Assembly: GCA_964508365.1 (NCBI GenBank)
Contig: CAZDTP010000006.1
Span: 32,001 to 96,000 of the forward strand
DNA from: an uncultured archaeon
GTDB taxonomy: Archaea; Asgardarchaeota; Lokiarchaeia; Sigyniarchaeales; SOKP01
DNA: 64,000 nucleotides
Direction: 5' to 3'
Made by a program: the position numbers and the translations under genes. Below are positions 1 to 64,000 of the stretch, one piece after another; within the stretch, counting starts at the first letter, position 1; every line of letters begins with the position of its first letter. Below the pieces are notes generated by a model. It was given only the letters and a program-made list of their open reading frames with translations, did not search any database and was not told where the DNA came from.

Positions 1-346
1 CCCCACTACTTTAGTAAAAACCACTCCAAAAGTAACCCCTCCTCAACCTCCTAAAGAACCTAATGTGAAGACTCTACCTGATATCGTGCAAAATCAGACT
101 ATAGTGGATATGCCCGCAATAACGGTAACTACAGATGCAGGGCAAAAAGCAGATTTAGAAAAATCTTTAATGGATCTAAAAATAAAGAAAGCAAGCACTA
201 CCAGAATGTCGTTGGATTTTGACATGAAGGAACTTACAGGGGAAATCACTGGAGAAGAACTTGAGAAAAAGAAGAATAAGTTATCTATAATTGAAAAAAA
301 TATTAATGAACAAATCAAAGAAATAGAAAAATTACTGGGAAGATAA
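1..346 (+). CDS. 5'-truncated hypothetical protein, Pro/Thr-rich linker plus C-terminal coiled coil
   Basis: The frame is open from position 2 (PTTLVKTTPKVTPPQPPKEPN) into the 65..346 ORF, so the true start lies before the window. Charged heptad C-terminus. Confidence 0.7.
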   Translation, partial: PTTLVKTTPKVTPPQPPKEPNVKTLPDIVQNQTIVDMPAITVTTDAGQKADLEKSLMDLKIKKASTTRMSLDFDMKELTGEITGEELEKKKNKLSIIEKNINEQIKEIEKLLGR

Positions 347-516
347 TCTTATCTGAAATCTCTTAGTTTTATAACTTATTTTAAAGATTTTTAGAATTCT
401 AAGAAAAATCCTTAAGATTAAGAACCATTATTTCATCATAATAATAAGACTTTTTTTCTTTTTATACTTAAAAGAGGTAATATTCTTCAAATATTTATAT
501 TGCATCAGCGTATATT

Positions 517-1959
517 ATGACTCCAATTGTTATTATGAAATTTGGTGGAAGCTGTTTAATTGATAAGAAAGCTTTCAAAAAAATTCTCGAAATATTAGAA
601 ATTTATAAGGATGATAAAAAAATAATTGTGGCTTCAGCACTTAATGGAATAACGGATTTGTTATTGAATACGGCGCAAAATGTTAATAATTCTAAAATTC
701 TTGATGATAATATTGCTATCTTGGAGAATAAGCATATTGATAGGATTGAACAAATATTTGAAGAAGATTCTGAGTATTACAATAAAGCAAAAGATTGGGT
801 TGACAAAAAACTTAGTGAATTGGAAGATGCGCTTGAGGATATTAAAGAATTCGGATTAGAACCATATTACAAAGATTATGTCTTAAGCTTCGGTGAGATT
901 TTGTCAACATTCATCTTAAATCAATATATTTTAAGTAAAGGGTTAGAATCAGTTTACATTCCTGCAAATAAGGTAATAATAACAAATGATGAGTTTAACA
1001 ATGCTTATCCTTTTTATGAATTTACTAATGAACGTGTCAAAAAATTAATAATCCCTTTATTAGAGAATACTAAAAAAGATATAATAATCTCTATTACTGG
1101 TTTCATAGGGAGAAATAAAATTGGATACACAACCACTTTAGGGAGAGGAGGTTCAGATTATACTGCAACTATTCTTGCACATTCCATATACGAAGTTGCG
1201 AACGATAAGAACATAAAAGTAATTTTATGGAAAGACGTAGATGGTTTGCTAGCTATTAATCCAAAGTACATCTCACAATCAACGCTTATAAAAAATTTAG
1301 ACTACAAAGAAGCAAAGCATATTGCAAATTTTGGGGCAAAAATACTTCATCCGAAATGTCTTGAAGCGATTGAAAATAAAAATATTCCCCTTGAACTGAG
1401 AAACTTCAACAAACCTCTTGAGAAAGTTGAATTTACTAAAATATCTGCAGAGACAGATAAAAATGAAATCAAAGGAATTTCCACTGTTGAGGACGCTGTA
1501 ATAATAACTGTATCTTCAGGGAGTTTAGTTGATGTACCAGGCGTTTTAGCAAAAATATTTAAAGTTATTAGCAAAAATAGAATAAGCGTCTCCTTAGTTG
1601 CTCAAAGTGCTTCGGAAATTAGTACCTCGTTTATCGTAAAAGAAGCAGATTCCATCAGAGCGGTAAAGGCGTTAGAGAGCTCTGGTTACTTTTCAGATTT
1701 TTTTGAAATTAAATCTGAAGAAGTCGCAATAATAAATGTTACTGGTTTTAAGATCTTAGAAAATTTGACAAAAGTAATGATATTTCAAGCTTTAGAAAAG
1801 AGAAAGATACATGTGAAAGCTCTAACTCAGAGTACTGAGGAATTGAACCTCTCCATAGTCATAAAGAGAGAACATATCGAAGACGCTATCAAAATTATTC
1901 ACGAGGATTTATGTGAGAATTCTGAAGAAGAAGAAAACAGCTTATGTAACCAAACATAG
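517..1959 (+). CDS. lysC: aspartate kinase with C-terminal ACT domains
   Basis: MKFGGS, VASAL, SFGE, GFIG, TTLGRGGSDYTA, WKDVDG, FGAKILHP motifs, followed by ACT-like repeats. Confidence 0.93.
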   Translation: MTPIVIMKFGGSCLIDKKAFKKILEILEIYKDDKKIIVASALNGITDLLLNTAQNVNNSKILDDNIAILENKHIDRIEQIFEEDSEYYNKAKDWVDKKLSELEDALEDIKEFGLEPYYKDYVLSFGEILSTFILNQYILSKGLESVYIPANKVIITNDEFNNAYPFYEFTNERVKKLIIPLLENTKKDIIISITGFIGRNKIGYTTTLGRGGSDYTATILAHSIYEVANDKNIKVILWKDVDGLLAINPKYISQSTLIKNLDYKEAKHIANFGAKILHPKCLEAIENKNIPLELRNFNKPLEKVEFTKISAETDKNEIKGISTVEDAVIITVSSGSLVDVPGVLAKIFKVISKNRISVSLVAQSASEISTSFIVKEADSIRAVKALESSGYFSDFFEIKSEEVAIINVTGFKILENLTKVMIFQALEKRKIHVKALTQSTEELNLSIVIKREHIEDAIKIIHEDLCENSEEEENSLCNQT

Positions 1960-2000
1960 TTAAATCTATATTTTAGATTTATAAAAAGAATTAGTTAAGA

Positions 2001-2528
2001 TTATTGAGTTCTTGACTCAACAATTCTACGTGTAAGTTCAGTAAAGGAGTCGTCAACATTAATACCTGATTTTGCTGAAGTTTCAATGTAAATACTGCCT
2101 TCCTTCTCAGCAAAAGCCCGAGCCTCGTCTCTATCTATTACTTCTCCGACATCTTCAAGTAAATCTGCTTTATTCCCAATTAATACAAATGGTATGTTTT
2201 CGTTGCTAAATTGTCGTATTTCTGTTAGCCATTTTCTTGTTTCGATGTAAGTTTGTTCTCTTGTTAAATCAAAAACTAATAAAGCGCCAGCAGCTCCCTT
2301 GTAGAAAGTTGATCGGATGAATTCGAACCTTTGTTGACCACCAATATCCCATATGCTTAAAGTTGCTACTTCGCCTGGTTTAAATTCTACATCTTTGGTG
2401 AGAATGTCTACTCCAACCGTTAATTTGTAGTTTGCCGCGAATCGGTTTTTAATAAACCTCTGAACCAAACTCGTCTTTCCGACAGCAGCAGCACCCGTGA
2501 GTAAAACTTTTAATTTAAAACTTGACAT
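2001..2528 (-). CDS. Rab-like small GTPase (eukaryotic signature protein)
   Basis: G1 GAAAVGKT, G2 Thr in YKLTVGVD, G3 WDIGGQ, G4 NKAD, G5 ETSAK. RabF-like VGVDI, RFEFIR, FYKGA, LVFDLT. No C-terminal Cys prenylation motif. Confidence 0.92.
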   Translation of the reverse strand: MSSFKLKVLLTGAAAVGKTSLVQRFIKNRFAANYKLTVGVDILTKDVEFKPGEVATLSIWDIGGQQRFEFIRSTFYKGAAGALLVFDLTREQTYIETRKWLTEIRQFSNENIPFVLIGNKADLLEDVGEVIDRDEARAFAEKEGSIYIETSAKSGINVDDSFTELTRRIVESRTQ

Positions 2529-2825
2529 AAAAGACCTCTACCTTGAATATTATAATTAAATTATTACAAAATTTATTTGAATATAATTTATTATCTTTAT
2601 TATTAAATTCTATTTATTTAATTCTTTTTATAATATTAATACTATTTCGGATAAAAATTTAATATATTTATCTCTTAAATACTTTTATACTCTTTTTATA
2701 GAATAAGTGTGAATTATTAAATGTTTCTGGTCTTTAAGACTAATCCTACAATGCTTAACATTTTCCGAGTTATAATATGGAATAGTATTAGTTCTAAAAG
2801 AGCTAAATACTAATTTTAAAGTGAT

Positions 2826-4820
2826 TTATCTTTTTGGGATATGCGCATATTCTTTCAGACTGGGAAATAAATTTAAGTTTAAATGAGGAAAGTACATAGC
2901 TGAAGCAAATTCTTTTTGGAAATCTTTTTCAATTGCTATTTCGACATACTTTATTTTTTCCTGTAATTTTCGCGCTTTTTTTCTTAAATCTACATTTAAT
3001 AAACAATTTTGCGCTCCGATCCCTGCTGCGTTACCAATTTGAAAAAGTTTTTCGTCAGGAATATCAGGAATCATCCCTATAAATTTCGCGTTACTTTTAT
3101 TGATGTAATTTCCAAATGCTCCTGCTAAAAGAATCTGTTTAATTTCTAGTTCTGAGTTGTTTACACGATTTAAATGGTTTAAAATCAAACGTGCTCCAGA
3201 GAAGAACGCCCCTTTTGCCATTTGTAATTCTCTAACATCACTTTGTGAAATCGTAATGTGTCTCTTAATTGGGGTATCGTCTTTATTTACTAATATAAAT
3301 TTAAAGTTTTTCTCTTCTTTTACTATACGCTCGTGGTCTATGAATTCTTTATTAAAGTTACCACTTTTTGTAAGCAGTTTCGCTCGTAACATTTCGGCTA
3401 CTGCATCAATAATACCAGAACCACAAATACCTATGGGTTTTCTGTTATTAATTGTGGTATATTCAACACCAAAATCAATCGGGTCAATTTTTAGAGTGTC
3501 AATAGCCCCTGCTGCGGCTCGCATGCCGTGGTTAATATGAGCACCTTCTAAGGCAGATCCCGCTGCACAAGATCCCGTATAAAGTACATCCTTATTACCT
3601 ATCACCAATTCACCATTAGTCCCAACATCAATTGCTAATGTTAATTCTGGTTCTTCATCAATCTCTGATGAAATAATTACTCCCATTGTGTCAGCTCCAA
3701 CGAAACCCGCAATCAATGGTAATAAATAAACATATCCGCTTCTAGAAATCTCAAGATTAACATCTTTGGCCTTTATGTTTAAATCACTCTTCAGCGCGGG
3801 CACATAAGGACTTAAGCCGATATATGTAGGATTTATATTGAGGAATAGATGATGCATAACCGAATTTCCAACGATTGTTGCCTCATATATTTGACTAGGT
3901 GAAACATTAGCATTAGTACATGTTTCTTCTATTATTGAGTTTAAAGATTCTATCAGAACAGAATTTAGTTTTACAAGTCCCGCGGGATTATCTTTTGTGT
4001 ATGTTATACGCGAAACAACATCTTCCCCATAGGCTGTCTGTGGATTAAGAGCTGATGCAATTGAATATACTTTTCCATTGAGCAAATTGATTAAATAACC
4101 AACAAGAGTAGTAGTTCCAATGTCAAATGCGATTCCGAAACAATCTTCGGTTTTATTACCTGCTTCGCAGTCTATAAATTTCTTATTATTGTATAATGTT
4201 AATGAAATACGGTGCTGCTCTTCTCTTAAGACTAGGGGAATTTTTCTTATGGTATCGATTTCAAACGAAACATCACTATGAATTCCTTTATTATCCTTAC
4301 TTGACGAAAGAGAAGATAAAATTCTTTCAATATCAGGAACAGGGTTTTCTAAATTTGGTTTATTAATTTCAACAAAAATTTTCCTTACATTCGGATTAAG
4401 GTTTATTTTTTTAGATTTTCCTGATGTCAATATCTTAAAATCTTCGACTAGTAGATCTTTGGGCAGAAATATTCTAAACTGGGGTGGTTGATGTGTTTCA
4501 ACTGACTGAATTTGGGATTTTTTTACTCTACATTGACAAGCCAACCGCCAGTTTTCTTTAATCTCCGACTGCGTAAGAAATTTCATTTCAGAGTTTGTTG
4601 GCGGATTTAAAAAATGCATTCCTTCTTGAACCACTATTTTACACTTTCCGCATGTTCCGTTACCACCACAAAGGGACTGCACACGGATATTTGAATTGAT
4701 TAGTAATTCGTAAAAGGTTTCATTCTTGGTGTAGAAGAGCCTTCTCGAGATCGGTTCAATATCGACTATAATCTGAAAATTATTACTTTTCACGAAAGCT
4801 CCTCTTGTTAACTTTTTCAA
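2826..4820 (-). CDS. ASKHA-family reductive activator of corrinoid proteins (RACo/RamA-like) with N-terminal [2Fe-2S] domain
   Basis: CGGNGTCGKC...RLACQ ferredoxin, AFDIGTTT, NPQxxYGEDVVSRI, IDVGTNGE, CAAGSALEG, GICGSG, LAGAFGNY, GNAAGIGA. The start may be GTG at 4793. Confidence 0.9.
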   Translation of the reverse strand: MKKLTRGAFVKSNNFQIIVDIEPISRRLFYTKNETFYELLINSNIRVQSLCGGNGTCGKCKIVVQEGMHFLNPPTNSEMKFLTQSEIKENWRLACQCRVKKSQIQSVETHQPPQFRIFLPKDLLVEDFKILTSGKSKKINLNPNVRKIFVEINKPNLENPVPDIERILSSLSSSKDNKGIHSDVSFEIDTIRKIPLVLREEQHRISLTLYNNKKFIDCEAGNKTEDCFGIAFDIGTTTLVGYLINLLNGKVYSIASALNPQTAYGEDVVSRITYTKDNPAGLVKLNSVLIESLNSIIEETCTNANVSPSQIYEATIVGNSVMHHLFLNINPTYIGLSPYVPALKSDLNIKAKDVNLEISRSGYVYLLPLIAGFVGADTMGVIISSEIDEEPELTLAIDVGTNGELVIGNKDVLYTGSCAAGSALEGAHINHGMRAAAGAIDTLKIDPIDFGVEYTTINNRKPIGICGSGIIDAVAEMLRAKLLTKSGNFNKEFIDHERIVKEEKNFKFILVNKDDTPIKRHITISQSDVRELQMAKGAFFSGARLILNHLNRVNNSELEIKQILLAGAFGNYINKSNAKFIGMIPDIPDEKLFQIGNAAGIGAQNCLLNVDLRKKARKLQEKIKYVEIAIEKDFQKEFASAMYFPHLNLNLFPSLKEYAHIPKR

Positions 4821-4974
4821 AATGAGTTTAAAGGTTAATTTTAATAATAAAATTAAACATTTAAATATAAAAAGTTTAATTAATAAATCGGTTTACATTA
4901 TTGTAGGAACTAACAATAAATTCACGCTTCACTTATACTTTATATGAAATATTAAAAGAGGTTTTTAGATAAAG

Positions 4975-7900
4975 ATGGAGGGAAATGAAGAACTTGCTCA
5001 GGAAGCTTTAAGGTATCTCAATTTAGCTCAAAAATTTGAGAATGAAAAAAATTTTGAAAAAGCTGTGGAGAGTTATGATTTAGCAGCAACTTATCTTAAA
5101 AATAGTGGTTTTTTGATGGATAAAATAAGTGATATCTATTTTAGGATCGAAGAATTAAAAGATTTTACAAAACAAGAGATAACATATAATCAAGCAAGAG
5201 CAAAAAATCAACTTGAGCAATTACAAGAACAAGCTTTTTCTTTGTTGGATGGAGCTCAAAAATTAGAGATAGATGGATTTTTGGAAGACGCAATTGAACA
5301 ATATGAGGCAGCAATCAAATTATTAATTCAAACAGGTTGGTCTGAAGCTCAATTAAGCAATTTACAAAGCAAACTAATTACATTATCAGAAAATTTAAGA
5401 CACCATAAAGTAGTGACCAAAACCAAAATTGGGGAAGTTCAAGAACAAGATAATAGTCAGAAAGAAATTAAACCACAGGTTGTTAGCGCTTTTGGAGAAA
5501 AGAAAAGCACAGTAAAAGCTGAAGAATTAAAGAAGTTTAAAGAGATGAAACAGCAAGAGCAAGAAATACAAAACGACGCGTTTAAGTTTATTGATAATGC
5601 AAAATTTTTTGAAAACGATAAGAATTTCGATAAAGCAATCGAGAATTACGAAAACGCTGTAAAATTATTGAATTCTATAGGGTGGCACGACCAAACAAAG
5701 AATATCAACCTAGTTATTGAAAAATTAAAAAATGATAAAAAAGAGTTTGAACAATTTAGAACTCAGAAACAAATAGAACCTAAATTTAATAAAGAACAGA
5801 CTGATGAGTATGAAGGAATAAGGACACATATCTATAGAGATGAAGAGAAAATACAAATTGAAGCATTTAATTTAGTGGATTTTGGTAAAAAATTGGAAAG
5901 AGAGAAGAAATACGATCAAGCGGTTAATAAATTTCAGAAAGCAATTGAATTGTTTAAATCCATTGAATGGGATTCTTATATTCAACCAGTTATCAACTTT
6001 ATCAAAAATATCGAAAATAAACAGTCGCGGGAAGAAGAAGAAGTTATTTTAAGACAAAAAAGGGAGGACCAGCTAAAAAACCTACAAGATACGATATATT
6101 TTAAGGAAAAAGATGAAATTATTGAAACCGCAAAAGAACTGGATAAAAGAAGATTCGAATACGAACAAAAAAGAAAAGAAAATTTGAGGAAAGAAGAGAA
6201 CTTGTTTATAATTTTAGATGACGCGGATAGAATACTAAAAGAAGAATCTGATTATAACAAAGCAATTAATAGGTACACAGAAGCATTAGAATATCTAAAG
6301 GGATTAGGGCCAGATTGGGAATCGAATGCTTCTACAATTGAAGAGACTATTTTAAGTATTAAAAACTTAGAAGAATACAAAGTTGAAAAAGATTTAGAGC
6401 ACCAAACTAAATTAGAACTACGCAGAAAAAGTGATTTAGAATTTCAACAGCTCACCTCAATAGAGTTAGCAAAGGAAAGAGCAAAAATAAGGCAGAGAGA
6501 AAGCACTTTACAAGAAAAAATAGAAGAATCGGAACAACGCGAAAAGCGTAAAGCTGACGCGTATAAAGCTTTAGATAAAGCTGATTATTATATAAAAAAA
6601 TCGGAGTTAGATAAAGCAATTGCTGCTTATCAAAATGCGGGAAATATCTTCGCAAGTATACAATGGAACGACGAATTACATTTAATTGAAAATTCGATAA
6701 GAGAATTAGAAAATAGGAAAAGAGAACAATTATTAACAAAACAAAAAGAAATGATGAAATCTATTGAGAAATTTAAGGTTGAACAGCAGTTTCAGGAACA
6801 GATATCAAAACAACTCCGATTAGAAAGAGAGCAATTAAAAGAGAAAAAAATCTTATTAAGAGATCATAATGCAGAATTAATGCATCGAGAGAAGCGAAAA
6901 GATGAAGCCTTTAGGATATTGGAAAATGCTCATGTCTATCTTGAAAAAGGCAATTTTGATAAAGCAATTGAATTCTATCAGCAGGTAACTGGTATTTTTG
7001 CTGAAATTCAATGGTATGATGAAATGGAGAGGATAGGGAACGCTATAATCGAAATCGAAAATAAAAAACGTGATGTTAATCTCAAAAAACAAAGAGATAT
7101 GGAAATTCTTATCAAGAAAGAAAGAGAGGATAGAGAATTTCAAGAAAAAGTAATCAATGAGATGAACGCAAAGAGAAAAAAACTAGAAGAAAGAGAGATA
7201 GTTAAGAAAGAACGCGAAAATGAACTTAATTTTAGAGAAATGCAAAAGGAAAACGCGTTTAAAATCTTGGATGAAGCGCAAAACTATCTTTCTTTAGGAG
7301 AATTCGAGTTAGCAATTGAAAGCTATAGAAATGTAAATCAAATTTTTGCTCAAATTCAATGGATCGACGAAATTACATTTATTAACCAAACAATTAACAA
7401 AATCGAAAATGAAAAGAAGGAACAAGAAATAAGGAAACAAAGGGAGTTCGAGCAGTTAATCAAAGAAGATGCCGAACACAATCAATTTCTAAACAATTTA
7501 AAAATTCAAAGAGAAAGAGAAAAAAGATTAATCCAAAAAGAAAGGGATATTTTAGAAACAAAAAAGGAATTGAGTTCCCAGAACGCTTTAAAACAACAAG
7601 AAGCGTTCAAAATCATTGAGGAAGCTGATGAATTTTTAGCGAAAGAGAACTATGATGAAGCCATTGACTCATATCAAAATGCGCTTAAATCCCTCAAAGA
7701 CATAGGGTGGACGGGAAAATACATTTCATTGTTAGAAGAGTCAGTTCGAAATCTGCAATTTAAAAAGAACGAAAGAGAGCGCCAAAAATTACTCGAAAAA
7801 GAAAAACTACGAAAACAAGTAGAAGAAGAAAGAGAATTTGAGAGAATAGTGACAGAAAGTTTTCAAAAAGAAAGAGAAAAGATGCTATCTAAGAAGATCG

Positions 7901-9900
7901 AGCTTTTTAAAAAAGAAGATATGAAGAAATTAATGGAGACAAAGAAGATGGAAGCCTTTTCCATAATGGATAAGGCAGACCAACTATTAACAGAAGGGAA
8001 GTATGAAGAATCTATAGAAAATTATTATAAAGCAGAGTTAATCTTAATTCAGATTCAGTTTCCTATTGAAATAATAAAAGATACCATCATAAAAATTCAA
8101 GAAAAAAAACGGGAAGCCGACATATTAAAGCAACAAGAGTTAGAAAATGAAATTAGAAAACAAGAAAAAGAGAAACACTTTCTTCAGACTATTGCTGATA
8201 ACATGAAATACGAAGAAAAACAAATGAGAGTTAAACAAATTAAAATTAAAAAACAAGAAGACCTTAAATTACATTTGGAAAAACGCAAAGAAGCTGCTTT
8301 CGAATTGCTTGACGAAGCTGAATTATATATAAAGCGTGCAGATTACGATAAAGCATTAGAGTACTATCGAAGCGCGGAGTTAGTGCTAAATGAAATTAAC
8401 TACCCTACGAATTCGATTAAAGAGTCAATCGTTCAACTTAAAAAGAAGAAGAGAGTCCACGAATTCCAAAAACAAAAAGCACTTGAAAAAAAGCTTCAAA
8501 AAGAACGTGAGGAAATTGATTTTCAAAAGAGAGTCTCGCAAAATATCAGTAAAGAAAGAGAACGCTTAAAACTAAAAAAGATTGAAGATAAAAAATTAAT
8601 TTTAACACAAGCAATTATAGAAAGAAAAAAAGATGACGCTTTTAATATTTTAGATGAAGCTGAGCTACACATTAACAATTCTAACTTCGAATTAGCAATT
8701 ATGAGTTATAGGAAAGCTATGTTAATTCTTAATGAGATAAATTTTCCAACAGATTCCATTAGCGCTATGATCGTAAAGGCGGAAACGCTTAAAAAACAAA
8801 GAGAACAAGAAGAGGAGCTAAAGTTAAAAAGAGAATTAGAACGGCTGAAAGAGGAGAGGAATTTGGAAAATATCTTAAAGGAAAGAAGACGTCAAGAAAG
8901 AGAAAAGAAGAAAGCTCAGCAGATTGCAGCTAAACAAAGAGAAAGAATTATTCAAGACCAATTGACGTTTAGAGAAGCAGCATATTCTCTCTTAGAAGAT
9001 GGTGGAAAATATATTAAAATGAGCACTCCTGATTTCGATAAAGCAATATCTTTGTATATTCAAGCAAGAGATTTATTAGCTGAAAAAATAGGGTGGGAAC
9101 CCGAAATTACTAATTTAAACACTTTAATCAAGGATTTAATCCATGAAAAAGAACATTATTTAGAAAAGAAAAAAGCAGAAGAAGAAACTAACATTAAAAG
9201 ACAACAAGAATATGAACTTTTTCGCGAAGAGATGGAGAAACAACAAATGGAAACTGAACTTAGAAAAAGAGAACAACAAAAGAAATTTAAGAAGTTATAC
9301 GAAACTCAGAAACAAACTGAAAAAATAAGAGAAGAAGGATTAAAGCTTATAGATGAAGGGAAAGAATTAGCTACTAAATATGATTTTACGGCTGCATACA
9401 TGAAATTTAATACAGCGATTACTAAGTTTAAGGAAATTGGTTGGAGCGAACAAGCGAAATTTATTAAGAAAGAGATTGAGAATACGAGAGAATTTGAGCA
9501 AAATGTAATTGAAAGTGATCGGAAAATAAAAAGAATTCACCAAGAACTAGAAAACCAAAAGATAAAAGAAGATCGTAAAAAGAAACAAGAAGAACAAGAA
9601 ATTAAAAGCAAGATAAAAGAAGTGAGTGTTTTAGCAGGAGAAGTTTCAAACCTAATCAAAATTAAAAAAGAAAAAGAAGAGTTGCTGTCTCATCAAAGAA
9701 GAGAAATAGTTGTATCTAAATCTAAGGAATTCCGTAAGGACATGCAAAACTTATTAAATTTGAAGCAAGATTTAACACGGGAATTGTCTGAATCAAAAGC
9801 AGCATTAGAGAATAAGAAAAAAGAAGCTGAACTAGCAAAGGATAAAGAAAAGGCAGACGAAATAAAGAAAATGTTGAAGGATATATCAAAAAACAAATAA
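4975..9900 (+). CDS. giant repeat protein: about 14 MIT/TPR-like helical units separated by E/K/R-rich rods
   Basis: 1641-aa ORF with a recurrent AFxILDxA...YDKAIxxYxxA...IxW motif spaced 114-117 aa apart in the central part. Confidence 0.85.
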   Translation: MEGNEELAQEALRYLNLAQKFENEKNFEKAVESYDLAATYLKNSGFLMDKISDIYFRIEELKDFTKQEITYNQARAKNQLEQLQEQAFSLLDGAQKLEIDGFLEDAIEQYEAAIKLLIQTGWSEAQLSNLQSKLITLSENLRHHKVVTKTKIGEVQEQDNSQKEIKPQVVSAFGEKKSTVKAEELKKFKEMKQQEQEIQNDAFKFIDNAKFFENDKNFDKAIENYENAVKLLNSIGWHDQTKNINLVIEKLKNDKKEFEQFRTQKQIEPKFNKEQTDEYEGIRTHIYRDEEKIQIEAFNLVDFGKKLEREKKYDQAVNKFQKAIELFKSIEWDSYIQPVINFIKNIENKQSREEEEVILRQKREDQLKNLQDTIYFKEKDEIIETAKELDKRRFEYEQKRKENLRKEENLFIILDDADRILKEESDYNKAINRYTEALEYLKGLGPDWESNASTIEETILSIKNLEEYKVEKDLEHQTKLELRRKSDLEFQQLTSIELAKERAKIRQRESTLQEKIEESEQREKRKADAYKALDKADYYIKKSELDKAIAAYQNAGNIFASIQWNDELHLIENSIRELENRKREQLLTKQKEMMKSIEKFKVEQQFQEQISKQLRLEREQLKEKKILLRDHNAELMHREKRKDEAFRILENAHVYLEKGNFDKAIEFYQQVTGIFAEIQWYDEMERIGNAIIEIENKKRDVNLKKQRDMEILIKKEREDREFQEKVINEMNAKRKKLEEREIVKKERENELNFREMQKENAFKILDEAQNYLSLGEFELAIESYRNVNQIFAQIQWIDEITFINQTINKIENEKKEQEIRKQREFEQLIKEDAEHNQFLNNLKIQREREKRLIQKERDILETKKELSSQNALKQQEAFKIIEEADEFLAKENYDEAIDSYQNALKSLKDIGWTGKYISLLEESVRNLQFKKNERERQKLLEKEKLRKQVEEEREFERIVTESFQKEREKMLSKKIELFKKEDMKKLMETKKMEAFSIMDKADQLLTEGKYEESIENYYKAELILIQIQFPIEIIKDTIIKIQEKKREADILKQQELENEIRKQEKEKHFLQTIADNMKYEEKQMRVKQIKIKKQEDLKLHLEKRKEAAFELLDEAELYIKRADYDKALEYYRSAELVLNEINYPTNSIKESIVQLKKKKRVHEFQKQKALEKKLQKEREEIDFQKRVSQNISKERERLKLKKIEDKKLILTQAIIERKKDDAFNILDEAELHINNSNFELAIMSYRKAMLILNEINFPTDSISAMIVKAETLKKQREQEEELKLKRELERLKEERNLENILKERRRQEREKKKAQQIAAKQRERIIQDQLTFREAAYSLLEDGGKYIKMSTPDFDKAISLYIQARDLLAEKIGWEPEITNLNTLIKDLIHEKEHYLEKKKAEEETNIKRQQEYELFREEMEKQQMETELRKREQQKKFKKLYETQKQTEKIREEGLKLIDEGKELATKYDFTAAYMKFNTAITKFKEIGWSEQAKFIKKEIENTREFEQNVIESDRKIKRIHQELENQKIKEDRKKKQEEQEIKSKIKEVSVLAGEVSNLIKIKKEKEELLSHQRREIVVSKSKEFRKDMQNLLNLKQDLTRELSESKAALENKKKEAELAKDKEKADEIKKMLKDISKNK

Positions 9901-9912
9901 TCTCGTATTTTC

Positions 9913-11445
9913 CTAACCTATATCTCTATTATATACCCTCTTATATAATATGCTTGCGTAAATTAATCCTATAATATTAATTCCTAACAAAACCATAAAG
10001 GTGATATTACCATATTCAAAAACCAGTCTTACTAAAAAATTTCCTGATTCTTTGCTATGTAATTTTACTAATAAAAAATAATCTTGAAAAACGCTTGTAA
10101 AAACACCCAATCTTTTTAATCGACGATCTGGAATTATTTGGTTAATAGTATTAGAAATCATCGCAGGTATCCCGAACTCGTTAGGTTCACTGTGAAACAC
10201 ATACATTTCAGCTTTCGCTAGACCGAGCTGCACTAGTTCGAAATAATAGTGGTTAGGAGCCAGCCTAATTGGTAGACAATAAACGCTATAATTTTCATTA
10301 AGTAAAAATCCAATTTCAGTACTATCATTAATTAGAACAGGTGGTTCTAAGGCGTCTAAAGCAGCGTAACCTTGAACTACACCCCATCCTTGAACATTGT
10401 CCTGAAAAACTTTTGCATTTATAGTTTTAAGAGAAGTTAATGATATTATGCTTTTTATTTGCGATGGAGTGAGTGATTCATCCTTTTCAAGCATTAGAGC
10501 AGCTAACCCCGCGACGAATGGTGTAGCTCCCGAAGTTCCTGATCTAAAACTGTACTGGTTTAAAAGATCTATATCCGCACCATAAATCGCAACTGCAGGG
10601 GCACATACATCTGGTTTTTTAGTCATCTCAATAGTAGGGCCTTTAGCACTATACGGATACATGTTACCATCATAATCTACACCACCAACTGCAAGTGTTG
10701 CTTTATCAGAAGCGGGAGCGTTAATAGTTCTATCTCCATAAGCGGAATTGGGATTGCCATCATTACCTGCTGCTGCAATTACTAAAATTCCTATATCTGC
10801 AAGTCTTCGAGTAAGTTTCTGAATGTATAATATGGAAAAAATATTATCTGCTTCAGGTTTTGCTCCAAAGCTCATACTTACTATTCTAATATTAAATGTA
10901 TCCTTGTTTAGAAGAATCCAATTGATCGCATTCTCAAATATAGTTGCATTTGTTTCTCCACTACTATCAAAAATCCTCAATATGACAAATTTTATACCAG
11001 GTGCGACACCCCGATATTGACTTGAATTACCACCCAGAATAGATGCCGCCCATGTACCATGACCATAATCATCTTGTGGATAGTCAGAATTGTTATTAAT
11101 GAAATCAACGTACATAATAATCCTATCGGTCCAATTCAACTTCCCATCGTTAGTAAAAACGCTATGGTTGCAAAAAATACCAGTATCTACCATAGCAATA
11201 GTTACATTATTTCCGGTTAATCCATATTTATTATCAATGTCTCGTAGTCCAATATGATCGCTAGCATTGAATGTAGAGCTAAGTTCTAATTCATTAGGCA
11301 ATATCTGACGTGAGTTATCTACATTCCAACTAGTTAAGTGTAAATCGACTGGATGAGGAATATTATATCCGAAAATACCAATAATTAAAAATTGGGAAAT
11401 GGGAAAAGCTATAAAGATGATACAAATTAAACAAGGCTTTCTCAA
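9913..11445 (-). CDS. membrane-anchored S8 subtilisin-family serine protease
   Basis: Catalytic triad motifs VDTG, DDYGHGT and SGTSGATP; oxyanion AAGNDG; hydrophobic N-terminal and C-terminal segments. Confidence 0.9.
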   Translation of the reverse strand: MRKPCLICIIFIAFPISQFLIIGIFGYNIPHPVDLHLTSWNVDNSRQILPNELELSSTFNASDHIGLRDIDNKYGLTGNNVTIAMVDTGIFCNHSVFTNDGKLNWTDRIIMYVDFINNNSDYPQDDYGHGTWAASILGGNSSQYRGVAPGIKFVILRIFDSSGETNATIFENAINWILLNKDTFNIRIVSMSFGAKPEADNIFSILYIQKLTRRLADIGILVIAAAGNDGNPNSAYGDRTINAPASDKATLAVGGVDYDGNMYPYSAKGPTIEMTKKPDVCAPAVAIYGADIDLLNQYSFRSGTSGATPFVAGLAALMLEKDESLTPSQIKSIISLTSLKTINAKVFQDNVQGWGVVQGYAALDALEPPVLINDSTEIGFLLNENYSVYCLPIRLAPNHYYFELVQLGLAKAEMYVFHSEPNEFGIPAMISNTINQIIPDRRLKRLGVFTSVFQDYFLLVKLHSKESGNFLVRLVFEYGNITFMVLLGINIIGLIYASILYKRVYNRDIG

Positions 11446-11522
11446 AAAGAAACACCAAAAGAATTTAAATTTGCTTGAAGGATAATTAATATATATTATA
11501 ATAAAATTTAGGGATATTTAAA

Positions 11523-13100
11523 ATGACAGAAAACAAGGAAAATATCAAAAAATCCCGTATGTACGCCCGCCAACAATTAATTGACGGTTGGGATCAAGAA
11601 ATTGTAAGTAAAGGTTGTATTATGATTGTTGGTGTGGGAGCCTTAGGTTGCGAAATAGCAAAGGATTTTGCATTAATGGGTATTGGAAAATTAGTTTTAG
11701 TGGACCTTGACACCATTGAAACATCTAATTTGTCCCGTCAGATGTTATTCAAACCGGGGGATGAAGGTCGTCCTAAAGCAGAAGTCGCAGCTGAAAGACT
11801 TAAAGACATGAATCCTTTTTTGAAAGTCGATTTTTATTTTGAAAAACTCCAAAAATTACCAATGTCGGTGTACGAAGAATGCGATGTCATCATTGCCGCT
11901 TTAGATAACTTTAATGCAAGGTTAGATTTGAATAAGATTTGTCTTCGGATGAAAAAACCAATGGTAGAGGGAGGAACAGTAGGATTTGAAGGTCATGTAC
12001 AAATAGTCATTCCTAAAGATTCAGCACTCGAATATAAAAATAGAGAAATTGAAATCGAAAACATTGTAGAAACGAGAATGTGGGAATTTGATAATCCAGA
12101 GTACTTAGATGCACAAAAAGAAATCGAACAACTAGAATATTTGATAGAGCGGTTGAAGCAAGAGAAACTCGAACCATTTAGAAGGTTAGTAAGAAAACAG
12201 GTAGAAGCAGAATTTGATAACAAATATGCAGAGGATGTTTTGAATATAACGCCTTGTTACCGATGTTTAGTCCCGATTCCTCCTGCAGATGATAAGTTGA
12301 TTGCAGCGTGTACTTTAAAAGGGCTTCCAAGAAATAGAAACCATTGCGTTATAAAAGCTGAAGTCATTTTCGAAAAAGAATACGGTTTTAAACCTGATAT
12401 GAATGTTGATGACGATGTGGTAAAATTATTGGCTTTAGCTCAGAAAGAATTGGCAGAATTAAGGAACCGAGTTTTTAATGAAAATGTTCCTGAAGAAAAG
12501 TTAGAAACGCTTACGCCAGAAGAAATTAAAGAGTGGAAAGAAAATATTAAAGAGACTTTCGGAGAAGATTATAAATTTGAAGAAATGGAAAACATCTTAG
12601 GTAATAAAATTGCTGCTATTCAATCAGTAAGTTCTATAATTTCTAGCATTCAATCGCAAGAAGCCTTAAAATTGTTATTTCGATTACATGGAAGAAATAT
12701 TGGTCCACCTATGGATCCTCCTTATGTTAATTATAATGGCGTATATGGCCAATTTGATCATTTAGATATTATCAAACGAGAAGATTGTCTAGCGTGTGGA
12801 GATATTGAAGGTGAAGAAAATGTACAATTAGTCGTTCCTTTTGATGCCGATATAGGTTATATTTTCAAAGCTATGAGAATAATAGGTCATGCTTTAGAAC
12901 CCATTTTATGGATGATTACAAACCCTGTTAATAAAGAAATGTATTGGAATCCTTATATGAGCGGTGAATTTAAAGATCCAACTATAAAACTGACAACACT
13001 AAAAATAAAAAGCAACGATATAATAGCTCTCACTCCACTTGGAAAAGCAAAAGTAGAATCAGAAATTAAAAAATACAATGTGGTTATTACTTTCATGTAA
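11523..13100 (+). CDS. E1 ubiquitin-like activating enzyme, Uba3/Uba2-like
   Basis: VGVGALG, DLDTIETSNLSRQ, LDNFNAR, CYRC/CLAC Zn pairs, catalytic ACTLKGLPRNRNHC (Cys263), and a C-terminal ubiquitin-fold-like domain. Confidence 0.9.
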   Translation: MTENKENIKKSRMYARQQLIDGWDQEIVSKGCIMIVGVGALGCEIAKDFALMGIGKLVLVDLDTIETSNLSRQMLFKPGDEGRPKAEVAAERLKDMNPFLKVDFYFEKLQKLPMSVYEECDVIIAALDNFNARLDLNKICLRMKKPMVEGGTVGFEGHVQIVIPKDSALEYKNREIEIENIVETRMWEFDNPEYLDAQKEIEQLEYLIERLKQEKLEPFRRLVRKQVEAEFDNKYAEDVLNITPCYRCLVPIPPADDKLIAACTLKGLPRNRNHCVIKAEVIFEKEYGFKPDMNVDDDVVKLLALAQKELAELRNRVFNENVPEEKLETLTPEEIKEWKENIKETFGEDYKFEEMENILGNKIAAIQSVSSIISSIQSQEALKLLFRLHGRNIGPPMDPPYVNYNGVYGQFDHLDIIKREDCLACGDIEGEENVQLVVPFDADIGYIFKAMRIIGHALEPILWMITNPVNKEMYWNPYMSGEFKDPTIKLTTLKIKSNDIIALTPLGKAKVESEIKKYNVVITFM

Positions 13101-13129
13101 AAGTTGTTTTTCTTTTATGTTAATTCCAA

Positions 13130-13756
13130 TCATATTCGTGAAAAATTTTTTATTTTTCTTACATGGTTAATAAGAGTGTCGATATGATAAGTCTCTACAC
13201 CTGCATTAGCTCCAGCTAATAAGTCTACTTCTAAATCGCCAAAATAGATTAATTCTTCAGTATTAACTTTGAAATGATCTAAGATTTTCAATAGACCTTC
13301 GGGTTCTGGTTTCCATTTTCTAACATCTTCTCGCCCTACAAAAAATTCAATTTCATCAAGGATTCCTGCCATTTCAAGTGATTTGAAAATAGTTGATCGT
13401 GTGTTTAATGAAAAAACTGCCAACTTAGCGTTATGAAATACTCCAAATAACTCTTTATTATTTATAAAAAAAAGGATCTCTTTAATGGGCTCGTTTCTCG
13501 TTATATTTTCAAGTTCGTATTGCTTTATAAGGTTAAAATTCAATTGAAGTTCTTCTTCATCCCCTTTCTCAACGATTCTAGATAAGATTGCCGACATACT
13601 ACTGTAATTGATAATTTCTCGATACTTTTCAGTAAATCGGGAAGTTAAAACCTTACGTAATGAATGCCAATCTGCAGCCAATCTTACAATAGTACCATCT
13701 AAGTCAAAAACAATAACTTTCTTACCTGTAAATGAGAATGGTATCTTTCTTGTCAT
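13130..13756 (-). CDS. HAD-superfamily hydrolase (phosphoglycolate phosphatase-like)
   Basis: FDLDGT motif I, KPEPEG motif III, GDLEVD motif IV. Confidence 0.88.
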   Translation of the reverse strand: MTRKIPFSFTGKKVIVFDLDGTIVRLAADWHSLRKVLTSRFTEKYREIINYSSMSAILSRIVEKGDEEELQLNFNLIKQYELENITRNEPIKEILFFINNKELFGVFHNAKLAVFSLNTRSTIFKSLEMAGILDEIEFFVGREDVRKWKPEPEGLLKILDHFKVNTEELIYFGDLEVDLLAGANAGVETYHIDTLINHVRKIKNFSRI

Positions 13757-13909
13757 GCGCTCGAAAAAATCTTCTTCTATTAGATATTAAATTCTTAACA
13801 ATTTTTTTTATTTTAATTTATAGCATCTTAAGTTTAACATATTATCTATAGGAAATATAAATTGATGGATAGTCTATAAAAAATAAGGGATAAAAAATTG
13901 TATTTAATC

Positions 13910-14419
13910 CTAATCCATGGCATATTTAGCAGTCCATGACTTAGCTTTTGCTTCAAACTTCTTTTGAGCTCTGAAATATTGCTCGCCCGCCTCGTGGTTA
14001 AGAGGGTCTCCTGGGTTAAAGAAGGGAGGTTCAACATGCATCATACCTTTTAAGGCTTCTGTGATATTAGTTAAGGTTTTTGAAGGTGTCCACCCAGATG
14101 CACCAGTTGAAGCGTCTACCTTGCCAACAAGGTCAGGATTAATCAGATCTAAACATATATTAAGTTTTCCTGGAGGAATGCTGCTATCTATATTAGGGTG
14201 CCACATTAATGTAACTGCGTATGCGTATGGAGGAGCAAATGGATAATTTTCAGGGAATTTGATTTCGAATATGAACTTTCCTTTTCCGTAGGGAGTTCCT
14301 TCCTTTCCTATTATTGTAAGTCGAAGGTGATCGATACTGCGCCCCCATGGTTCGATGATGACATTAGGATCATCCTTGTACGCTTCAATAGCTTCCGTAT
14401 AATCGGTTTCTTCTCGCAT
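13910..14419 (-). CDS. E2 ubiquitin-conjugating (UBC) enzyme
   Basis: GTPYGKGKF, FPENYPFAPP, HPNI, ICLDLI (Cys89), WTP, PGDPLNHEA and AKSWTAKYA match the UBC consensus. Confidence 0.92.
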   Translation of the reverse strand: MREETDYTEAIEAYKDDPNVIIEPWGRSIDHLRLTIIGKEGTPYGKGKFIFEIKFPENYPFAPPYAYAVTLMWHPNIDSSIPPGKLNICLDLINPDLVGKVDASTGASGWTPSKTLTNITEALKGMMHVEPPFFNPGDPLNHEAGEQYFRAQKKFEAKAKSWTAKYAMD

Positions 14420-14654
14420 TAAATTTCACTTCTGTTTTGAATTTTTTAAATTATATTAAATATTAGTTAGGGTTTTCTTTAAAAAAATTTGTGCTATTTT
14501 AGATTTTTATTATAAATAGAATATATTGCAAAAACTACCAAGATTGAAAAGATTTATTTTTGTAAATTATTAATTCCCTTCATTCATACAACATCTAAAA
14601 GAAAATCGTAAAAATTATATTACTACATTAATTAAAAAATATATCGAAACTTTA

Positions 14655-14806
14655 CCCCCCTTAGCTCAGTTGGTCAGAGCGCGCGGCTGTAGATCAATAT
14701 CGCATACTAAGGTTTTTACCTATGAAGTATTGTCAGCCGATACCGTGAGGTCCTCGGCTCAAATGGATTTTCCGTTTAGGATATTATGGGTATCCGAGAG
14801 GGGGGA
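14655..14806 (+). tRNA. tRNA-Tyr(GUA) with two introns (37/38 and 59/60)
   Basis: Acceptor CCCCCCT/AGGGGGG, D-arm GCTC/GAGC, anticodon arm CGCGG-CTGTAGA-CCGTG, T-stem CTCGG/CCGAG. Intron 1 is about 14693-14741 and intron 2 is 14764-14792. CCA is not encoded. Confidence 0.9.
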
Positions 14807-14818
14807 CTATTTTTTTTT

Positions 14819-16789
14819 CTATATATTACTTTTAATCTTCCTTCTATGGTTAACTATTACAAAACCACTTAAAATTAAAATAAGCATTAGAAAGAGCGCC
14901 AATTCATAACCAGGTATAGCTTGATCGCCATTTTGAACTAATGAGTCCAATGATAGATGAAATTCATCCTCTAATTGAACCAGAACATAATTACTATAAA
15001 TTAAGCTTACTCGATGAGGTTGCTTTGAAATGTTAAAAAACAATTCGGTTGTTCCATTAATCCAGACTGTTTGACTAAAAATCAAAGAATTTGAGGCATC
15101 ATATACGTATAAAGGAACTTGTTGGGAGTAATTATACTCGTTCAGAGGCTCGTTTAAATCTACAATAACTATATTTAAATTCTGAGTTTCAGAATTGTAA
15201 ATGTTTTTTGTAATTGAATATTTTGGAAGTAAGAGATTATCGAACCAGGGGAAGAAAAACCAATCTAACGACATTCCTACTACATCCTCGAATGCCTGCT
15301 GTATATCTGATAATATGACGATCTCAAATTGGTGTCTCTCAAAATATAACTTTAAACCTTCTAAAAAGGCTGTAAGTCCTATAGTTTGGCGTAACTTTTC
15401 AAAAATTAGCGGTGCTTTATGATAGGCGACATAGTAATAATCAGTATCTGTAGCTATACATTCGTAAATTGTTTGATTTATTTTTGAACTAAACCCATTA
15501 TTTGCATAGTAAACTCTTACTTCATCAATATAGCGCGTATATTGGAAATATTCCCAATCTCCATGATAATACTCTCCGTAGTAATCAGTTGACCAACAAG
15601 TTAACCCTTCGTCTAAAAATCCTACATCTATTTCGTCGTTTCCAACTAAGTTATACCACCACTGATGGCATATTTCGTGAGCAATTATTTTTTCTAAAAG
15701 CCTTCGTTCTACATCGAGAGGATACCCCCAGCTAGCTATTGATTCCGAAATGTACACTTGATTGGGGTATTCCATACCTCCAAAATCCGTGTATTCTTCT
15801 ACGACATTAAGTGTCGGGTAAGGATATAATCCAAAAGAATTGTTATAAAGAATTAAGGCATTTTCAGCGTGATTTAAGGCAGAATTGTTCCATAGATATT
15901 CATCTTTTAGAAGAAAATAGGTTGAAACATTTACACCATTTAAAATTTTTGATTGTACTTGAAAATACCGCGAAGCTGAAAAAGTGACTTCCCGTACAGG
16001 ATAAATAGGATTAAAGTGATAACATGTAGTTGCGCCGCTTTCTAATTTTTCTTCTAAGTTTCCGGTAGCTGCAATTATCAATTCGTTAGGGGCGTTAATA
16101 AATAAGTTATAATAAGCCATATCAAAATAAAATGGATCACCCGTAGTCAAATAAGAATCAGTGTTCCAACCGTCTTCACTATCATAAACGCAAGGTATAG
16201 GATAAAAACTCGCAAACTTATAAATCCTCGATTGGTCGTAAACGCTTCCGTGAGAATTTGCTCTATCAATTCCTCCATCTGGAAGGGTTGCGTTAAATTG
16301 AATTATAAATTCGGTTCTTTTTTGAGGTTCTAAATTTGTAGTTAGGTTTACCCACATAATTTGCTGATTTGAATATACCTCAAACGGGATTGCTATATTT
16401 GGGTTATCTAAATCTGTAACATTTACAATTTCAATGAGACCAGGTCTTATATCGTAGTACATTCCTGATAAATAAATGTGAAAAGGAATTCTTGTATAGT
16501 TTACGCTATCGTCATTATAGAAATTCACCGTCAAATTTCCTTCAATAGAAGAGCTTGCTTCGTCCATGATTACAGATAAATTATAACGAGAGAAATTCCC
16601 GCTGATTTGAGCTAATTTTGGATAATCTTTAACCTTCTCAACAATTTCATCTCCCAAACTAGAGATAAAATTATTCTTTTGGAATTTAAAAGGGAAGATA
16701 TAAACGGAAGTGAAAACGCAATTTATTAAGAAAATACCTATTAAAACACAAGTAAATTTATGATATTTCTTTTTCATGTTTCTAATCAA
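14819..16789 (-). CDS. M1-family zinc aminopeptidase, exported, with Loki-CTERM-like anchor
   Basis: GGMEY and HEICH-18x-E (LDEG) gluzincin motifs; N-terminal signal/TM; C-terminal IPGY + TM + basic tail. Confidence 0.87.
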   Translation of the reverse strand: MIRNMKKKYHKFTCVLIGIFLINCVFTSVYIFPFKFQKNNFISSLGDEIVEKVKDYPKLAQISGNFSRYNLSVIMDEASSSIEGNLTVNFYNDDSVNYTRIPFHIYLSGMYYDIRPGLIEIVNVTDLDNPNIAIPFEVYSNQQIMWVNLTTNLEPQKRTEFIIQFNATLPDGGIDRANSHGSVYDQSRIYKFASFYPIPCVYDSEDGWNTDSYLTTGDPFYFDMAYYNLFINAPNELIIAATGNLEEKLESGATTCYHFNPIYPVREVTFSASRYFQVQSKILNGVNVSTYFLLKDEYLWNNSALNHAENALILYNNSFGLYPYPTLNVVEEYTDFGGMEYPNQVYISESIASWGYPLDVERRLLEKIIAHEICHQWWYNLVGNDEIDVGFLDEGLTCWSTDYYGEYYHGDWEYFQYTRYIDEVRVYYANNGFSSKINQTIYECIATDTDYYYVAYHKAPLIFEKLRQTIGLTAFLEGLKLYFERHQFEIVILSDIQQAFEDVVGMSLDWFFFPWFDNLLLPKYSITKNIYNSETQNLNIVIVDLNEPLNEYNYSQQVPLYVYDASNSLIFSQTVWINGTTELFFNISKQPHRVSLIYSNYVLVQLEDEFHLSLDSLVQNGDQAIPGYELALFLMLILILSGFVIVNHRRKIKSNI

Positions 16790-16913
16790 ACAAGTTATTA
16801 CAAAAAGTTAAAGTAACGTATCTTGATAAATATTTTTACAAACTTCTACTAACTTGATAAAATTCTTATTTTGATTAGCATTATTTTTCATTAGAAATAG
16901 TTTGATTTTTTGA

Positions 16914-17840
16914 TTGAGAGCAATGAAAAAGAAAAGAACTGCTGTTGTTGGTGCTGGTTGGTTTGGTAAGGCACATATAAGAAACTTTCATGACCTTTCA
17001 GAGCTTGTTGGAATATGTGATACTAACGAATCTAAAATAGAACCATTAGCAAAACAATACGATGGAGTAAATGTTTATACTAATGTAGATGACTTGATTA
17101 AAAACGAATCCATAGACGCAGCAAGTATAGTTACACCACCCAAATACATTCCAGAAATCGCTAAGAAATTTGCTGATGCGGGTATCGATATTTTAATGGA
17201 AAAACCTATGGCGCTTAAGTTAGAGGATTTAATCCCTTTTAAGGATTACGATAATATAAGAATAATGCCGGGTTTTATTGAACTTTTTAATCCGGTTGTT
17301 GATAAACTATTAAACCATCTTGACGAGATTGGTGAGATTATCTCAATTGCTTCTAAACGCGTTGGTTTGTATCCTAAGAGAGATTGGGATATGGGAGTAA
17401 TTCTGGATTTGTCAATCCACGACATTTATCTTCAAGAAAAAATTATGAGTAAGAACGAGATTGTAAATGCTTTTGGGTTAAAAAAATGTTATAAAGATAA
17501 TATTCATGCTGATGCGGCATTCATTATTTTAGATTTTGGCACGGTTATCGGTCAAATTGAATCGAATTGGTTGACTCCATCGAAATTCAGAAGAATTTAT
17601 GTTAATGGGGAATTTGGGGGTATATCCGCTGATTTCATCACTCAACAAGTAAATATACGAACAGGAATAGATTTGCAGGGAGAATATCCAATCACTAAAG
17701 ATACTTCGTTTACACCCTTAAGAGGAGACGAACCTTTAAAGAGAGAGATTAATAATTTTCTTTACGATAAAGAACAGGATGTTACCCTCGACGATGGTAT
17801 AAGAGCATTAGACATTGCTTTAAAAATAGTAAATTCTTAA
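16914..17840 (+). CDS. Gfo/Idh/MocA-family oxidoreductase (UDP-sugar dehydrogenase-like)
   Basis: VGAGWFG Rossmann motif, EKPMA, DLSIHD, NWLTP. The likely start is ATG 16923. Confidence 0.87.
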   Translation: MRAMKKKRTAVVGAGWFGKAHIRNFHDLSELVGICDTNESKIEPLAKQYDGVNVYTNVDDLIKNESIDAASIVTPPKYIPEIAKKFADAGIDILMEKPMALKLEDLIPFKDYDNIRIMPGFIELFNPVVDKLLNHLDEIGEIISIASKRVGLYPKRDWDMGVILDLSIHDIYLQEKIMSKNEIVNAFGLKKCYKDNIHADAAFIILDFGTVIGQIESNWLTPSKFRRIYVNGEFGGISADFITQQVNIRTGIDLQGEYPITKDTSFTPLRGDEPLKREINNFLYDKEQDVTLDDGIRALDIALKIVNS

Positions 17841-17872
17841 TTTTATAGTAAATACAAAATAATTAGGTTGTA

Positions 17873-18304
17873 ATGATGGATGAGTCTAATAAGGATCAAG
17901 AACAGCACGAATTAGAAAAATTACGTATGAAAAAAATGAAAGCGCTTATGGAGGCTCAAAAGAGGCAGCAAGCAAGCCAAGAGAGAGTTGTATCAATTAA
18001 TGATAAAATTATCTATGTATTAAGAGTTGTCCTAGCAACAGATGCTTTTTCTTACTTAGAAAAAATAAGGACGAACGAACCAATGGTATATCAGGCAATA
18101 TACAACGAACTAGTGAGTCCAGATGTTATATCCAATATAGATTATTTAATTTCCATTATCAATAGGCAAGGTGGCATACCTAGAAAGATTCCTTTGGATG
18201 CGATTATCTATTTAGAACGAAAGATTAAAGGAGTTAAAGGAAAGATTCAAGTTAAAAAGGGTAATGGCGAGATGATGGATTTAGGATCTTTTTTGAAGAA
18301 ATAG
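17873..18304 (+). CDS. PDCD5/TFAR19-like DNA-binding protein
   Basis: ELEKLRMKKM...LRVVLATDAFSYLEKIR resembles the PDCD5 pattern ELxxLR...ILxQILxxEARxRL. Confidence 0.55.
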   Translation: MMDESNKDQEQHELEKLRMKKMKALMEAQKRQQASQERVVSINDKIIYVLRVVLATDAFSYLEKIRTNEPMVYQAIYNELVSPDVISNIDYLISIINRQGGIPRKIPLDAIIYLERKIKGVKGKIQVKKGNGEMMDLGSFLKK

Positions 18305-18370
18305 TCTGCTTTTCTTCTATAATAGGATAAGATTTTAATTTTTTAGAGCAGTTATTAGTCGGTAATGAAT

Positions 18371-18925
18371 CTATTGCTCTCTGGCTGAAATTATCGCATT
18401 TACTTCCCATTCACCATTATTCATAGGATTAGCATCAATACTCGAAAACTGAAATGCGAATGGACGCTTAAATATTTGCTCAATCATAGGGCTGAATGAA
18501 CTAACAGCGAAAATTAATATTCTCTTTAAAATACTCTCAACTTTAGTATCTATTTTGCATTCTTTTAGGACTTCCTCAACAATATTAATCTCTGCTAAGT
18601 TATAATGATATTGATAGACCAATTTAAAATCGACCGGCGTTGGTGCTTCAGGATAAGCCATAGTTAAACCCCTCTTTCTGAAAGGAAAGAGCGTATTCAG
18701 ATAAAAGGTAAATATCTCGTCGTAATGATCCCTAAGTAAGTAGGAAATTCTAGATCCTTCTTTGTATTCTGGCCAATATGTTTGCATTAACTCAATTAGT
18801 CGAGGATAATTTTTGTATTTGTTTTGGCTTTCTTTTTGCAAATAGTATAGTAATCTGTTTTTCAGCGGTTTGAATTCGTTGTCTTTCGCTACTCTTTCCA
18901 CGAATTTTCTAAATCTTAGGCTCAT
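18371..18925 (-). CDS. hypothetical protein
   Basis: 184-aa ATG ORF filling the gap between genes; no motif recognised. Confidence 0.7.
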   Translation of the reverse strand: MSLRFRKFVERVAKDNEFKPLKNRLLYYLQKESQNKYKNYPRLIELMQTYWPEYKEGSRISYLLRDHYDEIFTFYLNTLFPFRKRGLTMAYPEAPTPVDFKLVYQYHYNLAEINIVEEVLKECKIDTKVESILKRILIFAVSSFSPMIEQIFKRPFAFQFSSIDANPMNNGEWEVNAIISAREQ

Positions 18926-19106
18926 GTTTAATAGAGGAGGAATAGGTTATTAAGTACTTTACTATAAAATCTTTATTTTTTTATATGATACTCATATATT
19001 ATAATCTTATGTATTCTGTAAGGACTTTCTCATAAAACATTTGTGAAATATTTTTATTAATTATTCTTGGTAAAAATAAATAGTTGGTTAAATTCATAAT
19101 AGTATC

Positions 19107-20312
19107 ATGTTCAACAAAGTTGCTTTAGTGTATACTGACCAGTACGATAGATACGATTTTGGACCAAATCACCCGTTACGTCCATTAAGGTTGAAACTAA
19201 CCTATGAACTTATGGAAAAACTAAATCTCCTGAGTCATGAAAGGCTGGTAATAAAAGAACCAATAATAGCAACTAGAGAACAAATAGAACAAGCACACGA
19301 TCCTGAATATGTTGAAGTTGTTAAAATATTGAGTGCCAATCCTGAAGATAGAAAAATTCAACCCTATAGATATGGTTTAGGTCCAGGTGACAATCCCATA
19401 TTTAGAGGAATGTATGAAGCTTCCGCTCTTGTATGCGGAGCAAGCATCGTAGCTGCAGATTCAGTTTGGAAGAACGATGATATTATAATTGCTTTTAATC
19501 CTGCTGGAGGATTACACCATGCTCAAAAAAAAAGTGCTTCAGGGTTTTGTATTTTCAACGATATCGCGGTTGCGATACATCACCTAAAGCAATTAAAAAA
19601 AGACATTAAAATAGCGTATCTAGACATCGATTGTCATCATGGTGATGGTGTGCAATGGTTATTTTACGACGATCCGAATGTTTTAACCATTTCTTTTCAT
19701 GAAAGTGGAAAGTTTTTATTTCCCGGCACAGGAAGCACAAATGAGATTGGTGAGGGACTGGGAAAAGGATTTTCATTAAATTTTCCTTTACTCCCCGAAA
19801 CCAATAATAGAATGTTTGTAAAACTATTTAGATATTGTGTGCCTAGAATTTTAGATGCATATTCTCCCGATTTGTTATTTACTCAACTCGGCGTTGATAT
19901 GCACTTCAATGATCCGTTAACTCAAATGGGACTTTCTATATCGGCATACAAGGATATTGCTCAAACCCTTTATACTTGTGCTCATGATTATTGTAATAAT
20001 AGATGGGTCGCGGTAGGGGGAGGGGGTTATCTCATGACGGTCGTTCCAAGAGCTTGGAGCATAATCCTTGCGAGGATGCTAGATGTAAAATTAAAAAATG
20101 AATTACCTAACGATTGGATAGAACAAGTTAAGAAAGAAGTTCCGAATGAGGAAACACCTTATTTATTATGGGATCGCGATGATAAATCGGAGGTCCAGCT
20201 CCTTTCTCATCCAGAAATAGCAAAAAAAATGATTGATTATAATAACGATTTAAAAAACCTATGCGATAACGAATATTTACCTAATATTTCACAAAAGATA
20301 AAAGAAAGTTAA
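19107..20312 (+). CDS. zinc-dependent deacetylase, AcuC/class I HDAC family
   Basis: HPLRPLR, GDNP, GGLHHA, SGFCIFND, DIDCHHGDG, SFHE, FPGTG, QLGVDMH and GGGGY motifs. Confidence 0.92.
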   Translation: MFNKVALVYTDQYDRYDFGPNHPLRPLRLKLTYELMEKLNLLSHERLVIKEPIIATREQIEQAHDPEYVEVVKILSANPEDRKIQPYRYGLGPGDNPIFRGMYEASALVCGASIVAADSVWKNDDIIIAFNPAGGLHHAQKKSASGFCIFNDIAVAIHHLKQLKKDIKIAYLDIDCHHGDGVQWLFYDDPNVLTISFHESGKFLFPGTGSTNEIGEGLGKGFSLNFPLLPETNNRMFVKLFRYCVPRILDAYSPDLLFTQLGVDMHFNDPLTQMGLSISAYKDIAQTLYTCAHDYCNNRWVAVGGGGYLMTVVPRAWSIILARMLDVKLKNELPNDWIEQVKKEVPNEETPYLLWDRDDKSEVQLLSHPEIAKKMIDYNNDLKNLCDNEYLPNISQKIKES

Positions 20313-21031
20313 TTGTTAGGGATATTATTTTTTTTAAGAATCCAGTTATCAATTGTAAAGTTTTGAGAGATATCGTTTGAAGAATTGTAATTTGATCGGA
20401 TTACCGATTTGGGTATCCAGATTTCTTTATCGTTATTAAATTGGATAAGTAATGCTTTTTCTGTTTCTCCCTCTATAACTCCCTTAATTTGACTTACTTC
20501 GTTTTCATTAAGTTCGATGGATTGTTTAATGATAGGTAATGCCGTAGCGTCATTATCATGATTCTTTTGTTCATTATCTTTTAGACCATTAACACTAGAT
20601 TTTTCGGAGTTTAGTTTTACTACCGTAGCATACTCTATTTTTTCTTTCAAAATATGCCTTAATAATAGCCGGAAAATCTCAGTTTGAGCAAAGTTCAACA
20701 TTTTAGAATAATTACCAATATAAATCAGAAGTTTTTTCTTAGCCTCATCTTCCCATTTGAAAGATATCTGAGTCTTCACTTCATTAAAATTATGATAGCT
20801 AGACCAGGAATCAGAATTTCTTTGTAGTACCTCAAGAATCATAATTATTTCGTCTAAATTGCATTTTATCGTCTTTCCTTCTCCTAAAGATGGTTTTTCC
20901 CACGAACCATCTGGTTTTTTCTTAATACACTTCAAATATATAAACGAATCCGATTTTGAAGAGCTAAGAAGTGTGAGTCCTGTTGATTGTCCAAAAAAGC
21001 TTTGACTGTGTTTATCTACCATTTTTATCAA
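20309..21031 (-). CDS. hypothetical protein, possible Whirly/PC4-like ssDNA-binding N-terminus plus small C-terminal beta domain
   Basis: Two apparent beta-strand/helix repeats at the N-terminus; ETEKALLIQF...EIWIPKSVI at the C-terminus. Fold call is inference. Confidence 0.5.
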   Translation of the reverse strand: MIKMVDKHSQSFFGQSTGLTLLSSSKSDSFIYLKCIKKKPDGSWEKPSLGEGKTIKCNLDEIIMILEVLQRNSDSWSSYHNFNEVKTQISFKWEDEAKKKLLIYIGNYSKMLNFAQTEIFRLLLRHILKEKIEYATVVKLNSEKSSVNGLKDNEQKNHDNDATALPIIKQSIELNENEVSQIKGVIEGETEKALLIQFNNDKEIWIPKSVIRSNYNSSNDISQNFTIDNWILKKNNIPNN

Positions 21032-21114
21032 TTTTTTATAGTTAATTTTACTTTTTTACTGAATACAGTTATTTGGATTTTTAATATTCTAATTATATTT
21101 AAAGGAAAATTTTG

Positions 21115-21886
21115 GGGTGGATACAAAATTCAGTGTTTTTTAATATATTTGAATTTATTCAAGGATTATAATTCATATATTTCTTTATTCCATAAAAGCC
21201 CCAAGACATAGTAAAAATTGGAAATAATAGAAGAATAAAGTTAAAAATAGCTAAATCTATAAATTCTATTTTCTCAAAATAAATAACGTACATTGGCACA
21301 ATAAAGAAAAATATTGATAAGCAAAATATTATAAGAAAGAGTAATTGAAATTTAAAATATTTTTTAAAGCATTTCTTACAGAAATATCCTTTGATCCAAA
21401 ATGACATTGGTCTAATGACTTCTTTTTTACTTTGCTTGAATATTTCATTAGATATTGTTTGACCACAGCATCTACAAAAAGTTGTTGAAGATTTTTTATG
21501 GTTTCTCTCCACATAGTATTGATTATGAAAATTTAATGCTCTTTTAAATATGAAATAGATTATTATTCCTTGAACAATCCAGAAACTACTCAGAATTAAC
21601 CATAAGACTAACATTATAAAGTCATGATCATATACAGGAATAACTGTATTCAAAACAATAGCAAGATTATATTCCAAAAGAAATGCTAATAATTGGAGTA
21701 AAATCATTGAAATGCCTAAAAAGATCCATAAATATCCGTATGAGATGGAATATTTCTTTGAAGGAATGTATTTAAACACTCGTGAATCCATATAAACTCA
21801 ATAGTTATAAAGTTTTACTAATCTATACGATATTTGAATATTTAAAAGTAAGGATTTTTTATTTTAACTAAATCTTGTATCCACCC
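21115..21886. mobile_element. putative non-autonomous cargo element with 20-bp terminal inverted repeats
   Basis: GGGTGGATACAAAATTCAGT (21115-21134) matches the reverse complement of 21867-21886 (GGGTGGATACAAGATTTAGT) at 18/20. AAATTTT lies on both outer flanks. No transposase inside. Confidence 0.55.
21159..21791 (-). CDS. hypothetical membrane protein with CxxC/CxxC zinc-finger loop
   Basis: Four hydrophobic segments; CRCC...CKKC in the central loop; lies inside the inverted repeats. Confidence 0.7.
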   Translation of the reverse strand: MDSRVFKYIPSKKYSISYGYLWIFLGISMILLQLLAFLLEYNLAIVLNTVIPVYDHDFIMLVLWLILSSFWIVQGIIIYFIFKRALNFHNQYYVERNHKKSSTTFCRCCGQTISNEIFKQSKKEVIRPMSFWIKGYFCKKCFKKYFKFQLLFLIIFCLSIFFFIVPMYVIYFEKIEFIDLAIFNFILLLFPIFTMSWGFYGIKKYMNYNP

Positions 21887-22089
21887 AAATTTTATGAACT
21901 ACCTTAACCATTCGTATGGGTAAGAAACGAGAAAGAAAGGACTAAAGACTTAAATATTAATTAAAAATAGTTATGTAAGAAAATAGTCATTTTTACTGAA
22001 GTTTAAACATAAACAACATTGATCATGTATTGAAATACAAGAAACAAAAGGTTTTTAGAAAAAAATATTAAGTTACAATCGAAATTTTT

Positions 22090-22971
22090 TTAATTTAATA
22101 AATCTAAAAATCTGTTTAGAATAGCATGATATTCATCTCTTTTGAGTAAAGTGCCCATATGCCCTACATTCTCAAATATTATTTCTTCCACATTAGGATA
22201 TTGACTTCTTAATTCCTCATGATAAGGAAATCCATGATCGTCATTTGCTGTAAAAATAAGAACTTTACCATCCCACCCGTAATAATCTTCTATATTGTAT
22301 TTTTCACCGTTGAATTCACCTGTGAGAATTGATTGGCATTGTATAACGCTTTTCTCTAGTTTATTAAACCTTTCTTTTATAAATGCCATTGTAAAATTAA
22401 ACTCCTCCCTAATTTCAGTGATCATTTCTTTATCTTCATCGGCTAATTTCAAAAGTTTTTTTGACATCACCTTCCTTAATAGAAAAGCTGGTATGAATTT
22501 AAGCAGCTTTTTCATTTTTTTAAAATCTTTTACCCATTCATTTTTTGGAGGATAACTATTGATAAGAATAAGCGCCTCTATATTTTTATAATTTCTATGG
22601 AAGTACGGTTGAGCCATAAAACTTCCAAAACTCTGACCTATTAAAATATATTTTTCCACGTTTTCTTTTTTTAGAATTTCATTTACTCCTTCACTAAATT
22701 CATCTAAACTTTCAAAATTGGTAATTGACGGGGCGATAATCCTATAATTTTTTTCAAAAAATCGAATAGCTTGTAAATTACCTTCGGCATTTCCAAGTGC
22801 TCCATGAAAGGTAAGAACTGTTTTTTCACCAGTTCCACAGCTAATATATTCTAGTTCCTTATTTCTGAACTTAATAGTCTTTATGGGATGATTTTTTCTA
22901 TAATCCACAAGGCGTTGATAAAGTTCCGGGGTTATATCCTTATAAAATTTGGAATTCCTTTGATTTTTCAT
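22090..22971 (-). CDS. alpha/beta hydrolase
   Basis: FHGALG, nucleophile elbow GQSFG, acid residue in ANDD, C-terminal GH. Confidence 0.85.
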   Translation of the reverse strand: MKNQRNSKFYKDITPELYQRLVDYRKNHPIKTIKFRNKELEYISCGTGEKTVLTFHGALGNAEGNLQAIRFFEKNYRIIAPSITNFESLDEFSEGVNEILKKENVEKYILIGQSFGSFMAQPYFHRNYKNIEALILINSYPPKNEWVKDFKKMKKLLKFIPAFLLRKVMSKKLLKLADEDKEMITEIREEFNFTMAFIKERFNKLEKSVIQCQSILTGEFNGEKYNIEDYYGWDGKVLIFTANDDHGFPYHEELRSQYPNVEEIIFENVGHMGTLLKRDEYHAILNRFLDLLN

Positions 22972-23212
22972 CTCTACTACCTTGATTTTTCATCTCACCT
23001 AAAATTTTTTTGTCGCTAATTAAACATAGCTATTTTTGATATATAAATATTTTCATTCTTTTATGGAATTTGAATAATCGAATTCTTTTTTCTAAATGAT
23101 TTATCTGGAAAAATAATGGTTTAATTATGAATAAATGAATGAATTTTTTAAGGAAAATATTAAAATACTGAAAATTTTATTTCGAAAAAATTCAATTCAA
23201 TCCTTTTAATAG

Positions 23213-24349
23213 ATGATTCATAATTCATTCGATACTAAAAATTTATTATGTTATTTTCATTTATTTAACCTGATGACCAAAAAATCTGATTATAAATCAG
23301 AACAGGAAAGAATACTCCAGATTAAATACAATTTAATTAAATTTAACCTATTTGAAGGAACGATTGCAGATCATATAGAACACATTATCAAAATAATAAT
23401 TAATATTGGAAAAATTCGGGGGAGGAGCACTCGATTATCAATTATCTTAGTAATTTTTTTCCTTCTTAGAAAATTAACTCAAAAGGAACTACAAAAATTA
23501 ACAGGATATTCACGATCTAGTATTTCAACATCCATGAATTATATGTGTAAATCTGGTGTAGTCAATAAAGTACCAATTAAAGGAACTCATACATTTGAAT
23601 ATCGATTAAAGGGCAACGAATTTGAAATGCTCTTAGGAAATTATCTGGCAATTTTAGATTCTGTTATAACAGTAAAAAATGCATTAGAAATTAAAAAAAT
23701 CATCAAGGCAAATAGAAATCAAAATAACAAATTAATAAATAATTTTATAGAAACTCTCGATAAATACCAGATATTGCTTGAAAACATATGTAACAATACA
23801 ATATCAATGATAAGAAAACCTATAAATCTCATAAAAAATAAAGAAGATAATTGGATTATAAACAAACATACAGATAATCCAAATGAAATTATTGCCGCCT
23901 TTTTTAATCTAACATTGTTTTATGACCAAAAAAAGAGCCTCTCGGAGATATTATGTCACTTTATAGAGCATAAAAAATTAACCCAAAAGGAATTATGTAG
24001 TCTAACTAGCTATTCAGCGGGAACAATTTCTCAGGGCTTAAAATTTTTGGTCAATAATAGTTTAATCAAGGAGATAAATACAAGGAGAGGTGCACAAAAA
24101 GAATACTTTGTTATATCAATTTCAGATTACTTCATCCAAAGAAATATTATTATTACAAAAGCCATACTTGGACAGAAATTAATTTATGAAAAAATAAAGG
24201 AGGAATTGGATACAAACATTGGTGAATTAAGCTATTTGAAAGGATATAATGAATTATATATATATTTATTACAGAATCTAACAGTTATGCCAATATTTGA
24301 AAAAGCATTAGAAGATTATATTAAAATAAAAAATGAAATGAATAAATAA
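23213..24349 (+). CDS. transcription regulator with tandem GbsR/MarR-type winged-helix domains
   Basis: Two copies of LTQKELxxLTxYSxxxISxx(M/L). The likely start is ATG 23273. Confidence 0.75.
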   Translation: MIHNSFDTKNLLCYFHLFNLMTKKSDYKSEQERILQIKYNLIKFNLFEGTIADHIEHIIKIIINIGKIRGRSTRLSIILVIFFLLRKLTQKELQKLTGYSRSSISTSMNYMCKSGVVNKVPIKGTHTFEYRLKGNEFEMLLGNYLAILDSVITVKNALEIKKIIKANRNQNNKLINNFIETLDKYQILLENICNNTISMIRKPINLIKNKEDNWIINKHTDNPNEIIAAFFNLTLFYDQKKSLSEILCHFIEHKKLTQKELCSLTSYSAGTISQGLKFLVNNSLIKEINTRRGAQKEYFVISISDYFIQRNIIITKAILGQKLIYEKIKEELDTNIGELSYLKGYNELYIYLLQNLTVMPIFEKALEDYIKIKNEMNK

Positions 24350-24552
24350 ATGTTCTTTTCTAATCCTCATTTATTTTTAAAATGCTATTTTAGTTCAAGA
24401 TTCTTTTGGGCATGTATAAATGGTGATGATTGGGATTAGCTATTCCAATGAGCTATTAAATTTAATTTATTATTAAGTATTGAAAATGAATAGATAACTT
24501 TTTCTCATACCTGCTTTTTCCTAAAAATATTTTGGGATATACTAATTAATAC

Positions 24553-25524
24553 TTGATTATATCAACTTTTCCTCCATCACTGAATTTTGTACCTACTCAA
24601 AGTTTGTTAGAAATTCAAGAATCTAGAATACCGTTTGAATATATTAGTTCTAAGAGAATTTTTTTTTACAAAAACATCAAAGTTCTTGTGTTTAAGCGCC
24701 AAATGAAACAAATATCGTTAATAAGCACTCCCGCAGAGTCATATTTTCATAGAGCAATCAAGCTATTTCTATATAAATATATTTATGAAAATAATAAAAC
24801 AATCGTAAAAAGATCACTTGAAAAATACTTTGGCAACCGTTATGCTGATGTATATTTTAAACTTGATACAGGCAAAGAAATCGTTGTTGAAGTTCAAAAT
24901 TCTAAAATTTCTGTTAAAGAAATAATAGCGAGAACTAAGGACTATAATATAAAGGATATTTTCGTCCTATGGATGTTATACGGGGATGGAAAATGCGCTG
25001 CTTCTCCTAAGGGGGCTAAAGATGTAAAATCTATTAAAATAAGTCCAGCAGAAAATTATTTACATCGAATGTATGGAGGTCGTGTTTATTACGTAAACTT
25101 AGATATAAGAAGAAATAAAGCGTCGTTAAAAACTCCTTTCGCAATCCATTATTCTAAACCAATAAAGAAGAACCAACGAGGTTTGTTTAAAAATCGTTAC
25201 GACAGTTTTTACATTCGTAATTCAAATTTTATAACAATTCCTAATTGGAAAATTGTGTGTACAGAATTCTCGGGATTTAAGATAGCTCGCTTTTACGATA
25301 AAAATATTAAATCCATCTTAAAGAATAAGATTTTGAGTTTTTATGAGATTGAGAAAAAACGAATCCCTAATGATAAGAAATTCATTCGAGAGATATTGAA
25401 AAAATTTAATAAGAAATATGGGATTTACATGATATATAATTCAATTCTTGAATTATCTTCTGAAAATAAGATTGAATTTTCTCGAAAAATTATTACAAAG
25501 ATTAAGAGTAAAATTAATTTTTAA
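24553..25524 (+). CDS. CoiA-like PD-(D/E)XK nuclease-family protein
   Basis: ESYFH...K, E...RYADV, VEVQNS.IS..EI..RT..Y pattern. The likely start is ATG 24703. Confidence 0.7.
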   Translation: MIISTFPPSLNFVPTQSLLEIQESRIPFEYISSKRIFFYKNIKVLVFKRQMKQISLISTPAESYFHRAIKLFLYKYIYENNKTIVKRSLEKYFGNRYADVYFKLDTGKEIVVEVQNSKISVKEIIARTKDYNIKDIFVLWMLYGDGKCAASPKGAKDVKSIKISPAENYLHRMYGGRVYYVNLDIRRNKASLKTPFAIHYSKPIKKNQRGLFKNRYDSFYIRNSNFITIPNWKIVCTEFSGFKIARFYDKNIKSILKNKILSFYEIEKKRIPNDKKFIREILKKFNKKYGIYMIYNSILELSSENKIEFSRKIITKIKSKINF

Positions 25525-26027
25525 TACTTATTATTAATTTTAATTACAGATATAATAGTCGTTAAAAATCAATTAGATTTTTATGAAAAATCTCATAAAT
25601 ACGACTAAATAACTTGCAGTAATTATAATTTAGATTTTCCTTTTTGTCATGTGAAAAGATAGATATCTTTAAATAGTTGAAAATTCAATATAACCTTAGA
25701 AAAAAAAAATTGGAAGCCATGATTACATATATATTCTTATACCTAAGAGTCTTAGGACTCAATACCTCAACCCTTAACCCTGTTATTAGATAAATACGTC
25801 TCCTCTTTTTATATTTTTGAACATCTTGGTTTCCGATTTTACTTCTTTTTACATATTTTCGATTTTTGAACTTAGAAATCGTCTTTTTTTTTAGAAGATG
25901 CATACCTTTGGTCGTAGTTTAATTAGGCAAAATGTTGAATAGTTAAAACCAAATCAAGAATTGAAAAGTCTGAAAAAATTTATAAAAAACAAGTCTATTA
26001 ATTAATAAGAAGAAATTATTAATTGAG

Positions 26028-26486
26028 TTGAGGTTGGAAATGGTTAAAACAATAAAATTAAGAAATGGTTCAGAGATAGAATTTGACGAAAAGGCACCCC
26101 AAACTCTTTTTGAAATAATAATTAGCGAGATTTTAATACCTAAATATAAAGAGAATAAGGATTGGAACTTAACCATAAATATTATACTTGAAGAGATAAA
26201 TCAAATCATATCCAAATACGAGTTAGAACCGACGTTAAAAATAGGGCTTTTAAACCAGGTAGAAAAGCACTTGGATAAAGACATTGAGGAATTAACCGGT
26301 TGCGATAAAATTGAGATATTATTTTTGAATATGGATGATATTGTTGAAGATCTTAAGAAACTAATTGTCGCTGGTAAAGATAAACAAGATTTACGTAATG
26401 ACATGGCACATCTAATCTTCCCACTCACAGTTTTTGAACTTGGAGAGCTATTTATTTATTTAGGAAAGAGAGCGTTTCTCAAGTAG
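26028..26486 (+). CDS. hypothetical protein
   Basis: About 150-aa helical ORF; the likely start is ATG 26040; no motif recognised. Confidence 0.65.
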   Translation: MRLEMVKTIKLRNGSEIEFDEKAPQTLFEIIISEILIPKYKENKDWNLTINIILEEINQIISKYELEPTLKIGLLNQVEKHLDKDIEELTGCDKIEILFLNMDDIVEDLKKLIVAGKDKQDLRNDMAHLIFPLTVFELGELFIYLGKRAFLK

Positions 26487-26546
26487 GTTAAATTAACTTA
26501 CATTCAATTAAATTAACTTGTAGAGTCTGTATATAAAAATTCTTAT

Positions 26547-27524
26547 CTACTTTTTTACTAGAGTTGTTATTGGTCGCGATTGCAAAGTGTATAATGTGTT
26601 GTTTTCTATTGCCCATTCAATATCTTGAGGATAGTTAAAAAGCGCTTCCAACTTCAAACCTAAATTATGAATTTGCAAAAGTTGAGATGAATTTAAAGAG
26701 CACATTTCTCTAAATTTTCTTTCAGTGTCAATAAGTATAGTAGAATCGCCTTTTGGATTAGCAACAGAAGTTTTTTCTTTTTTTCCAATTATCATTTTTA
26801 TTATATCAAAATTGTCTTTCTTAACTACTATCAAATCGGGAATAATTGTATTGTTCGTGATTGTTTCACCAAGACCCCAAGTAGAATTAATCATCATTTG
26901 GTCAATATTGTTGTTGATTACATTTGCTGTAAATAATACTCCTGAAACTTGAGGTTTTAACATTCTTTGAACGATGATAGCCATTTCTAAATTCAAAGGA
27001 GTAATATTGAATCCTCTTTTGTTTAATTGTATAAGATATAAGAGAATTTGAGGTGAAAAAAGAGAAGCCCAACACATTTTAATCGATAAAATAATTTCTG
27101 TGATACTTTTGATGTTAAGAAACGATTGAGCTTGCCCAGCGAACGAAAAATTATTTGAGTCCTCATAATTAGCAGAAGATCTAACTGCATAAGAGTAATG
27201 CTCATCAATATCTGAAAATTCTTTGATGTGCTTTTGTTGTATCTCTGAAATTATGTTTGATGGCATTTTAGAAGTTAAGAATAAATCCTTAATCTTTGTT
27301 GAAATTTCAATTACTTCTTTTGGGTTGTACTCTTTCGCAAAAATTTCTTCAATGATAGGCTTAATGCGAGATTCTTTGATGAACGATGTAAAAGCTTTAG
27401 TACTTATAGCATACCCCAGAGGGACATTTATTTCATTTTTAATTAAGGTAAAAATGTTGGAAGCTTTCCCTCCAAAAAGACGTGTATCTTCTTTACCTTC
27501 TTTTAAACTTGTTATATATTCCAT
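26547..27524 (-). CDS. PEP/pyruvate-binding (ATP-grasp) domain of PEP-synthase-type phosphotransferase
   Basis: GGKASN, AVRSSANYED...SFAGQ, CWASLF, VQRML, SGVLFT, WGLGE, QDIEWA and LQSRPIT motifs; no His domain. Confidence 0.88.
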   Translation of the reverse strand: MEYITSLKEGKEDTRLFGGKASNIFTLIKNEINVPLGYAISTKAFTSFIKESRIKPIIEEIFAKEYNPKEVIEISTKIKDLFLTSKMPSNIISEIQQKHIKEFSDIDEHYSYAVRSSANYEDSNNFSFAGQAQSFLNIKSITEIILSIKMCWASLFSPQILLYLIQLNKRGFNITPLNLEMAIIVQRMLKPQVSGVLFTANVINNNIDQMMINSTWGLGETITNNTIIPDLIVVKKDNFDIIKMIIGKKEKTSVANPKGDSTILIDTERKFREMCSLNSSQLLQIHNLGLKLEALFNYPQDIEWAIENNTLYTLQSRPITTLVKK

Positions 27525-27563
27525 AATATGATTGTGAAAACTATCTTACTACTAACCATGAAT

Positions 27564-27935
27564 TTAATCATAAACATAAAGAAACCCTTTATCTTCTCCA
27601 TCGTGTGTAATTTTTACTTTTTTATCGATCAGTAATGGTATCTCGTTAGGAGAAATTTTAATTCCCATGATGCAAGGGATTCCAAACTCTCTCGAGATAA
27701 TAGCTAAGTGGGAACCAGCCCCACCTGTAGAACAAATAGTACCGGTTAGATCTGATAAAATGGGCCCTAATGTTGTTATCCCGGCATCGTGTACTAAACA
27801 TATTTTACCTTTTGCTTTATCAAACAAATCGATCACGTGTTCAATCTTAGTAACATAGACTAAAGTTCCTGAAACCTCTAATTTAGATGAACATGACAAG
27901 CCTTCACCTACTTTCCTCATGATTATAATCCCCAC
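27564..27935 (-). CDS. stand-alone PEP-utilising phosphohistidine (swivel) domain
   Basis: GGAGSHLAIISREFGIPC signature with the phospho-accepting His. Confidence 0.87.
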   Translation of the reverse strand: MGIIIMRKVGEGLSCSSKLEVSGTLVYVTKIEHVIDLFDKAKGKICLVHDAGITTLGPILSDLTGTICSTGGAGSHLAIISREFGIPCIMGIKISPNEIPLLIDKKVKITHDGEDKGFLYVYD

Positions 27936-28082
27936 GGAGTAAAATCTTTCTCAATGTTTAATATATCAAAATCTTAAGTATTGTAATTAAATGTATTTAA
28001 AAAACTTAAAACTATTTCATAGATTTAAATAGAATTAAGTTTAAAATTAAATATAAAAGGAAAGATTTTAAGGGATTAACTT

Positions 28083-29240
28083 ATGGACATTAAAGAAGCA
28101 AATGAATTAATAGCTCATGCTTCCGAGCTAGTTGATTACCAAGTATCAAAAAGAGGTCTTTTAGAGACACAACTTTTCCCAGTAACTGCTTATATTTGCG
28201 TATCGTTTTATAATGCTTACGATATGTTATATGAAATTTTGAAAAAAATTTCGGAAAAAACAACTCCTGAAATTATGGGAAGGGAAAGTCGAAAAATCTT
28301 GTCAGAAATTCATGCTCTAAGTATATTTTATATTCCGTTATACTACATGATTGGGAGAATGGGAGAAATTCAAAGGAAGGGTGGTGATCCTAGAAGTGAA
28401 AGCCCAGAAAAAAGAAAACAAACATTATTTGTATTAGATTTTTGGAAAAAGTTGGCCACCTCTTATTTCAAGGATGAAAAACTATCTGTTTATGACTCTA
28501 ACAAAAAAAACATGGTTTTAGATCATTCTACCGTTAAAAAAACTTTAAAAAATGTCATAGATCTTTCTAAAGATGAAGTTATTAAACTAAAAAGAACCGT
28601 AGCAAATCTTGAGGTTGTTTCTTTTCTTGACGAATGTGAAGCAAGAGCAAAGATATGTGATCATGGACCCTACAAAATTAACGATAACGAAAGTTTAGTT
28701 TTTAGAGAGATTTCACATCTTTACGATGGTGGTAGCCCACACTTCCCTTGGTCAGAAACAAATGCCAAAGCTCCTTTTAATAATATTGCTTTTGCTTTTC
28801 GATTGAAGGATGTACAAAATAATTTCGATGATTTCGCTACTCTTGAAACTATTCCTCAAGATTTTACGGATAACATCACAGGTGTTGCCCTCTTAACTCG
28901 TAGCGAACAAAAAATTAAAACTCTTGATTGGAACATCTTAGATTCATTTAAAGACTATTCGGAAAGAGCGAATAAAGAGTTATTTTTGAAGTTTTCGAAA
29001 TGGGATAGAAAACAAAGGTTAATTGCTGGTGCGTACGCTTACTGTTATGGATATGCTAGATACACCAATTTTGTTGGAATCACGAATGATATAAATTGGG
29101 ATCTTACGGAGAAAACGATGAATACTTACGTACCAATGTTTATGGAGAGCGATTTTGACCCAGGTATCCCGAGGCTTTTTCGGAGTAAATCTAAAAAGAG
29201 AAAAGAAGGCCCATCGTTATACTTACTCCCCGAGGAATGA
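28083..29240 (+). CDS. hypothetical protein
   Basis: 385-aa ORF; its stop overlaps the next start (ATGA); no motif firmly recognised. Confidence 0.75.
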   Translation: MDIKEANELIAHASELVDYQVSKRGLLETQLFPVTAYICVSFYNAYDMLYEILKKISEKTTPEIMGRESRKILSEIHALSIFYIPLYYMIGRMGEIQRKGGDPRSESPEKRKQTLFVLDFWKKLATSYFKDEKLSVYDSNKKNMVLDHSTVKKTLKNVIDLSKDEVIKLKRTVANLEVVSFLDECEARAKICDHGPYKINDNESLVFREISHLYDGGSPHFPWSETNAKAPFNNIAFAFRLKDVQNNFDDFATLETIPQDFTDNITGVALLTRSEQKIKTLDWNILDSFKDYSERANKELFLKFSKWDRKQRLIAGAYAYCYGYARYTNFVGITNDINWDLTEKTMNTYVPMFMESDFDPGIPRLFRSKSKKRKEGPSLYLLPEE

Positions 29241-30166
29241 AAGTTATGGATAAAAGTTGCTTACCTCTTGGTTTAGATAGTCGCGATGAACTACTACATC
29301 AACCTACTGACGAATTAAAATGGCGCGAATCTTACTATTTTAATTGGGCAGATTTGGAAAATAGAATTTCAGGTTTTTCAACAATAGGGATTGTTCCTAA
29401 CGAAAATAGACGAGAGATTGTATTTTTATTATTTTTAGAGGATCGAAATGAAGTATATTATAAGGAACTTCCATTACATGAATACGAGACAGATGCAAAT
29501 GTGATGTTAAAATATAAAAATCTCTCATACAAACTTATTGAACCATTTAAAAAGTGGGAGATAAGTTATAAATCAAGAAAAATAGAGTTTGATATTACCT
29601 TTGAAACTAGATTTCCAACTTTCAATTTTGGTAAAGATTCATCTAAATCTTGGCACCAGCATTTTGAATCGTCAGGAGTAATTTCGGGTAAATTGATTAA
29701 GAAAGACGGAGAAGTCATCAACATTAACGGGTATGGTCAACGCGACAAAAGTTGGGGCTTTCGAGACTGGCACCAGTTTGATAAATGGTACGCTGGTCAT
29801 TTTCAATTTAAATTTTGGTCATGTGCATTTCGAAAAGATTTTAGTAGTGATCAAATTGATTTATCGGGTCATACATCGACTGAAAAAGGAAATATTCCTA
29901 TATCTAATCTAGAGATTAAAACTCAAATAGATTCTGACCTGTTTAATAGTCCACTTATTACATACTATGAATTTACGGATGCAAATGATAAAACATATAA
30001 AATTAAAGCTGAGCGATTTGCTAGAAATTCTTTTATTCGGTTTGTTAGAAGTTTTGACGGGGGAAATACAGAATTATTTGAACAAATGGCAATTTTAAAA
30101 GATTTGAAAAGCGGAGAAACTGGAGTTGGTATGATGGAACATTTAAGGACCCATAAGTTAGAATAA
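29237..30166 (+). CDS. tocopherol-cyclase/CrtC-like beta-barrel protein (DUF7064/7065-like)
   Basis: WRESYYFNW, HFESSG, GYGQRDKSWGFRDW pattern typical of AttH/CrtC-like double-barrel proteins. Family call is inference. Confidence 0.6.
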   Translation: MKVMDKSCLPLGLDSRDELLHQPTDELKWRESYYFNWADLENRISGFSTIGIVPNENRREIVFLLFLEDRNEVYYKELPLHEYETDANVMLKYKNLSYKLIEPFKKWEISYKSRKIEFDITFETRFPTFNFGKDSSKSWHQHFESSGVISGKLIKKDGEVININGYGQRDKSWGFRDWHQFDKWYAGHFQFKFWSCAFRKDFSSDQIDLSGHTSTEKGNIPISNLEIKTQIDSDLFNSPLITYYEFTDANDKTYKIKAERFARNSFIRFVRSFDGGNTELFEQMAILKDLKSGETGVGMMEHLRTHKLE

Positions 30167-30296
30167 AGAAATAATTTCTTATTTTCGGCTTCCATTTGTG
30201 TTAAAAAATATGAAAGAAATAGTTTTATTAAGTAAAAAGTCTAATTTGTATTATTAAAATTAATATTAAAATTTTGAAGCAAAAAGGGATTAATTC

Positions 30297-31166
30297 ATGT
30301 GTCAGTGGTGTATGTCTCACGGTGCGGGTAAAAAATGGTATATGAACGCTAAAAATTACTCCGATGAGCTTGCTGAAGAAAGTAATATGAAAGATTACTT
30401 GACGGAGCAATGGATGAATTTTGAGCAAGTTTATATTAGAAAAATTATGGGGTTTTCTTCTAAAGATTTAGGATATAAGTTGAAAATGCCAGTAATTGGA
30501 AAAATCCTTCGTTGGAGGGCTGAAAACATGATCCACAGCCAAAAAAAAAGGAGAAATCCCGTAAGAGCTGATGGGCATTTCGGTCAAGTTATACCCTTAG
30601 AGGATGCTCAAATTATCATGTCAGAACTTGCGGCTGAACCTATAATATGTAATTATTGTATGTGTCGTTGGATGCAAAGAAAGAAAAAAGAAGCTGTCTG
30701 CATAAACTTTGGTGTTTTGTCAGAGGTCCTCGAAAAATTACCCCGTTTTATACCAAAAGATCGAGTAGTAAGGATTGACCGAGAGACAGCAGTTGAAAAA
30801 TTGGAAGAATTTAATAAAAAAGGTTACATTTCAAGCGTTTGGTTTCAACCAATACCATACATAAATGCAGTCTGTTCGTGTGAGAGCCCTGAGTGTGGAG
30901 CGTTTACATTACGTAACAATTTTGATATCAACGTGATGTATAAAGCGGAATATATTATCCAATTAGATCAAGATAAATGCCAAGGATGTAAATCATGTGT
31001 TGCTATGTGTCAATTAAGTGCGATTCGGTTTATTCCTTCAATGGATAGAGTTATAATCGATTATAATAAATGCTTTGGATGCGGCGTTTGTCGTCACGCT
31101 TGTAAACACGACGCCTTAAAATTAATTCCCCGAGAGGATTATCCGGGATTTGATGGAACGTACTAG
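30297..31166 (+). CDS. 4Fe-4S dicluster domain protein with additional Cys-rich N-terminus
   Basis: CQGCKSCVAMC and CFGCGVCRHAC at the C-terminus; CQWC, CNYCMC and CSCESPEC upstream. Confidence 0.83.
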   Translation: MCQWCMSHGAGKKWYMNAKNYSDELAEESNMKDYLTEQWMNFEQVYIRKIMGFSSKDLGYKLKMPVIGKILRWRAENMIHSQKKRRNPVRADGHFGQVIPLEDAQIIMSELAAEPIICNYCMCRWMQRKKKEAVCINFGVLSEVLEKLPRFIPKDRVVRIDRETAVEKLEEFNKKGYISSVWFQPIPYINAVCSCESPECGAFTLRNNFDINVMYKAEYIIQLDQDKCQGCKSCVAMCQLSAIRFIPSMDRVIIDYNKCFGCGVCRHACKHDALKLIPREDYPGFDGTY

Positions 31167-31174
31167 GTGATTAT

Positions 31175-31453
31175 ATGAGTAAAGCAAATAAAAAGAAAAG
31201 AACTAAGATCAGAATAGATTATTCTATTTGTGGAGAAAAAGGAAAAATTGATCCCAGAAACTGCGGTTTGTGTATGAAAGCGTGTGATCCAGCGGTATTT
31301 ATTATGCATGAAACGTTAGGCACCGAGAAGAAGCAAAAAGACATGTACGATCCTCAAGATTGGAGAATCACGCCTATATGGGGCTCACTCTGTAGTCGTT
31401 GTTATAAATGTGTCGAAGTTTGCCCCGAAAATGCAATTACAATTACATGGTAA
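31175..31453 (+). CDS. 4Fe-4S ferredoxin
   Basis: CGLCMKAC and CSRCYKCVEVCP. Confidence 0.83.
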   Translation: MSKANKKKRTKIRIDYSICGEKGKIDPRNCGLCMKACDPAVFIMHETLGTEKKQKDMYDPQDWRITPIWGSLCSRCYKCVEVCPENAITITW

Positions 31454-31497
31454 ATCGTTAAGTTCAAAAATCTTTAACTTTTTATTATTTTTAGAGT

Positions 31498-33510
31498 ATG
31501 AAAAGAAAGTTTAATCCTAAAGATATAAAGATCGGTTTGAAATTACCAACTATTCTAACCCCTTTAAGTTCTATATTTATCCGTATGGCATTTCTTGTAG
31601 ATTATGTTTATTCTCCCCTTTTCAAAATTTTTGAACTAATTGGGCGATCGAAAAGACTCAAAAATATCAATTTTCTACCAGAAACTAGTTCGATTAGACT
31701 CAAGGAAGTCTTGATAGAGCTCGAAGATGGGGGAAAATTAGCGACAGATATTTACTTACCTAAAGAACTTTACAAAAAAAAGGGAACGGGGCCGACTATT
31801 CTAGTAAGACTACCTTATTGGAAAGATCGTCTTAGTATTTTAGGATACTTTATAGCTTCTAAAGGATATGTCGTTGTGATTCAAGATATTCGGGGTTGTG
31901 GTCGATCAAGGGAGTATGGTACTAATTCACTATATATGTACGAACGACAAGATGGAATCGAAACTTTACGTTGGATTACTCGTCGATTTTGGTATAACAA
32001 AAAAATAGGAATGTGGGGGTTATCATATTTAGGTATAACTCAACTAGCCGTATCTTGGAATAATGACAATTTACTGGCTTGTTTAAATCCTATCCATAGC
32101 TCTTATTCCAATGTGTTTTGGCATCCTGGTGGGTTGTATCCTGTTGGTTTATCGGGAGCTTTATACTTAATAATGAATTCTACCGCAAAAATGAAGAAAT
32201 TAACAACTATGGATTTTAACCAATGGGATAGGAATGGATACTACAAAAAACTCTTTTTCGATCCTTCGAATAGTTTTTATAACGAACCATTAGACTCCAA
32301 AAAGCCAAGGTTGTCAGATATGGCATCCGTCGAGAATCCCAAATACTCGATGAAAATGATGAATAGTGTGTATAAAACAGATGTCGATGTTTCAAAGATG
32401 GATGATGGATCGTTTATAAAACTAATAAAGGAGTTATTTTACAAAAGAAATATATTTCATAACTATGACCTATCTCCATACGCATTTGGACTCAACTATG
32501 AATTTAACACACCCATGTTATTTATAGGGGGGTGGTATGACATGTTCATAGAGCATATGATGCGAGATGTTATGTTAATACAAAAAAACGCACCAGATTT
32601 TTTCAGAGAGAAGTTTAAAATGATCGTTGGACCGTGGAGTCATATGAATATGGATAAGCTTTTATTAAAGCCATTGAAATATTCACATTTAAAAGATGAT
32701 TTTAGATTCTTCCAAAAAATCCTCCCCTTCTGGTGGTACGATTGTTATTTAAAAGGGGAACAATCGCTTTTATCTGAAATTCCTCCATTACAGATTTATA
32801 TCTTAAACAAGGATATTTGGAGAGCTTTTTATAAATGGCCTCCAACTTCGACTGATTTAAAGTTATATCTTCATTCAAATGGGAAGAGTAACAGCCTAAA
32901 CGGAGATGGACTTCTTTCTAAAAACAAACCTAAAGAAGAACCGCCAGATCAATACCAATTTGACCCTTCTAATCCCGTGATTACTAAAGGTGGGAGAAAT
33001 TTGTTCTTATTAAGTGGTCCTCAAGATCAAACCGATAATGAAAGATGTGACGACATTCTAATTTTTACTACTCGTGCCCTTGAAAAAGGTTTGGAGATAA
33101 TCGGAGAGGTAAAAATAATATTTTATGCATCAACTACCGCAGAAGATACGGATTTCATGGTTAAACTAACCGATGTTTACCCAAACAATAAAAAATCAAT
33201 AAATCTAATTGATTCAGGGATTAGAACGCGTTATCGTAGCGGTAACTTAGATGAACCTGAATTAGTTGCCCCTAATAAGATTTACAAATTCGAAATAGTA
33301 ATCGGATCCATTGCTATTTATTTTCCAAAGAATCATAAAATACGGTTAGAGATTACTTCAAGTAATTTTCCAAGATTTGACGTTAATTCTAACCTTGCTG
33401 GGAAAAAAAATAAAAAGAAATACCAAATCGCCACCCAAACAATATATCACGATAAAGATCACCCATCACATATAATTATCCCTGTTTTTAATGGAAAAGA
33501 AAATAAATAA
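31498..33510 (+). CDS. CocE/NonD-family hydrolase
   Basis: LATDIYLP, RLPY, DIRGCG, GLSYLG nucleophile, GGWYD, GPWSH, and C-terminal RLEITSSNFPRF. Confidence 0.9.
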   Translation: MKRKFNPKDIKIGLKLPTILTPLSSIFIRMAFLVDYVYSPLFKIFELIGRSKRLKNINFLPETSSIRLKEVLIELEDGGKLATDIYLPKELYKKKGTGPTILVRLPYWKDRLSILGYFIASKGYVVVIQDIRGCGRSREYGTNSLYMYERQDGIETLRWITRRFWYNKKIGMWGLSYLGITQLAVSWNNDNLLACLNPIHSSYSNVFWHPGGLYPVGLSGALYLIMNSTAKMKKLTTMDFNQWDRNGYYKKLFFDPSNSFYNEPLDSKKPRLSDMASVENPKYSMKMMNSVYKTDVDVSKMDDGSFIKLIKELFYKRNIFHNYDLSPYAFGLNYEFNTPMLFIGGWYDMFIEHMMRDVMLIQKNAPDFFREKFKMIVGPWSHMNMDKLLLKPLKYSHLKDDFRFFQKILPFWWYDCYLKGEQSLLSEIPPLQIYILNKDIWRAFYKWPPTSTDLKLYLHSNGKSNSLNGDGLLSKNKPKEEPPDQYQFDPSNPVITKGGRNLFLLSGPQDQTDNERCDDILIFTTRALEKGLEIIGEVKIIFYASTTAEDTDFMVKLTDVYPNNKKSINLIDSGIRTRYRSGNLDEPELVAPNKIYKFEIVIGSIAIYFPKNHKIRLEITSSNFPRFDVNSNLAGKKNKKKYQIATQTIYHDKDHPSHIIIPVFNGKENK

Positions 33511-33567
33511 GATAATTACATAAGAAATCGAGGGAGTAAGATTATTAGATTATTCCAGCTGAAATTG

Positions 33568-34371
33568 TTATTTCGTCATATTTTTCAGTGGTTTTGCTGA
33601 TGTATATAAATAGCTAAAATAAAAGTTGCTTGCGGGTCCAAATGCTATATGATCGGTAGCTACCCCGAAATAGCTTAATGCCTTGAAAAAGCCTTGCGTC
33701 AGTATAATAAAAGCGTCTTCCCCTTCGTCCATTACTACGCTTGCTCCAAACACTTGATTACGAGAACGAATTTCAGAGATTTCACGATATTTTTCGATTA
33801 CTTCTCTAAATTCTTTGTCTTTCAATGCGTCTTCTTCAATAAGCATTTTTATATCAGTAACTCCTCTAGCTCTTGCTTTTTTAACATCATCATAAAATAC
33901 ATCTAAAAACTCATAATAGGGAGCAACGAAGTATAGAGAATTTTTAGCGCGATTGATGAGATCAATACTGCGACTGATACATACATCCCGTCCTCGGTGA
34001 ACATATAAAGCAATTTTTATAGGAGTGTCATGAGATTCGTAAATAGGTTTGAGCATGTGGATGATTTTGTTTGAGTGTTCATCAAAATTATCGTTAAGTT
34101 GTTTCTTTGCGATAATTAGCACTTCATCAGGACTTTTTGCAAAATAAGTTGACGGACGAGTGTTTTCTTCTCTTAGAATGAACATTTTTTCCTTTTCTAA
34201 TTGAGTTAAAATATTGTAAATTCTAGAATATGGAACACCTGAGGCATCAGAAAGCTCCCTTGCATCCATAGGTCCTTTTGAGATTAGAGTTAAATATATT
34301 GAAATCTCATAATCTGTTAATCCAATCGCATGCAAAGAATTTTTAACATTATCGGGAGTTTCATTTGACAT
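33568..34371 (-). CDS. TrmB-family transcription regulator
   Basis: GLTDYEISIY, LSDASGVPYSRIYNIL helix-turn-helix, followed by a PLD-like effector domain. Confidence 0.88.
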   Translation of the reverse strand: MSNETPDNVKNSLHAIGLTDYEISIYLTLISKGPMDARELSDASGVPYSRIYNILTQLEKEKMFILREENTRPSTYFAKSPDEVLIIAKKQLNDNFDEHSNKIIHMLKPIYESHDTPIKIALYVHRGRDVCISRSIDLINRAKNSLYFVAPYYEFLDVFYDDVKKARARGVTDIKMLIEEDALKDKEFREVIEKYREISEIRSRNQVFGASVVMDEGEDAFIILTQGFFKALSYFGVATDHIAFGPASNFYFSYLYTSAKPLKNMTK

Positions 34372-34510
34372 TATACTGCACAGCTATTCAAATTTGTGTA
34401 ATAAAGATGTTTTAAATACTTATAAGAGTTTTGTTAATTATTAGTTGAATAAATATTACATACTATATAAGATATTATTGGTATTATTTTTTTTTTGAAC
34501 CCTTGCGGGG

Positions 34511-34554
34511 CAAGTCATCTTGCGACTAATATTTTCTCGCAAAACTCATCCTTT
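34511..34554 (-). promoter_or_regulatory. candidate SECIS element (eukaryote-like)
   Basis: The minus strand reads GGAUGAG-UUUUGCGA-GAAAAUAUUAG-UCGCAAGA-UGACUUG: AUGA...GA core, 8-bp helix, apical AAAA. It lies 15-20 nt 3' of the TAA at 34569. Confidence 0.7.
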
Positions 34555-34568
34555 TTTTAAAATAATGT

Positions 34569-34748
34569 TTAAAATACATTTGTAAAGATACTGCATGTAC
34601 TAGGTCATCCTCCTCCTGCTTCCTCAAGAGACCCAAAATATATTACTATCAAAGAGATAATTACCGTCAATGTAGCTATTAGTGCTATTAGAATAATATA
34701 GAGAACGATTTTATTGATTCTATCATTTTCAAATAATTTTAATCGCAT
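34569..34748 (-). CDS. candidate small membrane selenoprotein (59 aa, UGA at codon 48)
   Basis: MRLKLFENDRINKIVLYIILIALIATLTVIISLIVIYFGSLEEAGGG-[TGA 34605-34607]-PSTCSIFTNVF-TAA. TATA-like TATATAAAAAA lies about 25 nt upstream and a SECIS-like hairpin lies downstream. Confidence 0.65.
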
Positions 34749-34890
34749 AAAAAAAGCCTATAATGATTTTTTATATATGTTAATTTTAAAATATTAAAAG
34801 CTTTTTCATAAAAAAATCCTTTTGGATTCAGAAAATTGACCGTTTGTTACTAGTGTATAAAATAAGTGTTTTTAATTACGCTTCAATTAA

Positions 34891-35742
34891 TTGATATTAA
34901 GCAAAAATAGAAAGACTTTCAAGATTATGAATATAAATCATCGAGAATCTAAGAGCATCATAACTAAGAGCAACATACCCAAAATAGATTTTGTTATTAA
35001 TCCTTATGTTGGTTGTCAGCATGGGTGTATTTACTGCTATGCGGAGTTCATGATAAGATTTACTGGCCACAAGGGCGATAAATGGGGCGAATTCCTGGAT
35101 GTTAAAAATTACGACTTCGAGAAAATTAAACCTAAGAAGTATGATGGAAAAAGAATACTCCTTAGCTCTGTAACAGACCCTTATATTCCTTTAGAGTTAA
35201 AATATAAAAATACTCGAAAGATTCTCGAAAAACTCGTTGGAACAAAAGCAGAGATTTCAATTTTAACGAAATCTAAATTTGTTACACGAGATATTGATTT
35301 ATTTAAAAAGTTTGATAATCTTGAAATTGGTATTTCAATCAGCTCTTTAGATAACGAATTCGCACAATTGATAGAACGGGGAGCTTCAAGACCAAAAGAA
35401 CGATTAGAAGCTTTAAAAGAAATACACGAGAACGGAATTAAAACTTATACCTTCATTTCACCATTTTTTCCAAAAATTACTAATTATAAAGCGATAATAG
35501 AGGAGACAATGGATTATACAGATTCATATATGTTTGAAAATTTAAACTTCAGACCTCATAATGTTCCAAGAATTTTAAACATTATAAAGCAGATACATCC
35601 TGAATTTTTACCTCTGTATAAAGAATTCAGGAAGGACCATTCTAAATGGGATTCTATTGAATCAGAAATAGACGCCTATTGCAAAAAGATGAAACTTTTT
35701 TATAAAATCGAATTTCATCATGGGGGATTTTCAAAAAGCTAA
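34891..35742 (+). CDS. radical SAM protein, spore-photoproduct-lyase-like family
   Basis: INPYVGCQHGCIYCYA (CxxxCxxC), SSVTDPY, ILTKS. The likely start is ATG 34927. Confidence 0.87.
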   Translation: MILSKNRKTFKIMNINHRESKSIITKSNIPKIDFVINPYVGCQHGCIYCYAEFMIRFTGHKGDKWGEFLDVKNYDFEKIKPKKYDGKRILLSSVTDPYIPLELKYKNTRKILEKLVGTKAEISILTKSKFVTRDIDLFKKFDNLEIGISISSLDNEFAQLIERGASRPKERLEALKEIHENGIKTYTFISPFFPKITNYKAIIEETMDYTDSYMFENLNFRPHNVPRILNIIKQIHPEFLPLYKEFRKDHSKWDSIESEIDAYCKKMKLFYKIEFHHGGFSKS

Positions 35743-35767
35743 ATAGATCCAAAATCCCCTAAATAGA

Positions 35768-36256
35768 TTAAAATACTTCATCAATATATCTTTTTAATTG
35801 CTTCACATCTTCAAAATAAAATATGCTAACATTTTCTTTAAAGAATGGTTTTAGTAGCCCCCCTCTCTTTAAAACTTCAGTGATTTCTACATCTTTTAGA
35901 ACAAACACTTTTGTTTTTTCATAGTATTCTTTAAAGGAGAGGATTATCCCCATCTCAATCATATGTCCGCCCTTATCATGTTCGATGATCATAATGATCT
36001 CATCCGAGAATTTTGCGATTAAATCAAATTTTAGAATGAGATTTTCAAGATGAGTGCGTCTAAATTCTTTTTCAAAGAATCCAAGATTATTTTCATTCAC
36101 ATTTATTATCTTTTGCACTTCTTGAAGATTAGTGAATGTATCATCACTGTATGAACCACAAATGAAAATTTTATTCTTTAAAAGGTCGAAAACCGAAAAA
36201 ACGCTAATGAATTCATCTAAAAATTCGTCCCATGCACTATGATGTGAGACCTCCAT
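35768..36256 (-). CDS. hypothetical protein, possible nucleoside-deoxyribosyltransferase-like fold
   Basis: IFICGSY...SDEIIMII...GGHMIEMG pattern; weak resemblance only. Confidence 0.45.
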   Translation of the reverse strand: MEVSHHSAWDEFLDEFISVFSVFDLLKNKIFICGSYSDDTFTNLQEVQKIINVNENNLGFFEKEFRRTHLENLILKFDLIAKFSDEIIMIIEHDKGGHMIEMGIILSFKEYYEKTKVFVLKDVEITEVLKRGGLLKPFFKENVSIFYFEDVKQLKRYIDEVF

Positions 36257-36429
36257 TTAATTTCCCCTAAAATATACTAAACATATTAGAAATTCGTTTA
36301 TTTTATAAATTATTATATGTCAATGATAATTGACTCTATTAGATTTGAGTTAGATTTAAATATGCAATTAAATATATTTACCTTGGAAATAAACGAAAAA
36401 ATTAATATAAATAATAGGAGGGAGATAAT

Positions 36430-36780
36430 TTGAAGCTTCCGTTGAAATTTGAGAATAAAAGAAAAGGATTGGAATTTATATCTGAAAAAACCCGTTATAA
36501 AATTCTGCTCACACTATTAGCAAGCGAAGTCCCCCTGTCTTTCAGTCAATTAAAAGTACTTTTACCTTCAATACCAGAGAACAATTTAAATTATCATATT
36601 AAAATCTTGAAAGAGAATGATTTCATAAAAAATAAGAAGGTTTCAGAATATAAACGCTCAGAACCAAGGTCATTCTATTCCCTAAGTGAACGTTCTTATG
36701 AACTGCTTAAAGATTTAGGATTAACCGATGTGAAGGAGGAATTGACAGCAATTCTTGAACAGAGCCAGAACAAACAATAG
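36430..36780 (+). CDS. ArsR/winged-helix transcription regulator
   Basis: TRYKILLTL...LSFSQL...NLNYHIKILKE pattern. Confidence 0.8.
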   Translation: MKLPLKFENKRKGLEFISEKTRYKILLTLLASEVPLSFSQLKVLLPSIPENNLNYHIKILKENDFIKNKKVSEYKRSEPRSFYSLSERSYELLKDLGLTDVKEELTAILEQSQNKQ

Positions 36781-36796
36781 ATTATTAATGAACAAC

Positions 36797-37120
36797 CTAT
36801 TCTAATCTTTCTATTTTAAAATAAACGGGTCGAAACCAGTCAGAACAACTGGTAATTGCCACTCCTTGTTCTTTCATTCCAAGAATATTGCCCCCCGAAG
36901 CAATTAGATTGATATCATTTCGAATATCTGCCCAAGCCCAATCGCAAAATTCTGTAGGAACAGAAGCTAAATTTGGATCAATAATAAATTCTTGACCAAC
37001 TTCAAATTTTTCACAAGGACCCATTTCTTTGAAATCCTCTACCACATATTGGTTAATTAAATCTTTATTATGCGTTCTTTTAATAATAGTAATTTTACAA
37101 TTTGGTAATTTCATTCTCAA
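36797..37120 (-). CDS. TIGR04076-family protein
   Basis: KITIIK, GPCEKFEVGQEF, FCDWAW, CSDWFRPVYFKIERL. Confidence 0.8.
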   Translation of the reverse strand: MRMKLPNCKITIIKRTHNKDLINQYVVEDFKEMGPCEKFEVGQEFIIDPNLASVPTEFCDWAWADIRNDINLIASGGNILGMKEQGVAITSCSDWFRPVYFKIERLE

Positions 37121-37143
37121 TCACCTTTTTAGGATGAAATAAT

Positions 37144-38136
37144 TTATTTTATTTTGCTTATAATTTTTTCAGGTATATGGATTGCAAATGTACACTCTAG
37201 ATCACCATACAAACCCGTTTTTATGGGTTCAACAGTTATTGATTGTTCAAAAATCTGATCCCAATATAGTTTGTACCAGCCGGCACTACAATGACAAAAA
37301 ATTTTTAAAGATTCATTATCAGTTCCCTCTTTCAAAGCGCCTCGAATCCAAGGACAGTAACATAAATAAAATTTCTTCATTTTCTCATCCTTAGCAGTTA
37401 AAAATTCCTTAGTTTGATAGGGAACTTTACTGGTATAAACGATATTTTCTTTTCTCACTCCTACTAACATTTGGTTATTTCTTACAAATTCAATTACTTC
37501 GTCATCCACGATCTGCGCAAATTCTAATGTTCCTTCATCTCGATGCTTCTCAAGCCTTTCTATTAAATCGTGGTGTTTCTTTAGTAAAAATCCATCAATT
37601 CCTAATTCGGCAAGAATTTTTTTATCTCCTTCAATATCATCAGGGGGACGACCGTGAAGACAAGGTGAAAGAAGTGTGATAGTATCTTCTTTTCCAAGAT
37701 TATCTTCCAATCTTTTCATAATGCTTTTAGTAAAATTCGGTTTTTTTTCTGGATGCACTCCTAATGGAGGAATAGTTAAATCTCTAAACATTTCATTCCT
37801 CATTTGTTCTCCATGAATTTCAGCTATTCTTGAAAATAATGTATCCATTGCATTATAGGATTCAACAATATCTATAGTTTCAGTAATAATATCATATTTC
37901 TTGGAATAATTAGCATAACTCAAGATCGCTCTTAAAAAATCAAGAACAGAATCTTTATCAGTAGAGACTAGATATTCCGTATACTCAACTAGTTTTTTTG
38001 GATTAACTGAATCGAGACTTAGGTTTTCTTTTTTGAGATAATTTTCATAGTCGCCCAGCTTTGAAAGAAATATATTTATTACTTTAATATCAATATCATT
38101 TTCTTCTAAAAAGTTTTGAAAATTCCTTTCATTCAT
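37144..38136 (-). CDS. hypothetical protein, DUF6144/V4R-like Cys-containing C-terminus
   Basis: CLHG, CYCPW, FCHCSAGW...ECTFAI pattern. Confidence 0.55.
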   Translation of the reverse strand: MNERNFQNFLEENDIDIKVINIFLSKLGDYENYLKKENLSLDSVNPKKLVEYTEYLVSTDKDSVLDFLRAILSYANYSKKYDIITETIDIVESYNAMDTLFSRIAEIHGEQMRNEMFRDLTIPPLGVHPEKKPNFTKSIMKRLEDNLGKEDTITLLSPCLHGRPPDDIEGDKKILAELGIDGFLLKKHHDLIERLEKHRDEGTLEFAQIVDDEVIEFVRNNQMLVGVRKENIVYTSKVPYQTKEFLTAKDEKMKKFYLCYCPWIRGALKEGTDNESLKIFCHCSAGWYKLYWDQIFEQSITVEPIKTGLYGDLECTFAIHIPEKIISKIK

Positions 38137-38436
38137 TTTCTAAATATATCTTTGTATCTTAATATCTTTTATTTTTAAAATGTAATTTATAATTATCAAA
38201 ATACTTTATTTAGAGAAATTGAATTTATGAAAGCTATCGATTATACTTTCCAAAAATCTCCTACAAGACAAATGAAAAAATTCAAGGAATTACAAAGTAG
38301 AAAAATCTCTGATTCTTTTTTAAAAAGATTTAGCCAGTTTAGTCTAGTGGGAGGTTAAGAATTTCTAAATTATAAACAGTTAAGTAATAAGGAATAATTC
38401 TATTATTTTATAAAAAATACAAAAGTTGGATTTAAT

Positions 38437-38922
38437 ATGGGTATTAAGAAAGGTGATATCATCAAAGTTGAATATGAAGGAAGATTAGAAGACAGAACCA
38501 TATTCGATAGCACGGAGCTTCAAGGAGGGGAGCCGTTAAAATTTGAAGTTGGCACTAGAATGTTAATTCCAGGATTTGATGATTCTGTTATTGGTAAAGA
38601 AGTAGGGGACTCGTATGAGATTACATTAAGCGCTTCTGAAGCTTACGGTGTGATTGATCCCTTATTAGTTCAAACTGTTAGCATAAATCAACTGCCAGAA
38701 GATTTGGATCCTGAACCCGGAATGATGCTCGGAGTCGGTGACGCTAACGGGACTCACTCAATGGCTTGGGTTAAAGAAGTAGATGAAGAGTTTATAAAAA
38801 TTGATATGAACCACCCACTTGCGGGAAAAACGCTTCATTTCAATATAAAAATTTTAGAAACAGGCTGTGAACCAGACCCACCGGATGCTCATGAATGCGG
38901 TTGTGGTTGCGAGCATCAATAA
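38437..38922 (+). CDS. slyD: FKBP-type peptidyl-prolyl isomerase (SlyD-like)
   Basis: YEGRLEDRTIFDS, LIPGFD, AYG, DMNHPLAGKTL.F and a Cys/His-rich tail. Confidence 0.9.
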   Translation: MGIKKGDIIKVEYEGRLEDRTIFDSTELQGGEPLKFEVGTRMLIPGFDDSVIGKEVGDSYEITLSASEAYGVIDPLLVQTVSINQLPEDLDPEPGMMLGVGDANGTHSMAWVKEVDEEFIKIDMNHPLAGKTLHFNIKILETGCEPDPPDAHECGCGCEHQ

Positions 38923-39024
38923 GTATATACTGGTTTGTTCTTTATAAATAGATTTTTATTATTATTATTGAATTCCTAGTAAATAATTTAATTTATTTAT
39001 TTTAGATTATTCTTAGAAATAGAA

Positions 39025-40347
39025 ATGAGCTATAAATTTACAAAAGAGGAATTAGAAGAACTTTTAATTGATTATAATAAAATTGCGTTAAAAGAACAGA
39101 ATCTCGATATACCGTCTCAAGTCTGTATTTGGGATGAAACATTGAGGGATGGCGAACAAAGTCCTACTGTTTATCTTACACTTGATGAAAAAATCCATTT
39201 AGCAAAATTAATGGATGAAATTGGAGTAAAATTAATTGCCGTTGGTTTTCCTGCTGTATCCAAAACGGAAAAAAAAATCGTTAAAACTCTCGTTAGTGAA
39301 AACTTTGAAAGAGCAACTATCCTCGGAATAGCTCGACCAAAAAAGGAAGATATCGACGCATGTATAGAGGCAAACCTTAAAGAAATTGTAATTTTTATGC
39401 CTATATCTCCAATATTTAGGAAGACATTAAAACAAAAGCCTGAAGAGCAGTTAGAAATGATAACTGACGCAATTCATTACGCAATTGATAACGGCTTCAA
39501 AGTAAATTGGGTTTCTGAAGACGGAACACGGTGTGATTTCAATCATTTGAAAAATGTGTTTCAGACGGCGATTGAAGCAGGCTCTGAAAGAATTGTGCTT
39601 GGCGATACTGTTGGCGTTTTAACTCCTTATTCTACTTCTTACTTGTACAAGCGTATTAAAAAAGAGGTGTTGAACCCTCTCAAGAAAAAAATCCCAATGG
39701 GTATTCACACACACAATGATTTTGGTTTGGCTGTTGCGAATACGATTACGGGAGTTATTGAAGGATGTACGTACCCACACACATGTATTAATGGATACGG
39801 AGAAAGAGCGGGAAACGCCGCATTAGAAGAAGTTGTAACTACTTTAGAACGAATTGGGATAAATACTGGTATTGATATGAAAAGATTACCAGAGTTAAGT
39901 GAAGTCTGTGAGAAATACTTCAACCAACCTTTAGCTTTGAATAAACCAATAGTTGGAGAACATGCATTCTCTCATGAAAGTGGTCTTCATATAGCCGCAA
40001 TTTTAGCACATCCTTTAACATATGAGCCAATTAATCCACATATGGTAGGAAGAAGAAGAAAATTCTATCTTGGAAAATTTTCAGGCTCCAAATCGATTTT
40101 ACACGCTCTTAAAAAAAAAATTAAAATCTTGGATTTAGATATTCCAGATGCAATTATAAAGCAAATTGTATCTGAAGTGAAAAAAAAACATGAGGAAACT
40201 TCCAAAAAGGATCTTAGAAAATCTTTTAATTTGATAAAACAGGAATTAAAGAAAATTTCAAGGGGCGTTGGAGATAAAGAATTCTTCGAAATTGTAAATA
40301 AATACGCCCAACCGTATGTTCCTGACGATTTTAAACCTAAAAATTAA
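39025..40347 (+). CDS. homocitrate/isopropylmalate synthase family (DRE-TIM) enzyme
   Basis: DETLRDGEQSP, DTVG, HTHNDFGLAVAN, GYGERAGNA, HESGLH. Substrate cannot be assigned from motifs. Confidence 0.88.
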   Translation: MSYKFTKEELEELLIDYNKIALKEQNLDIPSQVCIWDETLRDGEQSPTVYLTLDEKIHLAKLMDEIGVKLIAVGFPAVSKTEKKIVKTLVSENFERATILGIARPKKEDIDACIEANLKEIVIFMPISPIFRKTLKQKPEEQLEMITDAIHYAIDNGFKVNWVSEDGTRCDFNHLKNVFQTAIEAGSERIVLGDTVGVLTPYSTSYLYKRIKKEVLNPLKKKIPMGIHTHNDFGLAVANTITGVIEGCTYPHTCINGYGERAGNAALEEVVTTLERIGINTGIDMKRLPELSEVCEKYFNQPLALNKPIVGEHAFSHESGLHIAAILAHPLTYEPINPHMVGRRRKFYLGKFSGSKSILHALKKKIKILDLDIPDAIIKQIVSEVKKKHEETSKKDLRKSFNLIKQELKKISRGVGDKEFFEIVNKYAQPYVPDDFKPKN

Positions 40348-40375
40348 GAAATTTGAATTGTGCCCTTTATTCTAA

Positions 40376-41749
40376 TTATTTTAATTTTTTATCAATTTCG
40401 TCGATCTTTTTTTGAGTTGAAAGCAAATCACTTTTAAGTTGACTAGCGCGTTTCTCGAAAGAATTTTCTTCCATCTGTCCAGAATCATGCTTTTTTTCTA
40501 TGAAATCAAGTAAGTTTCGAACCGAATTGAGTTTACTTTCCAATGCTTTCTTTTCAGCTACTAAATCTCTCTTTTTAACTTTTCCAGAGACTTTTGCTAT
40601 TGGAACAGGTTTTAGTTTGTTTGTATCATCGATTTTAGGTAATCCAATGAAATCTCCTTCATCTTTAAATTTTAAAATTTCTGGCTTTGGTGGTAAATCT
40701 GTTAGAACATCATTACTTTCTAGTAATTTATCGAAACCATTAGATTTTGAGTCATCTGTATTTTCTTCTTCTATGCTTTTTGCATTTTCTGGGGGATTGC
40801 TATACTCTAAGATTACTTTTTCTGATGTTATAGTTGTTTTAATCAGTTTATCAATTGTGGTTTTAATCGTATCGATTTGATTTTGAAAAATTTTTAATAA
40901 TTCCACTAACTCGCTCTTTTTTGAAATTTTCATCGAAAAATCGATATCGACTTTTCTCTTTTCGCTCAATGACGATTGAGGTATTTCAGAAGTGTAATTC
41001 AATGGATCAACATCAGATGCTTGTTTTCTGGTAACTATCTCGGGGACCGCTCCACTCGTATGTAATTCCATTCGATAATCGGAGATCAACCATGAAAAGA
41101 TATTATATGCCAAATTTGGATGTTCGTCATTACTAAAGCCTCCTCCTACACGATCTCTAAATAATTCATAACTACCAATCGCACATAATCTTCCTTTATC
41201 GGGTTCAGAAACACAGACTAAAGCGGAAGAGAAAGGCTCCGAGGTTTCATTTGATGCAATTATTGAGATAGAATTACCTAAAACGCTGAGCGAACAGCCT
41301 GATCTATAACAAATTGAACTAATACTATTTGTAATTGGGTGTGGAGGCATGAAGGAAGTAATTATTGGCGTGTTTTCCATACCTAGATTATAAGTTTCAT
41401 CTAAAACTTGGTCGTTTTCAAAAACTATTCCAAATATTTGACTTAATTCACTTAAATTACTGTTTCTACCTCTATCTCCACCTGCGTGTGAAAGAAGTAA
41501 TAGTCCCCCACCATCATTTCTTACCCAATTATTAATTTCAGTTATTTCCATTGATGTAATTTTTGCAAAATCGGGACATACAAACACTAAGATATCAAAA
41601 GGTTTAAGGGAATTTTGATTAATTGGAGTTTCCAGAAAATTGTAGCACATAAAATCGTTTGCGTTTAAAAAATCTCGTAATTCTGTGAGATTCTCGTCGA
41701 TCTTACCTCTGGGTTTATGTGCTACATCAAAAGCGATTTTATAAGGCAT
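40376..41749 (-). CDS. GldG/IFT52-like (GIFT, GATase1-like) domain protein with coiled-coil tail
   Basis: IAFDVAH...L..FDILVFVCP...EI..WV..GGGLLLL..GRLCAIGS; low-complexity linker and coiled-coil C-terminus. Confidence 0.6.
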   Translation of the reverse strand: MPYKIAFDVAHKPRGKIDENLTELRDFLNANDFMCYNFLETPINQNSLKPFDILVFVCPDFAKITSMEITEINNWVRNDGGGLLLLSHAGGDRGRNSNLSELSQIFGIVFENDQVLDETYNLGMENTPIITSFMPPHPITNSISSICYRSGCSLSVLGNSISIIASNETSEPFSSALVCVSEPDKGRLCAIGSYELFRDRVGGGFSNDEHPNLAYNIFSWLISDYRMELHTSGAVPEIVTRKQASDVDPLNYTSEIPQSSLSEKRKVDIDFSMKISKKSELVELLKIFQNQIDTIKTTIDKLIKTTITSEKVILEYSNPPENAKSIEEENTDDSKSNGFDKLLESNDVLTDLPPKPEILKFKDEGDFIGLPKIDDTNKLKPVPIAKVSGKVKKRDLVAEKKALESKLNSVRNLLDFIEKKHDSGQMEENSFEKRASQLKSDLLSTQKKIDEIDKKLK

Positions 41750-41901
41750 GATATTTCATTTTACAATTTAATTTATTCAGTGAGATTTCAAATTCTTCTT
41801 ATAATTAATATGGATATTACTAAAAATATATTTTACGGGATTAAAAAATTTCTTAAAATAATCCAATTTTAATCGTTTTTAATCAGATAAAAAATGAGAA
41901 C

Positions 41902-42999
41902 TTAATAAATGCTTTTATCTCCTATTATTAAGTTATTTTTGCTAATATTTTCAACTATGACATTACTACCTATTATCGAATTTTCTGATATCACATTTTT
42001 CAGAGTAGTATCGCTTTCAACAACGCAATTCTCAAGGATGCAATTTTCTATCATAGAGTTAGCTCCAATTGAAACATACGGACCGATGACCGATGTTATA
42101 ATTGATGTGTTTTTACCAATGTAAACAGGATTTTTTATAAATGACTTCTCAGATAATATATTTAACTCAGAAAATACCTCCTTTTTTATAACCTGTTGTT
42201 CTAATAAATACTTATTACCAATTAATACTTCAGAAGGTCTTCCAAAATCTAAAATGCCTTTCTTTAAATTAACAGCAGCAATTTTAAATCCACTATCTAT
42301 TAAGTCTTGTAGACTTTCAGTTAAATAAATCTCTTTTGAATCATCTGTCCTTTTATCTAAATAGCCCTTTATTATGTCAAAAAGAGCGTTAGTAGCTGAA
42401 TTGGAAAAAGCGTAAATACCAGCAATTGCTAAATTAGAAACATAATCTTTAGGTTTTTCGATTAACTTTTGAATAAGTGAATTACTATCAGCGATGACAA
42501 TACCGTAGGAGCTTGCGTCTTCTTTTGGTACTTCCATAACAGTAATTATTCCATCCACATCAGATTCATAATATTTATACATTAAATAGGAGTATTCATC
42601 AATAGGTATCATATCAGCTAAAAAGATTAAGGACCCCTCACGTTTATCGACTTCTTTACTCGGACAGTTGAGTTCTTCGAATCTTGATCTAGCCAAATAT
42701 ACCGCTTCGCCCAAACCCCAGTAAAATGGTATATCATCGTTGTATCCTCGCGGTATTTGCTCTATAAAGGTCAATTTAAACTTATCATGATATTTTTGTT
42801 TAACAAATTCAGTGATTTGTCTTCTTTTATAACCTACAATTAAAATTAACTCTGTTTCTGAATCGAACGTATCGCCAAATTTATTTAGGATATGCTCTAG
42901 AACAGTTTTACCCGCTACATGTATGAAAGTTTTTGGTTTACTTAATGTAAAAGGTCGTAATCTCGAGCCAATTCCCGCACAAGGACCAATAATTTTCAT
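41902..42999 (-). CDS. sugar-1-phosphate nucleotidyltransferase with left-handed beta-helix tail
   Basis: CAGIGSRLRPFTLSKPK, GLGEAV, YGIV, EKP, AGIY, hexapeptide repeats. Confidence 0.9.
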   Translation of the reverse strand: MKIIGPCAGIGSRLRPFTLSKPKTFIHVAGKTVLEHILNKFGDTFDSETELILIVGYKRRQITEFVKQKYHDKFKLTFIEQIPRGYNDDIPFYWGLGEAVYLARSRFEELNCPSKEVDKREGSLIFLADMIPIDEYSYLMYKYYESDVDGIITVMEVPKEDASSYGIVIADSNSLIQKLIEKPKDYVSNLAIAGIYAFSNSATNALFDIIKGYLDKRTDDSKEIYLTESLQDLIDSGFKIAAVNLKKGILDFGRPSEVLIGNKYLLEQQVIKKEVFSELNILSEKSFIKNPVYIGKNTSIITSVIGPYVSIGANSMIENCILENCVVESDTTLKNVISENSIIGSNVIVENISKNNLIIGDKSIY

Positions 43000-43053
43000 A
43001 TTTTAGCTTCCTTCAATATTCTATAATTTTTTTAGATAATTAAATAAAGCATA

Positions 43054-43846
43054 TCAATAAAACTTTGACTTATCTGAATCGAAGATTCTCTGAAGATATC
43101 CAAATAAGTAATCTAAACCCTGATCTTCTTTAATAGAGCAAGATATTAACTCAGATGTGGAACCTAATTGACTGAACACTTCTGATATTAGCATAGATAA
43201 CTCTCTTATTAAACCACTTTCTCTTTCATTTGTTGAATCCTCTAACGCTTTAAAGTCTTGGCTCCAATTAACTACCATCTCAATTTGATCTTCACTTAAT
43301 AAATCCGCTTTAGACAATACATTAATCTGGGGAATATTCCTAAACCTAAATTGCACAGAAGCAGCTAAAAGTAATGTTGAAATGAAGCCATTTGGTCTCA
43401 TTACAAGATTTGAATCAAATAAGAAAGAAACAGCCCTTTGAATTGATCCAAAACCTAACGAACTTGCTATTAAAGGCCCAGTCTCTCTAAAAGCAAATAA
43501 TTCAAGTTGTCCTGCAGTGTCCACAAATACCCAATCTGGATTGTATTCATCGATTTCATACTTCAAATCGTCTAAGAAGTTAACCATTAAATCAGATGCT
43601 AAAATCATCGCACCATTCGGCCCTAATCCGTACTCTGTCATCACTTCTTCAAGAACTATAAAATCTCTGATGTCAATATCAGGTGTATAAGGCATAAATC
43701 TCACACCAGGATCAAGGTTTAGCGTGATTGCTGAGATTTCTGGGTCTCTTTCAGTTACATAATCCCGTAACAATCCCGTAAGAGAGCTTTTCCCACTACC
43801 AGCGGTACCGATAAAATAATTTAATAAAATTTTTTTGTCTCACCAT
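43054..43846 (-). CDS. GPN-loop GTPase; 5' end out of frame at an A7 run
   Basis: GTAGSGKS P-loop (upstream of the ORF-track start), NLDPG, GLGPNGA, DTAGQLELF, SKAD. ATG 43846 joins the frame only if one A of the 43830-43836 run is removed. Confidence 0.85.
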
Positions 43847-43977
43847 TGAGTTTTGTATCCTCATTTATAACTTAATTGTTGAAATTAATTAAAGATTTAT
43901 AATGAAACGAGCAAAAACTCAGATATTTAAAACTTTTAGGATATTTAACGATATCAGAATTGAATAGGGATATTAAT

Positions 43978-44958
43978 TTAATTAGGTGCCTTAAGTTCTT
44001 CTAGGTTAACTTCTTGTTCTTGTTGTCGTTTAAACCTTTTAATTTGGTTTTCAATTGCTTTCTCTTCCCTCTTCATTAGCTCCTCGTCATTCAATGTGAT
44101 AGCTTTGAGCTCCTCTTCTCCCATTGGTTTTAAAAAATCTTTAATACTAAAACCATTGTTTTTTTCGGTCGTTTCCTTGAATTTAGCTTTCATTTCTTTT
44201 ATTACTAATAATTTTGCCGAAGAACCTCTATTCTGAATAAGAGAGGGGAGATCTGTTTCTATTATCCTTTCAATACCCGGTCCCGGGATTCTTTGCGGTA
44301 TTCTTACGGGTGGTCCAGAAAGTATCGGATTAACGGGTAAATTTTGTAGTGTTAATGAGAGATTTTTTAAATGTTGTTCTATGCTCTTTAAGGTTTTATT
44401 ATTCTCATCAATCAATGAAAGTAAAGAATTATCGACTGAAATGTTTTCAATACTTTTTTTCTCGTAGATTGTCGTTCTCTCCTCAGTATTCTGATTAAAA
44501 TCTGTTTTTACTGCTTGGATTACTCTTTCTTGAGTTACCTTTGTTCTTTTATTTTTGCTCCCATGTAAATCTATGTATTCAAAACCGTCATAACAGTCAT
44601 CGTTAACCCAAATATCGGAGATGTTAAATTTTTCCGTAAAAGTATACTCAACTTTATGACCGGAGTTTAAGAAAAAAGTTAGTTTTAAAACCTTGATTTG
44701 GATGTCCATAAAACCTTGAATCTCATCTAATTCTATTGAAAATCCTAACCGATTCGTGGCATGGTAAAACTTTTTTATTGAAATTAGAGTTGGGGATTGT
44801 TTATAATAAATTTCGTGTTTAACAATCTTAGACATTTCAAATTGAAAATTCAAGCGATTAATTTTTTCTGGAAGAAATAGAACTTGTTCTTCATCGTTCT
44901 TTTCAAATTCTAAGAAAAGATTCTTTTGATCGTCCCAAAATACTTGGAACAATTCCAT
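43978..44958 (-). CDS. hypothetical protein (beta-rich N-terminus, coiled coil, Pro-rich segment)
   Basis: 326-aa ATG ORF; no family recognised. Confidence 0.7.
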   Translation of the reverse strand: MELFQVFWDDQKNLFLEFEKNDEEQVLFLPEKINRLNFQFEMSKIVKHEIYYKQSPTLISIKKFYHATNRLGFSIELDEIQGFMDIQIKVLKLTFFLNSGHKVEYTFTEKFNISDIWVNDDCYDGFEYIDLHGSKNKRTKVTQERVIQAVKTDFNQNTEERTTIYEKKSIENISVDNSLLSLIDENNKTLKSIEQHLKNLSLTLQNLPVNPILSGPPVRIPQRIPGPGIERIIETDLPSLIQNRGSSAKLLVIKEMKAKFKETTEKNNGFSIKDFLKPMGEEELKAITLNDEELMKREEKAIENQIKRFKRQQEQEVNLEELKAPN

Positions 44959-45120
44959 TTTGGTTATAACCCGTTTAAATTATCGTTAAATTTTCAAATC
45001 AAATTGATTATGTTTAGATTCTATTCCAAACTTTAAAAGAACACGAGTTTACAAAATTATTGATTTACAAGTGTATTTCACGTTAGTTTATGGATATCTT
45101 CTAAATAAGAAAAGTTTCAA

Positions 45121-45504
45121 TCAATGTTCTTTAAGATTTGTTAGATAATACACAGGTTTTTTAAGAATCTTACTAAAATAATTGATCTCTTCTCTTGATT
45201 GTTCACCTATATAGTTCTCAACATCTAAGACTAATATTACCTCTTGATCGATTAACTTTCTTAGAGCAATTTCTTGTAATTTATCCCATTCATTATTGTT
45301 AAATTTTTCTTTGTTTAATAACCCATCTACAGAGCAGATTGATACTAGTTTTTTATATTTAATTTGTAAAATCGATTCGATTTTGATGAAATAATCTTTA
45401 AATCGAATTGAACCAACTAAAAAGATTTTAGTTTCCTTGATCCTCGAAAAATCATAATCACGGAATTCGTCCAAGAAATTCTTATTTAACCTTTCTTTCT
45501 CCAT
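45121..45504 (-). CDS. hypothetical protein, DUF4406/NDT-like
   Basis: IFLVGSIRF...ILVLDVENYIGEQSREEINY...KPVYY pattern. Confidence 0.5.
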   Translation of the reverse strand: MEKERLNKNFLDEFRDYDFSRIKETKIFLVGSIRFKDYFIKIESILQIKYKKLVSICSVDGLLNKEKFNNNEWDKLQEIALRKLIDQEVILVLDVENYIGEQSREEINYFSKILKKPVYYLTNLKEH

Positions 45505-45542
45505 AGTAATTGTAATAATACTAGTTCATATTTAATTTTCAC

Positions 45543-46340
45543 ATGAAGTTAGATACAGTCTATTTCGCTGAAAATTTAGACTTTATGCAAAAAATGAATC
45601 CAGATTTTATCGATCTTATTTATATAGATCCACCATTTTATAGTGGGGTCGATTATAAAGATTTTTCTGATATATGGGGGTCGATTGATGAATATTTAGA
45701 TTTTATGAATTCACGGATTAAGGAAATGCATCGAATCCTTAAGAAAACTGGAACTTTTTATTTACATTGCGATTCAAATGCAATTTTTGACTTAAAACCG
45801 ATATGCGATAAATTTTTTGGGAAAAAAAATTTTCGAAGAGAGGTTATTTGGAATGTAGGAAGTGTTTCAGGATTCAAAAGCCAAATAAAAGGATGGGTAC
45901 GTCAGCACGATACGATACTATATTACACGAAATCTGACTCTTTCACATTTAATAAACAATATTTGCCATATAAAGAGGACTATATTAAAAAAATGTTTAG
46001 ATATAAAGATGAGAAAGGACGCATCTATCGAAAACGAAGAGGAGGTAAGCAATACTTAGATGAAAGCCTTGGTACACTAGTAGGCGATGTCTGGAACGAT
46101 ATATATTCATTTCAGACGATCACAAGATCTAAAGAATATCTCGGTTATCCTACACAAAAACCGGAAAAACTTCTGAGAAGAATAATTTTATCCTCCTCCA
46201 ATGAAGGAGATATTATTGCTGATTTTTTCTGTGGATCTGGAACGACTATAGCTGTTGCTAAAAGGTTAGGTAGGAAATGGATTGGTGTGGATAATAATCC
46301 TAACGCTGTTGAATTGTGTAAAAAAAGGTTAGATTTTTAA
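45543..46340 (+). CDS. site-specific DNA methyltransferase (N4-C/N6-A, beta class)
   Basis: IYIDPPF motif IV before DFFCGSGT motif I; YPTQKPE. Confidence 0.9.
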   Translation: MKLDTVYFAENLDFMQKMNPDFIDLIYIDPPFYSGVDYKDFSDIWGSIDEYLDFMNSRIKEMHRILKKTGTFYLHCDSNAIFDLKPICDKFFGKKNFRREVIWNVGSVSGFKSQIKGWVRQHDTILYYTKSDSFTFNKQYLPYKEDYIKKMFRYKDEKGRIYRKRRGGKQYLDESLGTLVGDVWNDIYSFQTITRSKEYLGYPTQKPEKLLRRIILSSSNEGDIIADFFCGSGTTIAVAKRLGRKWIGVDNNPNAVELCKKRLDF

Positions 46341-46372
46341 TAAATAATCCAAAGCAAAAAAATGTTCAAAAT

Positions 46373-46765
46373 CTACTTTTTAAACACGATTTTGTCAATA
46401 CCAATCCATTCTTTAGCTTCCTCGATGTTAGATACAATTTTTCTTTTAGAGGATTGAGCATGATCTAAGAGATATTTAATTTCTTCATTTAAAGGTGGGT
46501 TTTTTTTAATTATGAAAGCAGATCTAAAAAGTCTTTCATTATTTCTCTTTAAGAGTTCTAAGATAATTTCAATTGAAGCTATGCTTAAAAGAATAGCATC
46601 GGTAATATCGACGATTATGCTCAAATTTTCGTTGATATCTTTTGTTAATACTTTAAATTCTTCTATAAATCTCTCTGCTACTGGTGGAGGTAAAGTACCA
46701 GTTACCTTTATATAGAAACAACTGTCGTTAATTTTTTCAAATTGATACATAATAATTTGAACCAT
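46373..46765 (-). CDS. STAS/SpoIIAA-like hypothetical protein
   Basis: IIVDITD...SAFII...RKIVSNIEEAKEWI pattern. Confidence 0.5.
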   Translation of the reverse strand: MVQIIMYQFEKINDSCFYIKVTGTLPPPVAERFIEEFKVLTKDINENLSIIVDITDAILLSIASIEIILELLKRNNERLFRSAFIIKKNPPLNEEIKYLLDHAQSSKRKIVSNIEEAKEWIGIDKIVFKK

Positions 46766-47081
46766 TCAGTTTTAAATTAATTTTAAACACTTTACTCATA
46801 TTAACTTTTTTATTTCAAGGTGAATTAGTATCATTTCTTGGAGGACAAACGATTTAGGCTTTAATCTATATAAAAATTTAATGACAAGCAAGGAAAAAAT
46901 ATTAGAAAACACTCCCACATAGGAAAAATCTTCAAGGATTAATCAAAATCTCTTTCAAAATTAACACTGGAAAAATTACTATATTAATACTGATATATCA
47001 TTAAAAAAGAATTTTTCATTTCTAAATATACTAATTAAATGAGATTAGAATTATTTCAATTAAAAAAATAGGGATAATTAA

Positions 47082-47540
47082 ATGACTTTTAAATGTGAGA
47101 TAATTGAACGCGAAGCTCAACATACCCTATCTGTAAGAACTACTAGCGCAGTCCAGAATTTGCCTGAAGTATTAGGAAAGAACTACGGAGCAATAATGCA
47201 ATATCTAGGCCAACTGAATAAACAAATGAGCGGTCCTCCATTTGTAGCTTACTACAATATGGATATGCAAAATTTGGAAATAGAGATTGGAATTCCTGTT
47301 TCTAATAAATTATCTGATAAAGATGAAATTAAAGCAAGTGAAATACCCTTCGGAAAATTTGCATCTTGTCTTTACATTGGACCCTATAGTGAAATTAGAC
47401 CTGCTTATGAGTCATTAACAAAATATATTGAGGAACAAGGATATGAAGCAGCGGGGTATGTTTATGAATTGTATCTAAACGATCCTTCTGAAGTACAACC
47501 CGAAAAACTTCAAACAGAAATACTTTTTCTACTCAAATAG
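47082..47540 (+). CDS. GyrI-like small-molecule-binding protein
   Basis: GPPFVAYY, EIGIPV, YIGPYSEI..AY, YELYLNDP..LQTEI. Confidence 0.87.
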   Translation: MTFKCEIIEREAQHTLSVRTTSAVQNLPEVLGKNYGAIMQYLGQLNKQMSGPPFVAYYNMDMQNLEIEIGIPVSNKLSDKDEIKASEIPFGKFASCLYIGPYSEIRPAYESLTKYIEEQGYEAAGYVYELYLNDPSEVQPEKLQTEILFLLK

Positions 47541-47553
47541 AATTAATAAATTA

Positions 47554-48426
47554 TCATTTTCCTTTTTTATTCTTCCATTCTCTGTAAGAATGCAATAATT
47601 TTTTTACTTCTTCTCGTTCTATATTATCTTTTGCGAATTGTTTTTCTTCTCCTTCGATTGGATTCATACCTAAAAATAAAACATAGAGCTTTTCAAGTTT
47701 TTCCAAACTTTCAAAATTCTTTAAACTCTTTAATTGGTTTGTATCAAGGTATAAAGTTTCTAGATTTACTAACGATTCCAAATTTTTGATCTCTGTTATT
47801 TTATTACTGTTAAGGTACAGAACAGTAAGTTTAGTCAATGTATCTAAGCCCTTGATCTCTGTGATTTGGTTGTAAGCAAGAAACAAGCGCTCTAGATTAG
47901 TTAAAGCTTCCAAATTTTTGACTTCTGATATTTGGTTTCGATTGAGCTGCAGAACCACGAGATTAGATAATTTTTCTAAGTTTTGTATTTCCTTTATTTG
48001 GTTCCCAACAAGTTCCAATCGTATAAGATTAGTTAATGATTCAAGTCCCTTAATTTCAGCGATCATATTATTATTAATCTCAAGCCATTGAAGATTAGAT
48101 AAAGCATCGAGTCCTTTCAGCTCAAGAATCTGATTTCCATTAAGGAAGATACGGTCAAGCTTGGTCAAGGGTTCTAAGCCCTCAATTACTGTGATTTGAT
48201 TATTGCTAAGAAATAGTTGTTGAAGATTTGTTAGCTCTTCCAAACCTCTGAGTTTTGCTATTTTATTGTTTGCAAGGTCTAAAGCAGTTACATTTTTTAA
48301 CTTCTCAAGTCCTTTTAGCTCTGTGATATCGATAATATCCATGTAATTTATTGTTAATCTAAAATGACCGAGTTCTTCTCTTACGTTAAATTTTTTACCT
48401 TTAACCTTTACCGATCCAAGCCCCAT
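47554..48426 (-). CDS. leucine-rich repeat protein (SDS22/internalin-type)
   Basis: About nine 22-aa repeats of the form LxxLxLxxNQIxEIKxLExLxN. Confidence 0.92.
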   Translation of the reverse strand: MGLGSVKVKGKKFNVREELGHFRLTINYMDIIDITELKGLEKLKNVTALDLANNKIAKLRGLEELTNLQQLFLSNNQITVIEGLEPLTKLDRIFLNGNQILELKGLDALSNLQWLEINNNMIAEIKGLESLTNLIRLELVGNQIKEIQNLEKLSNLVVLQLNRNQISEVKNLEALTNLERLFLAYNQITEIKGLDTLTKLTVLYLNSNKITEIKNLESLVNLETLYLDTNQLKSLKNFESLEKLEKLYVLFLGMNPIEGEEKQFAKDNIEREEVKKLLHSYREWKNKKGK

Positions 48427-48548
48427 TATATTCCATCAAAATTAGTTCATATACTTATCTTTAAATTATGCTCTGAAAATATAAAAAATTTCTCATTTTT
48501 CTTTTTTTTTTGGCGAAAATTTTTTTGAAGCAAAGATTTAAATATTAA

Positions 48549-48592
48549 AACGTCCATCCATATATTGGACGTCAATAATAACGATGGACGTT
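48549..48592. promoter_or_regulatory. inverted-repeat operator-like site between divergent genes
   Basis: AACGTCCATC (48549-48558) and GATGGACGTT (48583-48592) form a perfect 10-bp inverted repeat; a third TGGACGT half-site lies at 48566-48572. Confidence 0.55.
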
Positions 48593-48626
48593 ATTTATTT
48601 AGTTTTAAAAAAAGAGGAGGGAAAAA

Positions 48627-49469
48627 ATGAATTCCAAAATAATATTTCTTAGAGATAAGCAAATGAATGATTTAAAGAACTTTTTTAAGAAAATAGAATT
48701 TTCTACCGAGAACGTATCTAAAGAGTTTAATATTGAAGAAATTTCCTCTCAAATAAGTGAGAAATATGAAAAAACGATTAGTCCAGGGCAAGCAGAAGCA
48801 GTCCTGCGTCGAGTTATGGGAATTACTCTTTCAAGTAAAGAGCGTAGCCAATTATACGATTTACGGAAAAAAATCCAAAGATATGAAAAGTTTTTAACTA
48901 ATTTTACAGAATGGGGAGTAAAATATGATCATTTGCTAAAAATGATAATTCTTGGTCTAACAGAAGAACAATCTGATTATCTTCCACATGTTTTTAATAA
49001 ACTGAACCTAGTTCCTGAGAGGGATGTAATTGGTGTTAATTTTTTCACAAAGTTAACTGAAAATTTCGATAAAACCTTAACAAGACTACAAATCTGGGAT
49101 GTTACAAGTAGCAACCGATTTGCCACTATAAGACCCCAATACTATAGAGGTGCAGCAGCAGCAATTCTAGTGTTTAACAAAGAAAATCGTGACTCTTTCG
49201 ATATGATTAAAAAATATTATAATGAATTTAATGAAATCACGGGGTTAAAATTTAAACTTAAACTTAAAAGTAGAGTTCTGAAGGAGATTTCTATACCCAT
49301 AGCACTTGTGGGTATAGGAAGTAATTTAGTCATACCATATGAAGAAATTTTATCTCTTACTAAAGACATAGGAGCCAATTATTTTGAAATAGGAAATATA
49401 GAAGATGACCGCTTTCAAGAAACGCTCGATCTTATTGCCACTCAAATATTAGTAAAACTTCAAGAATAA
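48627..49469 (+). CDS. degenerate Rab-like GTPase-fold protein with N-terminal extension
   Basis: RabF-like IGVNF, RLQIWD, RFATIR, YYRGA and LVF are retained; G1, G3 and G4 nucleotide motifs are lost. Confidence 0.75.
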   Translation: MNSKIIFLRDKQMNDLKNFFKKIEFSTENVSKEFNIEEISSQISEKYEKTISPGQAEAVLRRVMGITLSSKERSQLYDLRKKIQRYEKFLTNFTEWGVKYDHLLKMIILGLTEEQSDYLPHVFNKLNLVPERDVIGVNFFTKLTENFDKTLTRLQIWDVTSSNRFATIRPQYYRGAAAAILVFNKENRDSFDMIKKYYNEFNEITGLKFKLKLKSRVLKEISIPIALVGIGSNLVIPYEEILSLTKDIGANYFEIGNIEDDRFQETLDLIATQILVKLQE

Positions 49470-49632
49470 ATATATTTTTATTTTATTTTTTGTATTTAAA
49501 GCAAGCTAAGCCATATCTATAATAGAATTATGAAAATATTCCATTTTCCTACTGCTTGGTTCATTTGAGATATCATTTTTCACTTACTTTTGAAAAATTA
49601 GTATAATATATAATTTTAGTTATGTAAAAAAA

Positions 49633-50298
49633 TTAGGTTAATATTTGTTTATTTTGGGGTGGTTGTATTTTTTCTCTTTCAGCCAGTTTCTCAGAAAGTT
49701 GATTTCTCAGGTTTGAAAGCTTCAAAGCCTCTTTATCTATATCATTAGTTCTAGTAATTAACTTACTATTAATTTTGATCAATTTTTTTTCTTGTTTACT
49801 AATATCTTCTTTTATCCTATTTACTTTCTCTTCAGTTAGAGGCTTTCGCTTTAAGTTAATATATTTGTATTGAATTTTTGAAAGTTTACTTCGTTCTTTA
49901 GCAAGAAGAAATTTATCTCCAACCAAATCTAATTTTTCTTCTGCGATTTCTCTTTCTATTTTAGCGATTTTCCTATGAATCTCTGCTATATAAATTTGAA
50001 CTTCTGCTCTCTTTTCCATATATTTAGCATGATCTAATTCTATCTTTAAACCAGCCTCAGAGAGTTTTAGAATTTCTTTTACTTCTTGTTTATCTTGTAT
50101 ATATTTCCTTGTTTTCTCTGTTAAGCTTTCTTTAGTTTTTACTAAATCAAAATCTGTTTTAGCCAATGCTTCACGAGCTTTTGCTCTATCCAATTCTTGG
50201 TTTGCAGCTTTTTTAGATTCTTGGGCTAACAACTTTTCATGATTGGCGATTTTGAGGTTATAATCTGCAATTTTCTCTATATTGGGTATATCTTCCAT
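49633..50298 (-). CDS. coiled-coil hypothetical protein
   Basis: Entirely charged helical heptads. Confidence 0.7.
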   Translation of the reverse strand: MEDIPNIEKIADYNLKIANHEKLLAQESKKAANQELDRAKAREALAKTDFDLVKTKESLTEKTRKYIQDKQEVKEILKLSEAGLKIELDHAKYMEKRAEVQIYIAEIHRKIAKIEREIAEEKLDLVGDKFLLAKERSKLSKIQYKYINLKRKPLTEEKVNRIKEDISKQEKKLIKINSKLITRTNDIDKEALKLSNLRNQLSEKLAEREKIQPPQNKQILT

Positions 50299-50561
50299 AA
50301 CATCACCTTCGAAATTACTTTTTTATAAAATTTATTATAACTTAGATATTTTTTATTAGTGCGAATTCAAGTAAAAAATTTTATTATGATAGTTTATAAA
50401 TTTTTATATAAAAATTATAACAATCTATTTTCATGAAGGAAAAAACAAGAAAACGATAATTAGATCTGATAGTTATGGAGATGAATTTGAATATCTCTTT
50501 AATTTTATTTCATTGGAGTTGCTCGTAGAGTGTCAAAGTCCATTGTTATAATCCTGAAATT

Positions 50562-51323
50562 TTATACTTTCTTAAAGTTCTCAGGCACATTTAGATTTAT
50601 TTCAAAGAGTTTATCTTGAATTTTATTCTTTAATTCCTTAGAGAAATTATTAACTATCTCATCTGGAACATAGTTTAGGTATTCGTTTATTTCACTCTGA
50701 ATTATCAATCCTAACTGATTCATTAATTCCTCAGTAGTTTCGTGTTTCCTTAAGTAAATATTTTTGTAGGTCTGAATATATCGCATATTGAACTTTTTTA
50801 ACCATCGTTTACCTTTTTGTTCCATTAGAGATAAAATTTGTCTAGAGCTTGAATCATTAAAGTTTTCATATTCATATTCATATTTAATTAGCTTATCTTC
50901 GCAATGTTTTATAACTTGAGCTCTCTCTTTTGAATTTAAGTCTGTATTGGAATTAAGAAAAATGATAACCATAAATTTCTCAAGCAAAAAGTAGATTTGA
51001 GCTTTAATATTAGAACCATAGATTTCGAGGTGCGAGAGGTTTTTTATGTTAGCTTGCCCAGCAAAGATTTTAAACGAGCTTAAATACATCGAAACCAAGT
51101 CAAGTTCTAAAAGATTTTTTTGATCCTCTGATAAGTAAGATTTAATAGGTCTATAATCGTCATCCTCATTTGAATCATACTCAAAAACCGTAATAGTGTT
51201 CCCATACTGATCTGCGATAATAATTCCAATAATCGGGGGTATGACATTAAAATTATGCGTCCGATAAACGGTTTCTGTTAATTTTTTTTCAACGAAACTA
51301 TTACCTTTCTGAGCTTCGAGCAT
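50562..51323 (-). CDS. hypothetical protein with Roadblock/longin-like N-terminal domain
   Basis: IIGIIIADQYGNTI...DLVSMYLSSF..F pattern. Fold call is inference. Confidence 0.5.
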   Translation of the reverse strand: MLEAQKGNSFVEKKLTETVYRTHNFNVIPPIIGIIIADQYGNTITVFEYDSNEDDDYRPIKSYLSEDQKNLLELDLVSMYLSSFKIFAGQANIKNLSHLEIYGSNIKAQIYFLLEKFMVIIFLNSNTDLNSKERAQVIKHCEDKLIKYEYEYENFNDSSSRQILSLMEQKGKRWLKKFNMRYIQTYKNIYLRKHETTEELMNQLGLIIQSEINEYLNYVPDEIVNNFSKELKNKIQDKLFEINLNVPENFKKV

Positions 51324-51515
51324 AAATCTAAATAAACTTCTACACTATAAATTAAAGAGGGGGTGTTGATTTTTAGGAAAAAATAGAGAACTTCCGACAT
51401 TTATGATCGTGAAACAAGTCTTTCACGTACAAACATATCACCCAGCTATGTAAAAAGTTATGATAATTAAATTTATGCTATAATTTATTTTGAATCATAA
51501 AATCAAAAAAACAAG

Positions 51516-51619
51516 TGGGAGCGACCGGATTTGAACCGGTGACCAACAAGTCTGGAGCCTGCCGCGTTCAGCACTATGCACCGAAAGGGCAAAGTTATAC
51601 CGGGCTTCGCCACGCCCCC
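51516..51619 (-). tRNA. tRNA-Trp(CCA) with D-loop intron (about 21/22)
   Basis: Acceptor GGGGGCG/CGCTCCC, anticodon arm GCAGG-CTCCAGA-CTTGT, T-arm ACCGG-TTCAAAT-CCGGT. A 28-nt insertion (51568-51595) lies in the D-arm. Confidence 0.9.
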
Positions 51620-51768
51620 GTGTTTTAGGAAAATAAGTCGTGGCGTAAATTAATTTGTTTTAAATAACTACTAATTTATAAATTTACTAATTACTTATTT
51701 TATTTCTGTTTTATGATATGTCTTAATAATTTAGGATTAAAAAAATTTTTGAACTTGCACTTTCACTA

Positions 51769-52263
51769 CTAGACAATTTTTGATCCACAGAATTCACAAA
51801 ATCTAAGGTTTTCAGCATTTTTTAAAGATGCCCCGCATGTTTGACAGAAATTTGGTTTTTCTGGTAAATGTTCTCCCTTATCATATACTTTATACTCAAA
51901 GGGTAATTTATCTCCTTCGTATTTGGGGAATTCGAATCCACAATTGTCGCAATAATTAATCTTTCCATCCATGTAAATGTTACAATTTGGACACTTGTTT
52001 ATTAGTTTTAAACCACAATTACGGCAAAATTCTGTGTATATGCTAATAGGAATGTTGCAGCGGGGACAATGTTTTTTAGATTCTCCAGTATATCGGTAAA
52101 TGATAAGACCGATAAATGTAATACCTAATATTGGAATTATAATCACTAATAGAATAACCAGTTCAACAAAAAATAGTCCCATAGTGAGGAAACAAACTAT
52201 TAAGAAAATAACTAATCCAATTACCACTGAGAAACTTTTTTTGTTGTAATCTCGAACACTCAT
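51769..52263 (-). CDS. membrane protein with multiple zinc ribbons (DZR)
   Basis: Two N-terminal TM helices followed by CPRC/CRNC, CPNC/CDNC and CQTC/CEFC. Confidence 0.82.
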   Translation of the reverse strand: MSVRDYNKKSFSVVIGLVIFLIVCFLTMGLFFVELVILLVIIIPILGITFIGLIIYRYTGESKKHCPRCNIPISIYTEFCRNCGLKLINKCPNCNIYMDGKINYCDNCGFEFPKYEGDKLPFEYKVYDKGEHLPEKPNFCQTCGASLKNAENLRFCEFCGSKIV

Positions 52264-52325
52264 TAGAGAAAATTTGTTCTATGTATAAATAGATTCTATA
52301 ACTAGTAAAGACTTTATCATTTTTA

Positions 52326-52496
52326 TTATAATTCTTTTTTATCTTGTGCTGTTTTACAATAAGGGCAGATTAAAGTATCAATAGCAATCTTTTCCCCACA
52401 AGCGAAGCATAAATATTCATTATCCCCAAATTGGATTTTTTTTTCAATTACCTTTAGCTCTTTTTCTGTATTTTCTGGTGTTTTATTATCTGGCAT
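52326..52496 (-). CDS. small zinc-ribbon protein (56 aa, not in ORF track)
   Basis: MPDNKTPENTEKELKVIEKKIQFGDNEYLCFACGEKIAIDTLICPYCKTAQDKKEL. Confidence 0.7.
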   Translation of the reverse strand: MPDNKTPENTEKELKVIEKKIQFGDNEYLCFACGEKIAIDTLICPYCKTAQDKKEL

Positions 52497-52712
52497 AATT
52501 AATTCAAGTTTGAATTATTTATATCTACATTCTTCTGTAATAATGAATTTGTGTAAAGTCTATAAAAAAAATGGAGTCCAATATTTATTTAAGCTCCTAA
52601 ATAATCCAAGTTATGACAAAATTTAAGAGCTATTCATTATTTTAGAGATGTATAATATATACTTTTAAGTTCTATCACTAAAAAAACATATAATTTAGGA
52701 GATTTATAAGAA

Positions 52713-52916
52713 ATGCCAGGATCTCATGGAAGCTTAACAAAAGCTGGGAAAGTTAAACAACAAACACCCAAAATAGAAAGAAGTGGAGTAAATTCGAGGA
52801 AGAAAAAATCACCTCGGATGAGATTTCGTACTCTATATATACAAAGAATAGAGAAAGGTAAATATGGAGGGCAACGAGAATCTCTAGGTGCTAAGCGAGC
52901 AAGCTACAAACGATAA
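52713..52916 (+). CDS. rps30e: 30S ribosomal protein S30e
   Basis: SHGSLTKAGKVK.QTPK signature. Confidence 0.93.
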   Translation: MPGSHGSLTKAGKVKQQTPKIERSGVNSRKKKSPRMRFRTLYIQRIEKGKYGGQRESLGAKRASYKR

Positions 52917-52931
52917 CGATTTTTTAAATAA

Positions 52932-54821
52932 TTACGCTATAACTCCAATTTTTTTCAGCTGGTTTATTAAAATCTGGCTTTGCTGGTAATAATGTGTAGA
53001 ATTATTACTGTCCTTAGCTAATATATCATAATAATCACACATCAATAAGTTCCAACGTATTGCTCTACGGATACCTGGAATTTCTTTTAAATTAAGCGAA
53101 AGTTTTTTTTCAATAGATTTCATTAGATAAAGTGCTTTCTTTGAATCTACTCTATGATGTATATAAAACTCAGCTAATTCTAAAACCAAATCATGGAGTA
53201 TTGGAACGAATTCTTTATCATCAAAATTGATGCCGACTGAATCTATTCCAGCTCTTAAAAGTTTTTGGGCTTGAGAAAGATTACCTTTAGATTTGTAATT
53301 TTTTGCTCGCATAAGATGGTAATTAAGTTTGACTTTAATTGATTTATTACCTAACTGTAAGGCCTTTCTAAAATCCATTTTAACACTTGCTAATTTATTT
53401 TGCGCTATATGAATTAACCCGATATATAGATAAGCCATTCCTAGAAATTCGTCCTTATCTATAGATGATTCCTCGTTTTTTAAGAATTTTACGATGATAT
53501 TAAAATGTTCCTTTGCTTTATCGTATTCTTCCACCTGATAAAGTCTTTTTCCTAAATAATAATGAATTTTAATGATATAATCAACCGGAACCTCTCCTGA
53601 TTTAGCTACTTCTAAGGCACTTCGTAAATAATTTACAGCCATATCTTCTTGATTGAGTAGTGTAGCAATTTCTCTCAATTTTAATAATATTGATACAACT
53701 ACTTTTTTTTGGCGATTTTTATTAAATATTTTTAATGAATCATTTAGGAGTTGAGTTGCCTCATCAAATCGATAATTTTTAATTAAAGCTTCAGCGTCAA
53801 TATAGGAATTAATTGATTTAATAACCTCAAAATTAGTAGGTGGTGTATTAAAAAGGTCGTTATGGATATGATATAATTCTCCTTTAGACAATGTGCTTTC
53901 ATAGTGTAGGGCCGAAAAAGGGAAATTATTCATGCCTGATTCAAAATCGTTTGTATCTATTTCTCTTTTAGGATTAAACTTGATAAAATCATTTTGATTG
54001 ATTTTTGCTAAATTAATTATTTCTATTATCGAGTTCAACATCATACGTGAAAATTTAATCCAATTCTCTACATAAGTTTCAAGACTAAACTCAGCATCGC
54101 TAAATAAAGAACTTACAATATATGGAGTATAGGAGTCGAATGATGATCTAATATAGAACTTATTGTATTCTAAATCTTTAAAAAATGTAAAATACCCTCT
54201 TTCTAAAATAAAGAATTCGTCAAAAGGTTCATCGTTAGAAAAAAATAATGTTTCTGATGTTCGGAGCTTTGGTACTCCTTCTTTTAATTCCCAAGGTAAT
54301 TTGAAAGTTGGCTTTAATCTAACATTGTCTAAAATATTTACGATTTTATTAGTGTATGTCTTATCAAAATTCTCGAATTCATCGCGTTTATTCATAAATG
54401 ATATACGAATACGATTTAACCATCTGCTATCGTTTTCTTCAGTGATTGTTTCAGGAATTGTTTTATTCAACAATTCAAGGAGGAGTAACTCCTTACCTTT
54501 GATGGGAAAATTGTGTTCTAGTGAAATCTGAAGTGCTAAATCTCTAAGCATTTTCACGATGAATATAATTACTCTGTCTGTATTTTGATTCAAATCCCAT
54601 AATTTAAATGCAAGGCTAATTCGGAAACTTACTACTTCAAACGGAAAATTTAGTCTTAAAGGTAGTGTCACAGGAAATTTAATCGTGAATAATATCAATT
54701 TATCCTTTTTAACACTATATCTAAAATAATTTTCTATAGTTCCGTCTATCTTGAATCCATTTTTCTCGATTGCCTCTTTTAAATTTACGAGTTCTGTAGA
54801 CGAAAAAGGTCTAAGCGACAT
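52932..54821 (-). CDS. hypothetical protein with C-terminal TPR-like repeats
   Basis: Helical repeats such as YYLGKRLYQVEEYDKAKEHF and YLYIGLIHIAQNK. Confidence 0.7.
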   Translation of the reverse strand: MSLRPFSSTELVNLKEAIEKNGFKIDGTIENYFRYSVKKDKLILFTIKFPVTLPLRLNFPFEVVSFRISLAFKLWDLNQNTDRVIIFIVKMLRDLALQISLEHNFPIKGKELLLLELLNKTIPETITEENDSRWLNRIRISFMNKRDEFENFDKTYTNKIVNILDNVRLKPTFKLPWELKEGVPKLRTSETLFFSNDEPFDEFFILERGYFTFFKDLEYNKFYIRSSFDSYTPYIVSSLFSDAEFSLETYVENWIKFSRMMLNSIIEIINLAKINQNDFIKFNPKREIDTNDFESGMNNFPFSALHYESTLSKGELYHIHNDLFNTPPTNFEVIKSINSYIDAEALIKNYRFDEATQLLNDSLKIFNKNRQKKVVVSILLKLREIATLLNQEDMAVNYLRSALEVAKSGEVPVDYIIKIHYYLGKRLYQVEEYDKAKEHFNIIVKFLKNEESSIDKDEFLGMAYLYIGLIHIAQNKLASVKMDFRKALQLGNKSIKVKLNYHLMRAKNYKSKGNLSQAQKLLRAGIDSVGINFDDKEFVPILHDLVLELAEFYIHHRVDSKKALYLMKSIEKKLSLNLKEIPGIRRAIRWNLLMCDYYDILAKDSNNSTHYYQQSQILINQLKKIGVIA

Positions 54822-54965
54822 AAATTAATGATGAAAGTTATTGCTTAATAAACAAATAAAAATTCCGAATATTAATTTTTATACATATCCTCATATTAAC
54901 AATTATAAATAGTTAGATTTATTTGATAATATTGAGGAATAATTAAGAAAACAAGAGGTTTCGAG

Positions 54966-55661
54966 ATGGATATCGCAAAACTCAACAAAGAACTTAGTTA
55001 TAAAATTAATAAAGCAAATGGGCTCGAAAAAATTCATAAATATCAAGAAGCTGTAGATTTATGGTTAGAAATTAGCGAGATGACTCTAAGAGTATCAAAA
55101 ACGCCAAATCTCGAATTTTCTTACAAATCAATGCTTATTGATAAGACTAAACAAATGATAGAACATATTAAAAACCTCAAACAAAAACTCATAAGTCAGA
55201 GAAGAGTAGAACAACGTATAGAACAGAAGCCTATTCATCAAAATACAGTTTCAGAAATAGAACCAGAACCTACTATAAGCGAGACTAAAATCGAATCCAT
55301 GCCAAATTCAATATCCGAAATCTCGAATGAAACTGAGATAAATATCTCTCAGGATGATTTTAAAGAAGTTAAAGTTGTGAAAGACAGTGATATTGAAAAT
55401 CTACCCATTGGATTCAAGGAAATTGAAACTACTGAAGACTTTAAAATTATAACACCTCATGATAAAGACTATCTTTCGAAGAGAATAAGTCAAGATCACA
55501 CTTTGGGCAGTTCTAAACAGGAACAGAAAGATGTACAATTACCAAAAAGAATTGAGCCAGATCCGCCCAGTGATAGATCAAATATTATTTGTTTCGCTTG
55601 TGGGAGTGAAATTTCTTCTAAATCTAGGAAATGCCCCATTTGTGGTACTGATTTAAAATAG
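54966..55661 (+). CDS. MIT-like N-terminal domain, disordered linker, C-terminal zinc ribbon
   Basis: ANGLEKIHKYQEAVDLW...KTKQMIEHIKNLK three-helix pattern; CFACG...CPICG at the C-terminus. Confidence 0.6.
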   Translation: MDIAKLNKELSYKINKANGLEKIHKYQEAVDLWLEISEMTLRVSKTPNLEFSYKSMLIDKTKQMIEHIKNLKQKLISQRRVEQRIEQKPIHQNTVSEIEPEPTISETKIESMPNSISEISNETEINISQDDFKEVKVVKDSDIENLPIGFKEIETTEDFKIITPHDKDYLSKRISQDHTLGSSKQEQKDVQLPKRIEPDPPSDRSNIICFACGSEISSKSRKCPICGTDLK

Positions 55662-55676
55662 CATATGTTTCTATTT

Positions 55677-56360
55677 TTAGAAATTATAGAATTTTCCAGC
55701 ATTGCTTAAATTGAAAACACCAAATCTCTCAGATCTCTTTCTTTTCAAGGTAAACCACCCCATTCTTGTATCTTTAAGAGCTAATTGAGTCTTATAAAGA
55801 GCCATTATATCATATATTTGATCACGATATTCTGCTATGCGAATTTTTACTTGTTTTTCCATAGGAGCCTTCATTACATTATAAATCGCGTACACATAAA
55901 ATTCGGTATTTACAAGGTTTAATTCTATGGCTGCTTCTTTAGCAATGGAATGTGTTGCTTGATGATCTGGATGATTATTATTGTCACTGGGTATCACTAT
56001 CCGATCTGCATCGTAGATAATCGTTTTAGCAAGAGCTATTCCTCTGCTGATTTGATTCAAAGCGTCTTGATCGTGAAATTCAAACATATGAACATTTTCA
56101 TCCGGAAAACCAAAAGCTTTAGCAACTGATTTAGCTTCTTTCAGTCCGATTTGACCGATCTGATCTTCGCTGAAATTAATATATTCCTGTGCTTCTTCTA
56201 TTATAATTTGATTATTCTTTTTGCCCCATGAGATTAAAGCACGATTATCTGTTACATAAACTATATGGACTTCATGTCCCTCCTTCATCCATTTTAATAT
56301 TGATCCTCCTGTTCCGTATATTTCATCATCTGGGTGAGGAGCAAATACGACGATCTTCAC
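55677..56360 (-). CDS. PIG-L/LmbE-family deacetylase
   Basis: APHPDDE and HPDH motifs. Confidence 0.9.
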   Translation of the reverse strand: MKIVVFAPHPDDEIYGTGGSILKWMKEGHEVHIVYVTDNRALISWGKKNNQIIIEEAQEYINFSEDQIGQIGLKEAKSVAKAFGFPDENVHMFEFHDQDALNQISRGIALAKTIIYDADRIVIPSDNNNHPDHQATHSIAKEAAIELNLVNTEFYVYAIYNVMKAPMEKQVKIRIAEYRDQIYDIMALYKTQLALKDTRMGWFTLKRKRSERFGVFNLSNAGKFYNF

Positions 56361-56375
56361 AATTTACTCTTATTT

Positions 56376-56930
56376 TCAGTTATTTTGATTTCTATTATAT
56401 TTAATTTCTTCGTACTTTTCAATTGCTCGGTCCCGCCACACTGTATTCCATTTTTTGAATCCTGATTTAACGTACTTTTCTCTTTTATAGAAATCGTACG
56501 AGACCCAATTAAAAAGAACAAAGTATCTCTTTGCACCGCTTTTAGTTGTTAATCTTTTTGACCTAATTCCTAAATCGTTACGTAAGTGATTCACAAATCT
56601 CAGTTCAACTGCATCTTGAAGTTTTCCCTCAATAATAGCATCTTCGTATAATATACCTTCTTCAATAAAATACGCTCTTACGTCATCAAAGATATTTCCA
56701 CGACATAGTAGAACTTTTTCTTTATTTTTATCGAAGTTTAGCTCCTTTAAGCCCTCTTTTACTAAATCAACAGTTCTCTTTACGGGCATTTTATTTTCCC
56801 AGTTTTCTCCTTTAAACAGGTTTACAGGGAGATTTTTAAAAATAGTTTTTTTAGTATTTTTCCGATAAAAACCTATAAAAGCATCTCCAACCAAATCTCC
56901 AGTTCCGGAATCATCTATTTCAATCGACAT
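56376..56930 (-). CDS. hypothetical protein, RNase H-like N-terminal DDxG motif
   Basis: IEIDDSGTGDLVG at the N-terminus; CRGNIFD; fold call is weak. Confidence 0.5.
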   Translation of the reverse strand: MSIEIDDSGTGDLVGDAFIGFYRKNTKKTIFKNLPVNLFKGENWENKMPVKRTVDLVKEGLKELNFDKNKEKVLLCRGNIFDDVRAYFIEEGILYEDAIIEGKLQDAVELRFVNHLRNDLGIRSKRLTTKSGAKRYFVLFNWVSYDFYKREKYVKSGFKKWNTVWRDRAIEKYEEIKYNRNQNN

Positions 56931-57057
56931 TGTTCCGTATTCAAAACTTTTTATAAAAAATAGTAACTATATTATGATATTAAAAATAATTTAAAATTCC
57001 TTTGAACATTAAGAGATTCGTAGTTAATGGCATTAAATAATTCATAGATAGATATTA

Positions 57058-57852
57058 ATGGAAGTTGAAATTTTAGTCATCGGGAATGAAATACTTATTG
57101 GAAAAACTCAAGATACTAATTCAAATTGGTTAGCTAAAAGAATTGCTAAATATGGTCATAGGCTAAAAAGGATCACTGCTATTGAAGACAATATTAAGGT
57201 TATTTCAACAACCCTACAAATTACTTTAAAACGCAAACCCAACATCATAATTACAACAGGGGGTCTTGGACCGACCTTTGATGATATGACATTAGCTGGT
57301 GTAGCGAAGGGCTTGAATCGAGAATTAGAACTCAATCAACACGCATATAAATCTATAGAGAAAGCTTACGAATATGCTTACAAAAGAGGAATTCTGAACC
57401 TTAAAGGGATGACGAAGGAAAGAGAAAAGATGAGTTGCCTTCCTCAAGGATCAATACCCCTGCCAAACATCAGAGGAACTGCTCCAGGAGTTAAATTAAC
57501 AGAAGGAGATACTACTATTTTTGTACTCCCAGGTGTTCCATCTGAAATGAAAGCAATCTTCCAAACTGTTGTAAAACCAATCTTAAAAGAAAAAAGAGGA
57601 AAGTTTGTTGAGAAAGGCTTGTTTTTTATGGGTATTGGCGAGTCGCAGATAGCTCCTTATATTACTAGAATCGAACATAAAAACCCCCGACTTTGGATAA
57701 AAACTCATCCAAGAATCGGACTTTCATTAGAAGTTGAACTTTCTATAACAGCTTTTAATGTTGAGAACGGAGAAGAATTAGCAGAAAAAGCGTTAGATGA
57801 TATTAGAGAAGTTATCTTAGGTTTAAATGGTAAGATAAGGGAGAGAAAATAG
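57058..57852 (+). CDS. CinA-like molybdopterin-binding domain protein
   Basis: IGNEILIG...DTNS.WLA, TTGGLGPTFDDMT, GTAPG, LPGVPSEM. Confidence 0.9.
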   Translation: MEVEILVIGNEILIGKTQDTNSNWLAKRIAKYGHRLKRITAIEDNIKVISTTLQITLKRKPNIIITTGGLGPTFDDMTLAGVAKGLNRELELNQHAYKSIEKAYEYAYKRGILNLKGMTKEREKMSCLPQGSIPLPNIRGTAPGVKLTEGDTTIFVLPGVPSEMKAIFQTVVKPILKEKRGKFVEKGLFFMGIGESQIAPYITRIEHKNPRLWIKTHPRIGLSLEVELSITAFNVENGEELAEKALDDIREVILGLNGKIRERK

Positions 57853-57859
57853 AATCTAA

Positions 57860-58588
57860 AATTATAATTACATAAATTTAGAGTTTAGGAGAGGCATTTG
57901 TATCCTCAATTTCAATCGTCCCGATAAAAAAAACGCCCTTAGCTCTGACATGCGTTCAGAAATAATAGACGCTCTACTCTCTCTCTAAGAAGAAAAAAGA
58001 ATTAGAACAGTTATCTTTTATGGAGGAGAGCAATTCTTTTCCGCTGGATTTGATAGAGACGAAGTTCAAAAAGTCGTACAAGGTGAAGGTGATTATGAGG
58101 AATTCGTAGAATCTAACCATCTTTTCCACCAGACTTTATTTGATTTTCCAAAACTACTCATTGCTGCAATAAATGGATATGCTCTCGTAGGAGCATTTGA
58201 TCTTACTGTAATTTGCCATCTTAGAATTGCTTCCAAGGGAACATTATTTGGCCATCCAGAAATTAGATTTGGGGCTTGCCCTTTATTTTTCCCATATATG
58301 GGTCTTGTAGGTAGAGGTAAAGCTCTTGAACTAACTTTGAATACAGGCTCAAAAGAGAATTTTCTAAGTGCTGAGGAAGCTTATCGACTAAACATCATAA
58401 ATAGACTTGTTGAACTGGGTGAAATACTCGAAGAAGTGATTAAGCTAGCAAAAGAAATCAACAAAGCTCCAGAATTCACAGTTTCACAACTACTTCAAGT
58501 TAATAAACTTAATTTTGATAGGGTTAAAACTTTTGATAGTGAAATTGAAATAATACTTAAAAGTATGAAGTCACTATTAGGAAAATGA
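57860..58588 (+). pseudogene. enoyl-CoA hydratase/isomerase pseudogene
   Basis: A single frame reads NFNRPDKKNALS...FSAGFD...IAAINGYALVGA...FGHPE. There is an in-frame TAA at 57986-57988 and no start codon after the TAA at 57857-57859. Confidence 0.8.
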
Positions 58589-58760
58589 GTTGAACTTAGA
58601 CCCTCATAAGAATTTATTCAAATTAAGAGATAATTAGATTACCGAATACATCATAAGCCACTATATTTGCTTTAGCCGCAGGAGATTTTAAGTAGTTTTT
58701 CTAATATTTTAAGTTTTCTTAAAGCCTATTAGGGAGAATTAAGAATCTGTATTATTAACC

Positions 58761-59114
58761 TTATACATACATTCCTTCAGGGGGAGGTTTTATATTTGTA
58801 ACTCGATAACTTTGGGAATAAACTTGCCTTAAAATATCCCTGAATCTCATATAACTATTTCGCCAGAACAAATCACTAAGATCTATGTTTCTTGGATTAT
58901 AACCTGCTTGATCGTAAATTTTTCTTCTTTTTGGATCTATTAATGTGTTATAAGCGTCATGTAGCTCTATAAACTTCTCCTTAGCTTTGGGATCGGATTT
59001 ATTTAGATCAGGATGATATTTTTTTGCTAATCTCCGATAAGCTAATTTGATTTCTTCTTCAGAGGCGTCTTCTTCGATTTCAAGAATTTTATAATAATCT
59101 TTATCCTTATCCAT
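58761..59114 (-). CDS. stand-alone J-domain (DnaJ-family) protein
   Basis: DYYKILE...[17 protein letters not shown]...AYNTL.DP..R..YD. Confidence 0.9.
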
Positions 59115-59314
59115 ATTCGTAACTTTGCTTTTTCTTTGTATAAGAAGAAAACGAGGAAATATAAACTTAAGGTCGAACTAATATTGAGTATTATTCGTTA
59201 TTTTATTAAATTTAAAGGTGTTTTCAACTATTTCTTTTTAAAAAATTAATTAAGTAGGGTTATATCTTATTCTAAGTAGAATGAGATAAGATAATGGTTC
59301 GGTAAAAGATTGAC

Positions 59315-59329
59315 GCCGTTGTGCAACGG
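59315..59329. repeat. palindromic 15-bp repeat, copy 1
   Basis: GCCGTTGTGCAACGG, identical to 60815-60829. Confidence 0.8.
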
Positions 59330-59333
59330 GCTT

Positions 59334-59372
59334 CTCGATAAGCACCCACATGTGTGTTTTAGCCTATTTCAT
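59334..59372 (-). promoter_or_regulatory. SECIS element of selD
   Basis: The minus strand reads AUGAA-AUAGGC-U-AAAA-CAC(ACAU)GUG-GGU-GCUUAU-CGAG: AUGA/GA core, helix, AAAA and an apical mini-helix. It starts 9 nt after the selD stop. Confidence 0.75.
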
Positions 59373-59380
59373 TGACGTCA

Positions 59381-60412
59381 TTATACTTTACTTATTTCAA
59401 TCTGTTCAACTTTTTTCGACATCCTAACAAGTTCATTTTCTTTGTTATCAATTGTACCAACAGTCCAATTAGAAATGCCATTACTAGAGAGAGCGTTAGA
59501 AAAATCCTCTACTTTGCTCGGATCGATAGCTAATAGCATACCGCCAGCCGTTTCAGAGCACAAACAATCGGTAAAAGCGTATCCTAATTCCTCAGAAAGG
59601 TTTTTCGAAAACTTAATTGAAGGAACTGTTTCAATAATAGCAGATAATCCAGAATTTTGTAACATTTCTTTCAAATGACCAGACAATCCGAAGCCAGTAA
59701 CATCAGTCATAGCATGAATAAAAGAGAAATCGTCATATGTGTAAATCGTTTTTACTACGCCTTGATTAGATGTTGTCATAAGGTTTATGGCTAATTTAAT
59801 CGAATCACTGAGCTCATTCGATGAATATTCCTCCAGCATATCTGGAAAATCTTTTTGTAACCTATATGCTGCCATAATTGCTTGTAATCCAATAGGTTTT
59901 GTTAAGATTAATTTATCGCCTTTTTTTACACCGTGTTTCCGGATTAAATTGTTTTTATCGACAAAACCAGATGCTTCTCCACCAATAAGAGGCCACTCGC
60001 TATATATCGTATGACCTCCAACCACTTTGGAGTTTATTTTTTGTTCCATAAACCTGTTAATTCCTCTAAGAATTCCTTCTGCAATATTCATTGGAGTGTT
60101 TTTGTTGATAGCTAAAAACACGAGCATTCCTGAAACTTCTGGAACATTCATCGCAAATATATCATTTGTTACGTTACAAGCAGAGATTTCGCCCATAATT
60201 TCGGGTTCATCTACAATAGGAGTAAAAATATCAATACTTTTCACTTGAACCAGGTCGGAATTTGGAACGGGCACAATAGCAGCATCATCAATAAATCCTT
60301 TTAAACCAGTTTTCTCCAGTAATTCTTCTAATTGATTTGCACCAAGTTTACATGATCAACCATAGATTTTAACTTGCTTTGTCAACCGATATTCCTTTTT
60401 TTGTTCAGTCAT
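59381..60412 (-). CDS. selD: selenide, water dikinase (selenophosphate synthetase) containing selenocysteine
   Basis: ATG 60412 follows a GAGGTG SD. The N-terminus reads MTEQKKEYRLTKQVKIYG-[TGA 60356-60358]-SCKLG...DDAAIV, continuing into DIFTPIVD, NDIFAM, GGHT, LILTKPIG, TDVTGFGL.GH and ETAGGML. Confidence 0.93.
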
Positions 60413-60814
60413 TCACCTCACACTTTTTACGATATCCATTTTTATTTAATTCTAATATGTTTTTGATATGAATTAATGTTTATTAATTTTTTCGATATTA
60501 TTTATCAATTGTTTCGATAAGCATCTAAATTCAATTTTAAGATACATATTACACCCATGTTATATCTCCTTTAATTTACAATTTGGCTTTGAGATTAACT
60601 AAGAATCTCTTAAGTAAATTTATGTTATGTTTTATTTCCGGTTAAAACAAAAAAAAATTAAAGATTTCTTCTATCAAAAGAGAAATTCTTTAGGTGTTAC
60701 AAATAATTTTATGAAATGGTACTTAAAAGAGTGGAAGCGAATAAATTTTCACAATACTAAAAGTTCGGAAAATTAATTCTCAATTAAAATAAAAAACAGG
60801 ATAAGCTATTCGAT

Positions 60815-60829
60815 GCCGTTGTGCAACGG
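60815..60829. repeat. palindromic 15-bp repeat, copy 2
   Basis: GCCGTTGTGCAACGG, identical to 59315-59329. Confidence 0.8.
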
Positions 60830-60876
60830 AATAAGCAATTTTTATTATCTGCCTAGATAAATAATTGAATAAAATA

Positions 60877-63786
60877 TTAAGGTAAAAGGAGACTAATTTT
60901 TTTCGTAATTTTATGAGTGATGTCGAAGGGATCTTTATAATAAATATTAAGATTTACTTCATCAACTGATGGATCTGTTAAATTCTTTTCGATATTATGT
61001 TTTAATTTTAAGACATAATTAAACTTAAAAACATTTCCAGGTTTCAATTCATTGAGATAAAGATATTTAGGAAAGCTTTCGCTTCGAAGAAAAGTTAAAT
61101 AACCAGGGGTCTTAAGAGATATTTGTAAATCTGAAAAAAGTAAATTTGTAGGATTATTCAATTTAAAGTTAAAATAGAGCTTATTTCCAATTGTTTTTAG
61201 ATTCTTAAATAAAAGAATATCTCTCGGTTCAACAATATCTTCTATTTTTGGTGAATAGAGATCATCTTTTATAATTCGTGCATTAAGTTTATTCTTATTT
61301 ACAAATTTTACAATCTTTTCTTTCAAGACATTAATATCAGTGTCAATATAAGATGCGAGACTTTCTAATTTAATAGGATTCATAACATCAAGATAATATT
61401 TTATTTGACTCAGAGTAAGTTCATCATTACTCTTCTGATTGAAGTTTTTCAATTTGTTTATAAGAACTTCTTTAAACGAGACAAATTTAGTTACGGTTGG
61501 TCTTGCCCACAGGTTAAAAATATCATTTTCCTCAGTGAGTTTCCCTATAATATTGTCAATCTGATTCTCGTATTCCACAATAAAATTTTGAATTTGGTTA
61601 GTATTCATTTCTATAAGTTTTCTTGCATCAGAAAACTCACATTTTTTTAATAAAGTATCCAACTTAATTTTTAAACCATCAAAATTGTTATTGAACTTTT
61701 TTAATCCTTCAATACTTTGCGAAATTATTGATTGAATATGACCTTGAAATAATACAGAGGAGAGGAGATTTAATTTTTGTTCTTCAGGATTTCCATTAGA
61801 TTCCTGAATTTCTATTAGAATTCTATCTTTCAAGCTTTTAATTTTTCGATCTAAATCGCTTAGAAATTCTTGTAGTTCTATTTTCACTCCAACCCATTTG
61901 CTTAGCATAGACTTAAAAATTTCGTTAAATTCAACATTATGTACCAAAATTTCTCGAATATCGTCATCCAATTTAAACATATAATTTCTAAACTGTGTTA
62001 TTTGGGTAAACTTCTCTTCAAGATCCGAATTTCCTATATTTTCTAAGATTAGTCCATCTAGTTTTTCCAAAAATTTAGAATCCCTAGCGTATTCATATTG
62101 GGCTTTTAAAATATTTATACGATCTTCTAATAGCTTAATCTTCGACTTTAAATTTGTTGTAAATTCCTCTTTTTTTTCTTCAAAGACCTCGGAGATGAAT
62201 CCTTTAATAATACTTAGTTCATCAATTATTGTTACTTTGGTTTCTTCCCAGTCTTCAATTAAATTGAACGCAAGCCTTTTGTACTCGAACTTGTTTAATC
62301 TTTTATTAAATTTCTTAATTTTATTTAAAATTTTACGATAGATTTTATCTAATTCTATTTCAGTTTGTCGGAATTTGAATTCTTTTATGTAGGAATTCAT
62401 TTTTTCACGGAATTCGGCGGGAATTTTCTGAAATTCCCGAATTTTTTTTTGAAACACATCTAAATCTTCATTAACTTCTTGAATTGTTTCGTCAATATTC
62501 TGAAATGTCGTTTTAATGTTTTTTATTGTATTAAGAATTTCCTCACTTACATCCGGATCATTTTCTGTTTTTAAATTTTTCTCCAGCTCGATAAAAATCC
62601 AGACTGCTATTTTCTTACTTTCCAAAATATAGCAGATATTTCGTAATAGGATTATCGTTTTTTTTCGCTCTCGCCAGTACTTTGATTCTAAAGTATAAAG
62701 TATTTTTGTAATCTCGTTTTCTATTTCCACTAAATATTCTTCGTATAGCCGTTTAAAAACAAGCGAAATCCCATCCCGAACATTTTCTGATGGATTTTCA
62801 AACTCCTCAAAGATATAACTAAAAATTTGCATTATATTGTTTTGACATAAATGGTATAGAGCGTTTATAACTACATTTCTAAACTCAGAATTTCCAGTAC
62901 AGAGCGCGGTTATTAAATTAGCCCAAATTTGATCAAAATTATTCTCCGCTATTGTTACTAACGAATCAATTACTTTTAATTGAATTCGATAATTATTTTC
63001 TTTTAAAAGATTAATAAGTTTAGGGATAATAGGGATGATTTCCGATGATTTTTCTTTTCCTATTTCTCCGAAAAGCCATATGATCAACTCCTTTACTCGC
63101 GATTTTTCGTTATAAAGTAGATTAAGTAGGACATAGGTGATTTTTTCTTTCGAAAGAAAATAGGTGCCAAGTATTTTTAACAGTTCTGCCGCTGATCTGG
63201 CAACATCATCATCTTCGTCTCTCAGATTTACTATAATAATCGAAAGCAAAGGTTCGAATTCTCGAATCTTTGTATAATCCTGGTTTAAAATTTTTTTCAG
63301 CGTTTTAATTACTTGAAGTTTAACTTTCCAATCAGAATCCATTAATTTCTCAGTAAATTCTTCAATAATGTTTTGTAGTTGCTCCCTATCGATATGTAAA
63401 GAAAGAATTAAATTTCCCATAATTTTTACTGCTAAGCGTCGAATTGAGGATTCTTGGTCAAATAAACGTGATCGAATCTTATCGATAAGATCAATCAGTA
63501 GATTCGGTCGATACATAGTTATTTGGTATAGTATTTCTAAAGACACTAATCTAACCCAAGAATTAATGTCGTTTATCAAGTTGCTTAAATTTCTAACTGT
63601 TCTTAAGGAAATTGCCGGAGATTTGTCACATATTTTATTTAATAATGTTAAGCTGTCATAGATTAGTTCTTTGTTAGAAGTTGCAGAATTTTCAATTACT
63701 TCAAATAACTCATCAGCTGCTTTTTCATAGCTACCACTTAAAATTAGATCTTCAACCTTTTTTACATCTAAGGTCAGAATAGTCAA
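60877..63786 (-). CDS. HEAT-repeat protein with coiled coil, PCI-like winged helix and C-terminal beta-sandwich
   Basis: HEAT units (LINDINSWVRLVS, LMDSDWKVKLQV, LRDEDDDVARSA), then a coiled coil, PIKLESLASYI..I..LKEKIVKFV.KNKLNARI, and a beta-rich tail. Confidence 0.8.
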   Translation of the reverse strand: MTILTLDVKKVEDLILSGSYEKAADELFEVIENSATSNKELIYDSLTLLNKICDKSPAISLRTVRNLSNLINDINSWVRLVSLEILYQITMYRPNLLIDLIDKIRSRLFDQESSIRRLAVKIMGNLILSLHIDREQLQNIIEEFTEKLMDSDWKVKLQVIKTLKKILNQDYTKIREFEPLLSIIIVNLRDEDDDVARSAAELLKILGTYFLSKEKITYVLLNLLYNEKSRVKELIIWLFGEIGKEKSSEIIPIIPKLINLLKENNYRIQLKVIDSLVTIAENNFDQIWANLITALCTGNSEFRNVVINALYHLCQNNIMQIFSYIFEEFENPSENVRDGISLVFKRLYEEYLVEIENEITKILYTLESKYWRERKKTIILLRNICYILESKKIAVWIFIELEKNLKTENDPDVSEEILNTIKNIKTTFQNIDETIQEVNEDLDVFQKKIREFQKIPAEFREKMNSYIKEFKFRQTEIELDKIYRKILNKIKKFNKRLNKFEYKRLAFNLIEDWEETKVTIIDELSIIKGFISEVFEEKKEEFTTNLKSKIKLLEDRINILKAQYEYARDSKFLEKLDGLILENIGNSDLEEKFTQITQFRNYMFKLDDDIREILVHNVEFNEIFKSMLSKWVGVKIELQEFLSDLDRKIKSLKDRILIEIQESNGNPEEQKLNLLSSVLFQGHIQSIISQSIEGLKKFNNNFDGLKIKLDTLLKKCEFSDARKLIEMNTNQIQNFIVEYENQIDNIIGKLTEENDIFNLWARPTVTKFVSFKEVLINKLKNFNQKSNDELTLSQIKYYLDVMNPIKLESLASYIDTDINVLKEKIVKFVNKNKLNARIIKDDLYSPKIEDIVEPRDILLFKNLKTIGNKLYFNFKLNNPTNLLFSDLQISLKTPGYLTFLRSESFPKYLYLNELKPGNVFKFNYVLKLKHNIEKNLTDPSVDEVNLNIYYKDPFDITHKITKKISLLLP

Positions 63787-64000
63787 GAGCCTACCAGATT
63801 ATAATTCTATTATTAAACCAATTATTCTTTTGATGTTAATCTTTAAAAATGTTTTTCAATAAAAACAATAAAATTAGGTTTTTTAAAATTATTGAAGGAA
63901 AAAAATTGAATAAGAAAAAGAAAAAACAAACTTGAAATCATTCTTTTATGTCTACACTGGTTATTTTTGCTTGGGTTACTTTTAAATCTAAAAAAAGATT

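Follow-up and report, generated by a model that had tools for sequence, protein, structure and literature searches.

The window, that is, the whole 64,000-nucleotide stretch of Lokiarchaeial DNA analysed here, very probably contains on its minus strand an unannotated selenoprotein gene, whose product is predicted from the sequence to be a 59-residue membrane protein with an inferred extracytoplasmic redox role; the insertion of selenocysteine (Sec) is itself inferred. The gene belongs to a new selenoprotein family without detectable relatives, and uses the known Lokiarchaeial recoding system. An earlier note on this DNA had proposed that a small selenoprotein with one TM helix and a eukaryote-like SECIS of its own is encoded here, and that it falls outside the archaeal families known to its author; this proposal is supported, and the main texts of the published surveys list no such family.

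According to the mechanism proposed here, a type I lokiSECIS on the mRNA would recruit the archaeal/eukaryote-like Sec elongation machinery, and the UGA at 34607-34605 would be read as selenocysteine rather than as the end of a 47-residue product, giving a 59-residue single-pass membrane micro-protein. The basic N-terminus of this protein would be cytoplasmic and its short acidic, Gly-rich C-terminal segment would lie outside the membrane, presenting GGG-Sec by a Cys (here U-x3-C) and followed by a short hydrophobic tail. The resulting membrane-tethered selenol/thiol redox centre would cycle via a selenenylsulfide, with the selenol acting alone in the few members that have no nearby Cys, and at the outer membrane face the protein may work as an antioxidant, as a small oxidoreductase, or as an arm that relays electrons for a partner.

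The gene and its homologues

The features of the gene are collected in Table 1. ORF calling with table 11 gives only a 47-aa stub, and the frame is extended to 59 aa on read-through (window:34572-34748:-). This frame, with its ATG at 34748 and in-frame TGA at 34605-34607, had been pointed out in the earlier note as absent from the ORF list, and these features are indeed found at the positions given there. The part encoded by the first 47 codons reaches a mean Kyte-Doolittle hydropathy of 2.99 over its best 20-residue window, and P-S-T-C and a short hydrophobic tail follow the UGA codon. The TATA-like box claimed upstream of the start is also present, as an A/T box at about 34787-34766 that is kept at the same distance in the 10 closest homologues; a sigma-70 promoter and terminator scan was discarded as irrelevant to archaea.

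Table 1. Positions of the gene features in the window
Feature	Positions	Strand	Basis
Start codon ATG	34748-34746	-	sequence reading
Codons 1-47: basic N-terminus, one predicted TM helix of ~25 residues, acidic Gly-rich linker with GGG end	34608..34748	-	
In-frame TGA, proposed Sec codon (residue 48)	34607-34605	-	
11 post-Sec codons including vicinal Cys (U-x3-C) and hydrophobic tail	34572..34604	-	
Vicinal Cys codon	34595-34593	-	sequence reading
Terminal stop TAA	34571-34569	-	sequence reading
TATA-like A/T-rich box, putative archaeal promoter, ~20-40 nt 5' of ATG	34766..34787	-	
Type I lokiSECIS, whole element	34507..34557	-	model R1 match
lokiSECIS lower helix	34553-34551 with 34514-34512	-	
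lokiSECIS AUGA	34549-34546	-	
lokiSECIS 9-position stem	34545-34537 with 34525-34517	-	
lokiSECIS 11-nt A-rich loop with AG end, GAAAAUAUUAG	34536-34526	-	
lokiSECIS GA	34516-34515	-	
Small 3' hairpin directly 3' of the SECIS, CCC/GGG stem, GCAA-type loop	34499..34511	-	
TrmB-family regulator, downstream same-strand neighbour (context only)	33568..34371	-	Pfam TrmB, E 7.7e-17

The hairpin proposed as the SECIS begins 19 nt 3' of the TAA stop and spans 34549-34515 from AUGA to GA. It had been described as lying about 55 nt after the TGA; the downstream position is right and the distance needs adjustment, the AUGA starting 58 nt past the T of the TGA. The statement that no other minus-strand ORF is near enough to use it was borne out among minus-strand ORFs of at least 30 aa, none of which has its end near the hairpin; the nearest upstream (35768-36256) is more than 1.2 kb off, beyond the plus-strand radical SAM gene. 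No plus-strand ORF overlaps the hairpin. A search of sequencing runs located the stretch only in salt-marsh and other metagenome DNA contigs, with no RNA run listed.

Searches with the read-through peptide identified homologues in the genus that are as little as 31% identical and contain one TGA each. A profile built from 17 homologues has matches in 39 of the 42 genomes of the genus, including all 12 high-quality ones, and a match at E<=3e-6 holding exactly one TGA was found in 35 of the 42. At the level of the phylum, the profile search found matches in six genera of one Lokiarchaeial family (90 of its 134 sampled genomes), with no credible match in the 265 other Asgard genomes (399 searched in all); the few matches outside are Cys-rich or other TM proteins in which the match ends before the Sec column.

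All the 57 homologues that were read closely carry TGA at the aligned position and a lokiSECIS 3' of it, at a distance of 43-121 nt, or 51-60 nt for those of the genus. No column of the 37-sequence protein alignment (A5) other than that of Sec is invariant. Homologues ending with TAA or TAG at this codon would, according to the earlier note, have refuted the proposal, and none was seen among the homologues. The terminal stops of 30 genes from the genus comprise 17 TAA and 13 TGA codons, and TAA outnumbers TGA about fivefold as a stop in the genome, so a codon serving merely as a stop would not have been kept as TGA.

In 46 of 50 homologues, Sec has a Cys no more than four residues away, the spacings being U-x-C (30), U-x3-C (12), U-C (2), U-x2-C (1) and C-x-U (1); two further members have C-x-x-U, and four of the 50 have no vicinal Cys. 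Thus, the U-x3-C arrangement noticed in this gene is present here as described, but it is the form of one clade only and U-x-C is the commonest. Both TGT and TGC are in use as the vicinal Cys codon, and the codons between it and the UGA vary. The post-Sec tail is poorly conserved across genera: in some members it is reduced to one or two residues, in one genus to a single residue, and one genus has GGG-U-G or GGG-U-C immediately ahead of the stop. Tails of 20-34 residues in the sister genus share a hydrophobic C-terminal motif. The pN/pS ratio after the UGA (0.64-0.74) equals that before it, but the off-frame controls were noisy, and codon-position counts past the UGA did not discriminate either.

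Two variations in the 3' region of individual homologues were observed. At the loci L122, L113, L108 and L120 (genomes G018, G020, G010 and G007, respectively), the terminal stop is the UGA within the AUGA of the SECIS, and the coding sequence and the SECIS core overlap by 4 nt. In the homologue L127 (G149:C55), Sec is followed by an acidic tail of 61 residues, and the SECIS, 121 nt past the UGA, falls inside the open frame; this may be a genuinely extended form, or the frame may be open by chance.

In public protein collections the family is represented by 47-aa 'hypothetical protein' stubs from Promethearchaeota MAGs, with a few further entries reading the TGA as W. An exhaustive profile search of 1.84 billion representative proteins gave 49 matches; the eight of these that were retrieved end just before the TGA or have W there, and the remainder behave in the same way as judged by the match coordinates. 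None of the eight retrieved among these 49 matches has Cys at the Sec column, and no Cys homologue aligned to Sec was found in the 399 Asgard genomes or in 5.8 billion clustered proteins. The usual supporting criterion for a selenoprotein, a homologue with Cys at the Sec column, is thus unmet. Searches of Pfam and NCBIfam returned only noise driven by the TM helix. The annotations in these genomes need correction, from 47 aa to about 59-80 aa.

Five selenoprotein families have been described in Loki (Mariotti 2016, PMC4989117) and seven, none of them membrane-bound, in more than 400 Asgard genomes, from which eukaryote-specific selenoprotein families were absent (Huang 2024, PMC11227280); a 2026 review adds no further archaeal families. 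The present family does not appear in the main texts of the published archaeal selenoprotein surveys. Both surveys (PMC4989117, PMC11227280) find selenoproteins through their similarity to known ones or to homologues with Cys, and this requirement explains why the family was missed. An orphan family without a Cys form is invisible to homology-based surveys, which implies that the archaeal selenoproteome is undercounted.

The SECIS element

The type I lokiSECIS is defined by an AUGA directly 5' of a 9-bp stem, a GA (or AA) directly 3' of the stem and an 11-nt loop in which the first five bases are mostly A and the last is G, usually preceded by A; it was found behind the Loki VhuU, HdrA-VhuD and PrxL genes and is missed by standard tools (Mariotti 2016, PMC4989117). 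Every published feature of this type is present in the window hairpin. Its stem pairs at 9 of 9 positions when G-U is counted, which corrects the 8-bp helix described earlier, and its 11-nt loop, GAAAAUAUUAG, has A at four of the first five bases and an AG end. Stem and loop geometry is identical in all the 50 homologues scanned, and the AUGA and GA are invariant in 17 homologues. The hairpin had also been likened to the one behind selD in the window: the AUGA...GA core is indeed common to the two, but the selD element is of type II with an apical mini-helix and the present one is of type I.

No match to a SECIS family was obtained with Rfam at gathering or permissive thresholds, a null result that is expected because lokiSECIS elements escape standard tools. 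A pattern scan of the genome located the motif 8-19 nt behind HdrA, VhuD, PrxL and VhuU genes with an in-frame TGA. For a covariance model (R1), 43 SECIS elements located 3' of VhuD and PrxL genes of the genus served as the training set, from which the micro-selenoprotein family was left out. In the window, R1 matches 34557-34507 with 44.0 bits (E 2.1e-7), the runner-up reaching 12.6 bits; scoring by a model of Loki SECIS elements, suggested in the earlier note as a check, thus places the hairpin far above background. In the 4.07-Mb genome R1 gives eight matches at E<=1, among which the window hairpin ranks third; the two above it are training members, and it outscores the elements of three further VhuD/HdrA genes absent from the training set. 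Five of the other seven genome matches lie behind HdrA, VhuD or PrxL genes. The training set does include VhuD elements of nearly identical sequence, and the score therefore reflects sequence kinship in part and is not purely structural.

Further evidence for the structure comes from comparison of homologues. The fold of the single sequence is unremarkable (z-scores of -1.4 and -2.3 for stretches of 86 and 66 nt, respectively). Among 17 ungapped homologues, 90% of the cells are paired and 7 of 12 pairs are double-changed; 0 of 500 shuffles match the observed score, and shifted registers give only 33-49% pairing. RNAalifold, applied to 30 homologues, recovers the stem independently, with compensatory change in 5 of 11 pairs, and also finds the small 3' hairpin with its GCAA-type loop conserved; comparable small hairpins lie 3' of the VhuD and PrxL SECIS elements in the genus. 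The hairpin, the conservation of which had been named as a further check, is thus kept with compensatory changes. With an ORF of 180 nt and an element of 51 nt, the gene is a natural, compact test case for the eukaryote-like SECIS in archaea.

Predicted function, origin and alternative readings

The N-terminal segments of 50 members contain 216 K/R against 89 D/E residues, and the linkers of 8-16 residues between helix and Sec contain 5 K/R against 67 D/E. By the positive-inside rule this charge asymmetry points to an N-in/C-out topology, in which Sec is predicted to lie on the outer face, near the membrane surface. Selenenylsulfide redox centres are recognised by a Sec that is flanked by Gly and has a Cys close by, and it is on this account that the protein is read as a membrane-tethered redox arm; its function is probably that of a tethered selenol/thiol redox centre, an inference that, as a redox-pair model, cannot cover all the members since four of the 50 have no nearby Cys. 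Sec is the sole invariant residue and no Cys form is found; under the tentative wider proposition set out below, selenium itself would therefore be indispensable to the chemistry, the protein constituting, for example, a surface redox arm or a site of metal/selenium handling. The possibility of a lipoprotein signal peptide with Sec at +1 was ruled out by the polar linker of 8-16 residues between the helix and Sec.

Animal thioredoxin reductase ends in a C-terminal Gly-Cys-Sec-Gly redox arm. The present family has a similarly flexible, Gly-flanked Sec at the far C-terminus with an adjacent or nearby Cys, its closest approach being the members that end in GGG-U-C, and this analogy suggests a selenenylsulfide shuttle; the putative arm is, however, carried by a membrane anchor and not by a flavoenzyme, and no partner reductase has been identified. 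Like the VhuU, HdrA-VhuD and PrxL genes, the gene combines an in-frame UGA with a type I element a few nt 3' of the stop, but it encodes an unrelated 59-aa membrane protein with no Cys homologues and no Pfam or NCBIfam match. VhuU, the Sec subunit of about 50 aa of the [NiFeSe] hydrogenase, is likewise a tiny selenoprotein of archaea in which a Cys lies near the single Sec. It is soluble, carries a hydrogenase C-terminal metal-site motif and is encoded behind the large-subunit gene, whereas the window protein has a TM helix, no metal-site motif and no hydrogenase neighbours: it is flanked by genes for a TrmB regulator and a radical SAM protein, and the genuine VhuU of the genome is on contig C8. 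The FeoB-associated Cys-rich membrane protein (PF12669) is also tiny, with a single TM helix and a tail rich in Gly and Cys, but only 2 of 17 members match it, at E>=0.18.

Three proteins from another Asgard family (L161-L163, genus g52) also have a single TM helix and a basic N-terminus, and a tail of repeated Cys-x3-Cys replaces the Gly-Sec segment. They differ from the present family in having neither TGA nor SECIS, and the match ends before the Sec column; they may represent a sulfur analogue or, as with PF12669, the resemblance may rest on nothing more than the TM helix.

The identity of the SECIS core to the VhuD-1 SECIS averages 0.79 (maximum 0.97), against 0.80 within the family and 0.50-0.61 to the other SECIS groups. 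Since the core is as near to the VhuD elements of the genus as to those of its own family, the element was probably copied from an hdrA-vhuD locus, as far as sequence identity can tell. The VhuD-like core fits the idea of Huang et al. (PMC11227280) that new selenoprotein genes take their SECIS from existing ones, and the case would illustrate the birth of a new selenoprotein through the reuse of an existing SECIS. The wider proposition, that this orphan family arose within one Lokiarchaeial family when the gene of a small membrane protein captured a copy of the VhuD SECIS, and is the first archaeal membrane-anchored selenoprotein with extracytoplasmic selenium, can be put forward only tentatively, as a possibility that falls a little short of an even chance.

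Three other readings of the locus were considered. It is very unlikely that the UGA is an ordinary stop of a 47-residue membrane peptide and the hairpin a copied or relict SECIS, or an RNA structure for stability or termination. In favour of this, the 47-residue product is the one annotated by gene callers and in public databases, the genome does have an orphan SECIS with no usable ORF (C89:6359-6409, 42.4 bits), and the evidence for read-through is indirect only, with dN/dS failing to discriminate. An ordinary stop would nevertheless drift to TAA, yet TGA is retained in all 57 homologues read closely, which come from several genera and vary in their second stops; the Cys just past the UGA is retained in 46 of 50 members with synonymous codon changes; and a relic would not hold its structure, through compensatory changes, and its position across a whole taxonomic family. 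A selenium-sensing leader, in which passage or stalling at the UGA according to the supply of Sec-tRNA would tune the TrmB gene 135 nt downstream and the peptide would be of minor importance, appears highly improbable. Its attraction is that, of 30 loci in the genus, 29 have a TrmB-family regulator gene following in the same orientation. Other genera, however, retain the TGA and the SECIS among unrelated genes (PGK, PNPOx, hydrolase, MFS, ARMT1-like), the neighbour analysis found no conserved gene partner across genera, and conservation at the protein level extends to the TM helix, the Gly run, the vicinal Cys and the asymmetry of charge; an A/T-rich TATA-like sequence between the SECIS and the TrmB start also speaks against a leader. 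The radical SAM gene adjacent to the window gene had raised the possibility of a RiPP precursor, which was ruled out because synteny with the radical SAM gene holds in just 10 of the 30 loci.

The layout of one TM helix, a Gly-rich stretch and Sec at or near the C-terminus is shared with the eukaryotic ER selenoproteins SelK and SelS, and true homology, perhaps with the archaeal protein as a forerunner, has been weighed. The GGUG-type ends of SelS and SelK resemble the GGG-U-G and GGG-U-C ends found right before the stop in one genus. In the eukaryotic proteins a long disordered cytosolic segment is present, whereas the linker here comprises only 8-16 residues and the predicted orientation has Sec outside and not in the cytosol. 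No SelK or SelS Pfam match was obtained for 17 members even at E<=1, the protein occurs in a single Lokiarchaeial family, and no eukaryote-specific family was seen in Asgard archaea by Huang et al. (PMC11227280). Homology is thus scarcely tenable. The resemblance, which the earlier note had allowed might be convergent, is taken to be so in view of the missing sequence match, the shorter linker, the opposite predicted topology and the confinement to one family. The reading preferred here remains that of a recoded UGA in a membrane-tethered selenoprotein.

Sec machinery and other SECIS-like elements of the genome

The genome encodes SepSecS (476.8 bits), PSTK-like (153.9) and EFSec-like (237) proteins, and its SelD carries an in-frame TGA. 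No tRNA-Sec was found in the assembly with Rfam RF01852 or ARAGORN, the best candidate being a tRNA-Leu. ARAGORN identifies 29 tRNAs in all in an assembly scored as 100% complete, and the tRNA genes of the assembly may be intron-rich or unassembled. The sole Rfam match of the window at gathering level is a weak partial tRNA at 51524-51579 (-), with 30.6 bits over model positions 10-63, which may be an intron-containing or fragmentary tRNA.

The selD gene of the window (59290-60412, minus strand) has one in-frame TGA. The AUGA...GA hairpin in its 3' UTR is of type II, with a bulge rich in A and a mini-helix at the apex, and R1 gives no match to it. Elsewhere in the genome, the region L035 (G000:C89:6250-6600) contains the SECIS element at C89:6359-6409 (-), similar to the PrxL-2 elements of sister genomes; a plausible upstream ORF is absent and the element is probably a relic of a lost PrxL paralogue, from which it follows that orphan SECIS elements do occur. 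The region L034 (G000:C4:47450-47800) has a SECIS-model match at C4:47537-47588 (-) with 33.8 bits and a 12-nt loop, 40 nt downstream of a zinc-ribbon-like micro-ORF of 39 codons. The last sense codon of this ORF precedes a TGA and then a TAA, which could represent a C-terminal Sec, or chance. A 164-aa ORF (L033:281-775 (+), equivalent to G000:C22:21280-21774) contains three in-frame TGA codons, two of them adjacent (H-A-D-U-U-A-D), has a hairpin of the lokiSECIS pattern 8 nt past its stop (C22:21783-21817) and may be another unlisted selenoprotein.
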